Part shown: positions 1 through 9,599 of the stretch, one piece after another
How positions within the stretch are numbered: position 1 is the first letter of the stretch
Layout: each line of letters opens with the position of its first letter
IMG/VR virus record: IMGVR_UViG_2713896901_000003
Span: 1 to 9,599 of that record
From: a virus
Taxonomy: Duplodnaviria > Heunggongvirae > Uroviricota > Caudoviricetes
Reading direction: 5' to 3' (one strand)
Length of the DNA stretch: 9,599 nucleotides
Program-made: the position numbers and the translations under genes
The notes under the pieces: generated by a model
Told to the model about the DNA's origin: nothing
Databases searched by the model: none
What the model saw: only the letters and a program-made list of their open reading frames with translations

Positions 1-24
1 AATTTCAAAGGTTAGTTTTTTCAT
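1..24 (-). CDS. ninB: 5' end of a ninB-like gene; partial, continues past the window start
   Basis: The reverse complement of 1-24 reads ATGAAAAAACTAACCTTTGAAATT, which translates to MKKLTFEI. From memory this matches the N-terminus of lambda/P22 NinB. Only 8 codons fall inside the window. Confidence 0.4.
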
Positions 25-40
25 GACTTCCCTCTCCCCC

Positions 41-72
41 AAATAAAAAGGCCTGCGATTACCAGCAGGCCT
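41..72 (-). terminator. Rho-independent terminator in the tR2 position, between the ren-slot ORF and ninB
   Basis: A perfect 8-bp stem, AGGCCTGC (49-56) pairing with GCAGGCCT (65-72), encloses an 8-nt loop. On the minus strand it is followed by TTTTATTT, the complement of 41-48. It lies 25 nt downstream of the stop of the 98..367 ORF. Confidence 0.7.
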
Positions 73-97
73 GTTATTAGCTCAGTGATGTAGATGG

Positions 98-367
98 TCA
101 TTGCTTCATCTCACTTTCCATTTCATCAATGTCAACGTCATCAGGAAGGTGGGAGCAATACGCCGCTATACCATGATGATTTATCTCATACCCTTTAAAC
201 GTTACCATCTGGCGCGTAATCTCAACTTCGTTCAGGAATCCGCCATCGCATAACTGCCTGGCTATTTTCGATTTGGTCTGGATTATTGGTAGTGCCTGTT
301 CTTTCAAAGCGTATGATATTTGTGCATCCCATGCCTTTTCGAGAATGGCTAATTGTTTTTTATTCAT
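98..367 (-). CDS. Hypothetical 89-aa protein in the ren/nin slot downstream of the helicase
   Basis: Intact ORF. Its start overlaps the helicase stop (ATGA overlap at 364-367). It sits in the operon position that ren occupies in lambda. I do not recognise the protein. Confidence 0.6.
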   Translation of the reverse strand: MNKKQLAILEKAWDAQISYALKEQALPIIQTKSKIARQLCDGGFLNEVEITRQMVTFKGYEINHHGIAAYCSHLPDDVDIDEMESEMKQ

Positions 368-1803
368 CAGAATCCTCCTTTCTTCTTGGACTGCGGTTCC
401 TCGCGTTCACGGCGGCGCATTTCAGCAGACTGTTGGTCTGTGTCATAAATAGCGCCATTTGCCTGAATGCAATACACCGTGCCGGTATTGCCATGACGAT
501 TGAGACGAAGGATTAGTTCGGTTTCACCAGGTGGAACACTGTCATCAAAAGCACCTTCACGATGGATCCCCACCCAATAATCGCAATCCTGTTCAATCTG
601 CCCTGTATCTCGGGAGTCACTTGGTAATGGGCGTTTATTGGTTCGGCTTTCCAGTGCGCGGTTAAGCTGTGTCAGAAGCACAACAACGCAATCAAGCTCT
701 TTGGCAAGGTTCTTCAGTCCTTTGGTGATCATGCCGTAGGCAAGGTCGTTACGATCGGCCTTTTCAGCGGTCATTAGTGTCAGGTAATCGACAAGAATCA
801 TGCCAACGCATCCTTTTTCTCGTTTGATTCGACGGCTTTCGCTGACGATTTGAGCCAAAGATAATCCCGGCGTGTCGTCGATGTAAAGCAGGTCGATTTC
901 ACTCAAGCGATTGGCTGTTTCTATCGCCCTGTTGAAGTCACCATCGTAATCACCCTGATAGCCGTCATCAGCGTCATTTGTCGCCGGAAGGTAAAAAATA
1001 TTCGGGTTAACACCTGACTTCTGCCCTACCAGTTTTTCCAGTATCTGGTCACTTGGCATTTCAAGGCTGAACATCAGAGCGGGCTTTTTCTCATGCACTG
1101 CGCAGTTGATTGCCATCTGGCTGTATAGCGTCGTTTTCCCCATCTTAGGGCGAGCGCCAATGACAAACAGAGAGCCTTTCACCAGACCTTTCGGTGACAG
1201 CATCCTGTCCAGCGATGGGATCCCTGTGCTCATTCCTCGTTGTTCGCCTGACGGGTCAAATCGCTTCTCAAGGTCGCTAACCCAGTCTTCCATGACCTCA
1301 CCAAATGAGCGAAGGCCGCGACGCGATCCGGTTTTTGCATGGTCTGTCAGTTGCGTGAAAATCGCCTGAATAGCTTCGTACTTCTGCGTCGCAGTCATTC
1401 CGTTGCGGGAATAGAGCAATTCCGTCGCTTCAGTCATGCGGTTGATGGCGTAGCGTTCCATTGCGGTTTCGCGAACCTGCATTGCATAGGCAACGATGTT
1501 TGCGGCGCTTGGCGTGTTCTTTGCGATCTCAGCGATATAAGCAAAACCGCCAACAGACGCCGTTAACGATTTACGCTCCAGTTCATCGAAAAGCGTCAGG
1601 CCATCTACTGGCTTTTGCTCCCGGTGCATTCTGATTATTTCTTCGAAAAGGATTTTGTGTGGTCGGCTGTAAAATGAATCAGGCTTCAGCATCGCCAGAA
1701 CTTTCTGGACGCGCTCACTGCTGTCATCATCCAGAAGCAATCCACCAATCACCGCCTGCTCTGCCTCGATGCTATGGGGCGGCGCATAAAAATTATCGGT
1801 CAT
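367..1803 (-). CDS. Phage-encoded DnaB-family replicative DNA helicase (P22 gene 12 type)
   Basis: The N-terminus carries the DnaB-typical motif HSIEAEQAVIGGLLLD. A Walker A motif GARPKMGKTT and a DYLTLM motif are present. Length is about 478 aa. The ORF track begins at a GTG (1818). The ATG at 1801-1803 has a GAGGG ribosome-binding site 7 nt upstream and overlaps the O-like stop, giving ATGACCGATAA. Confidence 0.9.
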   Translation of the reverse strand: MTDNFYAPPHSIEAEQAVIGGLLLDDDSSERVQKVLAMLKPDSFYSRPHKILFEEIIRMHREQKPVDGLTLFDELERKSLTASVGGFAYIAEIAKNTPSAANIVAYAMQVRETAMERYAINRMTEATELLYSRNGMTATQKYEAIQAIFTQLTDHAKTGSRRGLRSFGEVMEDWVSDLEKRFDPSGEQRGMSTGIPSLDRMLSPKGLVKGSLFVIGARPKMGKTTLYSQMAINCAVHEKKPALMFSLEMPSDQILEKLVGQKSGVNPNIFYLPATNDADDGYQGDYDGDFNRAIETANRLSEIDLLYIDDTPGLSLAQIVSESRRIKREKGCVGMILVDYLTLMTAEKADRNDLAYGMITKGLKNLAKELDCVVVLLTQLNRALESRTNKRPLPSDSRDTGQIEQDCDYWVGIHREGAFDDSVPPGETELILRLNRHGNTGTVYCIQANGAIYDTDQQSAEMRRREREEPQSKKKGGF

Positions 1804-2692
1804 CGTGTTCACCCTCACGAACTTTCAGGTAGGTATTATCGTTAAGCAGGAAATCAAATCCCTTTTTGTGCCAGACAGTTCCGCGTTGATGGTTTGGGCG
1901 CTCTTCGAACATCCATCGGCAATTTTCGCCTACGTAGCTCAAATAATTTCTCCAGTCCTGCATCGAGAACCCATGCCCGTCAAGCTGGCGGGTTATAACT
2001 CCGGCTTTGCGCCAGAACGTTCGGATCTGGTTTTTACGCTTGTCATTCAGTGCGCGGATTCTTGGCGCTTCAGGAAGGATTTCGTGGTAAGCATCGACAA
2101 CATCCTGACAGCTGACGGAAGGTTTTTTCTTGTCAGACTTTTTGTCTGCTGTGGCACTCTCTAATACGTCAGTATTAGAGATAATATTATTATATTCTTT
2201 ATCTGTGGTAATTTGCTGGTAATCTGCTGGTACTGTATTGCTTACAGGCATTGGTATTGCTGGCTTTGAGGTGGTAATTTGCTGGTAATCTGCTGGTACA
2301 AAATTTGACTGATAATCGTCATATTTCTCTACCGAGAAAACTGAGAATTTACCGTGTGAAACCCAGTCAATCATGCCGAGTTTTTTGAACTTTCTAAGCA
2401 GGTACTGAACGCGATCTGGTTTGAGTCCTGTTTCAAACGCCAGAGAGTTTCTACCGCCAAGTAGCTTCCCTCTGCCTACCAGAATTTCTCCTGCGTCAGT
2501 CATTACATACTCAGGCGTATGCTTTGCTTTGAGGATTAAGTGAACCCACAGATGCGCTGCTTCTGCGTCCTTGTAAAACGGCACATCCATAATTTTACGG
2601 TGCAGCAAGGCATACCCCTTACCGCTGCTTTGATGCGGTCGTTGTAGCCTTCTGGCCTCTCTGGCTTCGGCTAGATTAGATATGTTACTCAT
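1793..2692 (-). CDS. Replication initiation protein with lambda-O-like function, carrying ori iterons in its coding sequence (resembles P22 gene 18 type)
   Basis: 299-aa ORF immediately upstream of the helicase and translationally coupled to it. It contains an internal direct DNA repeat that encodes the duplicated peptide [10 protein letters not shown]. This is the same arrangement as the lambda ori, which lies inside the O gene. The N-terminus resembles phage replisome-organiser proteins. Confidence 0.8.
2165..2299. repeat. Putative origin of replication: iterons plus an adjacent AT-rich tract inside the O-like gene
   Basis: A perfect 29-bp direct repeat, GTGGTAATTTGCTGGTAATCTGCTGGTAC, occurs at 2205-2233 and again at 2271-2299. 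Each copy holds two GCTGGTA(A/C) iteron cores, and a fifth core, TTGCTGGC, lies between the copies. The flanking tract 2165-2204 (AGAGATAATATTATTATATTCTTTATC) is AT-rich and lies downstream in the O reading direction, as in lambda ori. Confidence 0.65.
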
Positions 2693-2831
2693 GACCTTTC
2701 TCCTTCTGCATCAGCTTCACTTTTTCCAACTCAGCCCGGAATCGACCAGGCTGCTTGAAGCTGGACAGGAAGCGATCACGTAGTATGTGTTTGTGAATTT
2801 TGTCCTGGTAAGGACTGAGTTGTTTTGTCAT
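2685..2831 (-). CDS. Small basic 48-aa ORF between cII and the O-like gene, absent from the ORF track
   Basis: Sequence [48 protein letters not shown]. Its ribosome-binding site and start, AGGAGTAATTATGACAAA, match the lambda O translation start as I recall it. The ORF ends with TAA overlapping the ATG of the O-like gene (GGTCATGAGTAA), which implies translational coupling. Confidence 0.45.
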
Positions 2832-2842
2832 AATTACTCCTG

Positions 2843-2920
2843 TGGATTGATCCAGTAATGACCTCAGAATTCCATCTGGATTTGTTCAGAACGCTCGGTC
2901 TTGCACACCGGGCGTTTTTT
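2843..2920 (+). ncRNA. oop: OOP-like antisense RNA, complementary to the 3' end of cII, with its own intrinsic terminator
   Basis: Plus strand 2843-2920 reads GTGGATTGATCCAGTAATGACCTCAGAATTCCATCTGGATTTGTTCAGAACGCTCGG, followed by a terminator stem CGCTCGGT (2892-2899) pairing with ACCGGGCG (2907-2914) and TTTTTTCTTT (2915-2924). This closely parallels lambda OOP RNA as I recall it. A candidate -10 element, CATAAT, lies at 2829-2834. Confidence 0.6.
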
Positions 2921-3163
2921 CTTTGTGATTCCATCAAGCGCATACTTAAAAGCCCTGCTAATTGGACTGATGTCTGATGCCATTCCGAAAGCACACAAGA
3001 CCGAAGCAATAAACCGCCAGTCCGTTCTGCTTATCTTCGATTCATGACAGCCAATCATCTTTGCCAGACCACGCTGGGTAAGCGTTGACAGGTTGATGAG
3101 TAAATCTGTTTCTGCGCGATCAACGTCACGCTGTGATAGTTTGCTGTAACTTGTTTGTTCCAT
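2864..3163 (-). CDS. cII: CII transcriptional activator, the lysogeny establishment regulator
   Basis: 99 aa. The C-terminus [19 protein letters not shown] matches lambda CII ([17 protein letters not shown]) and the HTH region KSQISR-like motif is present. It sits between cro and O, as in lambda. Confidence 0.9.
3141..3154 (+). promoter_or_regulatory. Putative CII-binding direct repeat, TTGC-N6-TTGT, at a pRE-like promoter directed toward cI
   Basis: TTGC (3141-3144), TGTAAC, TTGT (3151-3154) lie within the first codons of cII. The spacing to the cII start codon (CAT at 3161-3163) is the same as lambda TTGC-N6-TTGC at pRE. There is one mismatch in the second repeat. Confidence 0.4.
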
Positions 3164-3190
3164 TTCTTATGATTTCCAATAGTGAATATT

Positions 3191-3216
3191 ACGCATCTGT
3201 TGATGCGTTTTTTGTG
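3191..3216 (+). terminator. Intrinsic-terminator-like hairpin oriented on the plus strand between cII and cro
   Basis: Stem ACGCATC (3191-3197), loop TGTT, stem GATGCGT (3202-3208), then TTTTT, GTG. On the minus strand the 3' flank is AATATT, which is not a good terminator. Confidence 0.4.
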
Positions 3217-3253
3217 GGGACGAATCATCCCCGACCTGATTGTTTAAAGAGCG
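3216..3253 (-). promoter_or_regulatory. nutR: boxA plus a boxB hairpin immediately downstream of cro
   Basis: The minus strand reads CGCTCTTTAAACA (boxA; 3241-3253), then ATCAGGTC, then GGGGATGATTCGTCCCC (boxB hairpin; 3216-3232). The identical 17-nt boxB recurs on the plus strand at 4948-4964. Confidence 0.7.
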
Positions 3254-3260
3254 GTGTTAC

Positions 3261-3485
3261 TTATGCTGCCTGATTCGGTTTTGGAAACAGGTGTGGCAAA
3301 TCGGGGCGAATTTCGTAAGCCTTGATCTGCCCTCCAGTGGCGTTAACGATGGCGGTAACTTTCTCTGGAGAGACCAACCCGCCTTTCAGCCATTTGTGTA
3401 CTGCTGGCTGCGTTACACCACACTTGTCGGCAAGGCGCTTTTGGCTACCGACAATTTTCAAGGCTCGTTGAATTACTAAATTCAT
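3261..3485 (-). CDS. cro: Cro-like repressor with a small HTH
   Basis: About 74 aa, MNLVIQRALKIVGSQKRLADKCGVTQPAVHKWLKGG..., divergent from cI across the operator region. The ORF track starts at 3506, but that first ATG lies about 1 nt from the predicted pR +1 and has no ribosome-binding site. The ATG at 3483-3485 is preceded by AAGAGGT with proper spacing. Confidence 0.8.
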   Translation of the reverse strand: MNLVIQRALKIVGSQKRLADKCGVTQPAVHKWLKGGLVSPEKVTAIVNATGGQIKAYEIRPDLPHLFPKPNQAA

Positions 3486-3518
3486 GAGCATACCTCTTGT
3501 GGTCATTACTTATAACCA

Positions 3519-3584
3519 AAGATAACTCAAGTTATAAAAAATAGCAATAACCTTTGTTATTTTACTTTGGATAACCGTAGTTAT
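3519..3584. promoter_or_regulatory. oR/pR/pRM immunity control region with three 14-bp operators
   Basis: Three operators: ATAACTCAAGTTAT (3522-3535), ATAACCTTTGTTAT (3547-3560) and ATAACCGTAGTTAT (3571-3584). Centre-to-centre spacings are 25 and 24 bp. pR on the minus strand has -35 TTGCTA (3542-3547), 17 nt of spacer, and -10 TATCTT (3519-3524). A candidate pRM -10, TATAGA (3582-3587), precedes a leaderless cI ATG at 3597. Confidence 0.7.
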
Positions 3585-3596
3585 AGATTTGTGGGT

Positions 3597-4304
3597 ATGA
3601 AAACATTCGCAGAAAGACTAAATGCAGCCATGAGCTCAGCAGGTGTGTCGCAATCACAGCTTGCTGACATGGTTGGAATATCTCAGCCAGCCATACAGAA
3701 GATGTCATCCGGTAAAACAAACGGATCTCGCAAGATGGTTGAATTAGCCAATGCTTTAAAAGTACGCCCTGAATGGCTTAGCTCTGGTATTGGTGAAATG
3801 AGGGATGGTACACATGAAGAACCATCCAATGTCCGTGAATCATCTTTAAAAGCTGTGGTATGGGAAGATATTAAAAGAAACGATGACGAGTTTGTCGCGT
3901 TGCCTCTTCTTAACGTTTCGCTTTCAGCTGGAAACGGTAGCTGCGAGCTAGAGGAATCATCAGAGTTCTCTTTGGTTTTCAGAAAGTACTATCTGAAAAA
4001 GATGGGGGTATCTGAAAGATCAGCCAAGCTAGTTAGGGTTGTAGGGCAAAGCATGGAACCAACGCTTCACGACGGAGATGTTGTTGGTGTTAACACACAA
4101 GATACCACAATCAGAGATGGTAAAACCTACGCTATTTGCCAGTCTGATTTGTTACGAGTAAAAACATTAATCGCCACCCCTACATCGGTGATAATCAGAT
4201 CAATAAATCGCGAAGAGTACCCAGATGAAGTAATGGATAGAGATGAATTTCATGAAACCGTAAGGATTATTGGCAGAGTATTCTGGTCGTCTCATAGTTG
4301 GTAA
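3597..4304 (+). CDS. cI: CI-type prophage repressor: N-terminal HTH, C-terminal S24 LexA-like autopeptidase
   Basis: HTH segment QSQLADMVGISQPAIQKM. Candidate Ala-Gly cleavage site in SLSAGNG. Catalytic Ser in GQSMEPT and Lys in LLRVKTL. The ORF track begins at a TTG (3567) that lies inside OR3. The ATG at 3597 gives a 235-aa leaderless product, as for lambda cI transcribed from pRM. Confidence 0.9.
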   Translation: MKTFAERLNAAMSSAGVSQSQLADMVGISQPAIQKMSSGKTNGSRKMVELANALKVRPEWLSSGIGEMRDGTHEEPSNVRESSLKAVVWEDIKRNDDEFVALPLLNVSLSAGNGSCELEESSEFSLVFRKYYLKKMGVSERSAKLVRVVGQSMEPTLHDGDVVGVNTQDTTIRDGKTYAICQSDLLRVKTLIATPTSVIIRSINREEYPDEVMDRDEFHETVRIIGRVFWSSHSW

Positions 4305-4344
4305 CCGATAATCAGAAGAAGACTTACGGAAGTGCGGAGGGATA

Positions 4345-4641
4345 ATGGAATTTCTGATAGTTTTTGTTGTTGTTTTGGTCATCATTCTTTTTGTTTTGCT
4401 AAGCATTAGCAAAAAGCTATCTCAAATGATTGAACATAGCTCTAATCGCGCAAAAGAAGAAGACCATCTAATTGATATAAAAGAGATTCTCTCTGATATA
4501 AAAATCACATTAGATGAAATAAAATACACAACAGATCTAATTGAACAGTATAAAATACCAACCCCAAACGAAAGAAAAGCAATAGATCAATATCGTATTG
4601 ACTTAGAAATCGACGAAATGCTAAGCAAAAGAAAAGACTAA
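4345..4641 (+). CDS. AT-rich moron encoding a 98-aa bitopic membrane protein: N-terminal TM anchor plus an acidic helical tail. It occupies the rexAB or lysogenic-conversion slot downstream of cI.
   Basis: Strong ribosome-binding site, GGAGGGATAATG. Residues 3-22, FLIVFVVVLVIILFVLLSIS, form a TM helix, followed by KK and a helical tail rich in charged residues. GC content is about 30 %, against about 50 % for the flanks. The gene is 40 nt downstream of cI with no terminator between them, and is followed by a tImm-like terminator. Confidence 0.7.
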   Translation: MEFLIVFVVVLVIILFVLLSISKKLSQMIEHSSNRAKEEDHLIDIKEILSDIKITLDEIKYTTDLIEQYKIPTPNERKAIDQYRIDLEIDEMLSKRKD

Positions 4642-4645
4642 AAAC

Positions 4646-4674
4646 ACCCGGCCTCAGCGCCGGGTTTTCTTTTC
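4646..4674 (+). terminator. tImm-like intrinsic terminator ending the cI-moron transcript; the hairpin is bidirectional
   Basis: Stem CCCGGC (4647-4652), loop CTCAGC, stem GCCGGG (4659-4664), then TTTTCTTTTCC. On the minus strand the same stem is followed by TGTTTTTAG. Confidence 0.8.
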
Positions 4675-4813
4675 CTGCCGTCCCCCACCCAATCAACCAT
4701 CCTCATCATAGACAAGCATCAAGCCAAAGGTAGCACTTTCACCCCGCACGCAAGCCCTCAAACACCAATCAATCAGCAACATTTACAAAAATAAAATACC
4801 TTTGTTATCCATC

Positions 4814-4880
4814 ACTTATAACTTATTTACCATAAAATATAAACTAAGTTATTGACCACACCTATAACCTAAGTTATCTT
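4814..4880 (+). promoter_or_regulatory. oL/pL: early-left promoter with operators
   Basis: -35 TTGACC (4852-4857), 17-nt spacer, -10 TATCTT (4875-4880). OL1 ATAACCTAAGTTAT (4864-4877) lies between the -35 and -10 elements. OL2 ATAAACTAAGTTAT (4839-4852) is centred 25 bp upstream. A degenerate third site lies near 4814-4831. Confidence 0.65.
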
Positions 4881-4926
4881 TAAGCCATCAGCAGGACGCA
4901 GGAAGCCAAACGGAACAGATTGGCAG

Positions 4927-4964
4927 GCTCTTTAACATTGATGGAATGGGGATGATTCGTCCCC
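4927..4964 (+). promoter_or_regulatory. nutL: boxA-like element plus a boxB hairpin
   Basis: GCTCTTTAACA (4927-4937), then TTGATGGAAT, then GGGGATGATTCGTCCCC (4948-4964). The boxB 17-mer is identical to that of nutR. Confidence 0.7.
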
Positions 4965-5119
4965 ACCAAAGAGAGGTTGGCTTTGGGATTTGATGAATGT
5001 GCAGGTCGATGCACTAACGCTTAGCGGTGAGCACCTGCCTTTGGGGCAGGATGGGTAGCCGCAATCAGGAGATCGACACCTGACATCAAATCACCAAAGT
5101 CAATCATCGGAGGTATCCA

Positions 5120-5326
5120 GTGAAAGCAAGAGAGATTCGCAAACTCGAACGCGCTCGTAAGCACAAAGAGGCGACAGCAAAACGTAAAAATATTGACCGT
5201 GTTTCAATGGTGGTTTCGCTAGCAGGAGCGAATAGGAAGAAGGTTGAATGTGGTTCGTGCTGCCTGCCAAACGTAGCTCTTTACGCAGCAGGCTACCGGA
5301 AATCAAAACAACTGACAGCAAGATGA
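5120..5326 (+). CDS. N: Short 68-aa N-like transcription antiterminator
   Basis: It is the first gene downstream of pL and nutL. It uses a GTG start with a GGAGGT ribosome-binding site. The N-terminus MKAREIRKLERARKHKEATAKRKN is an arginine-rich motif. From memory, the C-terminus CLPNVALYAAGYRKSKQLTAR matches the C-terminus of the N proteins of the H-19B/933W phage group. Confidence 0.6.
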   Translation: MKAREIRKLERARKHKEATAKRKNIDRVSMVVSLAGANRKKVECGSCCLPNVALYAAGYRKSKQLTAR

Positions 5327-5387
5327 CTTGTGTTGGTCGCCAGAAAATGAAATTAGGCAGCAAACCACTTATTTGAGAGGAATTAAT

Positions 5388-6011
5388 ATGTCATCAATCC
5401 GCTTAACTACGAGAATGAAAGAGGAAATCGCTCGTAACGCTTTAATTAAGTCTGGGGTTTTCACTGAACTTGAAGAAGTAACAAAGTTAAAGAACCAGCT
5501 TGCACTTGACGCCAGAGTTATTGCGTTTGGCGGAAAAAAGAAAACTGAGGAAGTGGACAAGCTGGCATCAAACTTAATGGCTATAAGTGAAGAACTTCAA
5601 AAGGTGGGATGTTCATTTTACTCATGCGATGTTCGTTCTACATCAATTTATCTGACTGTATCTGGCAGAAGGGTGGGATGGCATTCATATGGGAAAGACG
5701 GCAACGGTGAAGATATATTGCTTCCCACCCCAGAAAAAGATAAATGCATGTTTGATGCAGAACACGAAATAACAAAAAGGTTTGATGAAATCTGCGCATT
5801 GCAACAAAAACTTGAATCCAGGAAAAAGGATATCGAATCAAATGTATGGGCTGCTTTGAACTCAGTCACAACAGTTAAGCGACTTATTGAAGTTTGGCCT
5901 GAAAGCAAAGAATTGCTACCAAAAGAAGCAGATAAAGCAAGTGCAGCACTTCCTGCTTTACGGGTAGAAGATTTGAATAAGATGATTGGACTTCCTTCCG
6001 AGGCCGCATAA
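5388..6011 (+). CDS. Hypothetical 207-aa protein: moron A, non-lambda, in the N-cIII accessory slot
   Basis: Ribosome-binding site AGAGGAATTAATATG. No TM segment. About 38 % GC. The gene is immediately followed by its own intrinsic terminator. I do not recognise the protein. It occupies the position of lambda sieB/ral. Confidence 0.7.
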   Translation: MSSIRLTTRMKEEIARNALIKSGVFTELEEVTKLKNQLALDARVIAFGGKKKTEEVDKLASNLMAISEELQKVGCSFYSCDVRSTSIYLTVSGRRVGWHSYGKDGNGEDILLPTPEKDKCMFDAEHEITKRFDEICALQQKLESRKKDIESNVWAALNSVTTVKRLIEVWPESKELLPKEADKASAALPALRVEDLNKMIGLPSEAA

Positions 6012-6028
6012 TCGGCCTTTATTTTTGG
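6001..6028 (+). terminator. Intrinsic terminator overlapping the moron A stop codon
   Basis: Stem AGGCCG (6001-6006), loop CATAAT (containing the TAA stop), stem CGGCCT (6013-6018), then TTATTTTTGG. Confidence 0.7.
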
Positions 6029-6074
6029 CATAAACAACAGAATAAACACTGCACTGAATTATTTGAGGTTAGAT

Positions 6075-6545
6075 ATGACAAAATCATGGAGCGTACCTTT
6101 TCCTGAATCAGAAACTGAACATGAGGGAATGCCTGTTTTCTGGAGATTCCAGGCGACAGTTGAAGAAGATGGAATCAAAATATTCGCACTTCAATATATA
6201 GCTTTTCATCAGACAGAGCATTATGCATGGTTGGTTCCTGCGCATTGGATTGTTAATTTTAAACCAGCACCAAATCAGTGGTTACAGGAATGGAAACAAA
6301 GGAGAAATAGATATGCAATTAAGAAAGTAGCAAAAAATGCAGAAAGATCTTTTGCATTCCCAACGAAGAAACTTGCCATTGAAAGTTTATTGCGCCGGAA
6401 GAAATACCATTTAATGAGAATCAAACAAGATTTGGCTGTTGTATCAACTCTTGTTGATGGGATGAAGAATATTGATACATCAACACCAGATATTGAATAT
6501 AACTTTGGACACAACCAAGAAACAGAAAATTGGGTGTTTTATTAG
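6075..6545 (+). CDS. Hypothetical 156-aa Trp-rich protein: moron B, non-lambda
   Basis: Ribosome-binding site GAGGT 5 nt before the ATG at 6075. The ORF track uses a TTG at 6063. Seven Trp residues and a basic central region, KQRRNRYAIKKVAKNAERS. I do not recognise the protein. Confidence 0.65.
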   Translation: MTKSWSVPFPESETEHEGMPVFWRFQATVEEDGIKIFALQYIAFHQTEHYAWLVPAHWIVNFKPAPNQWLQEWKQRRNRYAIKKVAKNAERSFAFPTKKLAIESLLRRKKYHLMRIKQDLAVVSTLVDGMKNIDTSTPDIEYNFGHNQETENWVFY

Positions 6546-6649
6546 TACGAATAAGCACTGTGTATTCATTCCAACGAGTGAATACACGGAGCAATGTCGC
6601 TCGTAACTAAACAGGAGCCGACTTGTTCTGATTATTGGAAATCTTCTTT

Positions 6650-6676
6650 GCCCTCTAATGTGAGGGCGATTTTTTA
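6650..6676 (+). terminator. Intrinsic terminator between moron B and the ea10-like gene
   Basis: Stem GCCCTC (6650-6655), loop TAATGT, stem GAGGGC (6662-6667), then GATTTTTTAT. Confidence 0.65.
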
Positions 6677-6695
6677 TCTATGAGGATATGAATAG

Positions 6696-7064
6696 ATGTC
6701 AAACATCAAAAAATACATCATTGATTGCGACTGGAAAGCATCAATAGAAATTGAAATCGACCATGACGTAATGACAGAGGAAAAACTTCACCAGATTAAT
6801 AATTTCTGGTCAGACTCTGAATACCGACTCAATAAACACGGCTCTGTATTAAATGCTGTATTAATCATGCTGGCGCAACATGCTCTGCTTATAGCAATTT
6901 CAAGCGACTTAAATGCATATGGTGTTGTGTGTGAGTTCGACTGGAATGATGGAAATGGTCAGGAAGGATGGCCTCCAATGGATGGTAGCGAAGGAATAAG
7001 AATTACCGATATCGATACATCAGGAATATTTGATTCAGATGATATGACTATCAAAGCCGCCTGA
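6696..7064 (+). CDS. ea10: Highly acidic 122-aa protein in the lambda ea10 position, immediately upstream of cIII
   Basis: The length (369 nt, 122 aa) and the position relative to the lambda-identical cIII, kil and gam genes both match lambda ea10. The protein has a net charge of about -20. The assignment rests on position and size, not on recalled sequence. Confidence 0.55.
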   Translation: MSNIKKYIIDCDWKASIEIEIDHDVMTEEKLHQINNFWSDSEYRLNKHGSVLNAVLIMLAQHALLIAISSDLNAYGVVCEFDWNDGNGQEGWPPMDGSEGIRITDIDTSGIFDSDDMTIKAA

Positions 7065-7088
7065 GCGCTGCGTTACCGCATACCAATA

Positions 7089-7115
7089 ACGCTTCACTCG
7101 AGGCGTTTTTCGTTA
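7089..7115 (+). terminator. Terminator-like hairpin upstream of cIII, in the lambda tL2/tL3 region
   Basis: Stem ACGCTTC (7089-7095), loop ACTC, stem GAGGCGT (7100-7106) with one G-U pair, then TTTTCGTT. Confidence 0.4.
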
Positions 7116-7136
7116 TGTATAAATAAGGAGCACACC

Positions 7137-7301
7137 ATGCAATATGCCATTGCAGGGTGGCCTGTTGCTGGCTGCCCTTCCGAATCTTTACTTGAACGAA
7201 TCACCCGTAAATTACGTGACGGATGGAAACGCCTTATCGACATACTTAATCAGCCAGGAGTCCCAAAAAATGGATCAAACACTTATGGCTATCCAGACTA
7301 A
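7137..7301 (+). CDS. cIII: CIII, the FtsH inhibitor that stabilises CII
   Basis: Translates to [54 protein letters not shown], which is identical to lambda CIII by recollection. Ribosome-binding site AAGGAG. Confidence 0.9.
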   Translation: MQYAIAGWPVAGCPSESLLERITRKLRDGWKRLIDILNQPGVPKNGSNTYGYPD

Positions 7302-7413
7302 ATTCACTATCGCCACTTTTATTGGCGATGAAAAGATGTTTCGTGAGGCCGTCGACGCTTATAAAAAATGGATATTAATACTGAAACTGAGATCAAGCAA
7401 AAGCATTCACTAA
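7270..7413 (+). CDS. kil: Kil, the host-killing and FtsZ-inhibiting peptide
   Basis: [47 protein letters not shown] matches lambda Kil (47 aa). It overlaps the cIII 3' end and the gam 5' end, as in lambda. The ORF track entry 7144..7413 is the same frame extended spuriously upstream. Confidence 0.85.
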
Positions 7414-7784
7414 CCCACTTCCCTGTTTTCCTAATCAGCCCGGCATTTCGCGGGCGATATTTTCACAGCTATTTCAGGAGTTCAGCCATGAACGCTTATT
7501 ACATTCAGGATCGTCTTGAGGCTCAGAGCTGGACGCGTCACTACCAGCAGATCGCCCGTGAAGAGAAAGAGGCAGAACTGGCAGACGACATGGAAAAAGG
7601 CCTGCCCCAGCACCTGTTTGAATCGCTATGCATCGATCATTTGCAACGCCACGGGGCCAGCAAAAAAGCCATTACCCGTGCGTTTGATGACGATGTTGAG
7701 TTTCAGGAGCGCATGGCAGAACACATCCGGTACATGGTTGAAACCATTGCTCACCATCAGGTTGATATTGATTCAGAGGTATAA
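7368..7784 (+). CDS. gam: Gam, the RecBCD inhibitor
   Basis: 138-aa long form, identical or near-identical to lambda Gam. The functional short form GamS starts at the ATG at 7488-7490, which is preceded by an AGGAG ribosome-binding site. Confidence 0.9.
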
Positions 7785-7789
7785 AACGG

Positions 7790-8575
7790 ATGAGTACAGC
7801 ACTCGCAACGCTGGCAGGGAAGCTGGCTGAACGTGTCGGCATGGATTCTGTCGACCCACAGGAACTGATCACCACTCTTCGCCAGACGGCATTTAAAGGT
7901 GATGCCAGCGATGCGCAGTTCATCGCATTGCTGATCGTCGCCAACCAGTACGGCCTTAATCCGTGGACGAAAGAAATTTACGCCTTCCCTGACAAGCAGA
8001 ACGGCATCGTTCCGGTGGTGGGCGTTGATGGCTGGTCCCGCATCATCAATGAAAACCAGCAGTTTGATGGCATGGACTTTGAGCAGGACAATGAATCCTG
8101 TACATGCCGGATTTACCGCAAAGACCGTAATCATCCGATCTGCGTTACCGAATGGATGGATGAATGCCGCCGCGAACCATTCAAAACCCGCGAAGGCAGA
8201 GAAATCACCGGACCGTGGCAGTCGCATCCCAAACGGATGTTACGGCATAAAGCCATGATTCAGTGTGCCCGTCTGGCCTTCGGATTTGCTGGTATCTATG
8301 ACAAGGATGAAGCCGAGCGCATTGTCGAAAATACCGCATACACTGCAGAACGTCAGCCGGAACGCGACATCACTCCGGTTAACGATGAAACCATGCAGGA
8401 GATTAACACTCTGCTGATTGCCCTGGACAAAACATGGGATGACGACTTATTGCCGCTCTGTTCCCAGATATTTCGCCGCGACATTCGCGCATCGTCAGAA
8501 CTGACACAGGCCGAAGCAGTGAAAGCTCTTGGATTCCTGAAACAGAAAGCCTCTGAACAGAAGGTGGCTGCATGA
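7790..8575 (+). CDS. bet: Bet, the Red-beta single-strand annealing protein
   Basis: 261 aa, [72 protein letters not shown]..., lambda Bet by recollection. Confidence 0.95.
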
Positions 8576-9252
8576 CACCGGACATTATCCTGCAGCGTAC
8601 CGGGATCGACGTGAGAGCTGTCGAACAGGGGGATGATGCGTGGCACAAATTACGGCTCGGCGTCATTACAGCTTCAGAAGTTCACAACGTGATAGCAAAA
8701 CCCCGATCCGGAAAGAAATGGCCTGACATGAAAATGTCCTACTTCCACACCCTGCTTGCTGAGGTTTGCACCGGTGTGGCTCCGGAAGTTAATGCTAAGG
8801 CGCTGGCCTGGGGAAAACAGTACGAGAACGACGCCAGAACCCTGTTTGAATTCACTTCCGGCGTGAATGTTACTGAATCCCCGATCATCTATCGCGACGA
8901 AAGTATGCGCACCGCCTGCTCTCCCGATGGTTTATGCAGTGACGGCAATGGCCTTGAGCTGAAATGCCCGTTTACCTCCCGGGATTTCATGAAGTTCCGG
9001 CTCGGTGGTTTCGAGGCCATAAAGTCGGCTTACATGGCCCAGGTGCAGTACAGCATGTGGGTGACGCGAAAAGATGCCTGGTACTTTGCCAACTATGACC
9101 CGCGAATGAAGCGTGAAGGCCTGCATTATGTCGTGGTTGAGCGGGATGAAAAGTACATAGCGAGTTTTGACGAGATGGTGCCGGAGTTCATCGAAAAAAT
9201 GGACGAGGCACTAGCTGAAATTGGTTTTGTATTTGGGGAGCAATGGCGATGA
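8572..9252 (+). CDS. exo: Exo, the Red-alpha 5'-3' exonuclease
   Basis: 226 aa, [43 protein letters not shown]..., lambda Exo. It overlaps the bet stop through an ATGA overlap. Confidence 0.95.
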
Positions 9253-9431
9253 AGCATCCTCACGATAATATCCGGGTAGGCGCGATAACTTTCGTCTACT
9301 CCGTTACAAAGCGAGGCTGGGTATTTCCCGGCCTTTCTGTTATCCGAAATCCACTGAAAGCACAGCGGCTGGCTGAAGAGATAAATAATAAACGAGGGAC
9401 TGTATGCACAAAGCATCTCCTGTTGAATTAA
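9243..9431 (+). CDS. Lambda orf61-like small protein
   Basis: 62 aa, [52 protein letters not shown]..., in the position immediately after exo, as for lambda orf61. Confidence 0.65.
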
Positions 9432-9595
9432 GAACGAGTATCGGGATGGCACATAGCCTCGCTCAAATTGGAGTCAGGTTTGTGCCAATACCAGTAGAAA
9501 CAGACGAAGAATTTCATACGTTAGCCACATCCCTTTCACAAAAGCTGGAAATGATGGCGGCGAAAGCAGAAGCAAACGAGAGAGACCCGGCATGA
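9404..9595 (+). CDS. Lambda orf63-like small protein
   Basis: 63 aa, [41 protein letters not shown]..., in the position of lambda orf63. A further ATG at 9592 (ATGACAAC) begins the next small ORF, orf60a-like, which is cut by the window end. Confidence 0.65.
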   Translation: MHKASPVELRTSIGMAHSLAQIGVRFVPIPVETDEEFHTLATSLSQKLEMMAAKAEANERDPA

Positions 9596-9599
9596 CAAC

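Follow-up and report, generated by a model that had tools for sequence, protein, structure and literature searches.

The cII–oop–orf48–O junction of an HK022/HK620-type lambdoid prophage, and the constraints acting on its small gene orf48

Introduction

What lies between the lambda-like end of a cII gene and a replication module that is not that of lambda, and does the small open reading frame found there encode a protein? This question is raised by a 9,599-nucleotide stretch of tailed-phage DNA (IMG/VR record IMGVR_UViG_2713896901_000003; hereafter, the window). We put the probability at roughly 90% that the window contains the usual early-right (pR) operon of Escherichia coli lambdoid prophages of the HK022/HK620 type, with cro, cII, the antisense gene oop, orf48, an HK022-type O and a P of the DnaB helicase type (Table 1). 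The cII–oop–orf48–O junction is an arrangement already published for HK022/P22-type lambdoid prophages. To that picture we add evidence for protein-level selection on the core of orf48, and for a constraint imposed on its 5' codons by the pO promoter on the opposite strand.

Table 1. Features at and around the cII–O junction (window coordinates).
Feature	Coordinates	Strand	Description and basis
Lambda-homologous island	2824..2928	.	The only one in the region; last cII codons, tO-oop, pO −10, RBS and ATGACAAA; BLASTN
cII, 99 aa	2864..3163	-	Pfam Phage_CII, E 1.6e-34; 5' three-quarters HK022/HK97-type, last ~16 codons lambda-type and overlapping oop
oop, antisense RNA of ~80 nt (putative transcript)	2842..2921	+	5' G at 2842; homology to lambda oop 38599-38675
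tO, intrinsic terminator	2888..2925	+	Hairpin 2888-2918 with 12-bp stem (6 G-C pairs) and 7-nt loop, then TTTTTTCTTTG; terminator scan
pO promoter (predicted)	2806..2834	+	−10 CATAAT 2829-2834; extended −10 TGT 2826-2828; weak −35 TGGTAA 2806-2811; 17-bp spacer
orf48 (DUF2740), 48 aa, basic	2685..2831	-	Pfam PF10872; SD AGGAG at 2841..2837
Coupling junction (putative)	2685..2705	-	Initiator SD AAGGAG 2705..2700 within orf48 codons 43-44; stop/start overlap ATGAGTAA 2692..2685
HK022-type O initiator, 299 aa	1793..2692	-	ori iterons 2205-2299 (direct repeats); PHROG 345 'replication initiation O-like', 4.6e-87
HK022-type P, DnaB-family replicative helicase, 483 aa	367..1818	-	Pfam DnaB_C 1.3e-60, DnaB 3.1e-31

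Results

Lambda homology is limited to a conserved oop/pO cassette

Comparison of lambda 37900-39700 with the window by BLASTN gave a single HSP, in which window 2928..2824 aligns with lambda 38592-38693 (90.5% identity over 105 nt, E 3.9e-35); the match ends after ATGACAAA, at the eighth nucleotide of O. Identity to lambda is 90% in OOP and 94% from the Shine-Dalgarno (SD) sequence to nucleotide 8, and falls beyond that to the background level of ~56%. A preliminary description of this DNA had quoted the minus-strand string GGATCAATCCACAGGAGTAATTATGACAAAACAACT, which is indeed found at 2852..2817, and had given the start of lambda O exactly, as GGATCTATCAACAGGAGTCATTATGACAAATACAGC; its claim that lambda homology passes the ribosome-binding site (RBS) and the first codons and then stops agrees with the alignment. 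The junction between modules that it described is real; the downstream initiator has no similarity to lambda O (BLASTP E 4.8). Its view that the 3' end of cII and OOP are lambda-like holds for OOP, and for cII only in the last ~16 codons; the cII protein is 85% identical to that of HK022 and 39% identical overall to that of lambda, to which its C-terminus is nearly identical.

Matches to other lambdoid phages extend over different intervals. The HK022 block runs from 3178 to at least 1100 (97% identity), the HK630 block covers 2856..364 (98.5%), the P22 block covers 2856..2685 (90.7%), with its end exactly at 2685, and the HK97 block covers 3188..2822. Homology thus ends at 2856, inside the 5' part of oop, for P22 and HK620, at 2822-2824 for lambda and HK97, and at 2685, at ATGAGTAA, for P22. 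We propose that the short, constrained oop/pO linker serves as a site of exchange for lambdoid modules, which would explain why homology to different phages ends at different points, and we identify the 105-bp lambda-like stretch with the conserved tO-oop-pO cassette. Previous work has described a 33-bp oop/pO block that is conserved among lambdoid phages, with the linker common to 23 of them, has placed the start of divergence at lambda position 38694, at −19 of pO, and has noted that orf48 lies between oop and gene 18 in P22 and is 'naturally missing' from lambda (Hayes et al. 2012, PMC3349717). What had been taken for a recombination breakpoint in the opening codons of lambda O is better understood as this conserved linker of ~33 bp. 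RefSeq E. coli genomes annotate the same triplet, as 'CII family regulator | DUF2740 family protein | DNA replication protein'.

The replication module is not a generic P22-type module but that of HK022/HK620, with a DNA identity of 97-98.5%. O has 98.7% amino acid identity to HK022 O, and P has the same identity to HK022 P over the available part of the latter.

The predicted OOP RNA stops short of the orf48 start

Within the aligned region, 72 of 80 positions (90%) of oop are identical to lambda oop. Lambda OOP is 77 nt long, has a 5' pppG, and overlaps 52 nt plus the stop codon of cII (PMC3349717); transferring its 5' end, lambda 38675 as derived from these overlap figures, places the putative start at window position 2842. 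An RNA from this position would be complementary to cII over its last 55 nt plus the stop codon, as well as to 22 nt in the spacer between cII and orf48. OOP had been assigned to 2843-2920; its predicted coordinates shift to 2842-2921. The plus-strand terminator, previously put at 2892-2920, is also present: tO is an intrinsic terminator on the strand opposite cII, within the cII 3' end, and an equivalent hairpin and T-run, with differing stem sequences, are found in 10/10 orf48 loci examined. An 84-nt plus-strand RNA covering 2842-2925 has a predicted fold of -27.7 kcal/mol (z = -3.1). Searching Rfam with the whole window at E ≤ 1 yielded no match to an OOP family, the only two hits, both elsewhere in the window, being a cIII thermometer and a sub-threshold Trp-leader-like terminator.

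We placed pO by homology to lambda. A generic sigma-70 consensus scan of 2500-3600 called no promoter, because the −35 element, TGGTAA, matches at only 3/6 positions; in the alignment, lambda pO has TTGAGT as −35 and the same −10, CATAAT. The CAT of this −10 is the complement of the orf48 ATG, and TGTCATAAT is conserved, with a spacing of 7 nt to G2842. Mutation of ATTAT (the −10) at the O start/ATG inactivates pO (Hayes et al. 2012, PMC3349717), and both a distinct P22-type −35 and a hybrid pO that combines the lambda −10 with the P22 −35 have been described (PMC3349717). Lambda O, orf48 and HK97 gp53 share the RBS, the ATG and the first ~8 nt; we attribute the conservation of the RBS and ATG to the opposite strand, where the same nucleotides form the discriminator, −10 (CATAAT) and extended −10 (TGT) of pO. 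The pO −35 region and the O iterons both contain the 7-mer CTGGTAA, a possible link that we rejected as chance, since the A/C variant there does not track the type of initiator.

OOP would start from pO at G2842 on the plus strand and would pair with the 3' end of the cII mRNA; in lambda, such pairing leads to RNase III cleavage and lower CII (PMC3349717). The preliminary description went further, suggesting a recombination event that joined the translation start of lambda O to a novel 48-aa ORF whose RBS and start codon are covered by OOP, such that OOP controls the replication operon translationally in a way that lambda OOP does not. We consider this highly improbable. In its favour, the similarity to lambda does break off 8 nt inside the ORF; a duplex of OOP with the mRNA would come within 1 nt of the SD, inside the 30S footprint, so that some effect on initiation is conceivable; and lambda OOP directs RNase III cleavage of 'cII-O' mRNA, according to the title of Krinke & Wulff 1990. 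However, the predicted OOP 5' end precedes the SD by 1 nt and the ATG (2831-2829) by 11 nt, so that both would fall outside the transcript, and it is the pO −10 that overlaps the ATG; even the interval 2843-2920 reaches neither element, contrary to the text that gave it. Lambda O shows this same spacing and sequence, such that there is nothing phage-specific about the geometry here, and the claimed difference from lambda OOP is unfounded. The shared ATG and RBS are accounted for by the −10 of pO on the opposite strand, and the ORF itself has long been known.

orf48 is a known, widespread gene at an invariant position

The 48-aa basic ORF (12 K/R vs 6 D/E) is present, as had been described, and is conserved across phages, but it is not novel. 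It is orf48 of HK022 (U02466) and P22 (ORF48, AF217253), and a member of Pfam DUF2740 (PF10872; score 99.4 bits, gathering threshold 27, E 8.9e-29, match over profile positions 1-43 of 43) that also matches PHROG 1913 (E 2.7e-28); no NCBIfam model matched it. The HK022 record reads 'sequence well conserved in phage p22; orf48 gene product', and both records give the function as 'unknown'. We found the gene in 127 phage records, and PGAP names it in E. coli genomes. Its carriers include prophages of Escherichia, Salmonella, Citrobacter, Klebsiella, Erwinia and others, among them Stx-converting phages, with amino acid identities of 100% for HK022, HK620 and Stx phages, 85% for P22 and 58% for an Erwinia phage. 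A literature search on 'DUF2740' returned nothing, and we found no report of an orf48 phenotype; the name 'orf48: gnarl1' (Nat Commun 2025) was rejected as a lead, since it is a library index, taken from lytic phages and unrelated. We regard the PHROG/RefSeq label 'tail protein' for the DUF2740 family as a misannotation, because the position of the gene in the early replication operon is invariant.

In 10/10 comparison loci, orf48 has a cII-like gene upstream and ATGAGTAA or ATGGATAA downstream. It precedes two unrelated initiator N-termini and adjoins at least three cII types, and from these comparisons it appears to be independently mobile. As previously described, its TAA overlaps the ATG of the initiator (ATGAGTAA, an 8-nt overlap, within GGTCATGAGTAA); GGTCATGAGTAA is invariant in 9/10 loci, irrespective of initiator type. 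The initiator SD, AAGGAG, sits 7 nt upstream of the initiator ATG. With a good SD of its own, the initiator may not depend on coupling.

Selection differs between the 5' codons and the core of orf48

Among six diverged loci, codons 12-41 of orf48 have a pS of 0.55, a pN of 0.16 and a pN/pS of 0.29, whereas codons 2-11 have a pS of 0.21 and a pN/pS of 0.81. The frame is open in 8/8 loci tested, with stops in the other frames in most loci. Length is held at 47-48 codons in the loci compared, and H13, K14, I16, R18 and D19 are invariant in 16/16 aligned members, down to 57-58% identity. The core (codons 12-41) is under protein-level purifying selection; in the first ~10 codons the constraint is mainly on the DNA and comes from pO. 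For a core of 30 codons, a pN/pS of 0.29 is merely moderate.

The AlphaFold2 (AF2) model of Orf48 (pLDDT 81) has helices at residues 7-25 and 28-44, a predicted amphipathic two-helix hairpin. Foldseek comparison of this model with PDB and BFVD returned no meaningful neighbours, the model being a generic helical hairpin, and a profile HMM search of 1.84 billion representative proteins gave only 13 matches, with a larger informative homologue absent.

These data bear on whether orf48 could be a non-functional spacer, conserved through DNA and RNA constraints (pO, the initiator SD and start, recombination linkers) and translated, if ever, as a coupling leader. In favour of a spacer, synonymous change is suppressed in codons 2-11, with a pN/pS of 0.81, and the C-terminal codons contain the initiator SD and start; moreover, lambda lacks the gene, the slot is taken in HK97 by an unrelated 53-aa ORF, the family is tiny and the searches found no known fold or function. 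We nevertheless consider a spacer unlikely, given the pattern of substitution in codons 12-41, the five invariant residues, the near-constant length and the confidently predicted amphipathic hairpin.

Discussion

We propose that orf48 is a genuine small protein gene that would be translated from the pR message, and whose parts may serve different ends: the first ~10 codons as pO DNA, codons 12-41 as protein, the last codons as the initiator SD, and the stop codon as an overlap with the initiator ATG. At about even odds, Orf48 may be a dispensable accessory protein of the replication module, with its translation feeding ribosomes to the initiator start (coupling) and its helical hairpin modulating early replication. 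Lambda replicates without orf48, a point against this reading.

A more specific possibility, which we regard as quite unlikely, is that Orf48/DUF2740 acts as a small regulator, one particular to lambdoid replication modules with a helicase of their own, where it would tune initiator or helicase loading or exert feedback on pO/OOP via the conserved palindrome at the −35. If true, the replication module would thereby be tied to the cII/OOP lysis-lysogeny switch. We give still less credence to Orf48 as a small DNA-binding regulator of pO/OOP or of the phage origin, in an autoregulatory loop that links replication to the cII/OOP switch, with, as an example of a site, the palindrome GTCCTGGT(A/C)AGGAC at the pO −35, inside the orf48 coding sequence. 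The protein is basic and predicted to be helical, a 14-bp inverted repeat at 2802-2815 is fully or almost fully conserved across orf48 loci, with suppressed synonymous change there, and the replication module includes its own helicase in 12/12 orf48 loci examined. This evidence is purely correlative, however: the −35 region alone accounts for the suppressed synonymous change, the Erwinia phage has a degenerate version of the palindrome and HK97 has none, keeping CCTGGTA alone, and no DNA-binding fold was matched in PDB or BFVD.

Published accounts and database entries for the junction, for the conserved oop/pO linker and for orf48 go back to the 1990s, and as discoveries these have little value. 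What remains is modest: orf48 is conserved and under purifying selection in several genera of Enterobacterales, including in Stx-converting phages, and its 5' codons, which overlap pO, show clearly how coding and promoter constraints can act on one sequence at a mosaic boundary.

Comparison with known phages

The HK022 cro-cII-orf48-O-P segment (U02466; Oberto, Sloan & Weisberg 1994, as cited in PMC3349717) shares with the window its gene order, an identical Orf48 protein and the ATGAGTAA overlap. It differs in the oop body and last cII codons, which are lambda-type here rather than HK022-type: the 40-nt stretch at about 2921-2881 has 65% identity to HK022 vs 90% to lambda, and by this comparison it is a small extra mosaic patch relative to HK022. 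P22, with the order c1-oop-orf48-18-12, has the same pO −10, the P22-type −35 and a stop/start overlap with the initiator, but its c1, its OOP body and terminator, and its initiator gp18, which has a lambda-O-like N-terminus, belong to other modules.

In the cII-oop-O region of lambda, tO-oop, the pO −10, the RBS and ATGACAAA are 90% identical to the window, and the OOP 5' end is spaced identically to the SD and ATG. Lambda differs in that the ATG opens O directly, in the −35 of pO, and in its cII body and O-P, which are unrelated; orf48 and lambda O have only M-T-(K/N) in common. Lastly, HK97 gp53, a 53-aa ORF between cII/oop and an O-like gene, fills the corresponding slot and has an identical RBS and ATGACAAAA. 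It too precedes an initiator and a DnaB-type helicase, and has CCTGGTA at the pO −35. Its likeness to Orf48 is confined to the first ~11 residues and there to MTK..YQ(E/D)K, the part that lies over pO; the remaining protein is unrelated, and the overlap with the initiator start is of a different kind.

A lambda-like island in front of a catalogued small gene

When lambda 37900-39700 was compared with the window by BLASTN, only one HSP emerged, pairing window 2928..2824 with lambda 38592-38693 (105 nt at 90.5%, E 3.9e-35). Identity to lambda is 90% in oop, which encodes the OOP antisense RNA opposite the cII 3' end, and 17/18 from the Shine-Dalgarno sequence (SD) to the eighth nucleotide of a 48-codon ORF; beyond this it drops to a background of ~56%. 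The preliminary description of this junction, made from the sequence alone, observed it accurately: its quoted window strings match the minus strand exactly, the lambda sequence it gave is exact, similarity across the lambda cII-O junction does reach the small ORF, and that ORF ends on the initiator start codon, with TAA and ATG overlapping in ATGAGTAA.

Features of the window, in window coordinates
Feature	Position	Strand	Remark
cro-like gene	3506..3261	-	upstream of cII
cro-cII spacer	3170-3260	-	hairpin at 3191-3208 within span
cII	3163..2864	-	Pfam Phage_CII, E 1.6e-34
OOP terminator (tO) hairpin	2888-2918	+	followed by TTTTTTCTTTG
OOP 5' end (predicted)	2842	+	from lambda homology
orf48 SD	2841..2837	-	AGGAG
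orf48, 48 codons	2831..2685	-	between cII and initiator
orf48 ATG	2831..2829	-	
pO extended −10 plus −10	2826-2834	+	TGTCATAAT, identical in lambda
Inverted repeat	2802-2815	+	GTCCTGGTAAGGAC
pO −35	2806-2811		TGGTAA, 17-bp spacer
Initiator gene, 299 aa	2692..1793	-	downstream of orf48
Iteron-like repeats	2205-2299		within initiator gene
DnaB-family helicase gene	1818..367	-	downstream of initiator
Trp_leader match	43-149	-	sub-threshold
ORFs flanking Nmad5 ORF	4345-4641, 6063-6545		
Nmad5 ORF, 227 aa	5328-6011	+	pL operon; E 3e-70
Lambda_thermo match	7124-7182	+	88.5 bits, E 4.5e-21
cIII gene, 54 aa	7137-7301		Pfam Lambda_CIII

The ORF had been thought novel; it is instead orf48, Pfam DUF2740 (PF10872; 99.4 bits, E 8.9e-29). 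The HK022 entry (GenBank U02466) reads 'sequence well conserved in phage p22; orf48 gene product; unknown', the P22 record (AF217253) names the gene ORF48, and PGAP annotates E. coli chromosomes with a 'DUF2740 family protein' flanked by a CII family regulator and a DNA replication protein. By tBLASTn the peptide is present in 127 phage records. It is unchanged (100% identity) in HK022, HK620, HK630, Sf101, VT2-Sakai and other Stx phages; identity is 85% for P22 and its relatives and 58% for Midgardsormr38, an Erwinia phage. In PHROG 1913, and in many phage entries of RefSeq (HK620 hkaW, HK630 gp48, Sf101, mEp235, Midgardsormr38 ORF62), this early-operon protein is called 'tail protein', almost certainly a propagated misannotation.

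The replication module is that of HK022/HK620: O and P each share 98.7% protein identity with their HK022 counterparts, and at the DNA level 3178..1100 matches HK022 at 97% and 2856..364 matches HK630 at 98.5%. No similarity of the initiator to lambda O was detectable. The initiator gene contains two exact 29-nt direct repeats (GTGGTAATTTGCTGGTAATCTGCTGGTAC), made of 11-nt sub-repeats and coding a duplicated peptide, which are presumably HK022-type ori iterons. We put the probability that the junction and orf48 are correctly identified at about 0.9.

Predicted position of pO and OOP at the orf48 start

The predicted ~80-nt OOP RNA folds significantly better than shuffled sequences (z -3.1); compared with lambda, its terminator loop has 3 nt inserted. 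In lambda, OOP is 77 nt long, starts with pppG, and overlaps the cII stop codon together with 52 nt of the gene (PMC3349717). It therefore extends 22 nt past the cII stop (38653) to a 5' end at 38675, which aligns to window 2842, a C on the minus strand and a G on the plus strand. The predicted transcript thus ends 1 nt before the orf48 SD and 11 nt before its ATG. The preliminary description had OOP covering both, in a geometry unlike that of lambda; the predicted 5' end lies outside both, and the geometry at lambda O is the same. A model with OOP over the orf48 start codon is very improbable.

The ATG appears to be overlapped by pO, the OOP promoter, rather than by OOP. Mutating ATTAT at the O start inactivates lambda pO (Hayes et al.; PMC3349717). 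The −35 is TTGAGT in lambda and TGGTCA in P22. What had been described as an O start fused to a foreign ORF is better read as the pO discriminator and −10, and the ribosome-binding site and ATG are probably conserved because they double as these elements. A strong hairpin followed by a U-run lies opposite the cII 3' end in 10/10 orf48 loci, with stem sequences varying by cII type, which supports a predicted OOP-like antisense RNA as a general feature of these loci.

Within orf48 codons 6-10, an inverted repeat lies over the pO −35. It has a 6+2+6 counterpart (GTCCTG-GT-CAGGAC) in the P22, Atlantibacter and Pseudescherichia loci, is degenerate in the Erwinia phage, and is absent from HK97, which retains just CCTGGTA. 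Possible readings are an operator, a small mRNA hairpin, or simply the product of −35 and codon constraints; that orf48 is a regulator acting on this palindrome is improbable.

Selection on orf48

Nei-Gojobori counts across six diverged loci (window, P22, Erwinia phage, Citrobacter, Atlantibacter, Pseudescherichia) gave pS 0.21, pN 0.17 and pN/pS 0.81 for codons 2-11 (the pO region), 0.55, 0.16 and 0.29 for the core (codons 12-41), and 0.50, 0.28 and 0.57 for codons 42-48 (initiator SD and start). At the 5' end, where pO lies, the constraint is on the DNA; in the core it is on the protein. The frame is open in 8/8 loci, with stops in other frames in most, and H13, K14, I16, R18 and D19 are invariant in 16/16 aligned members. 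The last codons hold the initiator SD (GGAG or GAGG), and residues there vary (E, R, G, D). Given the core, we consider it unlikely that orf48 is a non-functional spacer or pure coupling leader.

An AlphaFold2 model (19 homologues) is a two-helix hairpin (7-25 and 28-44; pLDDT 81), for which Foldseek gave no neighbours in either PDB or BFVD. Very few relatives exist: a search of 1.84 billion representatives gave 13 at E ≤ 1e-3, and clustering at 90% identity leaves 55 clusters, nearly all of them from Enterobacterales.

Mosaic boundaries

Homology endpoints for different phages fall at three sites: at about 2856, within the oop 5' part (P22, HK630); at 2822-2824, where lambda and HK97 stop matching 8-10 nt inside the small ORF; and at 2685, the final base of ATGAGTAA (P22). 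A ~50-bp patch (2881-2928) covering the oop body and last cII codons is lambda-type (90%). Identity to HK022 falls to ~65% at 2920-2881, against 95-100% on either side of the patch. Across 10 loci, orf48 follows at least three cII types and precedes two unrelated initiator N-termini (HK022-O type and P22 gp18/lambda-O type), keeping the junction GGTCATGAGTAA throughout (variant ATGGATAA in one MAG). It behaves as a separate mosaic unit. In HK97 the same slot holds an unrelated 53-aa ORF, gp53, whose similarity to orf48 is confined to the pO portion (first 11 residues).

Other features of the window

The cro-cII spacer has a boxA-like CGCTCTTTAA and two hairpins, GGGGATGATTCGTCCCC and ACGCATC..GATGCGT, the second scoring as a plus-strand terminator; it is probably a nutR/tR1-type region. 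A full-length Rfam Lambda_thermo match (cIII thermoregulator) lies at the start of cIII, with gam, RecT-type bet and YqaJ-type exo downstream. The pL operon has an ORF that matches Pfam Nmad5 (nucleotide modification associated domain 5); the two ORFs beside it match nothing in Pfam. Even the best phage relatives span just 67% of the window, and the pL region thus differs in part from that of Stx-phage relatives. The Trp_leader match (23.6 bits vs gathering score 41), driven by an intrinsic-terminator-like hairpin in the ninA region downstream of the helicase gene (GGCCTGC..GCAGGCC, then TTTTTAT), probably reflects no more than a terminator.

Proposed function and comparison with known phages

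Beyond the anatomy, homology and selection pattern that the analysis establishes, we propose that the oop cassette would be transcribed from pO and exert antisense control of cII, as in lambda, and that orf48 may be translated from the pR message and serve the replication module as a dispensable accessory gene. Termination at ATGAGTAA would help ribosomes load on the initiator start, and the small basic helical product probably modulates early replication. We infer orf48 translation, coupling and protein function, and give this sketch roughly even odds.

A phage-encoded helicase follows the initiator in every orf48 locus with a readable next gene, plus HK97 with gp53 (window and comparison loci L001, L003, L004, L006, L007, L009-L011, L013 [HK97], L014 and L015); it is DnaB-type, or a 626-aa primase-helicase-like ORF in Shimwellia L006. 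Lambda, by contrast, has the P loader and no small ORF. A small ORF-own helicase association is possible, in a small and non-independent sample.

The cII-oop-orf48 junction is already known, and the preliminary interpretation rediscovers a published arrangement. Hayes et al. (2012; PMC3349717) described it, attributing orf48 in HK022 to Oberto, Sloan & Weisberg 1994 and a 33-nt linker ('sequence 5') to Clark et al. 2001. Their lambda/P22 hybrid, whose pO combines the lambda −10 with the P22 −35, diverges from lambda 'at base −19 (38694) within pO'; the last matching lambda base here, 38693, agrees with that breakpoint to the nucleotide.

Follow-up and report, generated by a model that had tools for sequence, protein, structure and literature searches.

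A stem-loop conserved with a lambdoid nutR cassette and its lineage-specific terminator-like appearance on the antisense strand

Between nutR and cII of this phage lies a short hairpin that resembles an intrinsic terminator on the strand opposite to the pR transcript, which raises the question of whether it belongs to the tR1 region of the pR transcript or attenuates the establishment transcript running from pRE towards cI. An earlier note on this DNA had left both readings standing. The analyzed stretch of 9,599 nucleotides (the window) represents the immunity and early region of a lambdoid phage in inverted orientation with respect to the lambda map. Genes were assigned from open reading frames, PHROG matches, an Rfam match, the inverted repeat formed by nutR and nutL, and annotated relatives. 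On the minus strand, a cro-like repressor gene transcribed from pR (3261-3485; PHROG 35, E = 9e-27; labeled transcriptional regulator or Cro in related records) is followed by cII (2864-3163, 99 aa; PHROG 191 CII-like transcriptional activator, E = 1.1e-38), the start of which is the complement of ATG at 3161-3163, and further in the pR direction by an O-like gene and a DnaB-like helicase gene. The plus strand carries cI (3597-4304), the pL operators on the plus side (about 4838-4880), a gene for an N-like antiterminator of 68 aa with a GTG start (5120-5326; PHROG 271 anti-termination protein N-like, E = 5.8e-13) and, beyond it, the cIII thermoregulator, bet and exo.

Several further features of this layout were recorded. 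The N-like ORF (5120-5326) aligns to positions 105-157 only of the 176-column N-like PHROG profile; it is a short N variant, and its arginine-rich N-terminus (KAREIRKLERARKHK) presumably reads the unusual boxB. At 7124-7182 on the plus strand, the lambda cIII thermoregulator of Rfam (RF01804) is matched over its full length (88.5 bits, E = 4.5e-21); this is the sole confident Rfam match in the window, and no Rfam family was found at 3100-3300. A G+C-rich hairpin at 4646-4665, terminator-like on both strands, directly follows a 98-aa ORF (4345-4641) downstream of cI and probably corresponds to t-imm, stopping transcripts of the cI operon ahead of pL. A terminator-like hairpin with a stem of 12 bp and a T-run lies antisense within the 3'-terminal part of cII (2888-2918, plus strand) and was assigned as the oop/tO homologue, because its stem is nearly identical to that of the lambda oop terminator (38629-38602).

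The nut sites were then located (positions of nutR on the minus strand). On the pR transcript, nutR consists of boxA CGCTCTTTAAACAA (3240-3253; lambda boxA is CGCTCTTA), the core of which (GCTCTTTA) is invariant throughout the cassette alignment, and boxB GGGGAUGAUUCGUCCCC (3216-3232). On the plus strand, nutL (4927-4964) comprises boxA GCTCTTTAACA at 4927-4937 and boxB at 4948-4964. The nutR boxB is confirmed by an inverted repeat of 23 nt (3210-3232 / 4948-4970, 96% complementary), folds in the nutR and nutL contexts alike, and was found as the same 17-mer beside a boxA in 42 viral contigs. With boxA and then boxB after cro, the same boxB at nutL and an N gene present, the site has the composition of a lambda-type nutR. 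The boxB presumed in the earlier note is real, as its inverted copy at nutL demonstrates, and the N-like and CII-family genes that go with it are present according to PHROG.

In the window, the boxB sequences of nutR and nutL (3216-3232 and 4948-4964) are identical to each other, unlike in sister phages (L004-L044, L279-L288), in which the nutR boxB AGGGAUGUUUCGUCCCU differs at three positions from their own nutL boxB GGGGAUGAUUCGUCCCC. Two loci (L013 and L042) carry the G-U intermediate of the outer pair on the pR strand. One nucleotide after the nutL boxB, a hairpin CCAAAG-N9-CUUUGG (4965-4986, plus strand) folds in the window; hairpins of this type are kept in about 40 viral contigs (L004-L045) with variable loops and some stem changes, and lambda nutL has a similar hairpin, CAAAGC-AGAAG-GCUUUG, at the same place. 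A site of L015 with A7 after boxB was considered as a second nutR without hairpin and rejected, as its orientation and the second site identified it as nutL. An 18-mer scan (boxB plus G) of the genome collection returned unrelated matches in distant phyla only, a 27-mer metagenome scan gave no match, and the plasmid search yielded a cro-side match only.

A lambda-like CII site had been proposed at 3141-3154, together with a rightward pRE start near 3180. CII-type direct repeats, TTGC-N6-TTGT, are indeed present on the plus strand (TTGC 3141-3144, TTGT 3151-3154), flank the -35 of the predicted pRE within the first codons of cII, and are kept in all modules carrying the cII type of the window. 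The predicted -10 hexamer TATGAT (3168-3173) lies 13 nt past the second repeat, and relatives carry TAAGAT, TACTAT or TAATAT at this position. The predicted promoter thus combines a poor -35 between the repeats with a lambda-like spacing to the -10 and lies antisense within the start of cII. In lambda, TTGC-N6-TTGC is followed at the same 13-nt spacing by AAGTAT (-10 at 38350-38355; PMC5869508), and the start lies 7 nt after the hexamer. Since the CII site and the -10 spacing are identical to lambda, the pRE start of the window is predicted at about 3179-3181, and the proposed promoter is supported by this exact spacing. The hairpin, placed roughly 10 nt past the start in the earlier note, begins 11-12 nt downstream of it by lambda geometry and would span roughly +12 to +29 of the pRE RNA. 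This lambda-derived geometry is not compatible with a start located past the hairpin. An IHF site and a plus-strand promoter TTGATG-N17-AATCAT were both considered and rejected as weak matches by eye.

The hairpin itself (3191-3208) is a stem-loop readable on both strands, ACGCATC-TGTT-GATGCGT, with a 7-bp stem including four G-C pairs and a 4-nt loop, detected by scanning and by RNAfold. It is present in the minimum-energy and centroid structures of both strands and has a moderate stability of -8 to -10 kcal/mol (-9.6 kcal/mol for the hairpin alone). On the plus strand it runs into T6 at 3208-3213, the first T of which closes the stem, and then into G3214, T3215 and GGGG, as the TTTTTT and GTG of the earlier note had it, the stem of 7 to 8 bp given there being 7 bp. 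On the pR strand it lies just 3' of boxB, separated by a 7-nt linker (3209-3215, minus strand) and followed by the A/U-containing tail UAAUAUUCAC, again as described before. The linker reads ACAAAAA on the pR strand and TTTTTGT on the plus strand and provides the U-tract of the plus-strand terminator look.

To rate the hairpin as a terminator, a d'Aubenton-Carafa-type score was used, which serves as a relative index only. The plus-strand motif, which was also flagged as terminator-like by a consensus scan, scored d = +7.4 with the 7-bp stem and +12.6 with a 6-bp stem, while the minus-strand (pR) reading scored -55, its tail containing four U in the first 8 nt and no run. Four motifs as strong occur in the whole window; the other three (4646-4665 and 6648-6669 on the plus strand, 72-49 on the minus strand) are all located at gene ends. 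When the window was shuffled thirty times with its dinucleotides preserved, motifs of this strength numbered 0.03 per window over both strands. A looser consensus scan was less specific, with 16 motifs found versus 8.8 +/- 2.8 expected. The index is conservative, as the lambda oop terminator and its homologue at 2888-2918 score only about -10, because their stems run into the T-tract. The plus-strand motif thus has a stable G+C stem-loop and a U-tract (T6) in the range of about 6-8 nt, and by sequence criteria it is a credible intrinsic terminator. The earlier note had called it a textbook intrinsic terminator; in homologues the hairpin is kept and the U-tract is not.

To follow the element in related phages, sister loci in viral contigs and E. 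coli were fetched via the boxB sequence. On the pR strand the sister cassette consists of boxA, boxB AGGGAUGUUUCGUCCCU, a 7-nt linker, ACGCAUC-NNNN-GAUGCGU, then A/U-rich sequence and finally the ribosome-binding site of cII. The stem ACGCAUC/GAUGCGU is the same in the window and in the sister cassette, of which 20 or more distinct haplotypes were found. Five or more different CII-site/cII types adjoin these haplotypes, including the lambda-like TTGCGTTTGTTTGC, and inheritance of the hairpin thus follows nutR and not pRE. Almost no variation is seen in the stem, while the loop varies among seven or more sequences (AACC, AACA, AAAC, AAUC, GACC, AACG, AGAA). At the same place, L015 carries the unrelated stem ACCACC/GGUGGU and L023 the stem GCGCAU/AUGCGC. 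The linker is ACAACCA in almost all sister haplotypes, ACAACAA in one and AUAACCA in one, corresponding to TGGTTGT, TTGTTGT and TGGTTAT on the pRE strand. The best plus-strand d-scores of the sister cassettes range from -11 to -34, compared to +12.6 in the window, and none is terminator-like; their pR-strand tails are as poor as that of the window.

About six positions distinguish the window from the consensus cassette, including two in the linker, where its pR strand has AA in place of CC. The U6 on the plus strand results from these two linker changes, ACAAAAA instead of the ACAACCA of the family. In the nearest relative with the same boxB, E. coli UTME-3, the outer stem pair is lost and the linker is ACAAAUA on the pR strand (TTATTTG on the plus strand), so that the U-tract is interrupted. 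Ten complete E. coli genomes and 12 viral contigs carry exactly the sequence of the window; as this lineage is near-clonal, conservation of the T-run within it is uninformative on selection, either way. Anatomy, conservation pattern and terminator-like score are plain properties of these sequences, and the fact that the hairpin is conserved with nutR and the U-tract is not favors the reading that the plus-strand look is incidental. As a separate observation, three loci with the same boxB (L281, L286 and L287) continue on the pR strand with CUGAAGU-loop-ACUUCAG, then CAG or UAG, and a U5-U7 run. This has the look of an intrinsic terminator at the tR1 position, and a Rho-type tR1 may have been exchanged for an intrinsic one in these phages.

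The mosaic structure of the region was analyzed likewise. Homology to a widespread cII module stops at 3188-3191 and homology to the cro module starts at 3233; the 44-nt segment in between is made up of the hairpin, the linker and boxB. The cII type of the window, of a family also found in Stx phages, is joined to at least five different intergenic modules: type A, phage 86-like (TATGCGT-GGAA-ACGCATA); type B, SH2026Stx1-like (ACTCATC-TTTC-GATGAGT, also with an ACCCATC/GATGGGT stem), which occurs in E. coli STEC299 with the same cro as in the window as well; type C, the module of the window; type D, 933W/PA28-like; and type E, represented by L078. A hairpin occupies the same place in types A, B and C alike, and only that of type C is followed by a T-run. 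Plus-strand d-scores of types A, B, D and E and of lambda range from -28 to -58. Twelve of the 74 type-B loci (among L199-L278) carry the haplotype ACGCATC-TTTC-GATGAGT, which joins the left arm of the window to the right arm of type B and has the look of a type B/type C recombinant or intermediate; its G-A mismatch in the middle of the stem is thus tolerated. In type E (L078 and L142) the same cII and pRE are followed by TTTGGTTTTTTATTG without a preceding hairpin, and no recognizable boxA or boxB was found within 130 nt, so these loci may represent a lambdoid lineage that lacks an N/nutR system here. A 101-nt query gave no match in a distant BLAST search against phages at the default threshold, while a longer megablast query did match; the null result was treated as a sensitivity or threshold artefact.

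Which of the two RNAs the hairpin serves was further addressed by single-sided stem variants, which form G-U in one strand's RNA and A-C in the other's. Four of them favor the pR transcript, three favor the pRE transcript and three to four break both, the type-B haplotype of 12 loci with its internal mismatch included, so that the tally does not separate the strands. Within the ACGCAUC family, the near-invariance of the stem leaves minimal covariation. The sequence around the hairpin on the pR strand is A/C-rich and G-poor (C 10 / G 4 in 30 nt covering linker and hairpin), and C exceeds G in most 30-nt intervals from 3300 to 3200, except across boxB itself. The hairpin was assigned to the pR transcript on account of its linkage to the nut cassette across many recombinant backgrounds, this composition, the absence of a conserved U-tract on either strand, and its positional equivalence to lambda tR1; it may have a role in the pRE RNA, too. 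Taken together, these results suggest that the hairpin is probably the tR1-zone stem-loop of a conserved nutR cassette and that the plus-strand terminator look is a lineage-specific by-product. Thereby, of the two readings offered previously, a tR1 element with an incidental plus-strand appearance is the one favored by a hairpin that travels with nutR and a U-tract that does not.

How such an element would work, with regard to Rho dependence, pausing and termination proper on the two strands, is inferred by analogy to lambda. Rho would load onto the pR transcript in the G-poor region surrounding boxB, as in lambda tR1, and the hairpin would mark the pause and release zone and protect the 3' end of the terminated cro message. 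N bound at boxB would override termination at tR1. A polymerase paused about 10 nt past the hairpin would cover the predicted pRE -10 and start (3168-3181), as in lambda. In the lineage of the window, the linker ACAAAAA would turn the antisense pRE RNA into a hairpin followed by U6, with some constitutive, unregulated loss of pRE transcripts as a consequence. Such loss is plausible, since the polymerase responds to sequence and not to purpose, and some termination is likely given that the plus-strand motif is as good as the terminators at gene ends and rare in shuffles; some pRE transcripts may thus be stopped at about +33 to +36. N could not relieve this, because the pRE RNA carries only the antisense of nutR.

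A stronger version of this effect is that the window lineage has a genuine, selected pRE attenuator, in which hairpin and U6 end a substantial share of transcripts near +33 to +36 and either lower lysogenization or yield an RNA of about 35 nt antisense to the cII leader that feeds back on cII. The d-score of +7.4 to +12.6, the -9.6 kcal/mol of the hairpin and the U6 agree with it, as does the excess over shuffled sequence (4 motifs of this strength versus 0.03). With 11-12 nt between predicted start and hairpin, the stem would have fully emerged before the U-tract is made, RNAfold revealed no competing structure in the first 86 nt of the predicted pRE RNA, and the lineage persists unchanged in 10 E. 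coli genomes. However, the U-tract is absent from every sister cassette and interrupted in UTME-3, and it occurs in no other module joined to the same cII, nor in lambda. The near-clonal lineage gives no sign of purifying selection on the T-run, the literature searched describes no such element, and neither an antiterminator nor another means of relief is visible, N being unable to act on an antisense nutR. Regulated attenuation of pRE, as raised in the earlier note, accordingly finds no support in conservation, and no antiterminator structure is apparent in the RNAfold prediction for these 86 nt. Judged from the sequences compared, the hairpin is not a conserved attenuator of pRE, and we regard a selected one confined to this lineage as unlikely. 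A related proposal, in which the two-base linker difference made the tR1 hairpin a working, N-insensitive terminator that turns most pRE initiations into an antisense RNA of about 35 nt, is likewise doubtful and is rated slightly lower.

Two other explanations dispense with a distinction between the strands or with RNA altogether. A bidirectional, intrinsic tR1 would end pR transcripts without Rho and pRE transcripts as its mirror image. Some weak mirror symmetry exists on the pR strand, with an A-tract upstream and the A/U-rich tail UAAUAUU downstream, and the three phages mentioned above (L281, L286, L287) show that a pR-strand hairpin with the look of an intrinsic terminator and a U-run can follow the same boxB; but the pR tail of the window, at d = -55 with four U in the first 8 nt, and the equally poor tails of the sister cassettes argue against it, and the tR1 of both lambda and H-19B is Rho-dependent (PMC3526286, PMC4344519), which renders this possibility very improbable. 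Even less credence is given to a palindrome acting in the DNA as the target of a dimeric protein, be it a host factor such as IHF or a phage regulator. Conserved half-sites around a variable 4-bp spacer would also fit an operator, and in lambda an IHF site is located immediately upstream of the ribosome-binding site of cII (PMC5869508). Against this, agreement with the IHF consensus WATCAANNNNTTR is poor by eye, single changes compatible with G-U pairing occur, and related cassettes carry wholly different stems at the same position with paired changes that keep complementarity, so that base pairing fits better than protein recognition.

The reading of a tR1-zone stem-loop with an incidental antisense U-tract mainly documents a conserved nutR-tR1 cassette common to many enterobacterial temperate phages, which is useful for annotation and not surprising. 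It also indicates that a hairpin common to two convergent transcripts can gain terminator character on one strand via changes in the neighboring linker. If the plus-strand motif terminates, less CI would be made from pRE per CII-activated initiation than in relatives, and the lysis-lysogeny balance may shift in prophages of bovine and human E. coli, including STEC backgrounds. Should it be a working terminator in the sense of the proposal above, lysogenization would be lower, possibly with feedback on cII, and the locus would be a natural case in which drift in a neighboring tract has made the stem-loop of a Rho terminator into an intrinsic terminator on the antisense strand.

The lambda dya mutations, which lie in the dyad at this position, affect pRE function. 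The literature searched yielded nothing on dya mutants of lambda, on promoters resembling pRE or on terminators within a pRE leader. A lambda-type nutR-tR1 region with a hairpin in the pRE leader is known, and the unusual detail of the window is the antisense U-tract, which would not surprise specialists unless termination is efficient. Canonical intrinsic terminators and 5'-leader attenuators share with the window a G+C hairpin directly followed by U6 within a transcript leader. Unlike in these, the U-tract of the window is not conserved among homologous cassettes, the stem is short and of moderate stability (-8 to -10 kcal/mol), and neither an alternative antiterminator fold nor a sensor is present.

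Stable stem-loops lacking a U-tract are the typical ends of Rho-dependent transcripts and shield these from 3' exonucleases (PMC6061677). Like the stem-loops of Dar and Sorek 2018 (PMC6061677), the pR strand of the window presents a stable hairpin at the presumed end of the cro message, with more C than G and without a U-rich tail; no A-rich tract upstream of protective stem-loops is described there, whereas an A6 tract precedes the hairpin in the window lineage. In the Stx1 phage H-19B, nutR/tR1 is Rho-dependent (PMC3526286). By its published description H-19B is, like the phage of the window, a lambdoid phage; its nut and rut sites overlap and termination ahead of cII depends on Rho (PMC3526286), as would be the case here, while its boxB and N types differ.

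The closest parallel is lambda tR1. Transcripts are released there about 13, 35 and 68 nt beyond rut (PMC4344519), and RNA polymerase paused at tR1 occludes pRE, which is the main cause of the 5.5-fold interference of pR with pRE (PMC5001618). These pause and release sites bracket the lambda hairpin (PMC4344519, PMC5001618), TGTATGCA-N6-TGCATACA at 38304-38325, which lies between nutR and cII; the hairpin of the window is found in the same position (3208-3191 in the pR direction) and, as is characteristic of a lambda-type tR1, lacks a U-tract on the pR strand. Both hairpins lie past boxA and boxB and upstream of the cII ribosome-binding site, in a G-poor context without a U-tract on the pR strand, and both fall into the first 40 nt of the antisense pRE transcript. 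The stem of the window is unrelated in sequence to that of lambda and shorter (7 bp versus 8 bp), and it is situated nearer to boxB (7 nt versus about 8-25 nt) and nearer to the pRE start (+12 versus +19, the lambda hairpin spanning +19 to +40). Past the hairpin, the pRE strand of lambda continues with CCATAGG and has no U-run, whereas that of the window continues with U6.

Follow-up and report, generated by a model that had tools for sequence, protein, structure and literature searches.

In phage lambda, the genes and sites of the immunity region follow one another in the order cI, rexAB, tImm, oL/pL, N, and the cI-to-N interval of lambdoid prophages has already yielded RexAB, Stk, Hex and BstA. 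The accessory genes that are cotranscribed with the repressor, namely, rexAB, stk of 933W, hex of 434 and glo of K139, mostly have exclusion functions (PMC3564112). The bstA gene is found at this site too, and the cI-to-N interval is known as a hotspot of mosaicism (PMC8585504). The ability of single inner-membrane proteins to block DNA entry is likewise established (PMC10883804).

Here we analyzed a stretch of 9,599 nucleotides of a Caudoviricetes genome (IMG/VR record IMGVR_UViG_2713896901_000003, positions 1 to 9,599; hereafter, the window), in which a gene for a 98-aa protein is located between a cI-type repressor gene and an N-like antiterminator gene. The layout matches the position of rexAB in lambda, as the first-pass annotation of this sequence had proposed: the gene follows cI on the same strand and is itself followed by oL/pL (4840–4880) and N (Table 1). 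With lambda rexA-rexB, the locus shares the map position after cI, the strand, the terminator before oL/pL and N, the expected expression from the repressor promoters and a membrane component. The difference is that a single 98-aa gene encoding one helix is found here, whereas lambda has the four-helix RexB and the cytoplasmic sensor RexA; no Rex family appeared among the Pfam or PHROG matches at E values up to 1. BstA, from Salmonella phage BTP1 and its relatives, is similarly a family tied to the site downstream of a prophage repressor, and its gene presumably uses the repressor promoter and has a terminator of its own downstream (PMC8585504). However, BstA acts in abortive infection as a large, soluble protein that associates with DNA, and it has a cognate aba element and no membrane anchor; the 98-aa protein is far smaller and has no relevant match in Pfam, PHROG or PADLOC that would point to BstA. 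Hex of phage 434, which we compared by position and role only, is also an accessory gene on the pRM transcript, 3′ to the repressor; it is a 158-aa ORF that overlaps the repressor gene and acts on RecA-stimulated repressor cleavage, and a membrane is not mentioned in its description (PMC3564112). In its placement, the gene resembles lambda rexAB, bstA, 933W stk and 434 hex, but neither sequence nor architecture puts it in any of these families, the comparison with Hex covering position and role.

Another likeness is with P22 SieA, HK97 gp15, T4 Imm and lactococcal Sie2009, which are, like the product described here (with its predicted membrane location and predicted expression in the lysogen), small single-gene prophage membrane proteins made in the lysogen; genes of the Sie2009 type also adjoin the repressor. 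These proteins differ from the 98-aa protein in that there is no sequence relationship and in that the conserved domain of the latter is predicted to be cytoplasmic; SieA, in addition, has three helices and is encoded elsewhere in the genome (PMC10883804).

Layout of the immunity region and limits of the cassette

Table 1 Features of the immunity region in the window and parts of the 98-aa ORF.
Feature	Position	Strand	Basis or remark
cro-like repressor gene, divergent from cI	3261–3506	−	Pfam YdaS_toxin/HTH_3/P22_Cro matches; phrog_35
oR, three operator-like palindromes TAAC-N4-GTTA	3523–3534, 3548–3559, 3572–3583		pattern search
cI-type repressor gene, 235 aa, HTH + S24 autopeptidase	3597–4304	+	Peptidase_S24, E 3.6e-17; HTH_3, E 7.7e-07; phrog_4
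Variable slot, end of cI to oL region	4307–4776		SH2026Stx1 homology breaks at 4306 and restarts at 4777
Portable 334-bp cassette (ribosome-binding site, ORF, terminator hairpin)	4335–4668	+	blastn homology, 80–81%
Shine-Dalgarno-like GGAGGG	4336–4341	+	3–4 nt upstream of the ATG; read from the sequence
98-aa ORF	4345–4641	+	ORF list; ATG start, TAA stop
Hydrophobic helix of the ORF product	residues 3–22		
Variable linker of the ORF product	residues 25–42		
Conserved coiled-coil hairpin of the ORF product	residues 43–97		
Intrinsic terminator, tImm equivalent	4646–4675	+	scan; 7-bp stem with 6 G-C pairs, then TTTCTTTT
C-rich, G-poor tract, terminator to oL	4669–4790	+	38.5% C, 9.8% G; rut-like composition
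oL operators	4840–4851 (one mismatch), 4865–4876	+	overlap the pL-like promoter
pL-like promoter TTGACC-17-TATCTT	4852–4880	+	promoter/operator scan
N-like antiterminator gene, first in the pL operon	5120–5326	+	Pfam N_peptide, E 2.7e-16; phrog_271

The elements of a lambdoid immunity region are readily recognized around the gene. RefSeq annotates the same 235-aa repressor protein, and operator-like palindromes are found in the window as 5 exact matches vs. 0.56 expected by chance; a search of the 3200–5400 region against Rfam identified no RNA family. The ORF starts 40 bp past the stop codon of the repressor gene, and, in agreement with the earlier annotation, the scan found no terminator-like site within this gap. 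Promoter-like matches in the region were not above those in shuffled sequence (4 found vs. 4.3 expected), and the one nearest to the ORF (4270–4298, 9/12) is located inside cI and is at chance level. Because the cassette has no promoter of its own, the gene is probably transcribed together with the repressor, in second place on a message that is predicted to originate from pRM in the lysogen and from pRE during establishment. The cassette terminator would then keep the repressor transcript out of the pL operon. The first-pass annotation had described this terminator as strong, tImm-like and positioned just before oL; the hairpin with its T-run is present (4646–4665, folding energy −13.7 kcal/mol, z = −2.47), but it is separated from oL by about 175 bp.

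The ribosome-binding site, the ORF and the terminator together form a discrete, portable cassette, which in this lambdoid prophage occupies the variable slot that separates cI from oL/pL. Homology to four Citrobacter-type loci, one from a Citrobacter freundii genome and three from metagenome or read-archive assemblies, covers exactly this unit, and the repressors next to the Citrobacter-type copies are only about 21% identical to the cI of the window. Conversely, related prophages carry different cargo at the same junction, which the earlier annotation had suggested checking. In phage SH2026Stx1, with nearly the same cI (about 92% DNA identity), the slot holds a DUF3024 gene and two other ORFs, and in phage PA28, the cI of which is about 78% identical in DNA, the only occupant is an unannotated 88-aa ORF that runs on the other strand.

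The composition of the cassette gene is deviant as well. The ORF has a GC content of 30.0% (GC3 26%), and no other 297-nt stretch of the window is as low in GC, in accord with the initial estimate of about 30% and with the claim that the gene is compositionally set apart from its surroundings; the average of the window, initially put at about 50%, is actually 45%, and that of cI is 43%. The gene had been called a moron, a designation that fits only loosely; it agrees with the own terminator, the difference in GC content (30% vs. 43–45%) and the absence from SH2026Stx1 and PA28. In common with morons, the 'more DNA' of Hendrix, the cassette is a sharp-edged insertion between two conserved genes, with deviant composition, its own terminator and patchy presence among relatives. 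However, a classical moron has its own promoter, whereas none was detected here, so that the cassette depends on the operon that received it. A strong ribosome-binding site of its own had also been attributed to the gene; the GGAGGG motif is indeed there, but its spacing to the ATG is just 3–4 nt.

Selection, family and distribution of the 98-aa gene

The ORF corresponds to the initial description in coordinates, strand, start codon and length, and it is a genuine protein-coding gene under purifying selection. When the window copy was compared with three Citrobacter-type copies (80–81% DNA identity and 73–76% protein identity to the window copy), dN/dS was 0.17–0.19 overall and only 0.04–0.07 for residues 43–94, with dS of about 0.9–1.2, whereas the linker (residues 25–42) was the least constrained part (dN/dS 0.27–0.44). 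These values rule out a spurious ORF, and an overlapping minus-strand ORF (4505–4696) was rejected because conservation tracks the plus-strand frame.

Along all of its 98 residues, the protein aligns to the profile of phrog_18389 (E 1.8e-61, 205 bits, residues 1–98 to profile positions 1–98 of 98), a family without an annotated function. Scans against Pfam, NCBIfam and PADLOC yielded nothing above threshold, and no fold match was found with Foldseek in PDB or BFVD; thus, the initial view that the protein belongs to no named family stands. Sub-threshold matches to DUF5385, MscL and ZorB, which were confined to the hydrophobic helix, and profile matches in PDB to designed multi-helix coiled coils and sodium-channel helices were rejected as compositional. 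Among the defence models of PADLOC-DB v2, none was significant, the only match being ZorB3 (E 0.013, 13 bits) at residues 4–55, i.e. the helix and the adjoining linker. A query with the RefSeq accession, together with topical keyword searches, returned no paper characterising the protein.

A word-indexed search of 5.8 billion proteins retrieved 11 clusters, from E. coli and Citrobacter only, and an exhaustive profile search of 1.84 billion representatives retrieved 14 proteins. All 14 are 94–126 aa long and share a common build, in which a hydrophobic helix at the N-terminus is followed by a variable linker and then by a conserved core that has the motif I-[KR]-Y-x-T-D-x-I-E-x-Y-K-L-P-x3-E-R-x2-[IL]-D-x4-D-x-E-[IV], in which Y69, P72, D81 and E88 are invariant. 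This architecture and the motif are kept down to 23–36% identity, and one of the remote members comes from Pelagicoccus (Verrucomicrobiota). A scan of genome contigs yielded no relatives; as each species is represented there by one genome, strain-specific prophages are presumably missed.

The position of the gene was surveyed in the window, in an E. coli chromosomal locus (L001), in 33 viral contigs, in 5 Citrobacter-type loci and in 1 further locus, a set that includes members with 47%, 43% and 36% identity to the protein of the window. With the exception of the IS-disrupted copy, every enterobacterial locus in the survey has the gene 1–44 bp past the end of an HTH/S24 repressor ORF and ahead of an N-like gene, and the partner repressors are of seven types that are 20–70% identical to one another. 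A hairpin/T-run terminator directly 3′ of the gene was detected also in L039 and L041; the terminator scan found none after the gene in L040. The two most remote members with a readable context (≤33% identity) are not adjacent to a repressor, so that linkage to a repressor characterises the enterobacterial lambdoid branch but need not extend to the family as a whole. The idea that these two remote contexts share a conserved partner gene was rejected, as the neighbours are mutually unrelated.

Among complete E. coli genomes, 99 of 5426 (about 2%) carry the cassette, always on the chromosome, a count close to that of the 106 genomes with a cI at least 95% identical. The gene is full-length and intact in 98 of the 99 carriers; one copy is split by an IS3-family insertion, and a copy with a 5-aa deletion also exists. 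The carriers include Shiga-toxin-producing strains of serogroups O26 and O111; in the O26:H11 strain 11368, the carrier is a P22-like prophage with an integrase pseudogene. The cassette is also present in one sequenced Stx1a-converting phage (LC744178).

Predicted structure and topology

Residues 3–22 are strongly hydrophobic (mean Kyte-Doolittle value 3.67) and are followed by KK, so that the single 20-residue N-terminal membrane helix noted at the outset is also predicted here. This helix is purely aliphatic, without polar or charged residues that could line a pore. There are no K or R residues before it in 18 of the 18 members, and 1–4 are found among the next 15 residues; by the positive-inside rule, the sole basis for this assignment, these charge flanks predict that the protein is oriented N-out/C-in, which would place the conserved domain in the cytoplasm. 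The product is, then, probably an inner-membrane protein anchored by one N-terminal helix, with the first 2 residues outside and about 75 residues on the cytoplasmic side. Because the sequence lacks a cysteine, a lipobox and a positively charged N-region, a signal peptide or lipoprotein was rejected, and so were a holin, a spanin and a type I toxin, for which there are no family matches and the genomic location is wrong.

The AlphaFold2 model has a pLDDT of 80–81 and a pTM of about 0.3, so its secondary structure is more trustworthy than its tertiary packing. The predicted elements are a helix that extends from the membrane segment to approximately residue 68, a turn at residues 69–73 (YKIPT) and a C-terminal helix at 74–97, consistent with the charged, helix-prone tail of the first description. 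The turn of this helical hairpin is conserved in the family as Y-K-[LI]-P-x3-E-R, and the soluble domain is acidic, with a net charge of −2 to −9 across the family. In residues 42–66, an a/d heptad is apparent (L42, I45, L49, I52, L56, I59, T63 and I66), the hydrophobicity of which is conserved family-wide. This conserved Leu/Ile heptad suggests that the acidic cytoplasmic hairpin probably self-associates.

Possible roles of the cassette in the lysogen

The reading that we favour, to which we assign a probability of roughly 35%, is that the cassette protein gives a non-lethal block of superinfecting phage from the cytoplasmic face of the membrane. The promoterless gene would be expressed together with the repressor in the lysogen; the conserved hairpin would bind, from the cytoplasmic face, a conserved inner-membrane or early-infection component, and this binding would stop the genome entry or early development of the incoming phage. 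The lysogen would survive, i.e. protection would be conferred without cell killing. An exclusion or defence role is proposed because of position and analogy only, and no sequence or fold similarity to known exclusion or defence proteins was found in PADLOC, Pfam, the annotated PHROGs families or PDB. Several features appear to weigh against exclusion. Many phage-sensing proteins diversify, whereas the soluble domain here is very strongly conserved from host to host; a cytoplasmic domain would be less obviously suited than a periplasmic one to disturb an injection apparatus; and the two remotest relatives examined (≤33% identity) are not beside a repressor.

The conservation of the soluble domain would fit a host target outside defence equally well. 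A role as a lysogenic-conversion factor, i.e. a small membrane protein that binds an inner-membrane protein of the host (such as a transporter, sensor kinase or protease), modulates it and, with no part in phage resistance, changes host physiology to the benefit of the lysogen, is a serious, if less likely, alternative. The low dN/dS of this domain (0.04–0.07), kept across E. coli, Citrobacter and more distant hosts, suggests a slowly evolving partner such as a host protein, and the combination of a single helix with a short soluble domain would suit a regulator akin to the small membrane-protein regulators of bacteria. The intact gene in an apparently defective prophage and the remote relatives without a recognisable repressor context point in the same direction. 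However, the protein shows no similarity to known regulators, and the characterised genes of the slot are mostly dedicated to exclusion.

The first-pass annotation pointed to effectors of abortive infection and superinfection exclusion that collapse the membrane potential. As an abortive-infection effector, the protein would oligomerise in the membrane when triggered by a phage, with loss of the membrane potential and death of the cell before the phage cycle ends. The slot is shared with rexAB (PMC8585504), the protein is predicted to be membrane-anchored with a Leu/Ile heptad directly after the helix that would favour parallel oligomers, and the best sequence matches in PDB are the designed multi-helix coiled coils. 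Nevertheless, we regard this mechanism as unlikely. The helix is entirely aliphatic, selection is concentrated on the soluble domain and not on the helix, and the single-gene cassette has no separate sensor partner of the kind seen in RexA/RexB; for these reasons, a pore-forming abortive mechanism ranks below the favoured non-lethal block. PADLOC, moreover, gave no match to known membrane effectors. The collapse of the membrane potential that had been put forward thus finds no specific support, the conserved part of the protein being the soluble, predicted cytoplasmic domain.

An accessory of the lysogeny switch, which like Hex would modulate RecA-dependent repressor cleavage, the frequency of induction or, for example via FtsH, the establishment of lysogeny, is a further rival to be taken seriously, if in our judgement improbable to a similar degree. 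In enterobacterial phages, the gene is always linked to self-cleaving S24-type repressors, of seven immunity types, with gaps as short as 1–15 bp that suggest translational coupling, and Hex, which is made from the pRM transcript and stabilises lysogens, provides a precedent (PMC3564112). Against such a role, the same protein (74–76% identical) pairs with repressors that are about 21% identical, which makes a specific contact with the repressor unlikely, and phages with virtually the same cI do without the gene. Furthermore, a cassette without a promoter can be expressed in the lysogen only within the repressor operon, and this need explains the fixed position behind cI without any functional tie. 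By far the least probable reading is that of an ORF without function, or in decay, that travels with the immunity module as a hitch-hiker, for which one could cite the lack of a known function, the small and narrowly distributed family and the occasional disrupted copies (IS3 insertion or 5-aa deletion), but which is countered by strong purifying selection, by the conservation of architecture and motif down to 23–36% identity and by the full length of 98 of the 99 E. coli copies.

More speculatively, and with odds that we put somewhat lower than those of either the abortive or the switch reading, the family might be a previously unrecognised single-gene, promoterless module that is obligately coupled to S24-type repressor operons and encodes a tethered, oligomerising coiled coil of type III (N-out/C-in) topology. 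Such a module could represent either a new minimal anti-phage mechanism at the cytoplasmic face of the membrane or a link between the switch and the membrane (e.g. through RecA-, FtsH- or entry-related steps) that operates across many immunity types.

For a specialist, the finding is not surprising in itself, because the slot is already recognised as a hotspot. The PHROG family, although unannotated, exists. What is new is a compact, uncharacterised occupant of the slot, which has unusually clean evidence of selection and keeps its place in seven immunity types. With its 98 aa and 334 bp, the cassette is an easy and inexpensive experimental candidate, by position, for lysogen protection. If it acts in phage exclusion, it would be among the smallest single-gene systems known and could affect phage therapy or phage typing of the pathogens that carry it; if, instead, it modulates the host or the lysogeny switch, it could bear on prophage stability in lineages that carry Stx phages.

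Hairpin and C-rich tract ahead of oL

The terminator hairpin that closes the cassette (the ribosome-binding site and 98-aa membrane-protein gene behind cI) spans window positions 4646-4665. The terminator scan picked it up in either orientation, reading a T-run on the plus strand and GTTTTT on the minus strand, so the hairpin may terminate transcription from either side. The tract that follows is C-rich and G-poor (38.5% C vs. 9.8% G), with the most extreme C/G ratio of the window. In the homology comparison, it forms part of the E. coli variable slot (between cI and the oL region) and lies outside the cassette that the Citrobacter loci also carry. In base composition, the tract resembles a Rho-utilisation site, and it might serve as a back-up terminator of the repressor transcript.

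Features of the immunity region and of the comparison loci (L004, L006, L008 and L045, Citrobacter-type; L042, phage PA28; L046 and L047, E. coli; L043 and L044, remote family members)
Feature	Location	Strand	Context or match
C-rich tract	window 4669-4790		directly past intrinsic terminator, ahead of oL; by composition
Opposite-strand ORF	L004 6324-6530	minus	68-75-aa group, after cassette
Opposite-strand ORF	L006 6324-6548	minus	phrog_3975, E about 2e-35
Opposite-strand ORF	L008 6324-6548	minus	68-75-aa group, after cassette
Opposite-strand ORF	L045 4733-4960	minus	phrog_3975, E about 2e-35
88-aa ORF	L042 2445-2711	minus (opposite)	inside cI-to-N gap
IS3-family transposase	L046 2798-4026		E. 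coli strain 3CM; inserted in 5' part of family gene
cI + cassette module	L047, 3.28-3.31 Mb		E. coli O26:H11 str. 11368; within P22-like prophage
Remote family member	L043 5001-5351		Pelagicoccus sp., Verrucomicrobiota; <=33% identity
Remote family member	L044 1229-1570		<=33% identity
cro-like repressor gene	window 3261-3506		YdaS_toxin, E 1.5e-17, top Pfam match
N-like ORF	window 5120-5326		<=68 aa, GTG start
Nmad5 gene	window 5388-6011		next gene after N; Pfam PF18757, E 2.2e-70; phrog_1965

Slot contents and family genes in other genomes

In the Citrobacter-type loci, the cassette is followed by an opposite-strand ORF of 68-75 aa, which starts exactly where homology to the window ends and has no counterpart in the window; phrog_3975, matched by two of the copies, is a family without annotated function. 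The cI-to-N gap of phage PA28 (NC_041935; 700 bp) contains zero annotated genes, yet holds an ORF.

The insertion in strain 3CM leaves a 75-aa remnant of the family protein that lacks the membrane helix. In the O26:H11 prophage, cI and the cassette gene are both intact; the integrase carries an internal stop and, thus, this prophage may be incapable of excision. The remote members come from outside Enterobacteria, and reading of the neighbour genes revealed no S24 repressor adjoining either; one of the two genes comes after a gene for a SHOCT-domain protein.

Early genes flanking the immunity region

For the cro-like repressor, YdaS_toxin outscores P22_Cro, which falls under its own gathering threshold. 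Against the Pfam N_peptide profile, the N-like ORF aligns with positions 44-100 only; in strain E2865, RefSeq treats its C-terminal remnant as a pseudogene, labelled as a partial 'regulator'. The product of the gene that follows is an Nmad5 protein of full length (nucleotide modification associated domain 5), which also matches a phrog family without annotated function. It is unusual to see such a gene so early in a pL operon.

Follow-up and report, generated by a model that had tools for sequence, protein, structure and literature searches.

The closest described systems to the gene considered here are the N-type antiterminators of the lambdoid phages H-19B, 933W, HK97, P22 (gp24), and lambda. 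In H-19B N, removal of residues 101-127 abolishes antitermination at terminators far from nut, and the last seven residues of the protein (121-127) are dispensable (PMC3526286). Close to nut, the entire C-terminal domain can be dispensed with, its requirement being tied to the resistance of the elongation complex at distant terminators (PMC3526286). The 127-aa N proteins of 933W and HK97 fit the published numbering of H-19B N, with RSRRRER at residues 12-18 and a total length of 127 residues (PMC3526286). A preliminary description of the DNA reported here had put N proteins of the 933W group at about 127 aa, a figure that 933W N bears out. It had also put lambda N at 107 aa, which departs from the 133 aa annotated in NC_001416; the accepted form of lambda N is the 107-aa protein that begins at an internal methionine.

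Here, an N gene of only 68 codons and the sequence that follows it are compared with these systems. The window, meaning the whole stretch of 9,599 nucleotides that was analyzed, contains the immunity and early-left region of a Stx-phage-like lambdoid prophage, oriented such that pL transcribes rightward. Over approximately two thirds of its length, the window shows 98% identity to Stx phages (e.g., Stx2-converting phage 86, VT2-Sakai, and phi315), and the immunity segment is the part that is unlike those phages. N lies within the immunity region, where it opens the leftward early operon behind a pL-like promoter and nutL, and is followed on the plus strand by an Nmad5-family gene, two more small genes, and then cIII, kil, gam, bet, and exo. 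The features on which the comparison draws are the following:

Minus strand: genes for a DnaB-like helicase and an O-like replication protein
2864-3163, minus strand: cII
3216-3253, minus strand: nutR, between cro and cII (boxA CGCTCTTTAAACA at 3253-3241; boxB GGGGATGATTCGTCCCC at 3232-3216)
3261-3506, minus strand: cro
3567-4304, plus strand: cI
4345-4641, plus strand: gene for a small membrane protein
4838-4852 and 4863-4877: operator-like repeats flanking the pL-like promoter (direct repeat D11; inverted repeat I5 to the oR side)
4852-4880, plus strand: pL-like promoter (TTGACC, 17 nt, TATCTT), from a consensus scan and its position downstream of cI
4927-4964, plus strand: nutL (boxA GCTCTTTAACA at 4927-4937; boxB hairpin GGGGATGATTCGTCCCC at 4948-4964)
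4975-5105, plus strand: predicted long-range hairpin in the N leader, ending just ahead of the Shine-Dalgarno sequence (RNA fold; inverted repeat I12)
5109-5113, plus strand: Shine-Dalgarno sequence GGAGG, 6 nt ahead of the GTG start
5120-5326, plus strand: N gene of 68 aa with a GTG start and a TGA stop (open reading frame, PF25694 match, relatives, dN/dS)
5123-5188, plus strand: arginine/lysine-rich motif, N residues 2-23 (KAREIRKLERARKHKEATAKRK), with 11 basic residues of 22
5189-5323, plus strand: P22 gp24-type C-terminal half, N residues 24-68 (tblastn, alignments)
5324-5376, plus strand: lambda/21-type N remnant that comprises the final 17 codons and the stop of the old gene and lies in the -1 frame with respect to N
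5388-6011, plus strand: Nmad5-family gene (Pfam PF18757, 2.2e-70)
6000-6019, 6648-6669, and 7088-7107, plus strand: putative terminator-like hairpins with T-runs in the pL operon (consensus scan)

The length of 68 aa given in the preliminary description is correct, and a longer product is excluded because an in-frame TGA lies upstream at 5081-5083. The Shine-Dalgarno sequence is kept as GGAGGTATCCA(A/G)TG in three related loci (L137, L138, and L139). The 68-aa product matches the Pfam family N_peptide (PF25694) with 60.3 bits (E = 2.7e-16) against a curated cutoff of 27.9 bits, its residues 12-68 falling on profile positions 44-100; comparison with PDB sequences returned no meaningful match. 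The arginine-rich N-terminus noted previously is borne out by the composition of residues 2-23, and residues 1-17 are conserved in relatives from Enterobacter.

The C-terminus had been assigned to the 933W type, and this holds for the final 21 residues (residues 48-68, CLPNVALYAAGYRKSKQLTAR), which are identical to those of the 127-aa HK97 N and one residue apart (L/I) from those of 933W N. The C-terminal half as a whole is really of the P22 gp24 type, however, as the best tblastn matches of residues 21-68 among phage records are to gene 24 of P22-like Salmonella phages, at 66.7-68.8% identity. The central segment RVSMVVSLAGANRKKVE, the candidate for NusA binding, aligns with the center of gp24 (RVTKAISLAGTRQKEVE), and in the alignment its match to lambda N residues 34-47 is ambiguous. 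Based on the gene 24 match and the collinear alignment, the protein combines an arginine/lysine-rich N-terminus of 23 residues with the C-terminal half of an N protein of the gp24 type. In the alignment, the C-terminal domain of H-19B N (residues 101-127) is the counterpart of residues 46-68 (5255-5323); it is made up of QPETGV and the same 21-residue tail that ends the 68-aa N. Judged from this alignment, a C-terminal RNA polymerase-binding domain of the H-19B type is present in the 68-aa protein.

The two nut sites are both at canonical positions and share an identical 17-nt boxB after a boxA (inverted repeat I2, 23 nt, 96%). When 143 loci were compared, boxB and this N-terminus were found together in 9 of 9 loci and boxB in none of the 134 others; the nine loci, which are related to each other and therefore do not count as independent observations, include those of the 80-aa and 90-aa relatives. 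In L138 and L139 the nutR boxB reads AGGGATGTTTCGTCCCT, with compensatory changes (G1>A and C17>T) that convert a G-C pair to an A-U pair at the base of the stem. Judged from this association, the 68-aa N probably has a boxB specificity of its own. The transcript between nutL and N folds into a structure of -92.1 kcal/mol (4887-5130, z = -4.87), and the leader hairpin recalls that of the lambda N leader and may have a similar role. An Rfam E-value search of 2800-7900 found no known RNA family at N or at the sequence that follows it, the sole match being the cIII thermoregulator.

Immediately behind the gp24-type tail lies the end of a different N gene. The first three bases of this remnant are the stop codon of the present N, such that an ATG at 5323-5325 overlaps the TGA at 5324-5326, and the frame that begins with this ATG reads MTCVGRQKMKLGSKPLI* to 5376. 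The resemblance to lambda/21-type N proteins that had been proposed for this peptide is real: it is identical to the end of lambda N (ITCSGRQKIKGKSIPLI) at 11 of 17 positions and to the end of N in HK542 and SH2026Stx1 (VTCVGRQKMKLGSKPLI) at 16 of 17. The '21-type' label refers to the N of phage 21, for which HK542 and SH2026Stx1 are taken here as sequenced stand-ins. At the level of DNA, the window agrees at every base with the live N 3' end of both phages from 5324 into the start of the next gene, and for HK542 the identity is 100% across 5324-5450; judged by its extent, this identity cannot be due to chance. Moreover, in HK542, SH2026Stx1, and L138 the same 11-nt spacer separates the live lambda/21-type N from the Nmad5 gene behind it. 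Given the base-for-base identity and the shared neighbor and spacer, there is no doubt that 5324-5376 represents the 3' end of a lambda/21-type N gene, out of frame.

The same junction (an arginine codon, then TGACTTGTGTTGG...) is found behind the full-length 127-aa N genes of 933W, HK97, and locus L003. In 933W, the sequence directly after the 127-aa N reads ...ACGGCGAGG TGA CTTGTGTTGGTCGCCAGAAAATGAAATTAGGCAGCAAACCACTTATTTGA, with a like arrangement in HK97 and in an O39 prophage; in 933W and HK97, GTG instead of ATG overlaps the N stop. A search of IMG/VR contigs anchored on the conserved YAAGYRKSKQ coding motif placed the remnant immediately 3' of at least 57 gp24-type N genes. Among the matches listed, the N genes with an immediate remnant have five N-terminal types and lengths of 68, 90, 102, 114/118, and 127 aa. 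Contigs anchored on the remnant included at least about 59 live in-frame N ends, at least 36 dead copies after a gp24-type stop, and at least 14 dead copies behind other sequence; each search was anchored on one side of the junction, and these counts are biased by the anchor and yield no unbiased ratio of live to dead. At least five right-hand neighbors of the remnant were found, and the set is the same for live and dead copies. Longer remnants of 27-32 codons (...RHNLYYRKPRSEMGVTCVGRQ...) occur 0.36-1 kb downstream of N behind inserted morons in L002, L134, and L135. Additionally, gp24-type N genes that end at a TAA or TAG stop of their own with no adjacent remnant exist in ST104 (P22-like), L139 (Enterobacter), and L134-136, indicating that the ...TAR end belongs natively to the gp24-type module. 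Where the remnant follows immediately, the junction coincides exactly with the stop codon.

Since 933W, HK97, L003, and at least 57 other N genes share the junction, the scar is older than this phage and coexists with known working N proteins. The preliminary description had read it as a recombination scar inside N, formed when a 933W-type 3' end was spliced onto this locus. A genuine remnant does lie behind a different C-terminus, but the event is not one of this locus. An origin by recent recombination in this phage, in which a lambda/21-type N acquired a 933W-type 3' end and was thereby truncated to 68 aa, could draw on the change of database affinities across 5323/5324 (Stx1a phages match from 5267 and HK542 from 5324); it is nevertheless highly improbable, given that the identical junction follows N genes of 127, 114/118, 102, and 90 aa and that elsewhere the 68-aa N has a TAA stop of its own and other neighbors (L134-136). 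For the same reasons the length of N and the junction are unlinked, and the splice does not account for the short N. In the probable history, the 3' end of a gp24-type gene would have taken the place of a lambda/21-type N gene in an ancestor, leaving only the last 17 codons of the latter, a replacement that may sometimes have brought morons along, and the junction would then have been inherited and reshuffled by recombination among lambdoid phages of E. coli, including 933W and HK97. The direction and number of these ancestral events are a reconstruction from present-day sequences. As far as these comparisons go, the scar is real but an ordinary trace of phage gene shuffling, common to 933W and HK97. 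In the window, the only present role of 5324-5376 would be to provide the TGA stop of N and a spacer before the Nmad5 gene.

Could the remnant still be expressed, either through a -1 frameshift that gives an N isoform with a lambda/21-type tail or through reinitiation at the ATGA (5323-5326) that gives a free 17-aa peptide? The alternate frame stays open across 5248-5376, the start codon that overlaps the N stop is ATG here and GTG in 933W and HK97, and the remnant is nearly invariant across the copies sampled. If it were expressed, these phages would have a second way to act on RNA polymerase, and the near-invariance across 933W, HK97, and this phage would reflect selection instead of recent common descent. 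Expression is nonetheless very unlikely. The N frame lacks both an X XXY YYZ heptamer and any homopolymer run of more than five, 5300-5400 folds no more stably as RNA than shuffled sequence does (z = +0.39), and no Shine-Dalgarno sequence was found ahead of 5323. The overlapping ATG or GTG results automatically from an AGA or AGG arginine codon placed before TGA. All four of the point variants seen in the at least 57 dead copies are non-synonymous in the old frame and would alter the peptide, although these are few events and the sample of live copies is biased by its anchor. Behind other gp24-type N genes, the remnant is either missing or displaced by 0.36-1 kb, with morons in between, and a Pfam search with the 42-aa alternate-frame ORF returned no match. 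Most simply, then, the remnant is probably inert and non-coding.

The 68-aa N is shorter than every characterized N (about 100-127 aa) and is the shortest member found here, the others ranging from 80 to 127 aa. It is only 68 aa long because nothing precedes the arginine-rich motif and the linker that follows the motif is brief. Relative to gp24 (100 aa), it is without a 13-residue leader and without a linker of ~25 residues after the motif; relative to the Enterobacter relatives of 80-82 aa, which have the same first 17 residues, it has 12 residues fewer, corresponding to a 36-nt indel. The CGTG flanks of this indel suggest a deletion, yet the short form is also that of P22 gp24. ORFs of 68 aa that are identical or nearly so are present at six or more other loci (L001, L014, and L134-L137) with differing downstream neighbors. 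In the 80-82-aa relatives, the C-terminal motif has diverged to CLPEVALFAAGYRKSNNVTAR, which shows conservation of the tail at the level of protein. The longer intact N for which the preliminary description had suggested a search in related prophages is found in the 90-aa P0030 (locus L138), which has the same N-terminus, a lambda/21-type end in frame, and then the Nmad5 gene; the same N-terminus has thus been joined to both kinds of tail.

These observations bear on whether the 68-aa ORF is a decayed and non-functional N in a prophage that is defective or that relies on N-independent expression. Its extreme shortness fits such decay, as does a linker between motif and center that is 12 residues shorter than in the 80-aa relatives, and so does the treatment of the locus by the RefSeq pipeline (PGAP), which in four E. 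coli genomes calls a pseudogene consisting of the last 30 codons only ('regulator, incomplete, missing N-terminus'). That call, however, is best explained by an N-terminus without a match among reference proteins, and the RefSeq genomes mis-annotate the 68-aa N as a pseudogene. The start codon and Shine-Dalgarno sequence are intact, with ATG in place of GTG in one diverged 68-aa copy, and the cognate boxB is kept in both nut sites. The dN/dS values, although they rest on 68 codons only, are 0.06 against L134, 0.30 against L137, and 0.26 against the Enterobacter 80-aa form (dS = 0.83). Even across the 'short' linker, the C-terminal half remains collinear with P22 gp24 (RIDRV in gp24, NIDRV here).

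Further, at least three terminator-like hairpins stand in the pL operon, one behind the Nmad5 gene (6000-6019) and one behind each of the two ORFs that follow it (6648-6669 and 7088-7107), and all are upstream of cIII, kil, gam, bet, and exo. The preliminary description had supposed that a truncated N might explain why each moron carries its own terminator, but such terminators are normal in an N-dependent pL operon and point to the need for a working N and not to compensation for a weak one. Decay of the gene is accordingly considered unlikely, if less so than expression of the remnant or a recent local origin of the junction. Nor does the term 'truncated' suit a complete ORF that has kept an H-19B-type C-terminal domain; as judged from its reading frame and substitution pattern, the 68-aa N gene is compact, and it is maintained under purifying selection.

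The reading preferred here, to which a probability of roughly 80% is assigned, is that 5120-5326 is a complete and probably functional two-module N whose short length is independent of the junction, and that 5324-5376 is an inherited non-coding leftover. By analogy with the N proteins of lambda, P22, and H-19B, residues 2-23 would bind boxB on the nascent pL and pR transcripts, the motif within residues 1-23 being matched to the boxB hairpin GGGGAUGAUUCGUCCCC that follows boxA in nutL and nutR. N would then join the Nus factors assembled at boxA, with the central gp24-like segment engaging NusA, and the C-terminal tail would make RNA polymerase resist the terminators ahead of cIII, gam, bet, and exo. 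The contacts with NusA and RNA polymerase, and antitermination by the 68-aa form, are inferred by analogy with these characterized proteins.

In the phage and complete E. coli collections, no record combines the 68-aa N, the immediate remnant, and the Nmad5 gene as one arrangement; the best records there match 4850-5377 at 98.5% and then run on into another gene. A full-text literature search found no earlier description of the remnant or of the 68-aa N, although key older papers on H-19B N, 933W, and HK97 were outside the search and a prior mention is possible. The 68-aa N is thus a new, minimal member of a known N family that stands beside an inherited, probably inert recombination scar, and neither alters the understanding of N antitermination. 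Should the protein prove active, it would rank as the smallest N-type antiterminator in nature, with an RNA-binding motif of 23 residues followed directly by 45 gp24-type residues; it would set a natural lower limit on what N requires for assembly of a termination-resistant complex and would offer a compact, orthogonal N/boxB pair for structural work and synthetic circuits. The remnant, for its part, serves as a clean, datable marker of N genes that were rebuilt by illegitimate recombination and spread among lambdoid and Stx phages of E. coli.

Among known systems, P22 gp24 (with the 100-aa gp24 of ST104 as stand-in) is closest in the C-terminal 45-48 residues, which are collinear and about 67-69% identical; over 45 residues, RIDRVTKAISLAGTRQKEVEGGSVLLPDVALYAAGYRKSKQITAR in the 68-aa N aligns with NIDRVSMVVSLAGANRKKVECGSCCLPNVALYAAGYRKSKQLTAR in gp24. 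As with the 68-aa N, the gene for gp24 opens the pL operon and lies downstream of a nutL composed of boxA and boxB. Unlike it, gp24 has the 13-residue leader, another arginine-rich motif (GNAKTRRHERRRK), and the ~25-residue linker, and in ST104 the gene ends at its own TAA and is followed by a convergent sieB, without the lambda/21-type remnant. The 127-aa N proteins of H-19B, 933W, and HK97 share the tail (identical in HK97, one residue off in 933W) and have the remnant directly after the stop, whereas upstream of the tail they are unrelated or much longer, with the RSRRRER motif, another nut site, and ~60 extra residues.

The N genes of lambda, HK542, and SH2026Stx1 represent the source type of the 53-base remnant, the identical DNA being in frame in HK542 and SH2026Stx1, whereas in the window their tail is out of frame and the live tail is of the gp24 type. 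The Enterobacter N proteins of 80-82 aa (P0004-P0012) and the 90-aa P0030 share with the 68-aa N the N-terminal motif MKAREIRKLERAR(K/Q)HKE, the Shine-Dalgarno sequence, and the nutL boxB, and the 80-82-aa forms also have its gp24-type tail. These Enterobacter-type peptides differ from it by an additional 12 residues that stand between the motif and the center; at the Enterobacter locus L139 the gene ends at a TAG stop without the remnant, and in P0030 the lambda/21-type tail is in frame. Lastly, the genome papers on HK97/HK022 and HK620 are reported to describe mosaic 'novel joints' at the gene boundaries of lambdoid phages. The junction described here resembles such joints in that a short shared segment stands between alternative modules on both sides, and it differs from them in that the joint is internal to what was once a coding region, with a recognizable, out-of-frame gene end left behind.

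The out-of-frame remnant of a lambda/21-type N, just 3' of the stop codon of the gp24-type N, differs between loci. On one IMG/VR contig (L188) it has the identical start TGACTTGTGTTGGTCGCCAGAAA and then runs into a different lambda-like allele, ...GRQKQRGKSIPAYYD, and on another (L158) the left junction is different and the remnant is shorter. This allele switch and the difference in junction and length indicate that recombination has occurred inside the remnant and that the remnant has more than one origin. At other loci an inserted extra gene (moron) is bounded on its left by the TAA stop of the gp24-type N and on its right by a longer 21-type N remnant:

L002 1972-2334; L134 and L135 1980-2342: 120-aa moron (MGQEEKYELKK...)

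This protein has no Pfam match, although the RefSeq annotation of one genome labels it 'antitermination N domain protein'.

A 36-nt in-frame indel with CGTG microhomology on both sides separates the 68-aa N from the 80-aa N (window 5196-5200 versus 3078-3120 in the Enterobacter-type relative L139). P22 gp24 is of the short version at this site (RIDRV), so either form may be ancestral. In four RefSeq E. coli chromosomes, N is annotated as a pseudogene comprising only its last 30 codons:

L001 2888-2977; L134, L135 and L136 1888-1977: 'regulator, incomplete, missing N-terminus'

Since the full 68-codon ORF and its Shine-Dalgarno sequence are intact in all four of these loci, the call is apparently an artefact of the annotation.

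The gene that comes next on the 3' side of N belongs to the Nmad5 family:

window 5388-6011, + strand: Nmad5-family gene (Pfam PF18757, 2.2e-70)

The same gene, preceded by an identical spacer, also lies 3' of the live lambda/21-type N of phages HK542 and SH2026Stx1 and of the Enterobacter-type relative L138. Because an Nmad5 protein is reported to inhibit the Tmn defence system (PMC11846954), this gene may be an early-expressed anti-defence gene.

In both Enterobacter-type relatives, the nutR boxB (AGGGATGTTTCGTCCCT) differs from the nutL boxB (GGGGATGATTCGTCCCC) by a compensatory stem change (G1>A / C17>T) and one loop change. Between nutR and cII, directly downstream of the former, a hairpin that is kept 3' of nutR in both relatives occupies the position of lambda tR1:

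L138 about 1203-1150; L139 about 1380-1330, minus strand: nutR boxB region
window 3190-3207, - strand: hairpin ACGCATC AACA GATGCGT

The place that rex has in lambda, directly 3' of cI, is taken here by a gene whose product has no above-threshold family match:

window 4345-4665, + strand: 98-aa protein with a hydrophobic N-terminus, then a hairpin
window 4646-4665: bidirectional terminator-like hairpin, 3' of this gene

Of two further RNA structures, the first overlaps the cIII ORF (7137-7301) at its 5' end and the second ends just 5' of the Shine-Dalgarno sequence of N:

window 7124-7182, + strand: Lambda_thermo, cIII thermoregulator (Rfam RF01804, 88.5 bits, E = 2.4e-21)
window 4975-5105, + strand: long-range N-leader hairpin (fold z = -4.87)

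The latter is similar to the N-leader hairpin of lambda, which functions in the control of N translation and in RNase III processing.
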